Assembly (NCBI GenBank): GCA_950097015.1
Contig: CATNEN010000029.1
Location: forward strand, 62,001-126,000
Direction of reading: 5' to 3'
Length of the DNA stretch: 64,000 bases
Source of the DNA: Macrostomum hystrix
Lineage: Eukaryota; Animalia; Platyhelminthes
The notes beneath the pieces were generated by a model that was not told where the DNA came from, searched no databases, and saw nothing but the letters and a program-made list of their open reading frames with translations. Shown here piece after piece: positions 1 to 64,000 of this stretch. Each line of letters starts with the position of its first letter. Position 1 is the first letter of the stretch. Position numbers and translations under genes: made by a program.

Positions 1-15
1 TCAACCTAATCGCAG

Positions 16-319
16 AATCCGCAGCATGATTGACTCTGGCCTGATCTCCCGCTGGATTCGGAAATGGTGGCGCGCCGAGAGCATCTGCAGCCTGGACAGC
101 TCTCTGTCCGACTCAACCCCAATCGGCATCCAGGAGTCCAGTGGCGGCTTCATCATCGCTGCCGGATTCTACGGCTGCGGCCTGCTTCTGCTGCTGCTCG
201 AGTTTGTAGTTGATGCCATAAATCGGCGTTGCAAATCCAAGAAGCCGCTGGAAGAACCGCATCACCACCATCAGCACTACAGGGACAGGTCCTACCGATC
301 TACTAAGGATTACTATTAA
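16..319 (+). CDS. Last coding exon of an ionotropic glutamate receptor / IR-family channel subunit (end of S2 ligand-binding lobe, M4 helix, short C-tail); gene begins upstream of the window
   Basis: Translation IRSMIDSGLISRWIRKWW-x4-C followed by IGIQESSGGFIIAAGFYGCGLLLLLLEF matches the iGluR S2-end/M4 pattern (G-L-x-x-K/R-W-x-x-K-W-W, conserved Cys, GxF...L(I/L)EF). Possible acceptor cgcag ends at 15. Stop TAA at 317-319. Confidence 0.72.
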
Positions 320-534
320 ACTGAATTCATCGAGGAGCATTGAAATAACAATATAGCGATCTATATGGTACAGAACTGTACTAGTGTATTAATGGCATAC
401 ATCACAATATATCTATTTCATTCACACTCGCGAAAGCATTCTTGCCCATAAATTCAGTCATAAATGAAGGACAGGACAGGATTGCTAACCTGGATACTGG
501 GACCTCGAACCCCTAGCTGACGTATATTATTAAA

Positions 535-1015
535 GTGGACTGAACAAGAGGTGGACTGAACCAGAGGTGGACTGAACCAGTGGTGGACTGAACCAGAGGT
601 GGACTGAACCAGTGGTGGACTGAACCAGAGGTGGACTGAACCAGTGGTGGACTGAACCAGAGGTGGACTGAACCAGAGGTGGACTGAACCAGAGGTGGAC
701 TGAACCAGAGGTGGACTGAACCAGAGGTGGACTGAACCAGAGGTGGACTGAACCAGAGGTGGACTGAACCAGAGGTGGACTGAACCAGAGGTGGACTGAA
801 CCAGTGGTGGACTGAACCAGTGGTGGACTGAACCAGAGGTGGACTGAACCAGTGGTGGACTGAACCAGAGGTGGACTGAACCAGAGGTGGACTGAACCAG
901 AGGTGGACTGAACCAGTGGTGGACTGAACCAGAGGTGGACTGAACCAGAGGTGGACTGAACCAGAGGTGGACTGAACCAGAGGTGGACTGAACCAGAGGT
1001 GGACTGAACCAGTGG
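535..1015. repeat. Minisatellite, 16-bp unit GTGGACTGAACCAG(A/T)G, about 30 copies
   Basis: Direct periodicity; explains the 16-aa-periodic ORFs 454..1050 and 530..1033. Confidence 0.95.
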
Positions 1016-2521
1016 TAGTCCAAAGCTGGACAAGCTAAAGTTGAAGTCAAACTAATGCGGGACGTTGGCAGGTTCGCAATCCGTTATTCTCCTTCATCCA
1101 TGAACAGTCAAGCTCACGCCTTGCAATGGTGACATTGCTGTAGTAGTTCCTTTACATTCGATATTTCGCACCCCGGTAAGCACCGTTGTGCACTTATTTA
1201 ATCCCAGCAACTCTTTAACAGTTGGAGGACCGCGCTATTTTTCTCACTGGGGAAGACCACGGGGATATTTCAACTACCCACAGCCTACTTCACGGTAGCT
1301 CCCAAACCGAATGACCGATTTTAATGAAATTCCCCCATCTGAATCTAACTTTCCGCCTTATAACGATAAACTTTTCAAAGTTTCAAAGCCGACATTGCTC
1401 AGTATAAAGTTCTATTGCGAATCCATATTAGTTCAAAGCTAACTGAAAAAAGCAACAGTTTTATCAATCCAAAATAGTTAACAATGATAGCCGACATGGC
1501 TACATTATGAATTTTGTGAGCAGAAAAAATATGTCTATGTGTGGTTCATGCCACCAGACACTGCGAAGAGAATCGTTGAATATCTAGACGATGCTAAGGT
1601 TTTGTGATTCTGGAAGTTGTTTAATCTTATAGAGCGGAAAATTTTAATCCGCGTTCAGTATTTTCATGGCTATTGGTTGAAAATTGCAGGTTTTTTAACG
1701 TTTATCTCCAAACCCCCCCGTGGTGTTTCTACTGCCGAAGAAGCACGGAACAGGTTTTCGCTTCTTGACGATCGCCTTCAGTAGACGAAAATCTGGTTTT
1801 TCTAAACCTCGACGAAAAGCACGATTACACAAAGCATCAAAGTTATTCTAATTTTTTTGTGTTTTTATCAAAAGCTCGCCTTGGCCCAGATTTAATTTGC
1901 CAATCTTCTTAAATTGTGCGCTGCCCAAAGTGTTAACGCATTCTAAAATGAGAACTAAAAATAAAGCAGACAACATTTCAAAAGAACTGATTTAAATGTT
2001 ACTAGTAAATATGCATAGCATTACATTGATAGCTACTAAAGTGCCTTCTAGCATTGAAATCATCATATTGAGACTAAAAGCGATAATCGTTGCGTGTACT
2101 TTATTATTCATTCCACCATTCCTTCATCGCCCGAGACAAGCCGTCTTGTCTTTAAGTATTGCTCGCAGATGTCCATATGACAAGTTTACTTTTTTAAAGT
2201 TTTTTTATAGAAAGAGACAAAAATACATTTCTTCTATTTGTGCAAAGGTTGTGTACAGCTGTTCAGTCCGTGGACTGACAAGGCCGCCGAACCCACCCTA
2301 ATTTCTACCTTAGCTCTACCTCTCTACAATGGCTCACCGCTCAATGTGCCTTCAACAAAAGAAGTAAAGAATAAATTTTATTTCATATAAGTTTTCTGAA
2401 TCCAATTACAGTTCAAAGAAGGCTCGATCGAGTGTATTTCAAAGAACAAGATCGCCTGCACAACACAGCAAGCCGAAGCTATCAATTCCAAATAAATCAA
2501 CTAATTAGAGAGCTGATTGCG

Positions 2522-2948
2522 TCACTCCTGCTGCTCGTCAGTGCGCAGCTTGGAGCTGCCGTTCACCAGGCGGATGCCCAGCTGGGCGGCTCGCTCAACC
2601 ATGCCTTTGCGCTTCTTCGAGCTGACGGTGTGCGCAATCACGCCAGCGTAGCGCCTGTTCTCCATCAGCAGCATCTCCAGCTCCCTGGCGTTGTGCACCA
2701 GCACGTGACGGAAGCCGTCGCGGTGAATGTGCTTCGTCCGCTTGTCCGAGCCGAAGCCGATCTGCGGCATCACCGACTGGCCCTTGAACTTGCGCCGCAT
2801 CCGGTTGTCGATGCCCTTCGGCCTGCGCCAGCTGGGCTTCACGCGGTTGTAGCGGTCGCTATGGTGACGCTGGATGTGCTTGTTGCGCTTCTTAATGCAC
2901 ACCTGCCGGCCTCAGCGGCTTCACAGCCTGCACTCGCTTGGCTGCCAT
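2522..2948 (-). pseudogene. RPL32: RPL32-like copy 1 with a 1-bp insertion frameshift after codon 12 (or a sequencing error)
   Basis: Identical to the copy at 4499..4924 except one synonymous Arg codon change and an extra C at 2910/2911 (acctgccggcCtcagc vs acctgccggctcagc), giving 427 vs 426 bp. Reading from ATG 2948 hits TAA after 18 codons. Confidence 0.8.
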
Positions 2949-3049
2949 GGCGCTGGAACAGGTGAATTTAGTATGTTACGGATTTTTTTGTCCACACACC
3001 AAAGCATCTTCAAGGCTAATAGATACTGCAGTACTAATTTGGGAAACTG

Positions 3050-3400
3050 CTGACTGGTGAGCTGAAGGACAGTTGACTGGTGAGCTGAAGGAAAGCTGAC
3101 TGGTGAGCTGAAGGACAGTTGACTGGTGAGCTGAAGGACAGTTGACTGGTGAGCTGAAGGACAGTTGACTGGTGAGCTGAAGGACAGTTGACTGGTGCAA
3201 GCTGAAGGATATTTGAGCTGTTGAGCTGAAGGACAACTGACTGGTGAGCTGAAGGACAGTTGACTGGTGAGCTGAAGGACAGTTGACTGGTGAGCTGAAG
3301 GACAGTTTGACTGGTGAGCTGAAGGACAGTTGACTGGTGCAAGCTGAAGGATATTTGAGCTGTTGAGCTGAAGGACAACTGACTGGTGAGCTGAAGGACA
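3050..3400. repeat. Minisatellite, 23-bp unit TGACTGGTGAGCTGAAGGACAGT, about 15 copies, between the two RPL32 copies
   Basis: Direct periodicity. Confidence 0.93.
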
Positions 3401-4498
3401 TCACATCTAAATTACCTGAAACCTTCTTGGAAAGCTTGGAAAGCTTCTCATGAAATCAGATGATCAAAATTAATCCCAAGAAAACCCGGCTAATCCCAAA
3501 ATCTTAAATCAGCGAGCCCGAAAAAACACTGTAGCCCATTAACTTTTCATTAATCACTTATCTATAACCCAAGAAACTATATTGAAGAAAAGTGGTCGAA
3601 AACTCTAGTCTTACTAGCATGATATCTGATCATGTTGACTCCAGAGACAGTGCATGCTAACTGACCGAGTTAGTGGAATTAGAAAGTTCTGCGATTAAAT
3701 GGCTTCAGAAAGCCTGTTTTTTAAATGCTTCTGTAGCTGAATCTCACTCACGTGCTGGCTGGTGTGCCAGCGAGTGCCTGAAATCTAAAACTAAAAAAGG
3801 TCAATTAGACCAGAATATGTTTTAGATTTAACAGCTACATGAGTATGAGACCTGATTTTGCTAAACATACGTTATGTTTTCGAAAGATTTCATATTCCAA
3901 TACTCCACAATACATAGGAGAAAGCTGTTTGGCGCGGTAACCCAGCAGTACAAACAAGCGCGTCTGGCATATTTTTCAGATTTCTTTTAGATAAAAACTC
4001 AAAATTTTCATCCAGTAGTGAAATCTGTTTTAGATGTACCGGACAGGGGTTTACGTTTCCAGACTAAAAATATATAACTTTTTTCTCCATCAGATTTTAA
4101 TCCGCATTTTCCTCCGGTACACAATACCGGTCCAAAACCAGATACATTATTCCGGTTTCGGGTTACCTGGAAAAGCCTGGGCTTACCACCGGAGATAAAG
4201 ACAAGCGGGAACTTCTTGCTATCTCTGAAAGTAAGCAGATGGCCCATAAAAATCTGCACGTGACCATATCATTGTGTACACAGAAGCCTAGTTCCAAATT
4301 ATTGTCAACATTCAGGCAAAATAACAAGTGAAAAGACAGAGCCGAGTGATCCAAGGTGCCAAGTATAGGCACAGCTAGCCAATGGTGTAATTCCGGCTAA
4401 CAATAACAGCAAGCAATTTAAACACGCACAAAAACAGTGCTCTGAAAGTCAGTCAATCTCTGAGAGACAGGTTTGGCAAATCAGGGTTCCTAACTGCG

Positions 4499-4924
4499 TC
4501 ACTCCTGCTGCTCGTCAGTGCGCAGCTTGGAGCTGCCGTTCACCAGGCGGATGCCCAGCTGGGCGGCTCGCTCAACCATGCCTTTGCGCTTCTTCGAGCT
4601 GACGGTGTGCGCAATCACGCCAGCGTAGCGCCTGTTCTCCATCAGCAGCATCTCCAGCTCCCTGGCGTTGTGCACCAGCACGTGACGGAAGCCGTCGCGG
4701 TGAATGTGCTTCGTCCGCTTGTCCGAGCCGAAGCCGATCTGCGGCATCACCGACTGGCCCTTGAACTTGCGCCGCATACGGTTGTCGATGCCCTTCGGCC
4801 TGCGCCAGCTGGGCTTCACGCGGTTGTAGCGGTCGCTATGGTGACGCTGGATGTGCTTGTTGCGCTTCTTAATGCACACCTGCCGGCTCAGCGGCTTCAC
4901 AGCCTGCACTCGCTTGGCTGCCAT
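4499..4924 (-). CDS. RPL32: 60S ribosomal protein L32 (eL32)-like, intronless CDS, 141 aa
   Basis: Motifs [64 protein letters not shown] and ERAAQL are diagnostic of eL32. Confidence 0.95.
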
Positions 4925-5575
4925 GGCGCTGGAATCGATGTGTTTAGTTTAGCTTTATAAATAGTATTCTACGGCTAACACTGTAGTACTAATGGGGGCA
5001 AGATTAGGGCGAGAAGCAAATCTATAGACAAGTAAAGTATTGCTTTACAGCATACAGCGAGGGGATAAAAGTGGAATAATACTATGAGGAGTCGTCTAAC
5101 AATCAACCTTAATTAATTAACATCTAAAAAACAATAAAATGTTTTTACGGCAGTAAAATGCCACAACTAGAGACTTAGCTGCAGGGGGCATCCCTCGGAT
5201 GCAGCGGGGAAGCATTGCCGCCCATTCCGCTACACAACAATATAACTTTTTCTTTGACATTTATAGTTTTATATGAATTCTAATTTAAATAGTATCAAAT
5301 ACAGTGGATAATAACAGTTACTTAAAGTTTGTAAATAAAAAAATGTCTATGTCAAAAAAAGATGCCATGTTACTCAACCTTAACTGTTCTCAAAGCAATT
5401 CCCATTCCCAACTACCATTCCAATAGTACAAAACTTAAAAGCCCAAGATGCTTAAAATCCATCTTAGTGTCTCTTTCATCTGCTACTGAAATTCCACTAG
5501 CATACTTTTAAATAATTGCAAGCAGAAATCCTGTAACATAGAGTAGTGCAACAGGTATTGAGTATAGGCAAATGT

Positions 5576-5831
5576 TGTTGTGTATTGACTGACTGAATGC
5601 TAATTTACGCATACTGCCACTATGAGTAGTGCAGTGAGGAAGCTAGTAGCTTCTAGAACCTTCTGTAGCCAGAATATTCTAGAACCTTCTATAGTCCGTG
5701 TTTTCTAGAACTTTCGATTTAACATATCAGCTACCTATAAATATACGGACACAAAGCTATCACAAAAAGGATAACTGCTCAATTTGGAATCTGCCAACAA
5801 ATCCGTTGTTCCCTTCGTTCACTACATAACA
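5576..5831 (+). repeat. 5' LTR (256 bp)
   Basis: Direct repeat of 9836-10091 with TGTT/AACA inverted termini. Confidence 0.96.
5651..5743 (+). promoter_or_regulatory. LTR promoter: three perfect heat-shock elements (5651-5663, 5672-5689, 5703-5715) plus TATA box TATAAATA (5736-5743); repeated in the 3' LTR at +4260
   Basis: TTC-TA-GAA-CC-TTC, GAA-TA-TTC-TA-GAA-CC-TTC and TTC-TA-GAA-CT-TTC all match the inverted nGAAn consensus exactly. Function is inferred from motif only. Confidence 0.75.
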
Positions 5832-5833
5832 AC

Positions 5834-5848
5834 TGGCGACGAGGATGG
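5834..5848 (+). other. Primer-binding site, complementary to the 3' end of tRNA-Ser(GCU)
   Basis: TGGCGACGAGGATGG lies 2 nt after the 5' LTR and is the complement of ...CCAUCCUCGUCGCCA, the metazoan tRNA-Ser(GCU) 3' end as I recall it. Confidence 0.8.
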
Positions 5849-8800
5849 CCCTCAACGTTAGCCCACCGACACCGTACCTGCCGGCAAGCGGACCTCCAGC
5901 AGTTCCATGGAATCGATGGCTAGACGCTTTCGATATCTATTGCCAAGCGGCGCAGATCTGGACTGACCGGCCGGCAGAGGGCGAAGCTCCAACAGAGGAA
6001 GCTACGCGACTGGCAACGAGGAGCCGCAACATGCTGCTGCACCTGCTCGGTTTCGAAGGGCAGCGGATTGCCAGGGCACGCAACGCGATTGTCGACGGCC
6101 ACACCTTCTGGCAAACCCGCGACATGCTGACGACTGTGTTTGGCGACCGGCCAAACGTGATGTTGGCGCGTCACCGATTCCGGGAGCGACATCAGCTGCC
6201 CGGAGAGGACGCAGTCACGTTTGTCGCAGCACTACGCGAGCTGTCAGCCACCTGCAACTACGGAGCAATGGCTGACGAAATGATCCGCGACCAGCTGGCC
6301 CAGAAAACCATCAGCAGCCGGATTCGTGAGCGCCTGCTGACTGAGGACGCCGCCAGGCTGACACTGGACCAAGCCATCGTGATCGCGACGACTATCGAGG
6401 AGGCAGCGGCAGGCAGCAAGGCGATGGCAGCAGCCGGCTCTTCAGGAAATGTCCAGGCTGTGCAGGAGGCCAGACCCCGAGGTCACCATGGCGCTCCGTC
6501 CAAGAAGAAGCCAGGGCAGCAAGCCGGAGGATCCTGCCAGCGATGCGGCCGCAGCCATGATGGCAAAGCCCAATGTCCCGCGCACGGCAAGAAGTGCAAC
6601 AACTGCGGCAAACTGAATCACTTCAGCCGATGCTGCCGCAATAAGACAATGCAGGTCAGCGCGGAAGAGACAATCTACGCAGTCGACGGCAACAACGAGG
6701 TCCGCGCAGACCTTCAGCTCGGCAGCATCCGAAAGACCGTCAGCCTGATGGTCGACTGCGGTGCCAAGGTGTCTCTGCTGAACGAGGCCACGGCACGGAG
6801 CTTGGGCGACATTCGCCTAAGAACGTCGTCGATGAGGCTACGAGCCTACGGCGGGAAGCTGATCGCCCTAGCTGGGATCGCAACAGTGCCCGTCAAGCAC
6901 CACAGCCGTGAGCTCCAACACGACTTCTACGTCACGAGGTCTGGCGAGAACCTCATCGGCCGCGACCTGATGGAGAAGCTGGGCTTCCGCGTGCAACTGC
7001 AGCCGCCAGCTGAGATCGGTGCCGAGATCGCCAGCGTAGACATCGAGCGAGAGTTCCCAACGGTCTTCAGCGGCTCGATCGGTCTCTGCAAAGGCGCAGT
7101 GCACAAACCGAGGATTAACGCAGCGGTGCCACCAGTGCAGCAGCCGCTCCGTCGACTTCCGCTCGCTAAGCAGCAACAAGTCGGCGAGGAGCTGGACCGT
7201 CTGGAGGCCATGGGAATCATCGAACGGGTGAATTCCAGCCCATGGATCTCCAACTTGGTTGTCGCTAACAAGAAGGACGGAAATATTCGAGTCTGCATTG
7301 ACGTGCGAGAGCCGAACAAGTCGCTCGTCATCGACCGGCACCCGATGCCGCAGCTGGACGAGATCTCGGCCAAGATCAAAGCGGCCGGAGGCAGCGTGTT
7401 CTCCAAGATCGACCTTAAGGCAGGATACATGCAGATGAAGCTGCACGAGTCATCACGTGACCTGACAGCATTCATTACTCACCAGGGTCTGTATCGCTAC
7501 TGCAGGGTGCCGTTCGGCCTTGCTTCTGCACCGGCGGCATTCCAGAGGATGCTGGACGACCTGGTGTCTGATCTGCAGGGTGTTGAGCACATCCTGGACG
7601 ACTTCATCGTCTTCGGAGCAACTGAAGCCGAGCACGACTCGAGGCTGCGAGCACTGCTAAAGCGATTGGAGGACGCCGGTCTCACTGCCAACAAGGACAA
7701 GTGCCAGCTGCGGAGGACTGAGATTGAGTTCTTTGGCTTCATCTTCTCAGCCAACGGCATGCGACCGTCTGAGAGTCAGACCAAGGCCTTCAGCGAGCTG
7801 CGCCCGCCGACCAACAGGAAGGAACTGCAGGCGTTCCTGGGATCCGCCAACTATCTGATGCGGTTCGTGCCCAACTTCGCGGAGGTAACGGCGCCACTGC
7901 GGCCTCTGCTGAAAAGCGACGCGGTGTTCGAATGGTCGACGGAGTGCGAGAAGGCATTCGAAACGTTGAAAGCGGCAATCTGCAGTCCGCCGGTCCTAGC
8001 CCACTTCGACCCAGGGGCCGAGACGATTGTCACTAGCGACGCCAGTGCAGAGTCCCTCGGTGCGCAGCTGTCCCAGGTCCAAGATGGCATCGAGAGGCCG
8101 ATCGCCTTCGCCGCCCGGGCCCTGACCGAGACGGAGAAGCGATACGCAGCGAACGAGCGAGAGGCGCTGGCGAGCCTGTGGGCCATGGAGAAGTGGCACT
8201 ACTACCTGTACGGGCGCCATTTCGAGCTGCGGACCGACCACCAAGCGCTGCGCCAGCTCCTGCTGGGACCCAGCGGCACCGGACATCGGCCGCTGCGCAT
8301 CCACCGGTGGTGCGACAGGTTTCAGCAATATGACTTCCATGTGCGATACCTGCCGGGCAACCGCAACTTCGTGGCCGACATGCTGTCTAGGTGGAGCTGC
8401 GGTTCCGACATGAACATCATCCAGCTACCAGACACTGCGATGCCTCCGGTACGGGTTGTTACCCCGCAGCAGCTAGCGATAGCCACAGCCGAGGATGCGG
8501 TTCTGCGACAGGTGATTCAGCACGTCACAAGCGGCAACTGGAGCTCTTCATCGGATAGCGAGCTGCAGCCGTACTTCAAGGTCCGCGAGCACCTCAGCGT
8601 CTGGCAGGACGGCGCCTGCCTGGCTTTCCAAGAACGAGCCGTCATTCCCCTGCAGCTGCGGCGCGAGCTTCTGGAGGCGGCCCATTCTGGACATCCGGGG
8701 GTGGTGCGCACCAAGCAGCAGCTCCGCGAGTTCGCCTGGTGGCCAAAGATGGACGCCGACGTCGAGACGTTCGTCCGAGACTGTGGCGCCTGCGAGACAG

Positions 8801-9807
8801 CGGAGAAGAATTTCAAGCTGCGACCGGCTCCGCTGCAGCCTCTGCCATGGCCGACTACACCGTGGACAGAGATCGCCATCGACATTGTGGGTGAGCTGCA
8901 GGCGGCACCGGCATCATCTCGCTTCCTACTGGTCATTACGGATCTGCACAGCAAATGGCCGGAGGTCTTCGCAACTTCGAGCATCACCACCGAGACGATC
9001 TGCAAGGTGCTGCGCAGTCTTTTCGCTCGCTGGGGCCTCTGCGAGAAGGTCCTCACCGACAACGGACCACAGTTCGGCGATGTCTTCACCGGATTTCTGA
9101 GGAATCGGGGTATTCAGCACCTGAAGACCAGCCCGTACCGTCCAAGCACCAACGGCCAGACCGAGAGACTCAACAGGACGCTGATGGACAGCATCCGAGC
9201 GGCCAGGGCGGCGAACATTCCGATGCAGGACGCGCTGCTGCAGTTCCTTGAAGCTTACCACAGCACTCCACACGCCCTGACTGGGAAGAGCCCGGCTGAG
9301 CTGATGCTGGGCAGGCGATGGCGCACAGCCCTGTCTCTGCTGTCACCGTCTAAGGACAACGCGGTTGCGCATACCGAGATGGCCCAGCGAATCCAAGAGC
9401 GCCAGCAGCGGACGGCAGCCTACACGGACCAGCGGCGAAGAGCGCGACCGCCGGCACTGCGCGCCGGCGACTGGGTTCGGGTGCGGCGTCCAATACGACG
9501 GGGCAAGCTCGGAACGCGGCTCTCGGCGCCGCTTCGGATCGTCAAAACGATGGGCGCTGCTTGCCGACTGACCGACGGCAGCACCTGGAATCAGCAGGCA
9601 CTCGTACCAACATCGATGCGCCTGAGCCCCGAGACACCGGTGCCTGACGAGCTCGACCCGCTCATCGACATTCAAGGACAGCACACGGTTCCGGACGATG
9701 GAGGCGGAGATCCCTTGCCTGCACCGGATGCAGCACAGGGACTAGCGACCCCGCCGGTACGACGATCCGGTCGGCCGAGGCGACCTGTGCAGCGTTATGG
9801 TTGCTGA
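5845..9807 (+). CDS. Gag-Pol polyprotein, 1320 aa (Gag with two zinc knuckles, aspartic protease, RT, RNase H, integrase)
   Basis: Zinc knuckles CQRCGRSH...C and CNNCGKLNHFSRC. Protease LMVDCGA. RT FSKIDLKAGY, RVPFGLASAP and ILDD. RNase H TSDAS and NEREALA. Integrase H-H-C-C and IDIVG/TDNGPQF/GQTER. The PR-RT-RH-IN order defines Ty3/Gypsy. Confidence 0.97.
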   Translation: MALNVSPPTPYLPASGPPAVPWNRWLDAFDIYCQAAQIWTDRPAEGEAPTEEATRLATRSRNMLLHLLGFEGQRIARARNAIVDGHTFWQTRDMLTTVFGDRPNVMLARHRFRERHQLPGEDAVTFVAALRELSATCNYGAMADEMIRDQLAQKTISSRIRERLLTEDAARLTLDQAIVIATTIEEAAAGSKAMAAAGSSGNVQAVQEARPRGHHGAPSKKKPGQQAGGSCQRCGRSHDGKAQCPAHGKKCNNCGKLNHFSRCCRNKTMQVSAEETIYAVDGNNEVRADLQLGSIRKTVSLMVDCGAKVSLLNEATARSLGDIRLRTSSMRLRAYGGKLIALAGIATVPVKHHSRELQHDFYVTRSGENLIGRDLMEKLGFRVQLQPPAEIGAEIASVDIEREFPTVFSGSIGLCKGAVHKPRINAAVPPVQQPLRRLPLAKQQQVGEELDRLEAMGIIERVNSSPWISNLVVANKKDGNIRVCIDVREPNKSLVIDRHPMPQLDEISAKIKAAGGSVFSKIDLKAGYMQMKLHESSRDLTAFITHQGLYRYCRVPFGLASAPAAFQRMLDDLVSDLQGVEHILDDFIVFGATEAEHDSRLRALLKRLEDAGLTANKDKCQLRRTEIEFFGFIFSANGMRPSESQTKAFSELRPPTNRKELQAFLGSANYLMRFVPNFAEVTAPLRPLLKSDAVFEWSTECEKAFETLKAAICSPPVLAHFDPGAETIVTSDASAESLGAQLSQVQDGIERPIAFAARALTETEKRYAANEREALASLWAMEKWHYYLYGRHFELRTDHQALRQLLLGPSGTGHRPLRIHRWCDRFQQYDFHVRYLPGNRNFVADMLSRWSCGSDMNIIQLPDTAMPPVRVVTPQQLAIATAEDAVLRQVIQHVTSGNWSSSSDSELQPYFKVREHLSVWQDGACLAFQERAVIPLQLRRELLEAAHSGHPGVVRTKQQLREFAWWPKMDADVETFVRDCGACETAEKNFKLRPAPLQPLPWPTTPWTEIAIDIVGELQAAPASSRFLLVITDLHSKWPEVFATSSITTETICKVLRSLFARWGLCEKVLTDNGPQFGDVFTGFLRNRGIQHLKTSPYRPSTNGQTERLNRTLMDSIRAARAANIPMQDALLQFLEAYHSTPHALTGKSPAELMLGRRWRTALSLLSPSKDNAVAHTEMAQRIQERQQRTAAYTDQRRRARPPALRAGDWVRVRRPIRRGKLGTRLSAPLRIVKTMGAACRLTDGSTWNQQALVPTSMRLSPETPVPDELDPLIDIQGQHTVPDDGGGDPLPAPDAAQGLATPPVRRSGRPRRPVQRYGC

Positions 9808-9835
9808 CTGACTGATTTTGCGGAGAGGGGGAAGA

Positions 9836-10091
9836 TGTTGTGTATTGACTGACTGAATGCTAATTTACGCATACTGCCACTATGAGTAGTGCAGTGAGGA
9901 AGCTAGTAGTTTCTAGAACCTTCTGTAGCCAGAATATTCTAGAACCTTCTATAGTCCGTGTTTTCTAGAACTTTCGATTTAACATATCAGCTACCTATAA
10001 ATATATGGACACAAAGCTATCACAAAAAGGATAACTGCTCAATTTGGAATCTGCCAACAAATCCGTTGTTCCCTTCGTTCACTACATAACA
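9836..10091 (+). repeat. 3' LTR (256 bp)
   Basis: Follows the polypurine tract directly; 254/256 identical to the 5' LTR. Confidence 0.96.
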
Positions 10092-12176
10092 AATATAACA
10101 GAATAACAGATAAAAGAATTTCATAACACAATAACTGAATTTCCCTGCTACTTTAGAGTACAAGCTTTCTTAGTTCTTAACAACTCATAACCATTACCTC
10201 ATATATCGATATTAATAGATTCTAATAGAGGTAGATTTTAATAATGAACTGTAAATACTTTAAAAAAAGGCAGTGACCCTATTTAGTAAGACTATCCATC
10301 CATATCAAGGTTATAAATAATCTGATAGATTTAGCAATAGATAAAGCAAAGGCTCTATTGGAGTTGCAACAATAACTATATACAGAATCATTCTGCCATG
10401 CCTAATATTGACAAGAAAAAAATAAATCCTGGATCCTGAATAAAGTCTTCCATTTAAATATTTCAAAGGTGAATGATCCAAACTAGTAAACTAGTAACTT
10501 GTAAACCAGAAACTAGTAAACAAATAAACTAGTAACTAGTAAACTATTAACTAAACTAGTAATTGTTTTAAAGCCATCTCATTGGAAACTTACTTTCCTA
10601 ACTAAGGCATGGTTAAAATGATTTTGTTATAGACAAAAAATAATTAATTTTTCTATTAGATACAATTCATTCTAATGAGTTCTAATGAGCAAAAACTAAA
10701 AACTGAATTGGGGTGGCCCACTCTCTTCACCCAGTATTCTAATAGTCTTGGCTGCAACATTGGGCTTCTCTATACTAGTGGTGATGGAGTACATTGCAGA
10801 TGACATGAATCACTTTCACAGTTCACAAGTTTCTGTTCTTTTAGCTAGCTTTATTAGGTCAGTAAGGGTAAGATAGTAACTAATCCTAAATCCAAGGCTT
10901 AATACAGCCTAATTAGTATACCAGCACTACCTAAGTATTCCATTCCCTTCTTATAGGCCTATGGGAATATGCAATAGATCTAGCTAGTTACAAGTAAGTT
11001 AGGCTAGCCTTTGGCAGGCTAGGCCCTATGGTTAGGCTAAAGCAAAGAAACAGACTAACTTCTGTCTGTATATTGGGATAGGCCCTACAAAATATTAGCA
11101 CAAAGTGTCAATTGAATATCAGAATATAGTTGGCAAGTTAACAGCAACTACATTTATTTTCCTATCATTAGTATGGGTAAAAAAGTAAATTTTTAAGGAA
11201 TTTAATTAACCTTCTTAAATATTAATTAGTTTTTAAAGCTTAGGCCTAAGACCTTTAAATATCTAAACATTCTTTGTAAAGAAATAGCTAGCAATTTTTT
11301 GCTATAGCTATCTATTGCTAGCTATATGACTAGGAGTTATAGCAAAGACATAAAGTAAAAATATGAATACTAGAGTGTATGTATTATGGTATATCGAGAT
11401 AACAATAAAACTGAAATACAGCTAACTTGAATTTTTTTGCTTTAGCAAGATTTTTAGTGTGTAGGCCTTAATTCTCAAGAATAAAATTTTTACTGAAGTT
11501 AGGGCCTAAGGCTTGGATCAGGGGTTGACAAACTCTAGCCAACAAGGGCATCTTTTTCTGTTCTGGCCAGCATCTTTTGCAATCCCTAAATGTGAGGCCT
11601 GATGTGGCCCACAAACTGATTTCACAAACTCTCCTATTATCTAGGCTGGGAAAAGAAAGCTTTTCTTTTCTAGTCTCCAAGCCAACATACAAAACAATGA
11701 CTTATTTCAGTAGTTATCCCATCTGTTCCATGCATGCATGTACGAGTAGACATAGACATGTATATGTAGACATGTAAATTGTGATCGTGATTGTGATTGT
11801 AAATTGTGACGTGTAAATCACAAGATAGATCGTGTGATGCATGCATACATGTACACTTGTGTGAGACAAAATTTGGCAGATCGTAAATTACTCTACTCTC
11901 ATTGGATCCGCCACCTAAGACAATTACCTTTGTATTGCTTCCGCTTGAATTTGTGTGCTAAGGGTATAGCTGACGAAGTGACCAATTCTATATGGGTCTC
12001 CCGTTTGGCTAGTTGACGAAGTGACCAACTATCGAAGTCATTTTACAAAACCCTAGTTGACGAAGTGGCTGTTGACGAAATGACTAGGATCCAAATAAAA
12101 TGTTGTGTGCAAATTATTTTGACCCGCTCCTGAATTTTATTTGCTGAACAAATAAGTCGACTCGTCTGTTGGCAGA

Positions 12177-12188
12177 CAAGATGGCGGC
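12177..12188 (+). promoter_or_regulatory. YY1-type motif CAAGATGGCGGC about 1.07 kb upstream of the SARAF ATG
   Basis: Exact match to the YY1 consensus in a GC-richer patch; function not demonstrable from sequence. Confidence 0.3.
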
Positions 12189-13250
12189 AGACGAAGAGAC
12201 TGGAACCCTTTTTAACATTACCTAGGCCTAAAGTGGCGAAATACTTCTTGGTAATCAGTGGCGCAAGAGCAGGCCAATCAAGACATGTGTCAGAAACTTC
12301 TATATAAAGAAATTATAGCTAGTCAGTTTCAGTTAGTAATTTCCATGAACCAAAGCATTCATGGTTTTGGTTTGATTCATTCAAAAAATGTGTTGATTGA
12401 AACAAATATTTTAGTAGTTACTGTGTATATGCAATAAAAAGTAACTAATGAGCCGAAATAAAATAGCAAAGTAAATATTTTAAATGATTAAAGGTCAAAT
12501 ACTTAAAAGGCATTGTTGTTTAACGGTGTCAAAGCATAGCAAACACAAACTGCAGCCAAATCAACAAAAGTGAGTTGTTAGAAAATTGCCCGTCTGCCAA
12601 TGCATCAAAATCAATGAAATAAATAGTATTGCTGATACGTCGTAAGTAGTTTTTTATCTCTGCATTATCACCCTTGAACTTTTGACTATTATAATCGTCT
12701 ACGACTCTGCAATAAACTACAGTCATTGTTATAAAAAAGTTCCATGCTATTTAACATAAATGTTTTCATTTTTATTCTACATTCGTAATTTATTTTCATC
12801 TGACTGAATTTTTTACAACTTGCAACCTGTTGTGAGGTAATTTTCAGTTTTGCTTTTTATGTATGTAATGCATTATTATGCATAAAATGTATACGTAAGG
12901 CCAGTAATTATTCAACTGAGATTAAATAAAAATTTTTATTAGCTGACTTAGTTCACAAATCAAAAGTCTCTTGCTGTTGGGCTACAAATGAGTTGCTTCG
13001 GCCTTGACTCACAACTGTTTTGACATATACTCGTTATGATCGTTTGAAACAGCGTCATTGAAAAATTTAAATGCTTTAAGTTATCATTTTTTTGTTTCCG
13101 CTATACATATGTGTAATAACAATTAACTCGTAAAATTCGCTGCAAAAAACGGAATATATAGATACCATAAGATTCAACGCTTCATAGCCTATAGAAGAAC
13201 CGACAGGTTATAAAATCACCTCTCAAACTTTAGCCACAAATTTCTTTACC

Positions 13251-15018
13251 ATGTGGCTCTCCTTTGCTTTTATCGTTTGGTTTGCATTCTTAGAAAATGG
13301 ATGTTGTCAACAGACACAGCAAAAAGTGCTCTTGTCATCAGTGAGTACGATTACACTTCGGGAAGGTCAATTTACCACAGGTCGTCGCTTGGCACCAGTA
13401 CCACAATTGCGATGTGTATCTGGATCAGCTCCTTGTAATGCTCTTCCATCAGTTGTTCAATGTTACAACAAAGGATCTGATGGATTAACAATTCAGTGGA
13501 GATGTGAGGCGCAGATGTCAAAGCGTGTGATGTTTGACGTCATCCAGGTTAGTTATCTTTGTAACTTTGCAAATATACTATTTGTATATTATCTGTGGAC
13601 AATTCAGAAGCTAACCTGTAATGCAGTTTTATTTTCTAATGAGCCTTTTTGTAAATAAAATATAGATAATTGTTTTGTAGATGATAATACTAATATATTA
13701 AGTTTACTGGATTTGCTCACTCTTTGTTTTTTTTATTTAAAAAGGCAATTATTCTTTTCTATATATATTTAACCTAATACCTAAGGCCAGGGTGAAAATA
13801 GTATAAAAATATTTAAAAATTTTTTGTTAATATTTTTAAAATATATAAGTGAGACAAATTTTAAAGAGATAAAAATGTGTTTAATTAAGTAGTAAAATAG
13901 TATAATACAAAGTATATTAGCTACAAATAATTTCTGCAGGTGAGCTGCGAAGGCTACGAGAGTCCAAACGATCCCTACATACTGGTTGGATCCTGCGGCC
14001 TTACCTATTCTCTTCGACCTTCTGGCCGACGTCGCCACAACCGGCCGCATGGCCTGCACCATTCCAAGCATCTGTTCCGCCGCATTCACGCTGTCAATCC
14101 TATGGTCAGCATCCTCACCGGCATGCTGGCATTCCTAGTGGTGGTGGCCCTGTTGGGCCTGGTGTTCAGACTATTCCGCTCCAGGCGGCACAGGTATCAC
14201 CGCGTCTATACTGCCGAGGAGGGGCCGCCGCCGCCGCAGCCGCCCTATGGCTATCATCACGGTGCTGGTGTTGCTGGTGGCAGCAGTGGGCCCGGCTTTT
14301 GGACAGGTGAGAACTACTCGGTGGTAGTAGTAGTAGTACTGCTATCTGTTAGTAATCCACGTAAATCTACTCTCTAATTTGTCAGTAATTCACATAGATC
14401 TACTCTAATCTGCCAGTAATCCATGCAGATCTACTATAATCTACTCTAATATGTCGGTAATCCACGTAGATCTACCCTCTAATCTGTCGGTAATCCACGT
14501 TGATCTGCTCTCTCGCCTGTCAGTAATCCTCGTAGATCTACATTAATCTGTGATTAATATGTTATTTAATGCTCGCAGATCTACATCAATCTGTCATTTA
14601 TCCCCGTAGATCTACATCAATCTGTCATTTATCCCCGTAGATCTACATCAATCTGTCATTTATCCACGTCGATCTACATTTATCTGTCGGTGATCCACGT
14701 AGATCTGCTCTCTCGCCTGTCAGTAATCCACGTAATAATCCTCTCTAATGTGTCAGTAATCTATGATTTACAATAATGTATAAGTTACAAGCAAGCGCAT
14801 GCCGCATCCATTCCGACATCAAAGGCGCCGCCATGGGTGGCATGGCGGGCTACATGATGGGCTCGGCGGCTTCGGGCCCGCATTACTACGGGGGCCATTC
14901 GGCGCCCTGCGAGGTGGCCTACGAGTCGGACTTTGTCGTCGACGGAGGCGGCGGAGGCGCCTTCTCTGACGACGATATCGGAGATGCTGTTGGATTCGGA
15001 TCGGGCTGGAATCGCTAG
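13251..15018 (+). CDS. SARAF: Store-operated calcium entry-associated regulatory factor (TMEM66), join(13251..13547,13940..14306,14825..15018), 285 aa
   Basis: Signal peptide, then KVLL...TTGRR.APVPQLRC...VVQCYNKGSDG..IQWRCEA...V|SCEGYESPNDPYILVGSCGLTYSL, one TM helix and GFWTG|AAMGG..GY. GT-AG introns have consistent phases (0, 1). Confidence 0.93.
14345..14765. repeat. Degenerate tandem repeat (GTAATCCACGTAGATCTAC core) filling SARAF intron 2
   Basis: Recurring TAATCC.CGTAGATCTAC...ATCTGTC blocks. Confidence 0.75.
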
Positions 15019-15322
15019 AGGATAATTTTGGAAATTGCGCCATTGGAGTTTAAATTTTCTTGCATAACTGAGAATGGCAACTTAAGCAGTGTTTCAGAAA
15101 ATCGTTAGACGAGTTTGATGACACGGGATTGTCTTGAAATCGAAATCGTTTTCGATTGCACTTAGGCGTTGTAATCGTAGTGTTACGTAATCAATCTCTT
15201 CATTGTAACAGCTGTCTCTGTTGTACAACTAATGCGAAATCGCTTTTTGACAAAACACCTGCCGCCTGAATTTCTGACACTGGATTCTGACTTGAAACGA
15301 CTCAATCATATCCGAATTTACA

Positions 15323-15441
15323 GTCACGTGACTGTTGTGGCCGGCCCTCAGGTCACGTGACAGACCAATATTAGCCGTACTCAATTTCTTTAAATATCTG
15401 CGCTTTCATTTTTTTTGTTGGCGCTCGCTTAGTCACGTGAC
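15323..15441. promoter_or_regulatory. Cluster of three GTCACGTGAC palindromes (CLEAR/E-box type) at 15323, 15352 and 15432
   Basis: Three exact 10-bp palindromes in 120 bp; a fourth at 18477. May instead be a transposon motif. Confidence 0.45.
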
Positions 15442-16036
15442 CTAAAATGAAAACCTCTCACCAGATAGTGAATCTTTGTTTGAAGAATCTGTCCACATAG
15501 TTTTTGTTTTAATCATCACTTTTTAGATCAATCAGTTAACCAGCTCAGCCAAATATGATTTTGATTAATTTTCTGGCAGTTAAAAATTAAAAAATCAGTA
15601 CTAGATGTATAATAATCGTATTTCAATCATTATGTTTTCTGCTATTTGGAATACAGATTTCTGCCCTTTTGCTCTGCTTCGCTTTTTGTTTTGTTGCGTA
15701 TTTTCATTACCTTAGTACGCTAGCCACTTTCAGAGTTTTAAGAATATTTTAACACTGCACTTACTTAACTGTTTTCTTTTCAAAATCAAACAACAGACAA
15801 GGGATTCCTTAATTTCTTCTTTTTATCCTAATTTACGGAACGGCTTTTTTCTTTGTGATGCTAGGTGTGCTGTCGAAATAAAAACAGTTGCTATTGTGAG
15901 TGTTGTATTTTTTCAATTGTTGAATGTCCAGCGGACTCTTTGTTAATCTGTCTATCGAAAGCATGCTTTCGCGAATTCTAGAGAAAAAACAGTAAGAAAG
16001 GTTGAAAAATTGGCAATAATTGCATTCCGTCAACCC

Positions 16037-16612
16037 GGATTCGGCTAATTAAGATTGAATAAATCAGGATTCAACCAATAAGGATTCAACCAATCAGGAT
16101 TCAACCAAAAAGGATTCTACGAATCAGGATTTAACCAATAAGGATTCCACGAATCCGGACTTAACCAATAAGGATTCCACGAATCAGGATTTAACCAATA
16201 AGGATTCCACGAATCCGGACTTAAACAATAAGGATTCCACGAATCAGGATTTAACCAATAAGGATTCCACGAATCCGGACTTAACCAATAAGGATTCCAC
16301 GAATCAGGATTTAACCAATAAGGATTCCACGAATCCGGACTTAAACAATAAGGATTCCACGAATCAGGATTTAACCAATAAGGATTCCACGAATCCGGAC
16401 TTAACCAATAAGGATTCCACGAATCAGGATTTAACCAATAAGGATTCCACGAATCAGGACTTAACCAATAAGGATTCCACGAATCCGGACTTAACCAATA
16501 AGGATTCCACGAATCCGGACTTAACCAATAAGGATTCCACGAATCAGGACTTAACCAATAAGCATTCCACGAATCAGGATTTAACCAATTAGGATTAGAC
16601 TAATCAGGAATC
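16037..16612. repeat. Minisatellite, 30-bp unit AGGATTCCACGAATC(A/C)GGA(T/C)TTAACCAATA (dimer of 15-bp halves)
   Basis: Direct periodicity. Confidence 0.93.
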
Positions 16613-16699
16613 GACCCTCTAGGAGTTGCAATCGAAGAAAATATAAAAACAGATAATATTTTATAGCCCATAACTTTCAGTTATTCAGTTCTCATAAGC

Positions 16700-16835
16700 C
16701 CTAGGCAATGCTGGCACTCAAGGGGAAGCAATGGGGATTTAAGCTGCCTGACTCAAGGACTTAAACTGTCCCCTTTTAGACTGCAATTCCAACTCCCGAC
16801 CTCTTGGTCTGAAGTCCGATCATCTGCGCTAAACT
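16700..16835 (-). mobile_element. Degenerate tRNA-derived SINE-like fragment
   Basis: Minus strand has A-box-like TAGCGCAGATG (16831-16821) and a decayed B-box GAGTTGGAATTG. Shares AATGCTGG and GAAGCAATG blocks with the copy at about 54.4 kb. Confidence 0.35.
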
Positions 16836-17218
16836 TAAACATTAATACAAAATACTCGTACATGAAAACATGTTTTTTTGCAAAATGACTGTGAGACAAA
16901 TATTTCAATTAATGCAATTAGAAAAGAACTTGTTGAACAACACAAAAACAAATTCTGAATATATTTTCCATACAGATAGAAGCTCTGTACAACTGCACGC
17001 AATACAATTCTGCCATGATCCATAAAATGATATCGACACGAACGCTGACACAAATAATTATACACTTGTATTATAGTTAACACATAATTAACTACGAGCT
17101 AAGTTTCTTAGAATAAATAACACGATAATACAATGTAGATATCATCACAGACCAATGGAATATAAGTGAAGTGGAGTTAGGAAACAGAAAAAACATGAAG
17201 TTATAGATTCCGAGTCCT

Positions 17219-17990
17219 AATCTATAGACACTCAACTAGTTTGGGAGAATCTATAGACACTCAACTAGTTTGGGAGATGGGAGAATCTATAGACACTTAA
17301 CTAGTTTGGGAGAATCTATAGACACTCAACTAGTTTGGGAGATGGGAGAATCTATAGACACTCAACTAGTTTGGGAGAATCTATAGACACTCAACTAGTT
17401 TGGGAGAATCTATAGACACTCAACTAGTTTGGGAGAATCTATAGACACTCAACTAGTTTGGGAGAATCTATAGACACTCAACTAGTTTGGGAGAATCTAT
17501 AGACACTCAACTAGTTTGGGAGATGGGAGAATCTATATACTCAACTATAGTTTGGGAGATGGGAGAATCTATATACTCAACTATAGTTTGGGAGATGGGA
17601 GAATCTATAGACACTCAACTAGTTTGGGAGATGGGAGAATCTATATACTCAACTATAGTTTGGGAGATGGGAAAATCTATATACTCAACTATAGTTTAGG
17701 AGATGGGAGAATCTATATACTTAACTAGTTTGGGAGAATCTATAGACACTCAACTAGTTTGGGAGAATCTATAGACACTCAACTAGTTTGGGAGAATCTA
17801 TAGACACTCAACTAGTTTGGGAGAATCTATAGACACTCAACTAGTTTGGGAGAATCTATAGACACTCAACTAGTTTGGGAGAATCTATAGACACTCAACT
17901 AGTTTGGGAGAATCTATAGACACTCAACTAGTTTGGGAGAATCTATAGACACTCAACTAGTTTGGGAGATGGGAGAATCTATAGACACTC
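17219..17990. repeat. Minisatellite, 29-bp unit TTTGGGAGAATCTATAGACACTCAACTAG with 36-bp variants
   Basis: Direct periodicity. Confidence 0.93.
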
Positions 17991-18474
17991 ACATAGATAC
18001 TCACATACAGCAAAACTGCAAATCCTCAATGGCGACTACAGTAAGGCCTAGAAACAGAACAGAAAGCAAGCAAAGAAGAAATGCGCGACATAGTATCAAA
18101 ACGACAATGAAAGCGACTAATAAAATAGAACTTTTGTTGCCAGGCGACAGTGTATTCACGCAATTCTAGATTCAGTAATTATTAAGTGAGTCTCTCAGCC
18201 TCATTGCACTATAGATGTGTGAGCGAATATTAAACACAGTTTGGAGCCAACCTGCTGGTCGAGAAAAGGACAAATGAGCTACTTATCAGTAATAGTTTCT
18301 TACAGGTTTTGATTAACAAAAAACTAAATAATACACCAAAGACGAACAGGTAGGAAACTACACAATAAGAGACAGCTGAATTGAAGAAACACAAATACGA
18401 CTTTAAAATATTGGTCCAAAATATTCAGGGGTTTTGGAAAATATCACAGAGAACGCAAAAAATCTGTGCCAAAC

Positions 18475-18633
18475 GAGTCACGTGACTAATAGGGATGACT
18501 CACTAGGAGATTCCGCCTAACCCTCGTTGGGTAGTTCAGTTATTAACCAGCTGGTGAGTCGCGTGACTGATAGGGATGACTCACTAGGAGATTCCACCTA
18601 ACCCTAGTTGGGTAGTTTAGTTATTAACCAGCT
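18475..18633. repeat. Two-copy direct repeat (78 bp, period 81) immediately 3' of the KEAP1 stop codon
   Basis: 18475-18552 and 18556-18633 align with about 5 substitutions. Confidence 0.9.
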
Positions 18634-18637
18634 ACAG

Positions 18638-21600
18638 CTACACCGAGGGTGCCACACCCAGGCAGACACCATGGCCGCTCTTGCCGCAGGTCATGGGTTC
18701 GCGCTCAATCCAGGTATCTGTGCGCGGACAGTAGACCTCGACAGAGGACACAAATTCGTAGCCGTCGTAGCCACCGAATACCCAAACGCAGTCGTCAACG
18801 GCGACAGCTGCTAGGGCGCTACGTGGTCGCAGCATAGGGGCGCAGGGCTGCCACTGGTTGGCCTCGGTGTCCAATCGTTCAACTGTGCGCAATTGTTGAC
18901 GCGAGTCGTAGCCGCCGATGGCGTAGATATACTTGCCAACGGCGACTACACCGGCGCCGCTGCGGGGTTGCGTCATGGCGGCGGCCGGCTCCCAACGATC
19001 GTCTTCCGGCCAGTAGCGCTCAACCGAGCTCAACCTTTGGCAGCCGTCGAAGCCGCCGACGGCGTACAGAAGACGATCGACGACTGCAACGCCAAGGCCG
19101 ATGCGAGCCTGGCGCATTGGGGCGATCGGTAGCCACTGGTCCGAGTCGGGATCATACCTGCGATGGAAAGGTTAATGAGCAGGGCGAGTTATTGGGGATT
19201 TGCGAGGGAATAGCTTCTCGTTAGGGATCTGGGATACTCGTTGTGGATCTGGGATACTCGTTGGGGATCTGGGATACTCGTTGGGAATCTGGAATACTCG
19301 TTGTGGATCTGGGATACTCGTTGGGAATCTGAGATACTCGTTGGGGATCTGGGATACTCGTTGTGGATCTGGGATACTCGTTGTGGATCTGGGATACTCG
19401 TTGGGAATCTGGGATACTCGTTGTGGATCTGGGATACTCGTTGGGAATCTGGGATACTCGTTGAGAATCTGGGATACTCGTTGGGAATCTGGGATACTCG
19501 TTGGGGATCTGGGATACTTTTGGGGATATGGGATCCTAACTGAGGATCTGGAATCTGTGGGGTTAGCTACTTTAGTGGGGATCTGGGGGGATAACAAGGA
19601 AGGGAAGGTTCACCTCTCGGCGCTGCAGTGGGACTGCGACTGGGAGGCACCGCCGACCGCGTAGATTTTGTCGTCGATAACGCCGACGGCGACGCGGTTG
19701 CGCGACACGGACATTGGGGCGCAGCGATGCCAGCGAGAAGAAGAAGCCGCAGCGCCGGAGCCGGAGCCGCTACCGCAGCCGGCAGACAGGGAGGAGGGAT
19801 CGAAGACTTCCAGACAGGCGGCGTCCGAGTTGCCGCTCTCGTGGTTATTTCGGCCCCCTATTAAATAGACGCATCCGCGTACAGACACAGCGGCCAGGCC
19901 GGATCTGGGATTAGCCAAATCCGGCAGCCGCTCCCAGCGCATTGTGTCCAAGCTGAGGCATTCGAAGGTGCGCAGTGAATAGCGATAATAACCGCCGGCT
20001 GCGTAGATGACGGAGTTCAGAGGCGACTGACGCCTATTTGGATCTACGCGGCGATGCGATAGCAGGCTGGCGTGCGCCGACGCCAGCAAATCGCGAGCTC
20101 GCGGCTGTTCGCGGAGCAGAGCGCAATTGCGCAATTGACGATCGATAAAGTCGGGCGATAGGGCGTGACAACGGACCAGTGCTAGCAGGTCTGGCAGCAG
20201 CGGCGACCTGCCCGCGAAGGATCAACAGAAACTAAGTTAATAGTCTTTTCTAAGAAACTTTTTATATATTTATTATTTCTAAAAACAGTTTCCGTTTTTG
20301 TCTAAGAAACTGTCTTATAAATTTTTTAAAGAAACAGTTCATGTCCTTTTTAGGAGATAATTAATGATTTATTAGAAGGGCTTAGTGATATTGATAGTTA
20401 TATTATACATAAGTAACATTTTAAAACCTCTTCTAAGAAATCATTGATGTCCTTATCCAAGAGACAATATATGATTCTTTCTATGAAACAATTAATTCTG
20501 ACTTTTTCAAAAAAAAACTGTTTGATTTGGGAGATCCAGGCTCAGTGATTCCAAGGTAAACGGAAATTCGCACGCAATTTTATTAGCTATTGAACAAACC
20601 TGGCAGCCCTGTTGTGGTGCACCCATCGCACTAAAGCGCTAAAAACGTCAGCCTCCGTGCGCACGTGCAGCCGGTCGCAGGCCAGAATGCGAGCCAGAGA
20701 TCTGTCGGACAGTTCCAGAAATTCTTCGTGCCCAGCCAGCTCGCAGAAGTGTCGCTCAATAAAACTGTCTGCTTCTCGAGCCAAATCAGTGGCGCCGTGG
20801 GTGACGGCAAACTGGTGAATGCCCAGACAGTTGGTCGGGTGCAGCTGGGCCAGCAGATACTGACAGCAGGCCCGGGTGACGCAGGCCAGCTGCAGCATGG
20901 TTGCCGCCGGTAGCAAGTCGCACACATTTGAAGGCGTCAGCCGGACTTCGCCGGTGTAGATGAAGCTTAGAAGCTGCCGGAGTACGGAAGCTTTGACGCC
21001 GTGGAGACGGACCTGGGATTTTGTAAGATTTTCCATTCATTCGAATTATCATGGTTGTTTTTTCAATGACTTGGATTTCCCTGAAAGCTCGAAGCGTCGA
21101 TAGGTTTTCCCAGTAGCTATCGAGATTTTCCAGAAACTTTGAAGCGTCCTTGACGTTTTTTCTAGTAGCTATCAGGAATTCCCCGAAGGCTCAAAGCTTT
21201 CCAGTAGCTATCGGGATCTGGATTTTCGCGAAGTTTCGAAGCGTCCTAGTGGTTTTCCAGTAGCTATCGGGAATTCCCGAAAGTTCGAAGCGTCCATGAC
21301 CCTGTCCAGTAGCTATCGGGAATTCCCTGAAGGCTCGAAGCGTCCTTGAGGCTTTCCAGTAGCTATCGGGAATTCCCGAAAGTTCGAAGCGTCCATGACC
21401 CTGTCCAGTAGCTATCGGGAATTCCCTGAAGGCTCGAAGCGTCCTTGAGGCTTTCCAGTAGCTATCGGGAATTCCCGAAAGTTCGAAGCGTCCTTGAGCC
21501 TTTCCAGTAGCTATCGGGAATTCCCTGAAGGCTCGAAGCGTCCTTGAGGCTTTCCAGTAGCTATCGGGAATTCCCTGAAGGCTCGAAGCGTCCTTGAGCC

Positions 21601-22279
21601 TTTCCAGTAGCTATCGGGAATTCCCGAAAACTTGAAGCGTCCTTGAGGTTTTAAGGATTACCCAAAAAGTTCGGTGCGTCCTTTGGAATTCGGCTTCAAG
21701 GACCAAGATTTCCATGAAAATTCAATGCGTTCAATTGCTTTTAATGAATAGGGATTTCTAGGAAAGTTTAGCATGTCTGTGTTTCTCGATAGCGGTTTTC
21801 TTTAATTTTAGTATCTCCTATGTCTTCTAGTGTCTGATCTTATCTTTAGAACGATCGGAGTTATCCAGAAATTTTGCAACGCAGTTAGTTAATTAAGTAG
21901 GTAAGGACATATACACAGCCGCTTTCAAGCTCAGAGTCGCAATCAATAACAGTACAGTCAGTCTCACCTCGGACATAGCAGCTTCGCGAAGACCGCCGGT
22001 GAACATGGCGCGAAAGTAGGGCGACGCCGAGGCCAGCACAATCTTGTGGCAGGGCAGGCGTTCTCCCTCCACTAGCAGTGCAACATCGCTCAGCTGGCCA
22101 GACTCGTACAGTGCGTGCATTGCCGCGAAAGTCTCAGCCAGGTGTTCCTTGTGCTGCTGGAAGATGGCGCCGCCACCACCACCGTGATTGGCTGCGGCTG
22201 CAGCAGCAGTATTGGCTGCTGTTAAATTAGGCACAGTAGAACCGCCAGCGATGGACTGTGGATAGTCCTCGCCATCCAT
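18638..22279 (-). CDS. KEAP1: Kelch-like ECH-associated protein 1 ortholog, complement(join(18638..19157,19614..20207,20600..21012,21968..22279)), 612 aa, BTB-BACK-6xKelch
   Basis: BTB CHKIVLASASPYFRAMFTGGLRE. IVR VRCHAL...NC. KEAP1-specific Kelch strings AGGYYRYSL, PRSGL..GGRNN..GNSD, SRNRVAVGVID and RIGLGVAVVDRLLYAVGGFDG..RL. All introns are GT-AG with consistent phases (0, 2, 2). Confidence 0.93.
19217..19518. repeat. Minisatellite, 20-bp unit GGGATACTCGTTG(G/T)G(G/A)ATCT, in KEAP1 intron 3
   Basis: Direct periodicity, about 15 copies. Confidence 0.93.
21085..21655. repeat. Tandem repeat, about 49-50-bp unit (TCCAGTAGCTATCGGGAATTCCC..GAA..TCGAAGCGTCC), in KEAP1 intron 1; several units contain perfect HSEs
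   Basis: Direct periodicity; TTCnnGAAnnTTC at 21225, 21274, 21373 and 21472. Confidence 0.9.
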
Positions 22280-24316
22280 TTTTGGCTATTTTTAGATTTT
22301 AGTCTTCAAAAATGGAAGCTTGCTATGAAGCAAATAAGACTTTCTAAAAATTGGTTTAATAAAAATTGATCAGCAAACAATGGCAATTGTCTAATTATTA
22401 TGCAGTCTGAAACTGCCAATAAGTCAGTTCAATACTGTAGTTATAAATACCCTCAATTTATTTGAGCACTACACACAATGCCAAGCTAAAATCCAGACAC
22501 AAGTAAAGCTTTTGGTAGACAATGAAATATAAATAATTTTCCAGGAAACAAAATAGAAAAATCTAAAAAATATAAGTTTATGCAATAATAATTATAATAT
22601 TATTATTTTTATTATCATTATATAATTAGCCTTAAATAACTAAAATTTTGCTATACACAAAATACTAGAAAGACATTACTTAAGAAGAAATGCAAAAAAA
22701 TTAATTTATTTAGTAATACATATTTATTACAAATAAATAACACTTATTAAATAAAACATTTTAAAATTATATATAATTAATTTTTTTACATAGTAGAATA
22801 CACAAATTATCAAACTAATGTTTTTAGTTTAGTCAAATATAAGTACAATATTTATCCATTGTAAGTATGTATCCTGCCTAATATTAAAGGATAAAAAACA
22901 AAGGGCTACTGTGGAGGCTATATATATTGTTGGATAGTTAGATTGGATAGATAAGATGGATAACTATGAATAAAAATGTATACACTTCTTTTTTAATCAA
23001 GAAAGTAATTTTTTAATTGGCTCAACTAACTAATATTTAGGACTTTAGTTGTTTTTTCTCATTCTTATATAGCTACTATCGAGTATTGTTAAAGACAAAA
23101 TGCACCAGAAATTATACCTAGCCTATCCTATATCCTTTATATAGTCAAGTGGCATATGCCATATAGCTGCCACTATTTTGCATTGCTTAAAAAACAATTG
23201 TCTGTTTAGTCTATGGACAGAAGAGGCTACTGTACCCCCTAATTACTTGTAGTTACCAGTTTATTTGCTTAACTTAAGTAATGGGAGATTAAGAGTCCTC
23301 CTGAACAACATAAATTATCTCCTTTGGATAAAATTAGGGCCTATAACTACCAACAAAGATCATAAGTTGCTCACACAATATAGCTAAATTAGAAGTTTAA
23401 CTGACTATAAAATGCTATACTTTTTTAGCTCATAGTCATATTTTGCTATAAGTAAGTAAGTAAGTAAGTAACTAAGTAATAAAAATCCTGACTGTCAATT
23501 CTATCAGGTCAATTCTGTCAATAGTTGATCAATAATAGACTTTGTATATTAGACTTGCTAATAAGTAAAAATAGGCCTACTAGTCTACACAACCGTCACA
23601 ACACAACACACGTGATGGACATGGCCCCATTGCCTAAAAATCTAAATTTGGTCAAATACTATCTCTTTTCACAGCTACATTTCTAATTGAGTATGGAAAT
23701 GTCAGTTCTTTACTAAAAACTTTAGAGCTGAAAAATGAAAACTGAATACTCAATAAAGTAAAGGTAGATGGGGGAAGTAGCATAAGTCCAACTTGAGAAA
23801 CTAAAAACTAAATAATATGCATTATATTAGAGCTTACTGGTCTTGGGTTAGGTTAGAACCATGAAGTCAACTCTAAATTAAAAGAAATTATATTTAAACT
23901 ACCGCCCTTTTTTCGGATTTCAGTTACGCTCGTCAAACAATAATTTGATTATTAGAAAGTTGAGGTGTATATATTTTTATATAGCATAGGAACTAAACAA
24001 TGAATAACATAAAGAAGAGACGCAAGAATAACTTGAGATTTTCTTCCTTTTGTTGCTTTAATTAATATGGATTTCTATTTAGATAGCGCATCAAACGTAT
24101 AGCAACTAGCGGTCAAATGTAGATCTTAGGAAAATTAACAAATGTATATCATCGGAGAAGCTAGGACAACTAGTGGTCTACTTTAGTAGTCCTTGTGAAG
24201 AAGTAGGGAATAAAGCAGTCTTCTGACTTTAAAAAACCGAAGAGTTAAGTCAATTCTTTTTCATTCTGGGACCAAAACAGCTCCAATTAAATATGTACGG
24301 TCCCACTCAGTCTTGC

Positions 24317-24963
24317 TTAGTTTCCACGATCTCGAGCTCTTCGCACGGCAACGACAGCTTCCTCGCCCATTGAAGCCATGACTGTGACTATTACGGCGCA
24401 ATCATCACCACTACTGGTGTACAGTCGAGTAGCCTCTAGCAGTTGCGACGCCTTGTCCTGAGACAGACGAACGCTGGTTGTGGAACCCGACTTCTCCTCG
24501 ACTAGAAGCTCCACTGCCGGCTCCGGGACTCGGTTCATGCCGTCATCGCTGTACTCAACAATGCGCACAAGTCGGCATTCTCGTTTCTCGACAAGCGGCA
24601 CTTGCACCACGTCGCTGCTGGTGTGCGCTGTCACACGCTTCTTTCCGGTGAAGGCGTCAATAGCTGTGAGATGAATCTTGCAGCTGCCGTGCTTGCCTAA
24701 AAGTAATTTGTTCAGACAGTCTTACAGCTTCCAATAGATACTGCTTCATCGCGACCAAGACAAATTTATAAATGTCTGCACTCACCAGTTTTGGAGTTGC
24801 TCATCTCAACAATCTTGCACGGCCTGCCGCCGATGAGCACATAGCCCTTCACGCGCAGCTCCGAGCAGCGCACGTTTTCATATTGAAGTCCATCAGCTGA
24901 GTCGGCGCTCGTTGTCGGCTTCATTTCAGAATGCACAGTCTTTGAACGCCGACTAGATGCCAT
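24317..24963 (-). CDS. EIF5A: Divergent eukaryotic translation factor 5A paralog, complement(join(24317..24696,24786..24963)), 185 aa (172 aa if it starts at Met 24924)
   Basis: RCSELRVKGYVLIGGRPCKIVEMSNSKTG|KHGSCKIHLTAIDAFTGKK...VTVMASMGEEAVVAVR. An 89-bp phase-1 GT-AG intron (24697-24785) splits the Gly before the hypusine Lys. Confidence 0.9.
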
Positions 24964-25680
24964 TGGCTGATTCCGCGCATGAAAATGTTGGTAAAGGGAT
25001 GAAAGAAAAGCCCAGGAGGAAATGGGTTGATTAAAAGCAGTATATAGGAAAACCCGCGAATATATATAACATTACTTGGCCTGTGTGTTGCGCTTACATG
25101 TTGCAATTTTTAACATAAAAATAAATAAGGTAGAGCGTTTACTGTCTTATCTACTTTAATTAGAATTTATAGTGTTTTATATTCCAAACAAACGCTGTAA
25201 TGTACGCCCGTACTTAAGCGCTTGAAATATACTGCTGCATCTCTGCATGCGTAGCTTTTGTCTGAATCTATTTTTAGAAACAATTCTTGGGAGATTTCTG
25301 TCATTATGTTATATTTCACCATAGCCTGAAATGCATTCACTAAGGTATGCCATCCATTAGGCCTTCAAATGTCTTGAATACATGTCCATTAATCACTAAG
25401 TACGCATAGTGCTTTACAGACTGCAACATCAAATTCTACTCTAATATCATAGAATGCGACCCGGGTTCTAACTGATAAATATTGAATTGTGCAGCTTGTT
25501 AAGAAATCATGAATACACAGTTTAGACAGATCCTATATGGGTTGGTTAGTTCGGAATCAATGTCGGCGCTCTTCTACAGTATACGAGATAGAATTATAGA
25601 GTAGCCTAGCCTAGAGAGAAAGTAACCAAGTTAAACAGAATTTTTAACTGTCAGAAAACTTACACTTTTTACATAGAATC

Positions 25681-27088
25681 TCTGTTAGACAGAACTATCT
25701 CCTGTTAGACAGAACTATCTCCTGTTAGACAGAACTATCTCCTGTTAAACAGAACTGTCTCCTGTTAGACAGAACTATCTCCTGTTAGACAGAACTATAT
25801 TCTGTTAGACAGAACTATCTCCTGTTAGACAGAACTATCTCCTGTTAGACAGAACTGTCTCCTGTTAGACAGAACTATCTCCTGTTAGACAGAACTATCT
25901 CCTGTTAGACAGAACTGTCTCCTGTTAGACAGAACTATATTCTGTTAGACAGAACTATATTCTGTTAGACAGAACTATATTCTGTTAGACAGAACTATCT
26001 CCTGTTAGACAGAACTATCTCCTGTTAGACAGAACTGTCTCCTGTTAGACAGAACTATATTCTGTTAGACAGAACTATATTCTGTTAGACAGAACTATAT
26101 TCTGTTAGACAGAACTATCTCCTGTTAGACAGAACTATCTCCTGTTAGACAGAACTATCTCCTGTTAGACAGAACTATCTCCTGTTAGACAGAACTATCT
26201 CCTGTTAGACAGAACTATCTCCTGTTAGACAGAACTATCTCCTATTAGACAGAACTATATTCTGTTAGACAGAACTATCTCCTGTTAGACAGAACTGTCT
26301 CCTGTTAGACAGAACTATATTCTGTTAGACAGAACTATATTCTGTTAGACAGAACTATCTCCTGTTAGACAGAACTATCTCCTGTTAGACAGAACTATCT
26401 CCTGTTAGACAGAACTATCTCCTGTTAGACAGAACTATCTCCTATTAGACAGAACTATATTCTGTTAGACAGAACTATATTCTGTTAGACAGAACTATCT
26501 CCTGTTAGACAGAACTATATTCTGTTAGACAGAACTATCTCCTGTTAGACAGAACTATCTCCTGTTAGACAGAACTGTCTCCTGTTAGACAGAACTATAT
26601 TCTGTTAGACAGAACTATATTCTGTTAGACAGAACTATCTCCTGTTAGACAGAACTATCTCCTGTTAGACAGAACTATATTCTGTTAGACAGAACTATCT
26701 CCTGTTAGACAGAACTATCTCCTGTTAGACAGAACTATATTCTGTTAGACAGAACTATCTCCTGTTAGACAGAACTATCTCCTGTTAGACAGAACTATCT
26801 CCTGTTAGACAGAACTATCTCCTGTTAGACAGAACTATCTCCTGTTAGACAGAACTATATTCTGTTAGACAGAACTATATTCTGTTAGACAGAACTATAT
26901 TCTGTTAGACAGAACTATCTCCTGTTAGACAGAACTATATTCTGTTAGACAGAACTATCTCCTGTTAGACAGAACTATCTCCTGTTAGACAGAACTATCT
27001 CCTGTTAGACAGAACTATCTCCTGTTAGACAGAACTATCTCCTGTTAGACAGAACTATATTCTGTTAGACAGAACTATCTCCTGTTAG
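25681..27088. repeat. Minisatellite, 20-bp unit CTGTTAGACAGAACT(A/G)T(CTC/ATT), about 70 copies
   Basis: Exact 20-bp periodicity. Confidence 0.96.
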
Positions 27089-27574
27089 TCTCCGTTTCGC
27101 GGCATACATGGTAGTAAGTAGTAACTGGTACTATGTTTTGTTCAGTCAGTGTTCATTTACAGGTAAGAATAAAGATAACAACAATTGAGCATGGATTTAA
27201 TTTCTCAAAAATATAAAATAACGATATAGTTATAACTATAGTTGATATATTTGTGGCTGCTACTAGGGTTTTCTTTTTTCGTTCTCCATTTTCGCTTCGC
27301 TCTCACGATCTTACTAAACAGAATCTACACAGCAGTCTAGGGAATGATCCTTTTCCAATTCAAAGCGTGAGAACAAAAATCTCGTTGTGTGGCTTACTCT
27401 GCTCAACTAATTATTAAGTACAAAATATAGCGTGTTAAATACGGCATTTTTGGCCAGTTTGGCAAAAATATCTGTTTTCTATTTTGTCTGCCAAAATTTT
27501 GGAAACACGGCTTTCTTGTTTTACAGCTGCAAAAGTACTCATAAAAACTACATATGCACTAGTAGTATCTCTCC

Positions 27575-27805
27575 CATACCTAGTCTCCCCAGTGTCTCAT
27601 CTCACCCATGTCTTATCTCTCTTCTATCTCATCTCTCCCCTTGTCTCATCTCACCCTTGTCTCATCTCTCCTTTGTCTCATCTCTCCCCTACCTCATCTC
27701 TCCTATGTCTCCTGACTCCCCTATCTTCCCTATCTCGTCTCTCCCCTATCTCATCTCTCCTATGTCTCATGTCTCATGTCTCATGTCTCCCCTATCTCAT
27801 CCCTC
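27575..27805. repeat. Degenerate TGTCTCATCTCTCC tract, inverted relative to the 28555-29685 array
   Basis: TGTCTCATCTCTCC is the reverse complement of GGAGAGATGAGACA. Confidence 0.7.
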
Positions 27806-28051
27806 CTCCCGGTTGAATCTCGCTACCAAATTTTGGGTTCTCTCTTTGGCTCACAATTAGAACCCAATCAGAAAAAAATGATGCTCGACTACAGAAAGAG
27901 AACAGAGAAGGCCAAGAAAATAGAAAAGGAGATAAATTGTCGATTGGAGCCATCAAGCAGATTGATTTACCTACCTATTGAGCGAAAAAATCTGGAAGTC
28001 AGAGCTTACATTTTTTCCTTAGAACTTTATAATCAATGAGTAAAGTAGAAG

Positions 28052-28052
<1 letters not shown>

Positions 28053-28107
<55 letters not shown>
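28053..28107. repeat. (AGAC)n microsatellite
   Basis: About 13 perfect units. Confidence 0.95.
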
Positions 28108-28554
28108 TGCAACCCAATGCCCATACTGTCATTGTCTGTCATCTCAGCTGCGCTGAATTATTAACCCAACTGAACATTGTAATTTAGAGCACAGATGATG
28201 GTCTGAGCTATCCTGAGAGTCACGATACACTGATAAGGATTTCAGCTTCGATTATACTCGAAACAATTGCATGTAGCAAATTAGTGACAATTCCTTCTTA
28301 CATTCCTGCAATGCGATGTATATATTACCTGCCTTGTAATTCAGAATAGCCTATTCTGCCTCATTTTCTGAATAATAATTATAAACAATATAATAATATA
28401 TGCCAAACTAAAAACACGCGAACAAAAGAATGCTACATGATTTTAGAATCTGTGGGAAGTAGCCAGGCAACAGTTTCTAATGAAAGCAGTGTCATGCAAC
28501 AAAAACATGTAATCAGCTTACAAATTAGTGCTATGAAGAAGATGCAAGACGGGA

Positions 28555-29685
28555 TGGAGACACGGGAGAAATGAGATATTAGAGAGATGAGACAAAGAAG
28601 AGATGGGGTAGTGGAGAGATGAGACACGGGAGAGATGAGATATTAGAGAGATGAGACACAGGAAAGATGAGACGATGAGACACAGGAGAGATGAGACACA
28701 GGAAAGATGAGACGATGAGACACAGGAGAGATGAGACACAGGAGAGATGAGACACAGGAGAGATGAGACACAGGAGAGATGAGACACAGGAGAGATGAGA
28801 CACAGGAGAGATGAGACACAGGAGAGATGAGACACAGGAGAGATGAGACACAGGAGAGATGAGACACAGGGGAGATGAGACACAGGAGAGATGAGACACA
28901 GGAGAGATGAGACACAGGAGAGATGAGACACAGGAGAGATGAGACACAGGAGAGATGAGACACAGGGGAGATGAGACACAGGGGAGATGAGACACAGGAG
29001 AGATGAGACACAGGGGAGATGAGACACAGGAGAGAAGAGACACAGGGGAGATGAGACACAGGAGAGATGAGACACAGGGGAGATGAGACACAGGAGAGAT
29101 GAGACACAGGAGAGATGAGACACAGGAGAGATGAGACACAGGGGAGATGAGACACAGGAGAGATGAGACACAGGAAAGATGAGACGATGAGACACAGGAG
29201 AGATGAGACACAGGAAAGATGAGACGATGAGACACAGGAGAGATGAGACACAGGAAAGATGAGACGATGAGACACAGGAGAGATGAGACACAGGAAAGAT
29301 GAGACGATGAGACACAGGAGAGATGAGACACAGGAGAGATGAGACGATGAGACACAGGAAAGATGAGACGATGAGACACAGGAGAGATGAGACACAGGAA
29401 AGATGAGATATTGGAGAGACAAGATAGTGGGGAGATAGATACTGGAGGAATAGGACACGGGAGAGATAATATAGTGAAGAGATGAGATATTGGAAAGATA
29501 AGACACGGGAGAAATGAGACATGGGTGAGATGAGATACAGGTGAGATAAGACGCGCGAGAGATGAGAGACGGGTGAGATGAGACACGGGAGAGATGAGAT
29601 ATTGGAGAGATGAGACACGGGAGAGATGATATAGTGGAGAGATGAGATAGTAGAGATGTGAGATATTGGAGAGATGAGACACGGG
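28555..29685. repeat. Minisatellite, 16-bp unit GAGATGAGACACAGGA with degenerate flanks
   Basis: Direct periodicity; explains the 287-410 aa Cys/Leu/Ser repeat ORFs. Confidence 0.95.
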
Positions 29686-30274
29686 AAATTCCAAAATGTT
29701 AGTGTCTTTTTAGCCGATCGGAACTGTTTCGTTTTTCTAACCCGTCTCAAACTTGTAGGCGTATTGCTTGTACCACTTGCACAAAATTGGTTTATAATGC
29801 ATCAGAGGTGCGCTACAGTCACAGCGACAGAGAATCATTCGGGCTGCAGGATTGTGTTTGATTTACCGGCTAGATAAGCCAGGCTGAAGTGCCAGGGTCG
29901 GTGCTTTTGTCTAGCCGTAAGTTAACAATATATGAATATAATTTTGCCACGCAGCCTTGGGGGAAGCAGGTGGACTGGTTTTTGTTTGCTCACGTGCGTG
30001 TCAAAACTAGGAAATCAAAAAAATGTATCAACAATGTTTTACACTATTGCGAATGTGGCATACGGTTTTGGCAGTTTATTGCTTGTTAACAAAAAATTCT
30101 TCCATATTTGGTCTAAGTCGGTCTAAGTCTTAAATCTGACTGTAAAATACAACTTTTGAGCAAATAATTGCAAGCTGAACAAGACTCTCCAACTCGGTGA
30201 ATCGTTAGAAAATTTAGAATCGTTAATTAAAAAATCCTGACAATACTTGAAAAATAAATTAACTGGTAGAATCT

Positions 30275-30935
30275 TAGACTCGAAGAATAGATTAACTTTT
30301 AAGAATCGGTAACTTTTGAGAATCGTTAACTTTTGAGAATCGGTAACTTTTGAGAATCGTTAACTTTTAAGAATCGTTAACTTTAAAGAACCGTTAACTT
30401 TTGAAAATCGTTAACTTTTAAGAATCATTAAACTTGAAGAGTCTCATTAATTTTTGAGAATCGTTAACTTTTGAGAATCTTTTACTTTTCGGAATCTTTA
30501 ACTTTTAAGAATCGTTAACTTTTGAAAATCGTTAACTTTTGAGAATCGTCAAACATTGAGAAACGTTATACTTTGAGAATTGTTAACTTCTGAGAATCGT
30601 TTAACTTTAAGAATCGTTAACTTTAAAAAATCGTTAACTTTTAAGAATCGTTAACTTTTGAGAATCGTTAACTTTTGAGAATCGTTAACTTTTGAGAATC
30701 GTTAACTTTTAAGAATCGTTAACTTTAAAGAACCGTTAACTTTTGAAAATCGTTAACTTTTAAGAATAATTAAACTTGAAGAGTCTCATTAATTTTTAAG
30801 AATCGTTAAACTTTGAAAATCGTTTACTTTTGAAAATCGTTAACTTTTGAGAATCATTAAACTTTAAAAAATCGTTAACTTTTAAGAATCGTTAGCTTAT
30901 GAGAATTTTTACCCTGAACAATCGTTAACTTAAAA
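30275..30935. repeat. Minisatellite, about 17-bp unit TTTT(G/A)AGAATCGTTAAC
   Basis: Direct periodicity with a GTTAAC palindrome core. Confidence 0.9.
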
Positions 30936-31825
30936 AATCGTAATATTGATCTCGTGTTATGATTATCTTGCGGAGTTATTGCTGTTCCAGATCTCCAGTC
31001 GGAACAGGTATATCACATGTGTCCGGCAAGTAACCAGACCCATTGTTGCTATGGCTGAGGGCCGCAGAAGTGAATGTAACAAAAGCAACTGCCAATATAG
31101 GAATGCAATTTGCATTCAACAATCAGCCCCTATTCAACCATGTCACACGCGCGCGCGCACAACAGACCGTCTTTTTTAGGGATCGATTTCACAAAGTTTG
31201 CCTGCCTCTTCATTTGCTCTCACTGAGCGCCAGTGCACGCTCTCTCTCTCAATGTTTTCACAGCCAATAAATTATTCATTAGCCTGCGCTATTCCATACA
31301 CGACTGGGCATTGTTGGAAGAAAAAGGCATTGTGAAACAGACTAAGAAGGTAACTGAAATAATAGAATAGAAGTTAGTGGAGAGAGATACAGTATGAGCA
31401 GCTACAGTTGCTGCGCAGTGAACAAGTTTTTTGGGGATTCGTTGATTTTTTTTAAAGCTAGCATTTAACCGCCTCCGTGGCAGTAGCTAAAAAGAAGAAC
31501 TCGTTGCCTATTTCTATGGTGAATACCCTCAGGATAAGGAGAGAGAGAGTAGTATTGTGCCGTGTTATCGAGACTTGGCATGCATTTGTTTCATTGGTCC
31601 CTCCAGCTGATTGGACCAAATCGGAGCAGTCTGTCCGGCAGTTAGTTGACAGGGTTAAAATGGGAAACTCATGCCTGCAGTACAGCTCACCCCTCAGTCA
31701 CTGTCTTCTCACTGTCTCTCCGCATGCATGCATTGGCGAGCTTGTGACTGCAAATTCTCTGATTTATTCTCTTATAGCAACTTAATCGATACGATCTTTG
31801 GTTCAGCTCCGGCAATGACGACAGG

Positions 31826-34800
31826 ATGATCCACATTTGGCAGCGACAGGCGCGGTTGTCAGTGCCTACCGTTGGACTGATTATTCTGCTGTATCTAACG
31901 ACCGACAGTCAGGTGCGTCGCAAGCGGAACAGACACTGTAGGCAGAGAGAAAAACAGAACATCAGAAGGATGAACAGACACTGTTGGCAGAGAGAAACAT
32001 AGAACATCAGAAGGATGAACAGACACTGTTGGCAGAGAGAAACATAGAACATCAGAAGGATGTACAGACACTGTAGGCAGGGAGACAGACAGAACATCAG
32101 AAGGATGAACAGACACTGTTGGCAGAGAGAAACATAGAACATCAGAAGGATGAACAGACACTGTAGGCAGGGAGACAGACAGAACATCAGAAGGATGTAC
32201 AGAAACTGTAGGCAGACAGACAGACAGAACATCAGAAGGATGGACAGCCACTGCAGGCAGAGAGACAGACAGAACATGAGAAGCATGTACAGACACTGTA
32301 GGCAGACAGAAACACAGAACATGAGAAGCATGTACAGACACTGTAGGCAGACAGAAACACAGAACATGAGAAGCATGTACAGACACTGTAGGCAGACAGA
32401 AACACAGAACATCAGAAGGATGAACAGACACTGTTGGCAGAGAGAAACATAGAACATCAGAAGGATGTACAGACACTGTAGGCAGGGAGACAGACAGAAC
32501 ATCAGAAGGATGTACAGACACTGTAGGCAGACAGACAGACAGAACATCAGAAGGATGGACAGCCACTGCAGGCAGAGAGACAGACAGAACATGAGAAGCA
32601 TGTACAGACACTGTAGGCAGACAGAAACACAGAACATGAGAAGCATGTACAGACACTGTAGGCAGACAGAAACACAGAACATGAGAAGCATGTACAGACA
32701 CTGTAGACAGACAGAAACACAGAACATCAGAAGCATGTACAGACACTGTAGACAGACAGAAACACAGAACATCAGAAGGATGTACAGACACTGTAGGCAG
32801 GGAGACAGACAGAACATAAAAAGGATTTACAGACACTGTAGGCAGACAGAAACACAGAACATGAGAAGCATGTACAGACACTGTAGGCAGACAGAAACAC
32901 AGAACATGAGAAGCATGTACAGACACTGTAGGCAGACAGAAACACAGAACATCAGAAGCATGTACAGACACTGTAGACAGACAGAAACACAGAACATCAG
33001 AAGGATGTACAGACACTGTAGGCAGGGAGACAGACAGAACATAAAAAGGATTTACAGACACTGTAGGCAGGAAGACAGACAGAACATCAGAAGGATGAAC
33101 AGACACTGTTGGCAGACAGAAACACAGAACATCAGAAGGATGGACAGACACTGTAGGCAGACAGAAACACAGAACATGAGAAGCATGTACAGACACTGTA
33201 GGCAGACAGAAACACAGAACATGAGAAGCATGTACAGACACTGTAGGCAGACAGAAACACAGAACATGAGAAGCATGTACAGACACTGTAGACAGACAGA
33301 AACACAGAACATCAGAAGCATGTACAGACACTGTAGACAGACAGAAACACAGAACATCAGAAGGATGTACAGACACTGTAGGCAGGGAGACAGACAGAAC
33401 ATAAAAAGGATTTACAGACACTGTAGGCAGGAAGACAGACAGAACATCAGAAGGATGGGCAGCCACTGTAGGCAGACAGACAGACAGACAGACATTGCAG
33501 CACAAGTAACACCCAATCAACTCATGCGAAACCTTGTAAACACAGTAAGATTGTTTTCTATTTAATTTAAGCGCAAGGCAATAAAATGATCTGTCGCAGG
33601 CCGGATATTAGCTATGCTATGACATTAGCTATGCCGCCAACAGCATTTGTCCCTTTGTCTTTGTTAATTTACCTCAACTGTCAGATGCTTTGATTGTGAT
33701 AAGCCCAACCAATATTCCCACAGGGATCTTTACATGACAACCTCCCAGTCCAATCTTTCGCATCCCTCATTAGAGCTTGAGACCGACCTTGTGAGTCTAG
33801 CGTTTCAAATCCCCATTTTCCAAAATCAGAGTATCGTGCAGCCAGAGAGGGAAGTCAGTGAAGTCGCGGGTTCAGGTGGAGGTTGAGCGCTGCTCATTCT
33901 TTGAGCTGCTCAAACCAGACACGCCCGGCAGCCTCTTGGAGACGCTTTCAGCTCAACTCTGCCTGCTCAAACTCCCCTGCCTGTCTATTGCCCTGTCTCT
34001 CCCCCCAGACCGCTCTTCTCAACGGTGAATTGAGCAGTGCTCACGCGTTAGACACTTTGCCTCCCTACTTTATATAATCATCCCTTTCTATACTCTAGTC
34101 ATCTTCTCAGCCTCAGACTCAAGCTCAAGCGGTTCCAGGTGGAATTAGGATAGAAAAGGATACACATGAGTACTCTGAGTATGAGCAAGGTACGTATTGC
34201 GCAGGTTCTGATGATTAATTCAAATTATTTTCTTAGCCCCAATAGAAATTTTAGATACTAAATTCATTGACAGTAATATGTTGACTTTGACAGTTAACTT
34301 TATTTTATCATGAAATAGACGGGCGTATAATTATTACCTGACACCCGAACACACCTGACACCCGAAGACACCTGACACCCGAACACACCTGACACCCGAA
34401 CACACCTGAAACCCGAAGACACCTGACACCCGAACACACCTGACACCCGAAGACACCTGAAACCCGAAGACACCTGACACCCGAACACACCTGACACCCG
34501 AAGACACCTGAAACCCGAACACACCTGAAACCCGAAGACACCTGACACCCGAACACACCTGACACCCGAAGACACCTGACACCCGAACACACCTGACACC
34601 CGAAGACACCTGAAACCCGAAGACACCTGAAACCCGAACACACCTGAAACCCGAACACACCTAACACCCGAACACACCTGACACCCGAACACACCTGAAA
34701 CCCGAACACACCTGAAACCCGAAGACACCTGAAACCCGAACACACCTGACACCCGAACACACCTGAAACCCGAACACACCTGACACCCGAACACACCTGA

Positions 34801-37800
34801 AACCCGAACACACCTGAAACCCGAACACACCTGACACCCGAACACACCTGAAACCCGAACACACCTGAAACCCGAACACACCTGAAACCCGAACACACCT
34901 GAAACCCGAACACACCTGAAACCCGAACACACCTGACACCCGAACACACCTGAAACCCGAACACACCTGAAACCCGAACACACCTGACACCCGAATCTTC
35001 AGGCCGGCAGCAACCTAGAATTCCAGCTGAGCCTGCGAGGCTTCAGCAATCCGGCTGGCCAATTAGCCGACGGTCGCTGCTGCTCGCCCACCGGCTCTTG
35101 TCCCGGCGACTGCCGAACATTCGTCCGAGTCTGCGTCACAGTCAGGCGTGACATTCTCGTCAGCGGCGGCGGTGGCGGCGGCGGCGGCGGCGTCACAGGC
35201 GGTTTCCCGGGGCCTCGAGATGCTTGCATAATAGTGGATCACCTAACCGGAGTTCTCGGAGGAAACAATCTGACCCGGCCTCTGCAAGACCTTCGCGTCG
35301 ATCCGAAGGCGTGGGTGGTGAGTCAGCAAATTTAAATTGAAACTGCATTTAAATTGCACTGGCGTAGGTGGAAAAAACTAAAAATAGAAGATTTCCTGAT
35401 AATTGCCCATCCTTTTTTACGCATTTTCTAAAATCCGGAAACGCGACGTATTCTTACTTTTTTACGATTTTTTTCGCGATAATAGCTTTTCTGTGCCAGA
35501 AAATAGAATTTTGATTCCTACATTATTCTCTCCGTCAATCTCGTGACGACTAAATCCAAATTTGACAATAGGGACACAAGAAAAATTAGATTACCAATCC
35601 TCTTTACTTATTCTAACTACGACTATAATTTTCTACTTTTCTTTTGTTCTCCTAAAATCTATATTTGTATAGTTCTGTTTCTGCTTTATGCCCATACAAA
35701 GCCGAACGATGACTAAATACACATAGCTGCCTTGTTAATCTACCGTATATACTGACTATTGTATTGATATTTATTAGGCGCCGAAAGTTGAGAAGCACGG
35801 AATAGGAGCCCAGTAAGGTCGAGTTTCACTAGCTCTAACAGTGTCAGACTAACACCGCCTCCTCAAACTGTAGGCTGATCGCGCATTCGCAGTGGTATTC
35901 GACCTGCTGCACCTGCCCCAACCGCATCACGTGACCAACAGGACCCTGGGTGAGTGCGGCTTGAAAACACAAAACTTTCACTCTTCTGGTCTGCCTCCTT
36001 ACGCGCATCTGCTCGGTCTAAACCTTTTTTTTGTCTTTCCGTGTCTCATTAGAGAGAAAGAAGCTGATATGAGATTAAATAATGGGGATTGGAGAAGAGA
36101 CAGGAGGGATAGAGAAGAGAGAATAGAGAATAGATAAGAGAGAATAGAGAATAGATAAGAGAGAATAGAGAATAGATAAGAGAGAATAGAGAATAGATAA
36201 GATAGAATAGAGAATAGATAAGAGAGAATAGAGAATAGATAAGAGAGAATAGAGAATAGATAAGAGAGAATAGAGACTAGATAAGATAGAATAGAGAATA
36301 GATAAGAGAGAATAGAGAATAGATAAGAGAGAATAGAGAATAGATAAGAGAGAATAGAGACTAGATAAGATAGAATAGAGAATAGATAAGAGAGAATAGA
36401 GAATAGGTAAGAGAGAATAGAGAATAGAGAATAGAGAATAGGTAAGAGAGAATAGAGAATAGAGAATAGAGAATAGGTAAGAGAGAATAGAGAATATAGA
36501 ATAGATGAGAGAGAATAGAGAATAGAAAATAGATGAGAGAGAATAGAGAATAGAGAATAGATGAGAGAGAATAGATGAGAGAGAATAGAGAATAGATAAG
36601 AGAGAATAGAGAATAGATAAGAGAGAATAGAGAATAGATAAGAGAGAATAGAGAATAGATAAGAGAGAATAGAGACTAGATAAGATAGAATAGAGAATAG
36701 ATAAGAGAGAATAGAGAATAGATAAGAGAGAATAGAGAATAGATGAGAGAGAATAGAGAATAGATAAGAGAGAAGAGATAAGCGGAAATTGAGACTAGAA
36801 CAGAGATAGGAGGGAAGATAAGAGATGGGAGGGGATAGAAGAGGAGACGAGAGAATTGGTGGAAGTGTAGTTAAAAATATAATTATTTTCCCGTTTCTCA
36901 TTTTTTATTTTTTCCATAATCCCTACTACATTGTCTGTAATTCCTGATCTCTTAACCTTTGTCAGTCGTCATATGATTCCCCATATGTAAGCGGCATAAG
37001 GATTCAGTTTTAACTAGCTCGTAGCTTCTTATTTCCGCAAATGTCGCTTATTTCTGCAAGGAAACCTGCCTTTATTTTTCTGATTGAGACAGCTATAGGC
37101 TTCACAAAGCAATAATACTCGTACTAGGCAGGGAATATGCTATCCAATAGATGGATAGAGAATTGATGGAAATTTCTAGATAGAGAATTGATAGAAATAG
37201 ATGGATAGAGAATTGATAGAAATAGATGGATAGAGAATTGATAGAAATAGATGGATAGAGAATTGATAGAAATAGATGGATAGAGAATTGATGGAAATTT
37301 CTAGATAGAGAATTGATAGAAATAGATGGATAGAGAATTGATAGAAATAGATGGATAGAGAATTGATAGAAATAGATGGATAGAGAATTGATAGAAATAG
37401 ATGGATAGAGAATTGATAGAAATAGATGGATAGAGAATTGATAGAAATAGATGGATAGAGAATTAATAGAATAGATTGATAGAGAATTGATAGAAATAGA
37501 TGGATAGAGAATTGATAGAAATAGATGGATAGAGAATTGATAGAAATAGATGGATAGAGAATTGATAGAATAGATTGATAGAGAATTGATAGAAATAGAT
37601 GGATAGAGAATTGATAGAAATAGATGGATAGAGAATTTGATATAAATAGATGGATAGAGAATTGATAGAATAGATTGATAGAGAATTGATAGAAATAGAT
37701 GGATAGAGAATTGATAGAAATAGATGGATAGAGAATTGATAGAAATAGATGGATAGAGAATTGATAGAAATAGATGGATAGAGAATTGATAGAAATAGAT

Positions 37801-40800
37801 GGATAGAGAATTGATAGAAATAGATGGATAGAGAATTGATAGAAATAGATGGATAGAGAATTGATAGAAATAGATGGGTAGAGAATTGATAGAATAGATT
37901 GATAGAGAATTGATAGAAATAGATGGATAGAGAATTGATAGAAATAGATGGATAGAGAATTTGATATAAATAGATGGATAGAGAATTGATAGAATAGATT
38001 GATAGAGAATTGATAGAAATAGATGGATAGAGAATTGATAGAAATAGATGGATAGAGAATTGATAGAAATAGATGGATAGAGAATTGATAGAAATAGATG
38101 GATAGAGAATTGATAGAAATAGATGGATAGAGAATTGATAGAAATAGATGGGTAGAGAATTGATAGAAATAGATGGATAGAGAATTGATAGAAATAGATG
38201 GATAGAGAATTGATAGAAATAGATGGATAGAGAATTGATAGAAATAGATGGATAGAGAATTGATAGAAATAGATGGATAGAGAATTTGATATAAATAGAT
38301 GGATAGAGAATTGATAGAAATAGATGGATAGAGAATTGATAGAAATAATTATAGATGGATAGAGAATTGATAGAAATAGATGGATAGAGAATTGATAGAA
38401 ATAATTATAGATGGATAGAGAATTGATAGAATAGATGGATAGAGAATTGATACAAATTATCTATCAGATCTAGAAAAAGATTTTTTCGGCCATTGTTTCT
38501 CAGTTCTCGGCTCATGGCTCGGTCCATACGCACACCCTTAACCTCAAACGCCTGTCAATTACTGTCTATCAACTTGCATACATTTAGAAAGCAGGTAAGA
38601 ACCAGTTGTTTAAATTTCATGAATATCTGAGAAGAGGGCCAATCAATTGATCAATATTTCTTCTTCTGGACAGTGAGTTAAGTCACCACCTAAGACTATG
38701 ACAGAAGAACTACTGAGGAGTTAATGCTATGCGATAAAAACATTTTCAAGTCATTTCTCTTTTCCGGAAGATAAGTTTTCGCTCTCAAAGATCTCGTCAT
38801 CTCAAAAACATCCCTTATTCTCACAATGATCCCTAATTCTCACAATGATCCCTAATCTCACAACCATCCCTAATCTGACAATGATCCCTAATCTCACAAT
38901 GATCCCTAATCTCACAATGATCCCTAATCTGACAATGATCCCTAATCTCACAACCATCCCTAATCTGACAATGATCCCTAATCTCACAATGATCCCTAAT
39001 CTGACAATGATCCCTAATCTCACAATGATCCCTCATCTCACAATCATCCCTAATCTCCTAATGATTATATAACCCCTGTATATTTAGTTTATCCCTCAAT
39101 AACTAGACGCTAATCCCAATCCTTGAATCCCGCAGGCCTGCTTATCTCTCGCCGAGTGGTTAGGGAAGAAAATTACCTGCCCACCGGTAACTGGACTGTA
39201 CACAGCAGAGCTATCGGTGGCATTGGCCTGGAATTCGGCTACCGGTTCCGCTGCCGCCTCGGATTCTATGGCCACAGCTGTCAGAAGCAGTGCATGCCGC
39301 GAGATGACTTACTGGGACACTACTCATGCTCAGCAGCTGGGGAGATGCGCTGCCTGCCCGGCTACTCCGGTGACCGATGCACAACACGTAAGGGAAGAGA
39401 GCTCTAGAGATAGGGAAGAGAGATCTAGAGATAGGGAAGAGAGCTCTAGAGATAGGGAAGAGAGATCTAGAGATAGGGAAGAGAGCTCTAGTGATAGGGC
39501 AGAGAGATCTAGTGATAGGGCAGAGAGATCTAGTGATAGGGAAGAGAGATCTAGTGATAGTAGGGACAAATGTAGACGAAGGAGAGATCTAGAGATCTTA
39601 AATAGGCGAAAAAGAGAGAGAGAAGATATATCAAGGAGGAAGAGGATGCATCTAGAGAAGATTCGCTTGTAGATGACAAGTAAATAATAGCTCGTATTTA
39701 ATGTAGTTTTACTGCCTCTGCCCCGCAGCCACTTGCCAGCCAGCTTGCGTTCAGGGCACGTGCACTGGACCAAATCGCTGCAGGTGAGTTTTTTAGGGAT
39801 TTCCCATAGATATTCTCCCAGATCTCATTGGGATTTTCTGAAAGATCTTCCTCGAGATTTCGTTAGATCCCCCTTCCACCTGAGATTTCCAGTAGAAAAA
39901 TTCTAAGAGTTTTCCGAGATCCAATTTAACCTAAAATTTCCCGTCAAACTGTGTAAAACATTTTCCAAGATCCCATTCCACAAGTGACTTCCCAACGATT
40001 ATCTCCCCGACTTTGCAAAACCAATCCCAATTTTCCCATTGGGATTTGCCATAGACATTTCACGAGATCCCATTCTACCTATTGTTTCGGACAGATATTC
40101 ACCTATTTCTCCTAAAATTGCATGGATCCCATTTAAAAATTACGAGCTGTAATCCCAAAATCCCATTCCTGGAAAGAGGATGCTCCGAATAATTATTGTT
40201 CAAACCGCAGCTGTTTCACTGGCTGGCGCGGCGCCAACTGCTCAGCTTGCATCCCGATGCCGCAGTGCTCAAGTCGCGGCTACTGCAACAAACCGTTGGA
40301 GTGCCTCTGCCCGCCCGGATACGGCGGCCTGTTCTGCGATATTGGTCAGTCCTTCGACTTGCCTTTTACTTGCGAGTAAAAGGGGAAAACAGACTGCTTT
40401 GTGTCTGCGTTTGTGCAAACTTCAGTCGCCGAGAATAGGGGAAAAAGCAACTGCTCAAAGGATAGGCAAAAAACGGCAGAAAATGAGACGACCAAATGAG
40501 TGAAAGGGAAAATGAGGACAGACAAGAAATCCCTAGGCGGAGGGCAGGGCGCCGGGATAGACGGGTTGAGGTGGGCAAATCGCCTCTGATTTCTTCCCGT
40601 TCAATCCTCATTCTCATCTGCCTCTCTCCATCTCTCTACTCGGGGGTGGGGGGGGGGCATCGATTGACGCCCGCCTCCGAAATTTTACAAAGGCTCAAAA
40701 TCCTTTATCTTTCTCACCTGTCTGTCGCTTGTACTTTTCATCCTAAGATGAGATTGACTCTTTGGGACTTGTAGACTAGAGCCGGGTCTGTAATGCGATA

Positions 40801-43800
40801 TCAGGCTAGTCTTCCAACTAATGAGGTGTACATCATTTGCTTCTCTTGATCCCCTCATTCAATAGATCTGCGCTGGTGTCAACACAATCCGAATCCCTGC
40901 TTGCATGGCGGCCAGTGCAAGAATCTGGACAGGCAGGGCTACAATTACACCTGCCAGTGCCGGCCGGGCTATACCGGCTTTCACTGCGAGAGACAGCTCA
41001 CCAACTGCAGCGAGCCTTGGGGCTCCTGCCTCAATGGCGGCCTCTGCCTGACGGTGAGGCTGGGTTGTGGAGAGCGGGCGAAGGAGAGAATGCGGAGGTG
41101 TGAATTTTGGTGGCTGCGAGTGAAAGGGGGAATGCGGAGGTGTGAAGTTTGGTAGGTGCGAGTGAAAGGGGGAATGCGGAGATGTGAAGTTTGTTAGGTG
41201 CGAGTAAAAGGGGGAATGCGGAGGTGTGAAGTTTGGTAGGTGCGAGTGAAAGGGGGAATGCGGAGGTGTGAAGTTTGGTAGGTGCGAGTAAGAGGGGGAA
41301 TGCGGAGGTGTGAAGTTTGGTAGGTGCGAGTAAAAGGGGGAATGCAGAGGTGTGAAGTTTAGTGGGTGCGAGTGAAAGGGGATATGCGGAGGTGTGAAGT
41401 TTGGTAGGTGCGAGTAAAAGGGGGAATGCGGAGGTGTGAAGTTTAGTGGGTGCGAGTGAAAGGGGGAATGCGGAGGTGTGAAGTTTGGTGGTTGTGAGTG
41501 AAAAGGGGAATGCGGAGGTGTGAAGTTTGGTGGCTGCGAAAGAAAGGGGGAATGCGGAGGTGTGAAGTTTGGTGGCTGCGAGAGAAAGGGGAATGCGGAG
41601 GTGTGAAGACTGACGGTGAAGTTCAGCTCACAAATGTTATTGCTATCGCAGTCAAAAAAATGTTGCCTTTGGCTATGTTGACTCTTATTATCAATAACAT
41701 CTGTTATCTCAGCTCATCACTCAATCCACAAGTAACTCACTTGGACGCCCTAAAACCTACAAGAAAATATCATAATTAGCGAAAAACTTTTATCGCATTT
41801 TTTCAGAAAATGTTCTCAACATTCAATTGCATGTGGGGCAACGAAATATTTACAATAATTCAAGTCCTGACTCTCTCATACGGTATCATGACACTGAGTT
41901 TCGTCCTTTGACGATCAAAGTTCTCACACCCACTCAAATATTAGACCATGAATAATTTATTAGCATGCAACAAAAGAAACAGAGAAAAATCTACATTGAG
42001 ACACATTTCTGTCATTAAAGTATATTTTAAGCCTGAGTACTCACGAGTGACTCACAATTGCTTTCTGGGCTTGGATTGCGAATCAAGCTTGTTAGCTAAA
42101 TCTAATTATATAAGTTAACATATTTACTTGAAACGCACTTTAAAACAGGCCTCTAAATAGATTTGTATTTCTGTCTCCCTCCCGCTGTCTATATGGTCGT
42201 TCTCCTTTGCCCCCCGTCTGTAAATCTCATTTGCCCCCTGTCTGTAAATGTCATTTGCCCCCCTGTCTGTAAATCTCATTTGCCCCCCCCTGTCTGTAAA
42301 TCTCATTTGCCCCCTGTCTGTAAATCTCATTTGCCCCCCCACCCTGACTGTAAATCTCATTTGCCCCCCCACCCTGACTGTAAATCTCATTTGCCCCCAC
42401 CCTGACTGTAAATCTCATTTGCCCCCACCCTGTCTGTAAAACTCTTTTGCCCCCTGTCTGTAAAACTCTTTTGCTCCTGTCTGTAAAACTCTTTTGCCCC
42501 CTGTCTGTAAATCTCATTTGCTCCTGTCTGTAAATCTCATTTGCCCCCTGTCTGTAAATCTCATTTGCTCCTGTCTGTAAATCTCATTTGCCCCCTGTCT
42601 GTAAATCTCATTTGCTCCTGTCTGTAAATCTCATTTGCCCCCTGTCTGTAAATCTCATTTGCTCCTGTCTGTAAATCTCATTTGCCCCCTGTCTGTAAAT
42701 CTCATTTGCTCCTGTCTGTAAATCTCATTTGCCCCCTGTCTGTAAATCTCATTTGCTCCTGTCTGTAAATCTCATTTGCCCCCTGTCTGTAAATCTCATT
42801 TGCCCCCCTGTCTGTAAATCTCATTTGCCCCCTGTCTGTAAATCTCATTTGCCCCTGTCTGTAAAACTATATTGCTCCTGTCTGTAAAACTCTTTTGCCC
42901 CCTGTCTGTAAATCTCATTTGCTCCTGTCTGTAAATCTCATTTGCCCCCTGTCTGTAAATCTCATTTGCTCCTGTCTGTAAATCTCATTTGCCCCCTGTC
43001 TGTAAATCTCATTTGCCCCCCCTGTCTGTAAATCTCATTTGCCCCCTGTCTGTAAATCTCATTTGCCCCCCACCCTGTCTGTAAATCTCATTTGCCCCCT
43101 GTCTGTAAATCTCATTTGCCCCCACCCTGTCTGTAAAACTCTTTTCCCCCTGTCTGTAAAACTATTTTGCTCCTGTCTGTAAAACTCTTTTGCCCCCTGT
43201 CTGTAAATCTCATTTGCTCCTGTCTGTAAATCTCATTTGCCCCCTGTCTGTAAATCTCATGTGCCCCCCGTCTGTAAAATTTCATTTGCTACCTGTCTGC
43301 AAAAACTCTTTTACTCCTGTCTGTAAAACTCTTTTGCCCCCTGTCTGTAAAACTATTTTGCTCCTGTCTGTAAATCTCTTTTGCCCCCTGTCTGTAAATC
43401 TCATTTGCTCCTGTCTGTAAATCTCATTTGCCCCCTGTCTGTAAATCTCATTTGCTCCTGTCTGTAAATCTCATTTGCCCCCTGTCTGTAAATCTCATTT
43501 GCCCCCCCTGTCTGTAAATCTCATTTGCCCCCTGTCTGTAAATCTCATTTGCCCCCCACCCTGTCTGTAAATCTCATTTGCCCCCTGTCTGTAAATCTCA
43601 TTTGCCCCCACCCTGTCTGTAAAACTCTTTTCCCCCTGTCTGTAAAACTATTTTGCTCCTGTCTGTAAAACTCTTTTGCCCCCTGTCTGTAAATCTCATT
43701 TGCTCCTGTCTGTAAATCTCATTTGCCCCCTGTCTGTAAATCTCATTTGCCCCCCCTGTCTGTAAATCTCTTTTGCCCCCTGTCTGTAAATCTCATTTGC

Positions 43801-46614
43801 TCCTGTCTGTAAATCTCATTTGCCCCCTGTCTGTAAATCTCATTTGCTCCTGTCTGTAAATCTCATTTGCCCCCTGTCTGTAAATCTCATTTGCCCCCCC
43901 TGTCTGTAAATCTCATTTGCCCCCTGTCTGTAAATCTCATTTGCCCCCCACCCTGTCTGTAAATCTCATTTGCCCCCTGTCTGTAAATCTCATTTGCCCC
44001 CACCCTGTCTGTAAAACTCTTTTCCCCCTGTCTGTAAAACTATTTTGCTCCTGTCTGTAAAACTCTTTTGCCCCCTGTCTGTAAATCTCATTTGCTCCTG
44101 TCTGTAAATCTCATTTGCCCCCTGTCTGTAAATCTCATGTGCCCCCCGTCTGTAAAATTTCATTTGCTACCTGTCTGCAAAAACTCTTTTACTCCTGTCT
44201 GTAAAACTCTTTTGCCCCCTGTCTGTAAAACTATTTTGCTCCTGTCTGTAAATCTCTTTTGCCCCCTGTCTGTAAATCTCATTTGCTCCTGTCTGTAAAT
44301 CTCATTTGCCCCCTGTCTGTAAATCTCATTTGCTCCTGTCTGTAAATCTCATTTGCCCCCTGTCTGTAAATCTCATTTGCCCCCCCTGTCTGTAAATCTC
44401 ATTTGCCCCCTGTCTGTAAATCTCATTTGCCCCCCACCCTGTCTGTAAATCTCATTTGCCCCCTGTCTGTAAATCTCATTTGCCCCCACCCTGTCTGTAA
44501 AACTCTTTTCCCCCTGTCTGTAAAACTATTTTGCTCCTGTCTGTAAAACTCTTTTGCCCCCTGTCTGTAAATCTCATTTGCTCCTGTCTGTAAATCTCAT
44601 TTGCCCCCTGTCTGTAAATCTCATTTGCCCCCCCTGTCTGTAAATCTCTTTTGCCCCCTGTCTGTAAATCTCATTTGCTCCTGTCTGTAAATCTCATTTG
44701 CCCCCTGTCTGTAAATCTCATTTGCTCCTGTCTGTAAATCTCATTTGCCCCCTGTCTGTAAATCTCATTTGCCCCCCCTGTCTGTAAATCTCATTTGCCC
44801 CCTGTCTGTAAATCTCATTTGCCCCCCACCCTGTCTGTAAATCTCATTTGCCCCCTGTCTGTAAATCTCATTTGCCCCCACCCTGTCTGTAAAACTCTTT
44901 TCCCCCTGTCTGTAAAACTATTTTGCTCCTGTCTGTAAAACTCTTTTGCCCCCTGTCTGTAAATCTCATTTGCTCCTGTCTGTAAATCTCATTTGCCCCC
45001 TGTCTGTAAATCTCATGTGCCCCCCGTCTGTAAAATTTCATTTGCTCCCTGTCTGCAAAAACTCTTTTACTCCTGTCTGTAAAACTCTTTTGCCCCCTGT
45101 CTGTAAAACTATTTTGCTCCTGTCTGTAAATCTCTTTTGCCCCCTGTCTGTAAATCTCATTTGCTCCTGTCTGTAAATCTCATTTGCCCCCTGTCTGTAA
45201 ATCTCATTTGCCCCCCCTGTCTGTAAATCTCATTTGCCCCCTGTCTGTAAATCTCATTTGCTCCTGTCTGTAAAACTCTTTTGCTCCTGTCTGTAAATCT
45301 CATTTGCTCCTGTCTGTAAAACTCTTTTGCTCCTGTCTGTAAATCTCATTTGCTCCTGTCTGTAAAACTCTTTTGCTCCTGTCTGTAAAACTCTTTTGCT
45401 CCTGTCTGTAAATCTCATTTGCTCCTGTCTGTAAAACTCTTTTGCTCCTGTCTGTAAAACTCTTTTGCTCCTGTCTGTAAAACTCTTTTGCTCCTGTCTG
45501 TAAAACTCTTTTGCTCCTGTCTGTAAAACTCTTTTGCTCCTGTCTGTAAAACTCTTGCTCCTGTCTGTAAAACTCTTTTGCTCCTGTCTGTAAAACTCTT
45601 TTGCTCCTGTCTGTAAATCTCCTTTGGATGGCTGTAAACTTTCTCACCGTCTCTATGAATATCCTTATCCCCTGTGTGTAGTCTATTCTCAATATCCTGG
45701 AATCCCTTTACTACTGAGTGAGTTTAGCTTCAGTTCAGAAAAATAAAATAAGAAAAAGGATTGCCCGGCGCTCAATGACAGGTGCTCGGGTGGCATGGCT
45801 TTGTCCCAGTGGCCTATTCCCCTGTCAAACACTGAGCCAAATAGTCAAACAAAACTTTGAGACACGCATTGTGGGGAAGAGAGACGTGCCCTGCCAACGA
45901 TTTCATTGCTTGAGTGTAGTTTATTTCTTGCCCAATCACGCCCACTTCCCACACTCGCTCTCAGTCTCGCCTTCCTCAAACACTCGCGGAGAAAACAGGT
46001 GAGTAGGTCAGAACTGATTCCTCCTCATCTTAGTCATCTTAGTTGAAAATCGTCGTCCAATTTTCCAAGGCTCGAGAAGCCAAACACGAACTAGAACCGA
46101 ACCTAAGCCGTGCCTCATTAGCTCACAATTAGCAGGTTGGTCTGATTCTGCTGATCAGTTGATGCGCATAAGAGATTCATTAGGTATGGTTTAACATAAC
46201 CATTTTTTGAGCGTCAATGGGTTTAGTGTTATCGTGAAAATATTATGTGCCTTAATTAGGACTTCACGAACAGGAAACACTGCCATGCATTTTTATCTAA
46301 TTATTGTTGTTTTGAGAGTGGGACAGACAGGTAGGGAGAGTGGGACAGACAGGTAGGGAGAGTGGGACAGACAGGTAGGGAGAGTGGGACAGACAGGTAG
46401 GGAGAGTGGGACAGACAGCTATCCAGCATGTTATTCTTGTGCCGCCTCTCCGCATCCATCCAGAACTCCTCCGGCAGTTCCACATCGTCCAATGTCTGCG
46501 CCTGTCCAATCGGCTTCTACGGCAGCAGGTGCCAGTTTAATTACACCACCTGCGCCGACAATCCGTGCGGCGACCGGGGCGTCTGCCGCGACCTGCCGGC
46601 GAAGGACGGCGTCA

Positions 46615-46652
<38 letters not shown>

Positions 46653-48704
46653 AGCGGCGGAGGTCGCTTCATCTGCAGCTGCCATCCCGGCTGGTCTGGC
46701 CGCGGCTGCGAGGTGAATCTAAACGACTGCCCAGAGGACTACTGTGACAATGGTGAGTCGGCTGGCAACAATCATATTCTTGCACGAATGAGCTTCACCT
46801 GCGAATGACCAGCTTCATCTGCAGATAGCCAAACTAACATAAAGCTGAACAAAAATTCACTGAAAAATGACCACAATCACGCACAGATGACCACAATCAC
46901 AAACAGATGACCACAATCACGCACAGATGACCACAATCACACACAGATGACCACAATCACGCACAGATGACTACAATCACACACAGATGACCACAATCAC
47001 ACACAGATGACCACAATCACGCACAGATGACCACAATCACACACAGATGACCACAATCACGCACAGATGACCACAATCACACACAGATGACCACAATCAC
47101 ACACAGATGAGAACAATCACACACAGATGAGAACAATCACACACACAAATGACCACAATCACACACACAGATGACCACAATCACACACACAGATGACCAC
47201 AATCACACACACAGATGACCACAATCACACACACAGATGACCACAATCACGCACAGATGACCACAATCACACACAGATGACCACAATCACACACAGATGA
47301 GAACAATCACACACAGATGAGAACAATCACACACACAAATGACCACAATCACACACACAGATGACCACAATCACACACACAGATGACCACAATCACACAC
47401 ACAGATGACCACAATCACACACACAGATGACCACAATCACACACAGATGACCACAATCACGCACAGATGAGAACAATCACACACAGATGACCACAATCAC
47501 ACACATATGACCAAAATCACACACAGATGACCACAATCACACACAGATGACCACAATCACGCACAGATGACCACAATCACACACAGATGAGAACACAGGC
47601 AGGTTGGCACAATAATCTGCAGATATAAACTCTCAATTGACACCTCACCGATCATCTAATGAGATTTCGACCAAAAAACTTTTTGAAATCCCTTGCCCGG
47701 GTCGATGTTGATTAGTTCTAGCAGCTGTTAATCACGTCTAAGAAACCTCGAAAAAATTGACACTCATCACTTTCGCAGCCGCCCATTACAACGCATTTCT
47801 CGCCCCTCTATTTTTCTTATCTACTGAGGTGTGCTCAAATTTCTTCTCGCCCCAGCTTCGTCCCTCATCAAGCAGCACGTGTTTATCTCACCCACCCAAA
47901 TTTTTCCTACTCGGTGAATATTCACACACCTTTCCCTGCTCTCTCATTTGCAAAATTTCATTTCACACCTACTCAAACCTAGCCTACTCAAATATCTTCC
48001 ACAGCCATACTGCGGAGTATGTATCTTCTATTGGCTGTTGGGAAAAACTGCCTATAGGCAATAAAGCCACATGGTTAGAGCTTTTGAGAGGCCTGAAGAA
48101 GCCACTCAGATACATTGCCCGAACTCAGCTAGGGGTGAGAGAGACAGAGACAGAGGGCGGGGGGGGTAAGCAGGGAGAAAGCGGACCAGCTCAAGGCGGA
48201 TAAGACAGGGCGGTCTCAAGCGCACTGAGCAACTCCGCCCCTGAACCCAATTGCTGTTGGTAGGTGTCAGTTTGTGAGGGCGTGAGTGAGGCGGGGCTTG
48301 TTGGAGGATTAAGGCAACGGCACGCCCTGTGAGGTCTTGTTAGTCGTCGCAGTTGCAAAGGCGGGCAAGGGATTGGGGAGGGTGCATTGTGTCGTTTGTA
48401 ATTTTTCAGGCCTCAAGTTTGGCCGGCTGACAACAGCCACGAGAAGAGAAAGTGAGAAGGGCTTCGCATTGAGGAAATGGAAGGCCAACAGAACTCCAGA
48501 GGGTGGGGGGAGTGTTTGCAGCTTTCAGTTGCATTTTCCGTTCCAAAATAGCATATTCTTCTTTAGACTGCCACTGCTTGCTGCAAATAATGCTTTTACT
48601 CAGCAAAGCATTTGCTACCTGTAGATATGGATTTTTGGCGGCTTTTCATTTGCTTTGCTAAAAGCATTCACTGGCTTTTGGCAAGTACCGGTTCAGTTGC
48701 TCTT

Positions 48705-48751
<47 letters not shown>

Positions 48752-51700
48752 AATGTGTGTGTGCAACTGCAAGCACTTGTTCAGCCACTTGTTTATTAGT
48801 AACAAAATTATTAACGAAATTAAGAGCAGCAACAATTATTTATTCTAATATGAAAACCAGACTCTCACTATCGGACCCAAACTCTCACACTCGGTCCCAG
48901 ACTCTCACACTCGCTCCCAGACTCTCACACTCGCTCCCAGACTCTCACACTCGCACCCAGACTCTCACACTCGCACCCAGACTCTCACACTCGCTCCCAG
49001 ACTCTAACACTCGCTCCCAGACTCTAACACTCGCTCCCAGACTCTCACACTCGCTCCCAGACTCTCACACTCGCTCCCAGACTCTCACACTCGCTCCCAG
49101 ACTCTCACACTCTCTCCCAGACTCTCACACTCGCACCCAGACTCTCACACTCGCTCCCAGACTCTCACACTCGCTCCCAGACTCTCACACTCGCTCCCAG
49201 ACTCTCACACTCGCTCCCAGACTCTCACACTCGCTCCAAGACTCTCACACTCGCTCCCAGACTCTCACACTCGCACCCAGACTCTAACACTCAACACTCG
49301 CTCCCAGACTCTCACACTCGCACCCAGACTCTAACACTCAACACTCGCTCCCAGACTCTCACACTCGCTCCCAGACTCTCACACTCGCACCCAGACTCTC
49401 ACAATCGCTCCCAGACTCTCACACTCGCTCCCAGACTCTAAAACTCGCTCCCAGACTCTCACACTCGCTCCAAGACTCTCAAACTCGCTCCTAGACTCTC
49501 AAACTCGCACCCAGACTCTCACACTCGCAAACAGACTCTCACACTCGCTCCCAGACTCTCACACTCGCTCCCAGACTCTAAAACTCGCTCCCAGACTCTA
49601 ACACTCGCTCCCAGACTCTCACACTCGCTCCCAGACTCTCACACTCGCTCCCAGACTCTCACACTCGCTCCCAGACTCTCACACTCTCTCCCAGACTCTC
49701 ACACTCGCACCCAGACTCTCACACTCGCTCCCAGACTCTCACACTCGCTCCCAGACTCTCACACTCGCTCCCAGACTCTCACACTCGCTCCCAGACTCTC
49801 ACACTCGCTCCAAGACTCTCACACTCGCTCCCAGACTCTCACACTCGCACCCAGACTCTAACACTCAACACTCGCTCCCAGACTCTCACACTCGCTCCCA
49901 GACTCTCACACTCGCTCCCAGACTCTCACACTCGCACCCAGACTCTCACAATCGCTCCCAGACTCTCACACTCGCTCCCAGACTCTAAAACTCGCTCCCA
50001 GACTCTCACACTCGCTCCAAGACTCTCAAACTCGCTCCTAGACTCTCAAACTCGCACCCAGACTCTCACACTCGCAAACAGACTCTCACACTCGCTCCCA
50101 GACTCTCACACTCGCTCCCAGACTCTAAAACTCGCTCCCAGACTCTCACACTCGCTCCAAGACTCTCAAACTCGCTCCTAGACTCTCAAACTCGCACCCA
50201 GACTCTCACACTCGCTCCCAGACTCTCACACTCGCTCCCAGACTCTAAAACTCGCTCCCAGACTCTCACACTCGCTCCCAGACTCTCACACTCGCACCCA
50301 GACTCTCACACTCGCTCCCAGACTCTCACACTCGCTCCCAGACTAAAAAACTCGCTCCCAGACTCTCACACTCGCTCCCAGACTCTCACACTCGCTCCCA
50401 GACTCTCACACTCGCTCCCAGACTCTCACACTTGTATCTAGTCTCTCAAACTCGCATCTAGTCTCTCAAAGTCGCATCTAGTCTCTCAAACACGCATCTA
50501 GTCTAGTCTCTCAAACTCGCATCTAGTCTAGTCTCTCAAACTCGCATCTAGTCTCTCAAAGTCGCATCTAGTCTCTCAAAGTCGCATCTAGTCTCTCAAA
50601 GTCGCATCTAGTCTCTCAAACTCGCATGTAGTCTCTCAAACTCGCATCTAGTCTCTCAAACTCGCATCTAGTCTTTCAAACTCGCATCTAGTCTCTCAAA
50701 CTCGCATCTAGTCTCTCAAACTCGCCTCTAGTCTCTCAAACTCGCATCTAGTCTCTCAAACTCGCATCTAGTCTCTCACACTGTGGTAGAAATTCGGGTG
50801 GCTGTACGCGGCTGTAAGCTCTGGTCCAACAGGGCCAGGCTAAATGCCTATGTCTAACTAGGTGTTAAACAAATGAAATATTGCAGGCGGCCAATGTGTC
50901 GATCTGGTGAACAGATTCCAGTGCATCTGCCGGCTGAATTACCGCGGCCCCAGGTGCTCGGTAAATCTTCGCGACTGTCGCAATCTTACCTGCCTCAACG
51001 GTGGAGTCTGTCGCGACCTGGCCGACGGCCTCGGCTGCGACTGTCCGGCCGGACTCAGTGGCAAATTCTGCGAACTCGGCCTGCCTCCGGCCGACGTGTC
51101 CACGATAGAACGGCCGATGCAGAGCGAGCAGGGTCAGCAGCCAGCCATGGCCTTGCTGCTCCTGGCGGCCGCAGTTCTGCTCCTCCTCCTGCTGCTCCTG
51201 GCGTCGGTCGGCTTCGCCTTCGCCTGGCGGCGCAGGAAGCGCAGAAGCGCTCAGCAGCAGCCGGGGCTCTCCGCTGCGGTTGCTATGGGAACCGCCGAAC
51301 CAGTTTATGACGACAATGACGACTTGGCAGACGAAGACAACAGCGCCAGGCACCGACAGAAGCTTGGCAGCTTCGGTGAGACAACCAAACTGCGCAGCTT
51401 CGAAGACTTTTACCTCGTTAGTGGCGGAGGCGGCGGCGGCGGCGGTCGAGACGCCCCAATGAACAACAGCCGACGAAACCTGCTACATCGGTCTGGCCCA
51501 GCCGACAGCAAGATGGACTACTTTGCGCACAAACAGATTAACAACCTGCTCAGCGCTAGCCAAGGCTGCCTGAGTCCAAGGGACCGGCGACTCACAATGG
51601 CCTACTCGCATGGGTAAGATTCCAACTTTCCTATTTAGTTCTGGGTGGTAGGATAAATTCAAATTATTGAGCAAGATCCCATGATAATCTTGGATTGAAC

Positions 51701-52439
51701 AAAATCCTTCTTTTCTGCAGCAAAATTTTCCAAATTCTCACTGTCAATCATTTTAAATATGTAAATTAGCTTCTCAGTGCGCAATCGTTGCCATGGTGAC
51801 CACCCTGTGGAGTCAATTGGGACTCAGCCTGAACGGAAATTAGCTTTTTGTTTCCAGTTCCGTTGATATTACACTTTCGATCGAAGGACTTACTGAAGTA
51901 AATGGATTCAATACACTTGATTTGTGGAACATTGCTGAAGACAGATTTTAAGTGAAAAATGCATTAAGGAGATGATAAGGTGAAAAATTAAACATTCAAT
52001 ATAGCCATTTACTCGTTCTTTCGTTTAATATTGGTCCTCAACAATGCTCTCAACCGTGTTTCTTAAATTTTCCCATTTCAATCGAGCGGAAATAGTCCTT
52101 TTTCAAGTACATTCAACACCAAAAGCTAAGTTTTGAAGCCCGTGTCTGCCATTGAAATGTTCTCAGAAAATTCCATTTTGTCTACTCCCAATTAACAACT
52201 CAGTAGTATCTATCGCACTTTTATCAAAATCCTCATCATAATGAAAAAATACATGCAATTCCTCCAGAATGCAGCCGGGACAGTCGAGGCCGCTACAGTC
52301 ATCGGCGTCCATGCAGTTCCACCAGGGCCGCGTGGCAACCGTCAGCCGGGCTGGCCTCGGCTCCGCCTCCGTGCACAGCGCCATGCGGCACACGAGAATT
52401 CCCAGTTGCGAGTTCGGCTGCGGCCCGGACTGGGCCTGA
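31826..52439 (+). CDS. Delta: Delta-type Notch ligand (signal peptide, MNNL/C2, DSL, 7 EGF, TM, ICD): join(31826..31912,35003..35317,35874..35949,39136..39387,39729..39783,40211..40344,40866..41053,46464..46752,50887..51613,52268..52439), 764 aa
   Basis: Ten exons with GT-AG introns and matching phases total 2295 nt. MNNL LEFQLSLRGFSNPAG..GRCC...CRTFVRVC. DSL YRFRC..GFYGHSCQKQCMPRDDLLGHYSC..GEMRCLPGYSGDRC. Seven EGF repeats, TM LLLLAAAVLLLLLLLLASVGFAFAW followed by RRRKRR. No Serrate/Jagged Cys-rich domain. First and last exons are less certain than the core. Confidence 0.88.
31926..33490. repeat. Minisatellite, 45-bp unit (ACAGACACTGTAGGCAGACAGAAACACAGAACATGAGAAGCATGT), Delta intron 1
   Basis: 15-aa periodic translation; direct periodicity. 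Confidence 0.95.
34336..34995. repeat. Minisatellite, 17-bp unit ACACCTGA(C/A)ACCCGAA(C/G), ending 7 nt before the Delta exon 2 acceptor
   Basis: Direct periodicity. Confidence 0.95.
36105..36775. repeat. Purine-rich minisatellite, 21-bp unit GAGAATAGAGAATAGATAAGA, Delta intron 3
   Basis: Direct periodicity. Confidence 0.93.
37145..38452. repeat. Minisatellite, 25-bp unit ATAGATGGATAGAGAATTGATAGAA, Delta intron 3
   Basis: Direct periodicity. Confidence 0.95.
38818..39060. repeat. Minisatellite, 18-bp unit CACAATGATCCCTAATCT, Delta intron 3
   Basis: Direct periodicity. Confidence 0.92.
39391..39590. repeat. Minisatellite, 21-bp unit AGGGAAGAGAG(C/A)TCTAG(A/T)GAT, starting inside the Delta intron 4 donor
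   Basis: Direct periodicity. Confidence 0.88.
41085..41607. repeat. Minisatellite, 42-bp unit GGGAATGCGGAGGTGTGAAGTTTGGTAGGTGCGAGTGAAAGG, Delta intron 7
   Basis: Direct periodicity. Confidence 0.92.
42208..45620. repeat. Large minisatellite, about 22-24-bp unit CTGTCTGTAAATCTCATTTGC(T/C)CC, with an 878-bp higher-order repeat, Delta intron 7
   Basis: A rare variant block GTGCCCCCCGTCTGTAAAATTTC recurs at 43261, 44139 and 45017. The same 76-aa ORF appears at 43190, 44068 and 44946. Confidence 0.96.
46315..46417. repeat. Short minisatellite, 22-bp unit GAGAGTGGGACAGACAGGTAGG
   Basis: About 4.5 copies just before the Delta exon 8 acceptor. Confidence 0.9.
46868..47595. repeat. Minisatellite, 20-24-bp unit ACAGATGACCACAATCAC(AC)n, Delta intron 8
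   Basis: Direct periodicity with a variable CA tail. Confidence 0.93.
48707..48749. repeat. (TG)n microsatellite
   Basis: About 21 perfect units. Confidence 0.95.
48858..50780. repeat. Minisatellite, 20-bp unit ACTCTCACACTCGCTCCCAG, switching near 50430 to TCTCTCAAACTCGCATCTAG, Delta intron 8
   Basis: Direct periodicity; two related unit types. Confidence 0.95.
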
Positions 52440-52524
52440 CAACCTGGGCGAATGCCATCAATCACTTCCCGGCTTCTATCGCCAGCAATGCTCTGACTAC
52501 CATCACCTGGCTCCTTTGAGCCAA

Positions 52525-53528
52525 CCCATCCAAGTCTACCCCTCCTCCGAGACAACCCCTCCTCCGAGACAACCCCTCCTCCGAGACAACCCCTCCTCCG
52601 AGACAACCCCTCCTCCGAGACAACCCCTCCTCCGAGACAACCCCTCCTCCGAGACAACCCCTCCTCCGAGACAACCCCTCCTCCGAGACAACCCCTCCTC
52701 CGAGACAACCCCTCCTCCGAGACAACCCCTCCTCCGAGACAACCCCTCCTCTGCACTCAACCCCTACTCCGCGCCCAACCACCCCTCCTCCACACCCAAC
52801 CCCTCCTCAGAGACAACCCTCCTCCAAGTCAACCCTCCTACAAGCCAACCCCTCCTCCAAGCCAACCCTCCTCCGCACCCAACCCCTTCTCCGCACCCAA
52901 CCACTACTCCGCACCCAACCCCGCATCCGCACCCAACCACTCCTCCGCACTCAACCCCACCTCCGCACCCAACACCACCTCCGCACCCAAACCCTCCTCC
53001 GCACCCAACCCCTTCTCCGCACCCAACCCCTTCTCCGCACCCAACCCCTTCTCCGCACCCAACCCCTTCTCCGCACCCAACCCCTTCTCCGCACCCAACC
53101 CCTTCTCCGCACCCAACCCCTTCTCCGCACCCAACCCCTTCTCCGCACCCAACCCCTTCTCCGCACCCAACCCCGCATCCGCACCCAACCCCTTCTCCGC
53201 ACCCAACCCCGCATCCGCACCCAACCACTCCTCCGCACTCAACCCCACCTCCGCACCCAACACCACCTCCGCACCCAACCCCTTCTCCGCACCCAACCCC
53301 TTCTCCGCACCCAACCACTTCTCCGCACCCAACCACTCCTCCGCACTCAACCCCACCTCCGCACCCAAACCCTCCTCCGCACCCAACCCCTTCTCCGCAC
53401 CCAACCCCTTCTCCGCACCCAAACCCTCCTCCGCACCCAACCACTTCTCCGCACCCAACCACTTCTCCGCACCCAACCACTCCTCCGCACTCAACCCCAC
53501 CTCCGCACCCAAACCCTCCTCCGCACCC
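52525..53528. repeat. C-rich compound minisatellite: 17-bp CCCCTCCTCCGAGACAA (to about 52745), then 18-bp CCCCTTCTCCGCACCCAA
   Basis: Direct periodicity; explains the Pro-rich and Gly-rich ORFs. Confidence 0.94.
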
Positions 53529-54214
53529 ACAACGCCTCCGCCCAGTTCTACCTACTCGAAAGGCATCGCTGCAGACGCTGACAAGCAGACGCTGGTCGTT
53601 ATAGCCGGCTTCTGATCTAAAACCAAGCCAGACACATCGAAACCTTTAGAAAAACTAGTCGCGAGCAGCTCCTCACTCTCTATTTTTCTTCGACTTTGGC
53701 TTAGCCATAAAAAATTGGAACACGCGCGCACACGCAGAACAATCAATATGCAATGTCGCACTTCGCACTCCCCCATATTATGAGTATAGAGCATAAAATG
53801 CTAATAGAAATGTTTTATTAAAGAACTGGCTTACGGCTTTCTTGTCCTCAACTACCTCCAGTGAGTTCTCTGACTGGCCCAGCTTCAGATTCACAAAATT
53901 TATTTATATTTTCTATATTTTAACAATAGACTTTTAAAGTCTAATTAGAAAACTGATCATTTTATACCAATGTGAGTGTTTACAATACTGATCAATGTTT
54001 AATCTCCCCATTTACCAACCAGTTACATTGCTCCGCATAGATACATGCTTTATATAGATAAATATGCGGGGAAAAATATCGAATGTCAGCTTTTTCATGT
54101 ACTGCAATGCTTATCCAGGTGTGTTTAAGTATTTTATGTCGAAATTGTAAGATCCGGTTATATATGAAATAATTGTAAGCCTTGGCACATGACCCTTGAA
54201 CGCCCTAACAGTAC

Positions 54215-54562
54215 ACTGTCATAATAATCATAATAAATAATTAATCAAGTGACACTTCGTTTTAGTGGCAGTCGACCCACAACCAGTCTGAGTTACACAG
54301 AAACACACTCAGGCAGGGTGTGTACATACTCGTATGCCGTGACTTTCTCATTGTCAGTTGTTGAATTTATTAAAAACTGATTGATCAGTCCGTGGACTGG
54401 GGGGGGGGACGCCACACCCACCCTCAATTACCCCAGCGAATGCTGGTACCCATTTAACAGCTGGGTGATCTGAAGCAATGCTTCAATGATTCGAATTTAT
54501 CCATGGGATATGGGAATCGAACCATTGACCTTCAAGTCGTCTATCAACTAGGCTACAGGCCC
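54215..54562 (-). mobile_element. Putative tRNA-derived SINE
   Basis: Minus strand has an A-box-like TAGCCTAGTTG (54555-54545), a B-box GGTTCGATTCC (54523-54513), a central block (plus strand GGTACCCATTTAACAGCTGGGTG) and an ATT-rich tail near 54218-54247. A-B spacing is shorter than in tRNA. Related fragments lie at about 2250-2305 and 16700-16835. Confidence 0.45.
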
Positions 54563-55310
54563 TAGCACTGCATAAAATGACACAGCAGAAATGTTAGCAG
54601 AAGTTTGTTTGTTTCGAAATTTCTCACTTGTCACCTCGTCACAGATCCAGTCAAACTGGAATATTCCCACCAGAAATAGCTAGAGAACATAAACTCACAC
54701 GCAATCACTGCTACCCAAAGTCTACTAGCGTTGATAAAGTCATTTTGTTTATGAATTCTCTCGTCTTAATTGTTGCTTCTTCTCCAATAAAGAAAAAGTA
54801 CTATTATATTATATATCTCATAAAGTGTTAGTTGATAAAAATATTAATATGGATTGTCTTAAACTTTAACGGCGCTTAAAGTACATAAAAAAGGCTGAAA
54901 GCCGCCAGTGAGAGAGTTCACTTCAGGACAGACAAACAATCAGATAAGGCCTGTTTTAGCGTCACTTGTGCGCCCATTGATAAACACTTTAAACAGAAAC
55001 TGTTCTGCCAAAAGGACATAAAAACTGTTTATCTAAAAGAAAAATATTCTAAAAGGCCTAGAACTAGAAGTTTCCTGATTAAGCCACTATTCAGGTTGAA
55101 GCACTAATTAGCTGAGTTAGCAAATTGGCAATAGAGCTAGCTCTACTGAATAAATTATAGAACACTCTATTTTTTTACAAAATAACGCTTCACAGTGCCT
55201 TAAGTACTGATGCATCATCTTAGCGAGAGAAGCTAGCCTACACACGGAAACTTGTACATTAGTTTAGACTTTCATCATTTTTTGCCGGGAGGCAGTGTAC
55301 AGTCTTGAAG

Positions 55311-55416
55311 CTATTTATAGAAGCTAGGAATCGCTTTCTATTTTTAGCTCTAGCCAACTTCAGCACAGAGCCGAATGCCTGGCGGGGTCAGGTCGAGAGC
55401 CTGAGAGATGACGCAT
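55311..55416. promoter_or_regulatory. Module with a TATA/MEF2 motif (CTATTTATAG), a MEF2 motif inside a 24-mer shared with the peptide promoter, and TGACGCAT
   Basis: 55327-55350 matches 63193-63216 at 23/24 nt. TGACGCAT at 55409 and 63285 has a similar offset from the MEF2 site. Confidence 0.5.
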
Positions 55417-55864
55417 CTTGTTGAAAATGCAGAATGCTGAAATTACAAAACACGGTTCTATACTACGAGCGTAGATTGTCTAAAGTGGATTGGAATGCAA
55501 GCAAACACTTTTTTGTTCTGCATTGAACAATAGAATATTCTGGAATGCGAACTGCTTCCACGTTAAAACAAATATTTTTTTCTCCATCTTCGTTTGTTTA
55601 TAAATGAAAATTGCATTTATTAGCGCAAGGCAACACCAATGTCCAGCAATTGTGTTTTTGTCTGCTAGTAGAAAGTAGCCATAGCTAATATAGTAAATGC
55701 ATAAAGCTAAAGCAATTATCAAACAAAGACTAGAAATGTGTTATTAAATACTAGTGATTATTAAACGGAGCTCGTAATTAATAGTCAAACAGAAGTTGTT
55801 AGTCAACTTCTTTAGAAATTTCTGTCATTGCTTGTAATTTTCAGTAAAAGCCAGTAAATGCCAT

Positions 55865-57530
55865 TGAAACGTAATAATAGCCAGAAAAAGCTAGTAATTG
55901 CTAGTGAAACCTAGTAATCGCCAGTAAAAGCTAGTAATTGCCAGTGAAAGCTAGTAATCGCCAGTAAAAGCTAGTAATTGCCAGTGAAAGCTAGTAATCG
56001 CCAGTAAAAGCTAGTAATCGCCAGTAAAAGCTAGTAATTGCCAGTGAAAGCTAGTAATCGCCAGTAAAAGCTAGTAATTGCCAGTAAAAGCTAGTAATCG
56101 CCAGTAAAAGCTAGTAATCGCCAGTAAAAGCTAGTAATTGCCAGTAAAGCTAGTAATCGCCAGTAAAAGCTAGTAATTGCCAGTAAAAGCTAGTAATTGC
56201 CAGTAAAAGCTAGTAATTGCCAGTAAAAGCTAGTAATTGCCAGTAAAAGCTAGTAATTGCTAGTGAAACCTAGTAATCGCCAGTAAAAGCTAGTAATTGC
56301 CAGTAAAAGCTAGTAATCGCCAGTAAAAGCTAGTAATTGCCAGTAAAAGCTAGTAATTGCCAGTAAAAGCTAGTAATCGCCAGTAAAAGCTAGTAATTGC
56401 CAGTAAAAGCTAGTAATCGCCAGTAAAATATAGTAATTGCCAGTAAAAGCTAGTAATTGCTAGTGAAACCTAGTAATCGCCAGTAAAATATAGTAATTGC
56501 CAGTAAAAGCTAGTAATTGCCAGTAAAAGCTAGTAATTGCCAGTAAAAGCTAGTAATTGCCAGTAAAAGCTAGTAATTGCCAGTAAAAGCTAGTAATCGC
56601 CAGTAAAAGCTAGTAATTGCCAGTAAAAGCTAGTAATCGCCAGTAAAATATAGTAATTGCCAGTAAAAGCTAGTAATTGCCAGTAAAAGCTAGTAATCGC
56701 CAGTAAAATATAGTAATTGCCAGTAAAAGCTAGTAATTGCCAGTAAAAGCTAGTAATTGCTAGTGAAACCTAGTAATCGCCAGTAAAATATAGTAATTGC
56801 CAGTAAAAGCTAGTAATTGCTAGTGAAACCTAGTAATCGCCAGTAAAAGCTAGTAATTGCTAGTGAAACCTAGTAATCGCCAGTAAAAGCTAGTAATTGC
56901 CAGTGAAAGCTAGTAATTGCCAGTGAAAGCTAGTAATCGCCAGTAAAAGCTAGTAATTGCCAGTAAAAGCTAGTAATCGCCAGTAAAAGCTAGTAATTGC
57001 CAGTAAAAGCTAGTAATTGCCAGTAAAAGCTAGTAATTGCCAGTAAAAGCTAGTAATCGCCAGTAAAAGCTAGTAATTGCCAGTAAAAGCTAGTAATCGC
57101 CAGTAAAATATAGTAATTGCCAGTAAAAGCTAGTAATTGCTAGTGAAACCTAGTAATCGCCAGTAAAAGCTAGTAATCGCCAGTAAAAGCTAGTAATTGC
57201 CAGTAAAAGCTAGTAATTGCTAGTGAAACCTAGTAATCGCCAGTAAAATATAGTAATTGCCAGTAAAAGCTAGTAATTGCTAGTGAAACCTAGTAATTGC
57301 CAGTAAAAGCTAGTAATTGCTAGTGAAACCTAGTAATCGCCAGTAAAATATAGTAATTGCCAGTAAAAGCTAGTAATTGCCAGTAAAATATAGTAATTGC
57401 CAGTAAAAGCTAGTAATTGCTAGTGAAACCTAGTAATCGCCAGTAAAAGCTAGTAATTGCTAGTGAAACCTAGTAATCGCCAGTAAAAGCTAGTAATTGC
57501 CAGTAAAAGCTAGTAATTGCCAGTAAAAGC
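55865..57530. repeat. Minisatellite, 20-bp unit CAGTAAAAGCTAGTAAT(T/C)GC, about 80 copies
   Basis: Exact 20-bp periodicity. Confidence 0.96.
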
Positions 57531-57799
57531 AAGTGAAAATTGAAATCCATGGTCTTAATGTTGATGTCCTTCTTCCAAGCCAACCCTTTGACTTGCGTGG
57601 GTGTCTGTAACACGTGGTGTCAGGTTTAGTCTAAGTTCAAATTTGCCTCGCATTACAACATACCCAGTCAAGAATAAATTTGAATTCGTTAAAGAACTAC
57701 GAGTACTTCCAGATCTATTTCCTTTTATTTTCCTGAAAAAAAACTGGTCATCAGTACCGAAATTTCTAGCTCCAAAGTCCTTTTTTAAGTCCGAAAGTT

Positions 57800-58757
57800 C
57801 TTTAGTCTCAAAGTTCTTTAGTCCCAAAGTTCTTTAGTCCTGAAGTTCTTTAGTCCCAAAGTTCTTTAGTCCCAAAGTTCTTTAGTCCCAAAGTTCTTTA
57901 GTCCCAAAGTTCTTTAGTCCTGAAGTTCTTTAGTCCCAAAGTTCTTTAGTCCCAAAGTTCTTTAGTCCCAAAGTTCTTTAGTCCCAAAGTTCTTTAGTCC
58001 TGAAGTTCTTTAGTCCCAAAGTTATTTAGTCCCAAAGTTATTTAGTCCCAAAGTTATTTAGTCCCAAAGTTCTTTAGTCCCAAAGTTATTTAGTCCCAAA
58101 GTTATTTAGTCCCAAAGTTATTTTAGTCCCAAAGTTATTTAGTCCCAAAGTTATTTAGTCCCAAAGTTATTTAGTCCTGAAGTTCTTTAGTCCCAAAGTT
58201 CTTTAGTCCCAAAGTTCTTTAGTCCCAAAGTTCTTTAGTCCCAAAGTTCTTTAGTCCCAAAGTTCTTTAGTCCTGAAGTTCTTTAGTCCCAAAGTTATTT
58301 AGTCCCAAAGTTATTTAGTCCCAAAGTTATTTAGTCCCAAAGTTATTTAGTCCCAAAGTTCTTTAGTCCCAAAGTTATTTAGTCCCAAAGTTATTTAGTC
58401 CCAAAGTTATTTAGTCCCAAAGTTATTTAGTCCTGAAGTTCTTTAGTCCCAAAGTTCTTTTAGTCCCAAAGTTCTTTAGTCCCAAAGTTCTTTAGTCCCA
58501 AAGTTCTTTAGTCCCAAAGTTCTTTAGTCCCAAAGTTCTTTAGTCCCAAAGTTCTTTAGTCCCAAAGTTCTTTAGTTCCAAAATTCTTTAGTCCCAAAGT
58601 TCTTTAGTCCCAAAGTTCTTTAGTCCCAAAGTTCTTTAGTCTCAAAGTTCTTTAGTCCCAAAGTTCTTTAGTCCCAAAGTTCTTTAGTCTCAAAGTTCTT
58701 TAGTCCCGAATTTCTTTAGTCCCAAATTTCTTTAGTCCCAAAGTTCTTTAGTCCCGA
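57800..58757. repeat. Minisatellite, 16-bp unit TTAGTCCCAAAGTT(C/A)T, about 60 copies
   Basis: Direct periodicity. Confidence 0.96.
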
Positions 58758-59261
58758 AGAAAAAAGCTGCGAATGATGAAACTAATGTCAGACCGAGTTT
58801 ATCCATTCGTGTTATCTCAAATGACGCAATTGCTCAGACAAATATCGCAGAAGGTTAAAACGGAGCTTTTAAAGTAGGAAGGATCTAGCTAGCTAGCTAG
58901 CCAAGTCATAGGTTGAGAGGTCAGAGTTCAAAGTCAATGCCTACAGCTGGCAGTGCAAGTTATAAAATTCTGACTCGACTGTGCCTCGGGTGTGACGGCC
59001 CTACAACACTTATTTGTTAATTTTCACCTCTCAAGACAAAAGTCTTGATCCCAATCAAGACTTATTGCTTTGATTTATTCACAGGAAAATTGCTTTTCCT
59101 GAAATTCTTATTAGAAATCCTACTTGAAGTATAAACATCATCACGCAGTGAAATCCCAATCCATATCTCAACATCTCTTCCCAGTAGAACCGCAGTCCCT
59201 ACTCAATGGAGTTTTAATGCATCCTTCATTATCGATGACATCTCAATTTAAATCCCAAATC

Positions 59262-59590
59262 GATCGAATCCTGATTCTAATCCCAAATCTATCAAATCCT
59301 GATTCTAATCCCAAATCTATCAAATCCTGATTCTAATCCCAAATCTATCAGATCCTGATTCTAATCCCAAATCTATCAGATCCTGATTCTAATCCCAAAT
59401 CGATCAAATCCTGATTCTAATCCCAAATCTATCAAATCCTGACTCTAATCCCAAATCGATCAAATCCTGATTAAAACTCCAAATCGATCAAATCCTGATT
59501 CTAATCCCAAATCTAGCAAATCCTGATTCTAATCCCAAATCTATCAAATCCTGATTCAAACTCCAAATCTACCAAATCCCAGTTCACATC
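59262..59590. repeat. Minisatellite, 28-bp unit AATCCTGATTCTAATCCCAAATCTATCA
   Basis: Direct periodicity. Confidence 0.9.
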
Positions 59591-60094
59591 CCCAATTCAT
59601 AAATACCAACGCAAATCCCAAATCTGTAAAATCCCGATTTATACCTTAAGTCTTTAAAATCCCAGTTCATATCTGATATCTATACAATCCCAATATATAT
59701 CCCAACTCAAATAATCCTAATTTGTTTCGCCACAGAATCACAAATCTGAGTCTGTACTCAACTGACACTTCCTGAGGCATCAGCCTTCAAAAAAGGGTGC
59801 CTTTTCAAGCCATTTTTGTCAGCGATCTTTTTTAAATATGCAGCCTTGCCCCTAAATGGACTATTTAAGTGCTTTTTCGCTCGCTTTGACTGACAACTGC
59901 GGCTGCCGCGACTACCCATTGCCGGACATTCATCAGGCTTTCACTTTCAGCTGTCGCTGTCCTTTTTTAGGGAAATGAAAGTGCAGATGAGGCATTCAAA
60001 ATTGTCGCACCTAAGGTCCACGTTAAATTGGGAACCAATATATACCAGCTGTACCAAAATGTTTAAATTGGCGCTAAATGGAACTTCTATTCCT

Positions 60095-60905
60095 CCACTA
60101 CAATCTCCTGAATCTTTGTCTCCTGAATCTCTCCCTCATGAATCTCTCTCCTGAATCTCGCTCTCCTGAATCTCTCTCTCCTGAAACTCTCTCCTGAATC
60201 TCTCTCTCCTGAATCTCTCTCCTTGTCCCTGTCCTGAATCTCTCTCTCCTGAATCTCTCCCTCCTGAATCTCTCTCCTTATCCCTGTCCTGAATCTCTCT
60301 CTCCTGAATCTCTCTCTCATGAATCTCTCTCCCCAGAAACTCTCTCCTGAATCTCTCTCTCCAGAACCTCTCTCATGCATCCCTGTCCTGAATCTCTCTC
60401 TCCTGAATCTCTCTCCTTATCCCTGTCCTGAATCTCTCTCTCCTGAATCTCTCTCTCCTGAATCTCTCTCCTGAATCCCTCTCCTGAATCTCTCTCCTGA
60501 ATCTCCTTCCTGAATCCGTGTCCTGAATTTCTCTCTCCTGAATCTCTGTCTCCTGAATATCGGTCTCCTGAATCTCTGTCTCCTGAATCTCTCTCTCCTG
60601 AATCTCTCTCTCCTGAATCTCTCTCCTGAATCTCTTTCCTGAATCCGTGTCCTGAATCTCTGTCTCCTGAATCTCTGTCTCCTGAATCACTGTCCAGAAA
60701 ATCTCTCTCCTGAATCTCTTTCCTGAATCCGTGTCCTGTATCTCTGTCTCCTGAATCATTGTCTCCTGAATCTCGGTCTCCTGAATTTCTCTCCCGAATC
60801 TCTGTCTCCTGAATCCCTCTCCTGAATCTCTCTCCTGAAAATCTCTCTCCTGAATCTCTTTCCTGAATCCGCGTCCTGAATCCATGTCTTGAATCTCTTT
60901 CCTGA
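60095..60905. repeat. Degenerate minisatellite, CCTGAATCTCTCT(CT)n, about 13-15-bp unit
   Basis: Recurring CCTGAATC core with variable CT runs. Confidence 0.9.
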
Positions 60906-60907
60906 AT

Positions 60908-61452
60908 CCCTAGAATCCCAATCCATTCCCATTAGAATCACAATATATTCCCATTAGAATCCCAATCCATTCCCATTAGAATCCCAATCCATTCGCATTA
61001 GAATCCCAATCCATTCCCATTAGAGTCCCAATCCATTCCCATTAGATTCCCAATCCATTCCCATTAGAGTCCCAATCCATTCCCATTAGAGTCCCAATCC
61101 ATTCCCATTAGAATCCCAATCCATTCCCATTAGAATCACAATATATTCCCATTAGAATCCCAATCCATTTCCATTAGAATCCCAATCCATTCCCATTAGA
61201 GTCCCAATCCATTCCCATTAGATTCCCAATCCATTCCCATTAGAGTCCCAATCCATTCCCATTAGAATCCCAATCCATTCCCATTAGAGTCCCAATCCAT
61301 TCCCATTAGAGTCCCAATCCGTTCCCATTAGAGTCCCAATCCATTCCCATTAGAATCGCAATCCATTCCCATTGGAATCCCAATCCATTCCCATTAGAGT
61401 CCCAATCCATTCCCATTAGAGTCCCAATCCATTCCCATTAGAGTCCCAATCC
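60908..61452. repeat. Minisatellite, 22-bp unit TAGA(A/G)TCCCAATCCATTCCCAT
   Basis: Direct periodicity. Confidence 0.94.
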
Positions 61453-61652
61453 CCAATCGAAGTCCCCTCTGACTAGAGCCCTGGCATCAATCAAAGTTCA
61501 ATTCAAATTAACAGTATGTAATCTATAAGCCTCCAACCAACTGCGTAACAGACGCGCAGCAGGGAGTAAAAACTATTTAAGCGAGCACTCAATAATTCAA
61601 GCTGGGTGAAAAAGAAAATTCTAGAATTTCATTTCTGGCGCAATGCTAGCAG

Positions 61653-61720
61653 GTGACGTCACTCGCGGGTCCCCAGCCAGCATTCCAGGCGCTGATTTTG
61701 GGCTTCCGAGCTAAAAATAG
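61653..61720. promoter_or_regulatory. Putative enhancer: palindromic CRE GTGACGTCAC (61653-61662) and MEF2 site GAGCTAAAAATAG (61708-61720)
   Basis: Consensus matches in a GC-rich patch 1 kb 3' of the peptide gene. The 13-mer is identical (inverted) to those at 55338 and 63204. Confidence 0.45.
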
Positions 61721-62737
61721 CATCAGCTCAGTGGGCCGCACCCACCCCACCGCCGCAACCCGTGCGACCTCGCAGTTTTTTTCGCCTCTTGGGTGGATAT
61801 TGGGTGACATGAAACTGGCGTTGCCAACGACGCGGTAGCTAAGGGCAATAAAGAATGCCGAAGTAGATTGGAATGCGAATTAGTCTATCAATCCGCTAGT
61901 TGTGAAAATGACTCTAGACTAAAAATTGGAGTTAATGAAAGCCACACAAATTGCTCTCTGCCAGCGATTTGAAAGTAGTTAGCCCCTAGTGCTAAATGCT
62001 AATTATTAACTTGATTTCATTTACTCAAACTTCACCGAGGAAGCATTTGAGTACAGTGTGAGATTGAAATCAAACTGATAAGTCCGAGGGTTCATAGCAG
62101 TTGCACTGCATAGCAGCAAAAGACAGAAGACATTTTATTTGGCCGCATTAAAAACATTGCAGCTTAAAGAAAATGCTTTGTGTTTTCATATTCAGTAGTT
62201 TGAGGCAGAATGTTTTCGCATGCGTTACGTTAAAGTACAGCGTAGGTAACTGCTTCGGAATCGGCCTGAGGCTCAACTAGAAAGCAAGCAAAAATTAAAA
62301 CAAATCAACGATCATATAGTGCAAGAAGTAGTGCTCAAATTGGCGAGCATTAAAATCAGGCATAGACTAAAGTTAATCGACAGTAGAACTTCAAGGCAGC
62401 TGTGCAGAGAGCAAAAGTGCACAATTTTGAGGTCGGCAGGCAGTTTATGTAACGCGATTAATATGCATATGAGAAGGAAAAAACAATATGGAATTTGATT
62501 TAATGAAAACAAAAAATAACCAAGAATAAATCACATTTTTGCTGCGAGTTTTGCATATAGAGAGACTGCGCGACAACTGCGCCACGGAGGCTTCGTTGTA
62601 GTTTGGATTTTCAATTCTCGATCACACTGGCTTGATCAAATCGACTTTTATAGTGACACATCGTTAAAATTGTCCTTCGGTCATGTCTTTGAGCAGGTTG
62701 GCAACCAATCAATCATTGGGATCTGGGACTACTGGAA

Positions 62738-63040
62738 TCAGCACTTCAGCCAGGCTGGCGGAGTCTTGCCCTGCTTCCTATACCTGTTGCACTCGTACGC
62801 TCGCATGAGCACATTCTCAGGTCCGCGCCGCTTCCGGTTGAGCACGGCCTCGCCGACATCCGGGCGCTGCCTCATCAGGTAGATCAGCGATTGCGCAACA
62901 GCCAGACGATTGTCTTCAATCGGTTCGGCGTTCAAATCGAGTAGCAACGCTTTCGAAGGCGACAGGGCGACGGCGTCCAGGACTGGTAGGAGGACCATCG
63001 ATAGCGCCAGACAGAATTGAAGGCCTGTGTTGAGTAGCAT
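62738..63040 (-). CDS. Unrecognised small secreted peptide precursor, 100 aa: signal peptide, acidic pro-region, RKRR site, 28-aa C-terminal peptide with two Cys
   Basis: Hydrophobic N-terminus LQFCLALSMVLLPVLDA. Tetrabasic RKRR at aa 69-72. Mature GPENVLMRAYECNRYRKQGKTPPAWLKC. GC-rich coding-like composition, an upstream TATA box at 63146-63153, and a candidate ATTAAA signal at 62499-62504. Confidence 0.78.
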   Translation of the reverse strand: MLLNTGLQFCLALSMVLLPVLDAVALSPSKALLLDLNAEPIEDNRLAVAQSLIYLMRQRPDVGEAVLNRKRRGPENVLMRAYECNRYRKQGKTPPAWLKC

Positions 63041-63119
63041 AGCTTCGTCAAATAGCTGTCAGTGTTCTCTTGGCTGTGTCTCTAATTGTCTCTCTCTCTC
63101 TCTCTCTCGGTCAAGTGAA

Positions 63120-63292
63120 GTGAACTGGGACTGCCGCCGCTGGCCTATTTATAACCGGCTCCGGGCGGCGGCTGGGGTGTCTGCGCCGGCTTGGAATCGC
63201 CTTCTATTTTTAGCTCCTCCCCCGCCGCCGCCGCCGCCCCCAGTCCGGAGCAGCTGAGGGGCGTGGGAATAGAGCCTTCTAGTCTGACGCAT
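63120..63292 (-). promoter_or_regulatory. Core promoter of the peptide gene: Inr-like CCAGTT (about 63126), TATAAATA (63153-63146), MEF2 (63204-63213), CGTGGGAA CSL-type site (63262-63269), TGACGCAT (63285-63292)
   Basis: Motifs read directly; orientation and spacing fit the downstream ORF. Confidence 0.6.
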
Positions 63293-63363
63293 TTCGCGGC
63301 CAATCGACCCGCTGCAGCGGCAGACTGGACAATCTGGCCCAAGTTTTCAAATGAATGAACCAA

Positions 63364-63759
63364 TGACTCAGGCCCGAAAATGGACTTTGCCAATGCAGGC
63401 GTAGGGGAACCAATAGCGGATAAGTGTGTAGGCAGTCTGCTTTGAAGAAGAGGCTGTGCCTTGTTTACAAAATATAGCTTTCACAAATAAAAAAGCAGTG
63501 CATTCCAACCTAACAAACTGAAATAAAATACTATGGAGAATGCTAAGCGCGGCCACTGATGTCTGCCCCCCCCACTCCGCAACACAGACTTGCGAATTCC
63601 ACACGGCTTTACAATTTTACAATTTACAACCTAGACCAGCCTCGACTTTCTTAATAAGGGCCTTTTTACCCTCCGCTCAGACAGACAATGCTTTAATTAA
63701 TGCATCGAAACTCCCAAGTGAGGTTTTGGGTGAGTCAGGCTTGAGTCAGGCCTGACTCA
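63364..63759. promoter_or_regulatory. AP-1 site cluster: TGA(C/G)TCA at 63364, 63731, 63742 and 63753
   Basis: Four perfect AP-1 heptamers, all extended as TGASTCAGGC; three lie within 29 bp. Confidence 0.55.
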
Positions 63760-64000
63760 TGTCTCACTTCAGCTGCTCATAAGTGTCTAGGGAAGTGTCT
63801 AGTGTTTACATTTTTTTCAGGGAAAATTCAACGTTGTTAGAGAATCAGGCGGAGTGTTGGGAGAACGCCCACAACTTCCTTGGCTAACAGAAATGGGACA
63901 GGGCTCTACCAACAGGCCGCGCCGCCCACGCAGTCCTCCATTTGTCCGATAGCTCCTAGCTGTAGCTAATACCCAAGTTCCAGCGAGTATTAAGCAGCTT

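Follow-up and report, generated by a model that had tools for sequence, protein, structure and literature searches.

Close to the end of a 64-kb stretch of Macrostomum hystrix DNA (the window, by which we mean the whole stretch analysed) a reading frame of 100 codons runs on the reverse strand. It raises two questions: whether it is a functional gene, and what kind of product such a gene would make. The original prediction had taken it for the single-exon precursor of a cationic, disulfide-looped peptide and had left the family unassigned. The frame divides as follows.

62738–63040, reverse strand: complete coding sequence, 100 codons plus a TGA stop (62738–62740), intron-free, with an ATG start
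62966–63040, reverse strand: predicted signal peptide, residues 1–25, cut after A-V-A (from hydropathy and the −3/−1 rule)
62837–62965, reverse strand: pro-piece, residues 26–68, mildly acidic (pI 4.6, net charge −2.2)
62825–62836, reverse strand: R-K-R-R furin/convertase-type cleavage site, residues 69–72, invariant in all versions compared
62741–62824, reverse strand: predicted mature peptide of 28 residues, residues 73–100, with an N-terminal helix and a 17-membered Cys84–Cys100 ring

The leader and the cleavage sites were assigned by rule (−3/−1 positions and basic site respectively). The leader combines an n-region without charge with a hydrophobic core at residues 9–21, where the hydropathy over nine residues reaches a maximum of 2.8, and places A-V-A at −3/−1 before Leu26. 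The predicted 28-mer contains six Lys/Arg and two Glu residues (pI 9.6, net charge about +4, computed reduced mass 3309.8 Da). Its two cysteines, Cys84 and Cys100, are arranged as C-x15-C, Cys100 being the last residue of the protein, and the ring between them reads N-R-Y-R-K-Q-G-K-T-P-P-A-W-L-K. Every detail that had been claimed for the frame (100 residues, leader, acidic pro-region, RKRR, a C-x15-C 28-mer with six basic and two acidic residues) proved correct, and the layout of a prepropeptide, with leader, pro-piece, RKRR and C-terminal peptide in this order, was borne out. No further copy of the gene was found inside the 64-kb window, and an exact-product look-up in protein collections returned no annotated product for the M. 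hystrix precursor.

Assembled contigs from four sequencing runs provided the transcript evidence. Two runs of one 2020 study (X5 and X6) each have one contig, 939 or 941 nt long, that is 100% identical to 62162/62156–63078; the 18–22 extra letters of these contigs fall in a (GA)n run that was skipped by the matching. The same contigs give zero cover on 60001–62144 and on 63217–64000, while two runs of a 2024 study (X1 and X2) cover 62236–63151. None of the four runs is recorded as an RNA library, so that transcription is read from where the contigs end. We read the X5/X6 contigs as mRNA of the peptide gene, because a genomic library would not end at such borders. The search for a transcript, on which the original prediction had staked itself, yielded contigs that are confined to the gene and leave its flanks without cover. 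Three further features go with these borders.

63146–63154, reverse strand: TATA box TTATAAATA (gene strand) in the context GCCGGYTATAAAT...GCGGCGGC, a context conserved with M. lignano
63041–63120, reverse strand: 5′ UTR, containing the (GA)n run at about 63079–63117, with the start placed near 63120 from the contig ends
62156–62737, reverse strand: 3′ UTR according to contig cover, with contig ends at 62156/62162

A canonical AATAAA (62135–62140, gene strand) is located just past the contig end, and the contig borders fit both this signal and the TATA box at 63146–63154. The gene thereby yields an unspliced mRNA of ∼1 kb, composed of a 5′ UTR of ∼80 nt, a coding sequence of 303 nt and a 3′ UTR of ∼600 nt. 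That the gene has a single exon, as had been claimed, finds support in the 939/941-nt contigs: they run collinear with the genome, free of joints.

A word search with the M. hystrix precursor returned one relative, the M. lignano product BOX15_Mlig013743g1, a partial protein (P0001; 58% identity, E 1e-19). Also in its cluster is g3, and g1/g3 are found at three M. lignano loci (L001–L003); the M. lignano records (PAA64917.1, PAA47625.1 and PAA73750.1) are annotated just as partial hypothetical proteins. The first 29–31 residues of these 'partial' products are translated 5′ UTR (residues 1–29 of P0001 and 1–31 of P0004; L001 10001–10087), and the true start is Met residue 30 of P0001, or residue 32 of P0004, which aligns with the M. 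hystrix Met. A Pfam match of P0001 to ADIP falls in this translated 5′ UTR and is meaningless. The annotated M. lignano start lies about 30 nt past its TATA box and hence marks the likely start of transcription. Downstream of the peptide gene, in M. hystrix as at each of the three M. lignano loci, there is a Delta/Jagged-like DSL/EGF gene, whose exons (window 50884–52446, forward strand, against L001 15470–17359) are 71–73% identical at the nucleotide level. Because the neighbours match, the M. lignano loci are orthologous or homeologous to the M. hystrix gene, with which they have in common synteny, processing site, a 28-residue ring peptide and a promoter block. No tandem copy occurs in about 10 kb of flanking DNA to either side of the gene at any of the three loci.

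Alignment of the two species showed the RKRR site, both cysteines, their 15-residue spacing, the 28-residue length and the segment GPENVLMRAY to be invariant; the RKRR is common to M. hystrix, the three M. lignano loci and a variant copy described below. The junction LDAVALSPS at the end of the leader is likewise unchanged, and a conserved island, YLMRQRPD, stands inside the pro-piece, which in M. lignano is 8 residues shorter at one place and 3 longer at another. The mature part is 84% identical; the single Trp of the M. hystrix peptide is not kept in M. lignano. Nei–Gojobori estimates of dN and dS against M. lignano were 0.10 and 0.49 for the site plus mature part, 0.39 and 1.01 for the pro-piece, 0.43 and 1.22 for the leader, and 0.28 and 0.85 for the whole coding sequence, which gives dN/dS of 0.33 for the whole and 0.2 for the mature part in a comparison that spans two species and one variant version. 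On these estimates purifying selection has preserved the reading frame although the two species are far diverged, and the predicted product has been held the most tightly; a highly conserved mature part next to a freer pro-piece and leader is the pattern that would be expected of a processed bioactive peptide. Such a difference between mature part and pro-piece had been proposed earlier as a test and was the outcome here (dN 0.10 versus 0.39); the RKRR and the Cys pair, whose conservation had been named as decisive, are kept in the relative at all three loci.

These data also bear on the view that the frame arose by chance or that the transcript is non-coding, for which its short length and the absence of an annotated product from protein collections would speak. 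Against this, the reading frame with its start and its stop position, the RKRR and the two cysteines are all conserved at a dS of about 0.85 and a dN/dS of 0.33, the gene is annotated at three M. lignano loci, and transcript-like contigs cover it; a chance frame has become extremely improbable and is effectively excluded. We conclude that the gene is real: it is transcribed and intronless, and it encodes a leader-bearing precursor of 100 residues in which neither the tetrabasic site nor the Cys pair varies among the versions compared.

To which family does the precursor belong? With E values up to 10, Pfam returned nothing for the precursor or for its C-terminal 32 residues, and nothing meaningful for the M. 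lignano protein. Among PDB sequences, residues 69–100 matched ribosomal protein uS15/S13 at E 1.2–4.5 (RTPPAWLK; RYYK..K.LPP.W), which we took as chance; the part of the gene that resembles uS15/S13 is the ring segment at 62741–62800 (residues 81–100). An exhaustive HMMER search with a two-species profile against 1.84 billion representatives passed, besides P0001, only two tandem-repeat proteins, P0002 (650 aa, E 4e-10) and P0003 (766 aa, E 1e-8). Both were rejected, because their scores sum weak stretches and their pairwise BLASTP E values are 60 and 67. When the M. lignano protein served as the query, a word search returned it alone (P0001). In the papers searched, neither the peptide motifs nor the gene id Mlig013743 was found, and an earlier listing in the flatworm neuropeptide catalogues (McVeigh 2009; Koziol 2016) is possible; those papers found that deal with neuropeptides, antimicrobial peptides or single-cell atlases of Macrostomum do not describe the gene, and its id is absent from the supplements of PMC5730564, PMC5946080 and PMC12896417. 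In line with the failure of the original prediction to assign a family, no described family claims the precursor in Pfam, PDB sequences, HMM search or word searches. As far as can be seen from these searches, the gene would found a small, undescribed family restricted to Macrostomum, where restricted means that no relative occurs among sequenced and annotated genomes, including the other flatworm genomes at NCBI, most Macrostomum data being transcriptomes.

Layout offers more points of comparison than homology does. The natriuretic peptides (CNP, ANP/BNP; PF00212) likewise have a 17-membered ring, a C-terminal peptide, a precursor of about 100–130 aa and R-x-x-R-type release, and in CNP, too, the second Cys is the final residue. 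The natriuretic ring signature is C-F-G-x3-D-R-I-x3-S-x2-G-C, and the family is known from vertebrates. The M. hystrix peptide, in contrast, lacks this signature and has no Pfam match at E up to 10; by this comparison the natriuretic peptides are a layout analogue, and the resemblance is not one of membership. Somatostatin, allatostatin-C, urotensin-II and MCH precursors also combine a signal peptide, a pro-region and a basic site with one non-amidated C-terminal disulfide loop. Their rings, however, are of 6–12 residues with FWKT/PISCF-type cores, whereas the M. hystrix ring is of 17 and has no such core; the earlier statement that neither FWKT nor PISCF is present held when residues 84–100 were read directly, and HMM and word searches gave no match of the precursor to somatostatin/allatostatin-C types. 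Language-model (Atlas) neighbours of the whole precursor were mostly neuropeptide precursors (DH31, UTS2B, gastrin/CCK, NPFF, PDH, NMU, NPS) at 0.85–0.89, with UTS2B at 0.88, and the nearest named cluster for residues 69–100 was 'ANP domain' at 0.80, but Atlas scores below 0.9 carry little meaning and lie in the range reachable by shuffled sequences (0.80 by a third of these).

The predicted shape bears on how such a peptide could act. The AlphaFold model, built with two sequences, had low overall confidence (pLDDT 62), with a helix at residues 74–89 (pLDDT about 82) followed by a loop back to the C-terminal Cys. The hydrophobic moment of the predicted helix is 0.14 (0.11–0.16 over three versions), its mean hydrophobicity is negative, and 36–39% of the residues are hydrophobic; the peptide thus lacks the amphipathic helix and high hydrophobic moment by which α-helical cationic antimicrobial peptides are recognized. 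A helix that is not amphipathic argues against a lytic antimicrobial peptide.

Our leading explanation, to which we give about an even chance, is that the gene encodes the precursor of an extracellular signalling peptide (neural, endocrine or paracrine) with a receptor as its target, as opposed to one that lyses membranes. The leader would be removed co-translationally on entry into the ER, and a disulfide between Cys84 and Cys100 would close the ring. A furin/PC-type convertase would then cut after R-K-R-R and release the C-terminal 28-mer with its net charge of +4, for which no carboxypeptidase or amidation step would be needed. In the released peptide, helix 74–89 would be tied back via the 17-membered ring to the last residue, and the peptide would act as an extracellular ligand on a receptor; the route of secretion, the cell that makes the peptide and its receptor are all inferred. 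We favour signalling because no part of the precursor is more constrained between the species than the product, which is hydrophilic and non-amphipathic, and because the layout matches single-copy C-terminal hormone precursors. In its favour, too, a PC2 homologue of the nervous system that is needed for prohormone processing is present in M. lignano (PMC4490696). Against it, tetrabasic sites of the R-X-K-R type mark constitutive furin substrates, such as growth factors and hepcidin/LEAP2-type defence peptides, no less typically than they mark neuropeptides.

Runs X1 and X2 contain a second version of the gene. Their contigs over the coding sequence bear a consistent set of differences, and in X1 both versions coexist over 62769–62882. 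In the mature part the variant has G73A, N76Y, A81W (two bases) and K99R, the last being the only change in the ring. Its stop is altered from TGA to TGG, which extends the product by W-F-Q; R72 and A31 are changed synonymously, and the pro-piece has S51L and I53T. Changes in the mature part affect 6 of 84 bases, all of them non-synonymous, versus 10 of 502 in the 3′ UTR (Fisher p 0.018), a rate three times that of the 3′ UTR. One variant contig ceases to match at 63151, inside the TATA box. The variant contigs may represent a paralogue, an allele or a sister species. Two versions that differ in the mature peptide just by amino-acid changes amount to a small natural experiment on ligand diversification. 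Divergence by non-synonymous changes only is more usual in defence, toxin and reproductive peptides than in neuropeptides, and in this respect counts against a signalling function.

A rival reading is a role in host defence. The peptide would then be antimicrobial, its cationic loop neutralized by the acidic pro-piece until freed by furin, and its gene induced by wounding or infection through an AP-1/MEF2-type promoter. Consistent with this are the net charge of +4 opposite an acidic pro-piece, a furin-type RKRR resembling hepcidin/LEAP2-type processing, the AP-1-like and MEF2-like motifs of the promoter, and a mature part that differs between the two versions by non-synonymous changes only and faster than the 3′ UTR. 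Cationic defence peptides of the Rana-box, thanatin, hepcidin/LEAP2 and arenicin kinds share with the M. hystrix precursor an acidic pro-piece, a basic site and a cationic C-terminal loop; the M. hystrix loop, however, is of 17 residues versus 7–8, an amphipathic helix is absent, and the searches showed no similarity to them in sequence. Loop peptides such as thanatin or arenicin need no such helix, which is a point for defence. Against it we count the low hydrophobic moment (0.14), the negative mean hydrophobicity and the 36–39% hydrophobic residues, the strong constraint on the mature part, greater than on any other region when the species are compared (dN/dS 0.2), and the absence of a BRICHOS or other antimicrobial-precursor domain: BRICHOS, as in arenicin-type precursors, is absent according to Pfam, and the pro-piece has just 43 residues. 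We consider a defence peptide unlikely. Where the original prediction had named signalling and antimicrobial functions side by side, conservation pattern and layout favour the former, and the helix (hydrophobic moment 0.14) weakens the latter. A bolder extension strikes us as a long shot: the two versions would belong to an inducible peptide system for host defence or wound response, the first one known to be gene-encoded in a free-living flatworm, in which a conserved AP-1/MEF2-type promoter drives a furin-released ring peptide whose N-terminal half diversifies between the versions under positive selection.

The divergence of the versions by amino-acid changes would also suit a secreted product of non-neural glands (prostate or seminal, adhesive or release, rhabdite-type, or toxin gland) that acts outside the animal or in the mate. 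The Drosophila sex peptide, too, has a C-terminal ring that ends in Cys; the W-x8-W motif over the ring of sex peptide and DUP99B is, however, absent from the M. hystrix peptide, whose single Trp is moreover lost in M. lignano. Apparent confinement of the gene to the genus Macrostomum would also fit a gland product: small secreted proteins of glands that are restricted to the lineage are reported to be numerous in Macrostomum, with about 76 transcripts limited to the prostate among them (PMC5977470). Reproduction-related Macrostomum genes, on the other hand, are reported usually to evolve too fast for clear orthology (PMC7336406), unlike a mature part that is still 84% identical at a dS of about 0.85. 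We regard a gland product of this kind as quite unlikely.

A receptor-acting peptide and a defence peptide would both be compatible with a further possibility, which concerns the final product itself. Cleavage at Q-G-K(T/K) within the ring would yield an amidated 18-mer (...YRKQ-NH2), either free or disulfide-bonded to the C-terminal octapeptide. The claim that the peptide has no amidation motif calls for a qualification, in that the conserved Q-G-K(T/K) lies inside the ring and reads G-K-K in M. lignano. In favour of this cut, R-K-Q-G-K is invariant in all versions, the second Lys in M. lignano creates a classical signal for cleavage plus amidation, and, with its basic P4 residue, the site agrees with the rules of monobasic cleavage. 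The M. hystrix site, in contrast, is monobasic and followed by T-P-P, and the conservation of both cysteines and of the exact ring length speaks for the closed ring as the functional form; AlphaFold puts the G-K of the ring in a loop, and the model is uninformative on cleavage. An amidated 18-mer is in our estimate decidedly improbable, and we retain the intact 28-residue ring peptide as the putative ligand.

Outside the coding sequence, the UTRs (including the 3′ UTR) and flanks of M. hystrix and M. lignano cannot be aligned; the TATA box, which is identical in the two species, and two upstream elements do align.

63202–63226, reverse strand: promoter block of 25 nt, identical at all three M. 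lignano loci
63285–63291, reverse strand: TGCGTCA heptamer, AP-1/CRE-like, which aligns with a consensus AP-1 TGAGTCA in M. lignano

The 25-nt block stands some 50 nt upstream of the TATA box, matches over 25/25 positions in blastn (E 3e-6) and recurs exactly in L001 at 9897–9921, in L002 at 9901–9925 and in L003 at 8786–8810. Its core, CTAAAAATAG (63204–63213), we take to fit the MEF2 consensus YTA(A/T)4TAR, and it is by motif a candidate MEF2-type site. M. hystrix has a second, perfect TGAGTCA at 63364–63370. Taken as a description of motifs, the term 'inducible-type promoter' used in the original prediction is fair, given the TATA box, the MEF2-type core and the AP-1/CRE-like heptamers.

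Flatworm peptide signalling is mostly known from amidated linear peptides, and a ring peptide would enlarge this repertoire. Genes of this kind, for a secreted propeptide that carries one C-terminal ring peptide, are familiar, and current views are not overturned. The 25-nt block is an element ready for reporter work in M. lignano. Since M. lignano is amenable to RNAi, in situ hybridization and stable transgenesis (PMC5730564), where the peptide is made, how its gene is regulated and what the promoter block does are directly testable.

Two other features of the window were recorded. At 5845–9807 (forward strand) there is an uninterrupted pol-type frame of 1320 aa, with protease, RT, RNase H, and integrase zinc-finger and core domains, from a Ty3/gypsy-like LTR retrotransposon. 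The region 26000–61452 consists mostly of minisatellites, in at least 20 arrays with periods of 15–47 nt and 5–141 copies, up to 3.4 kb long; these produce strong local GC and AT skews, and long 'ORFs' such as those at 28518–29750, 31895–33520, 52516–53604 and 60373–60885 are translated repeats.
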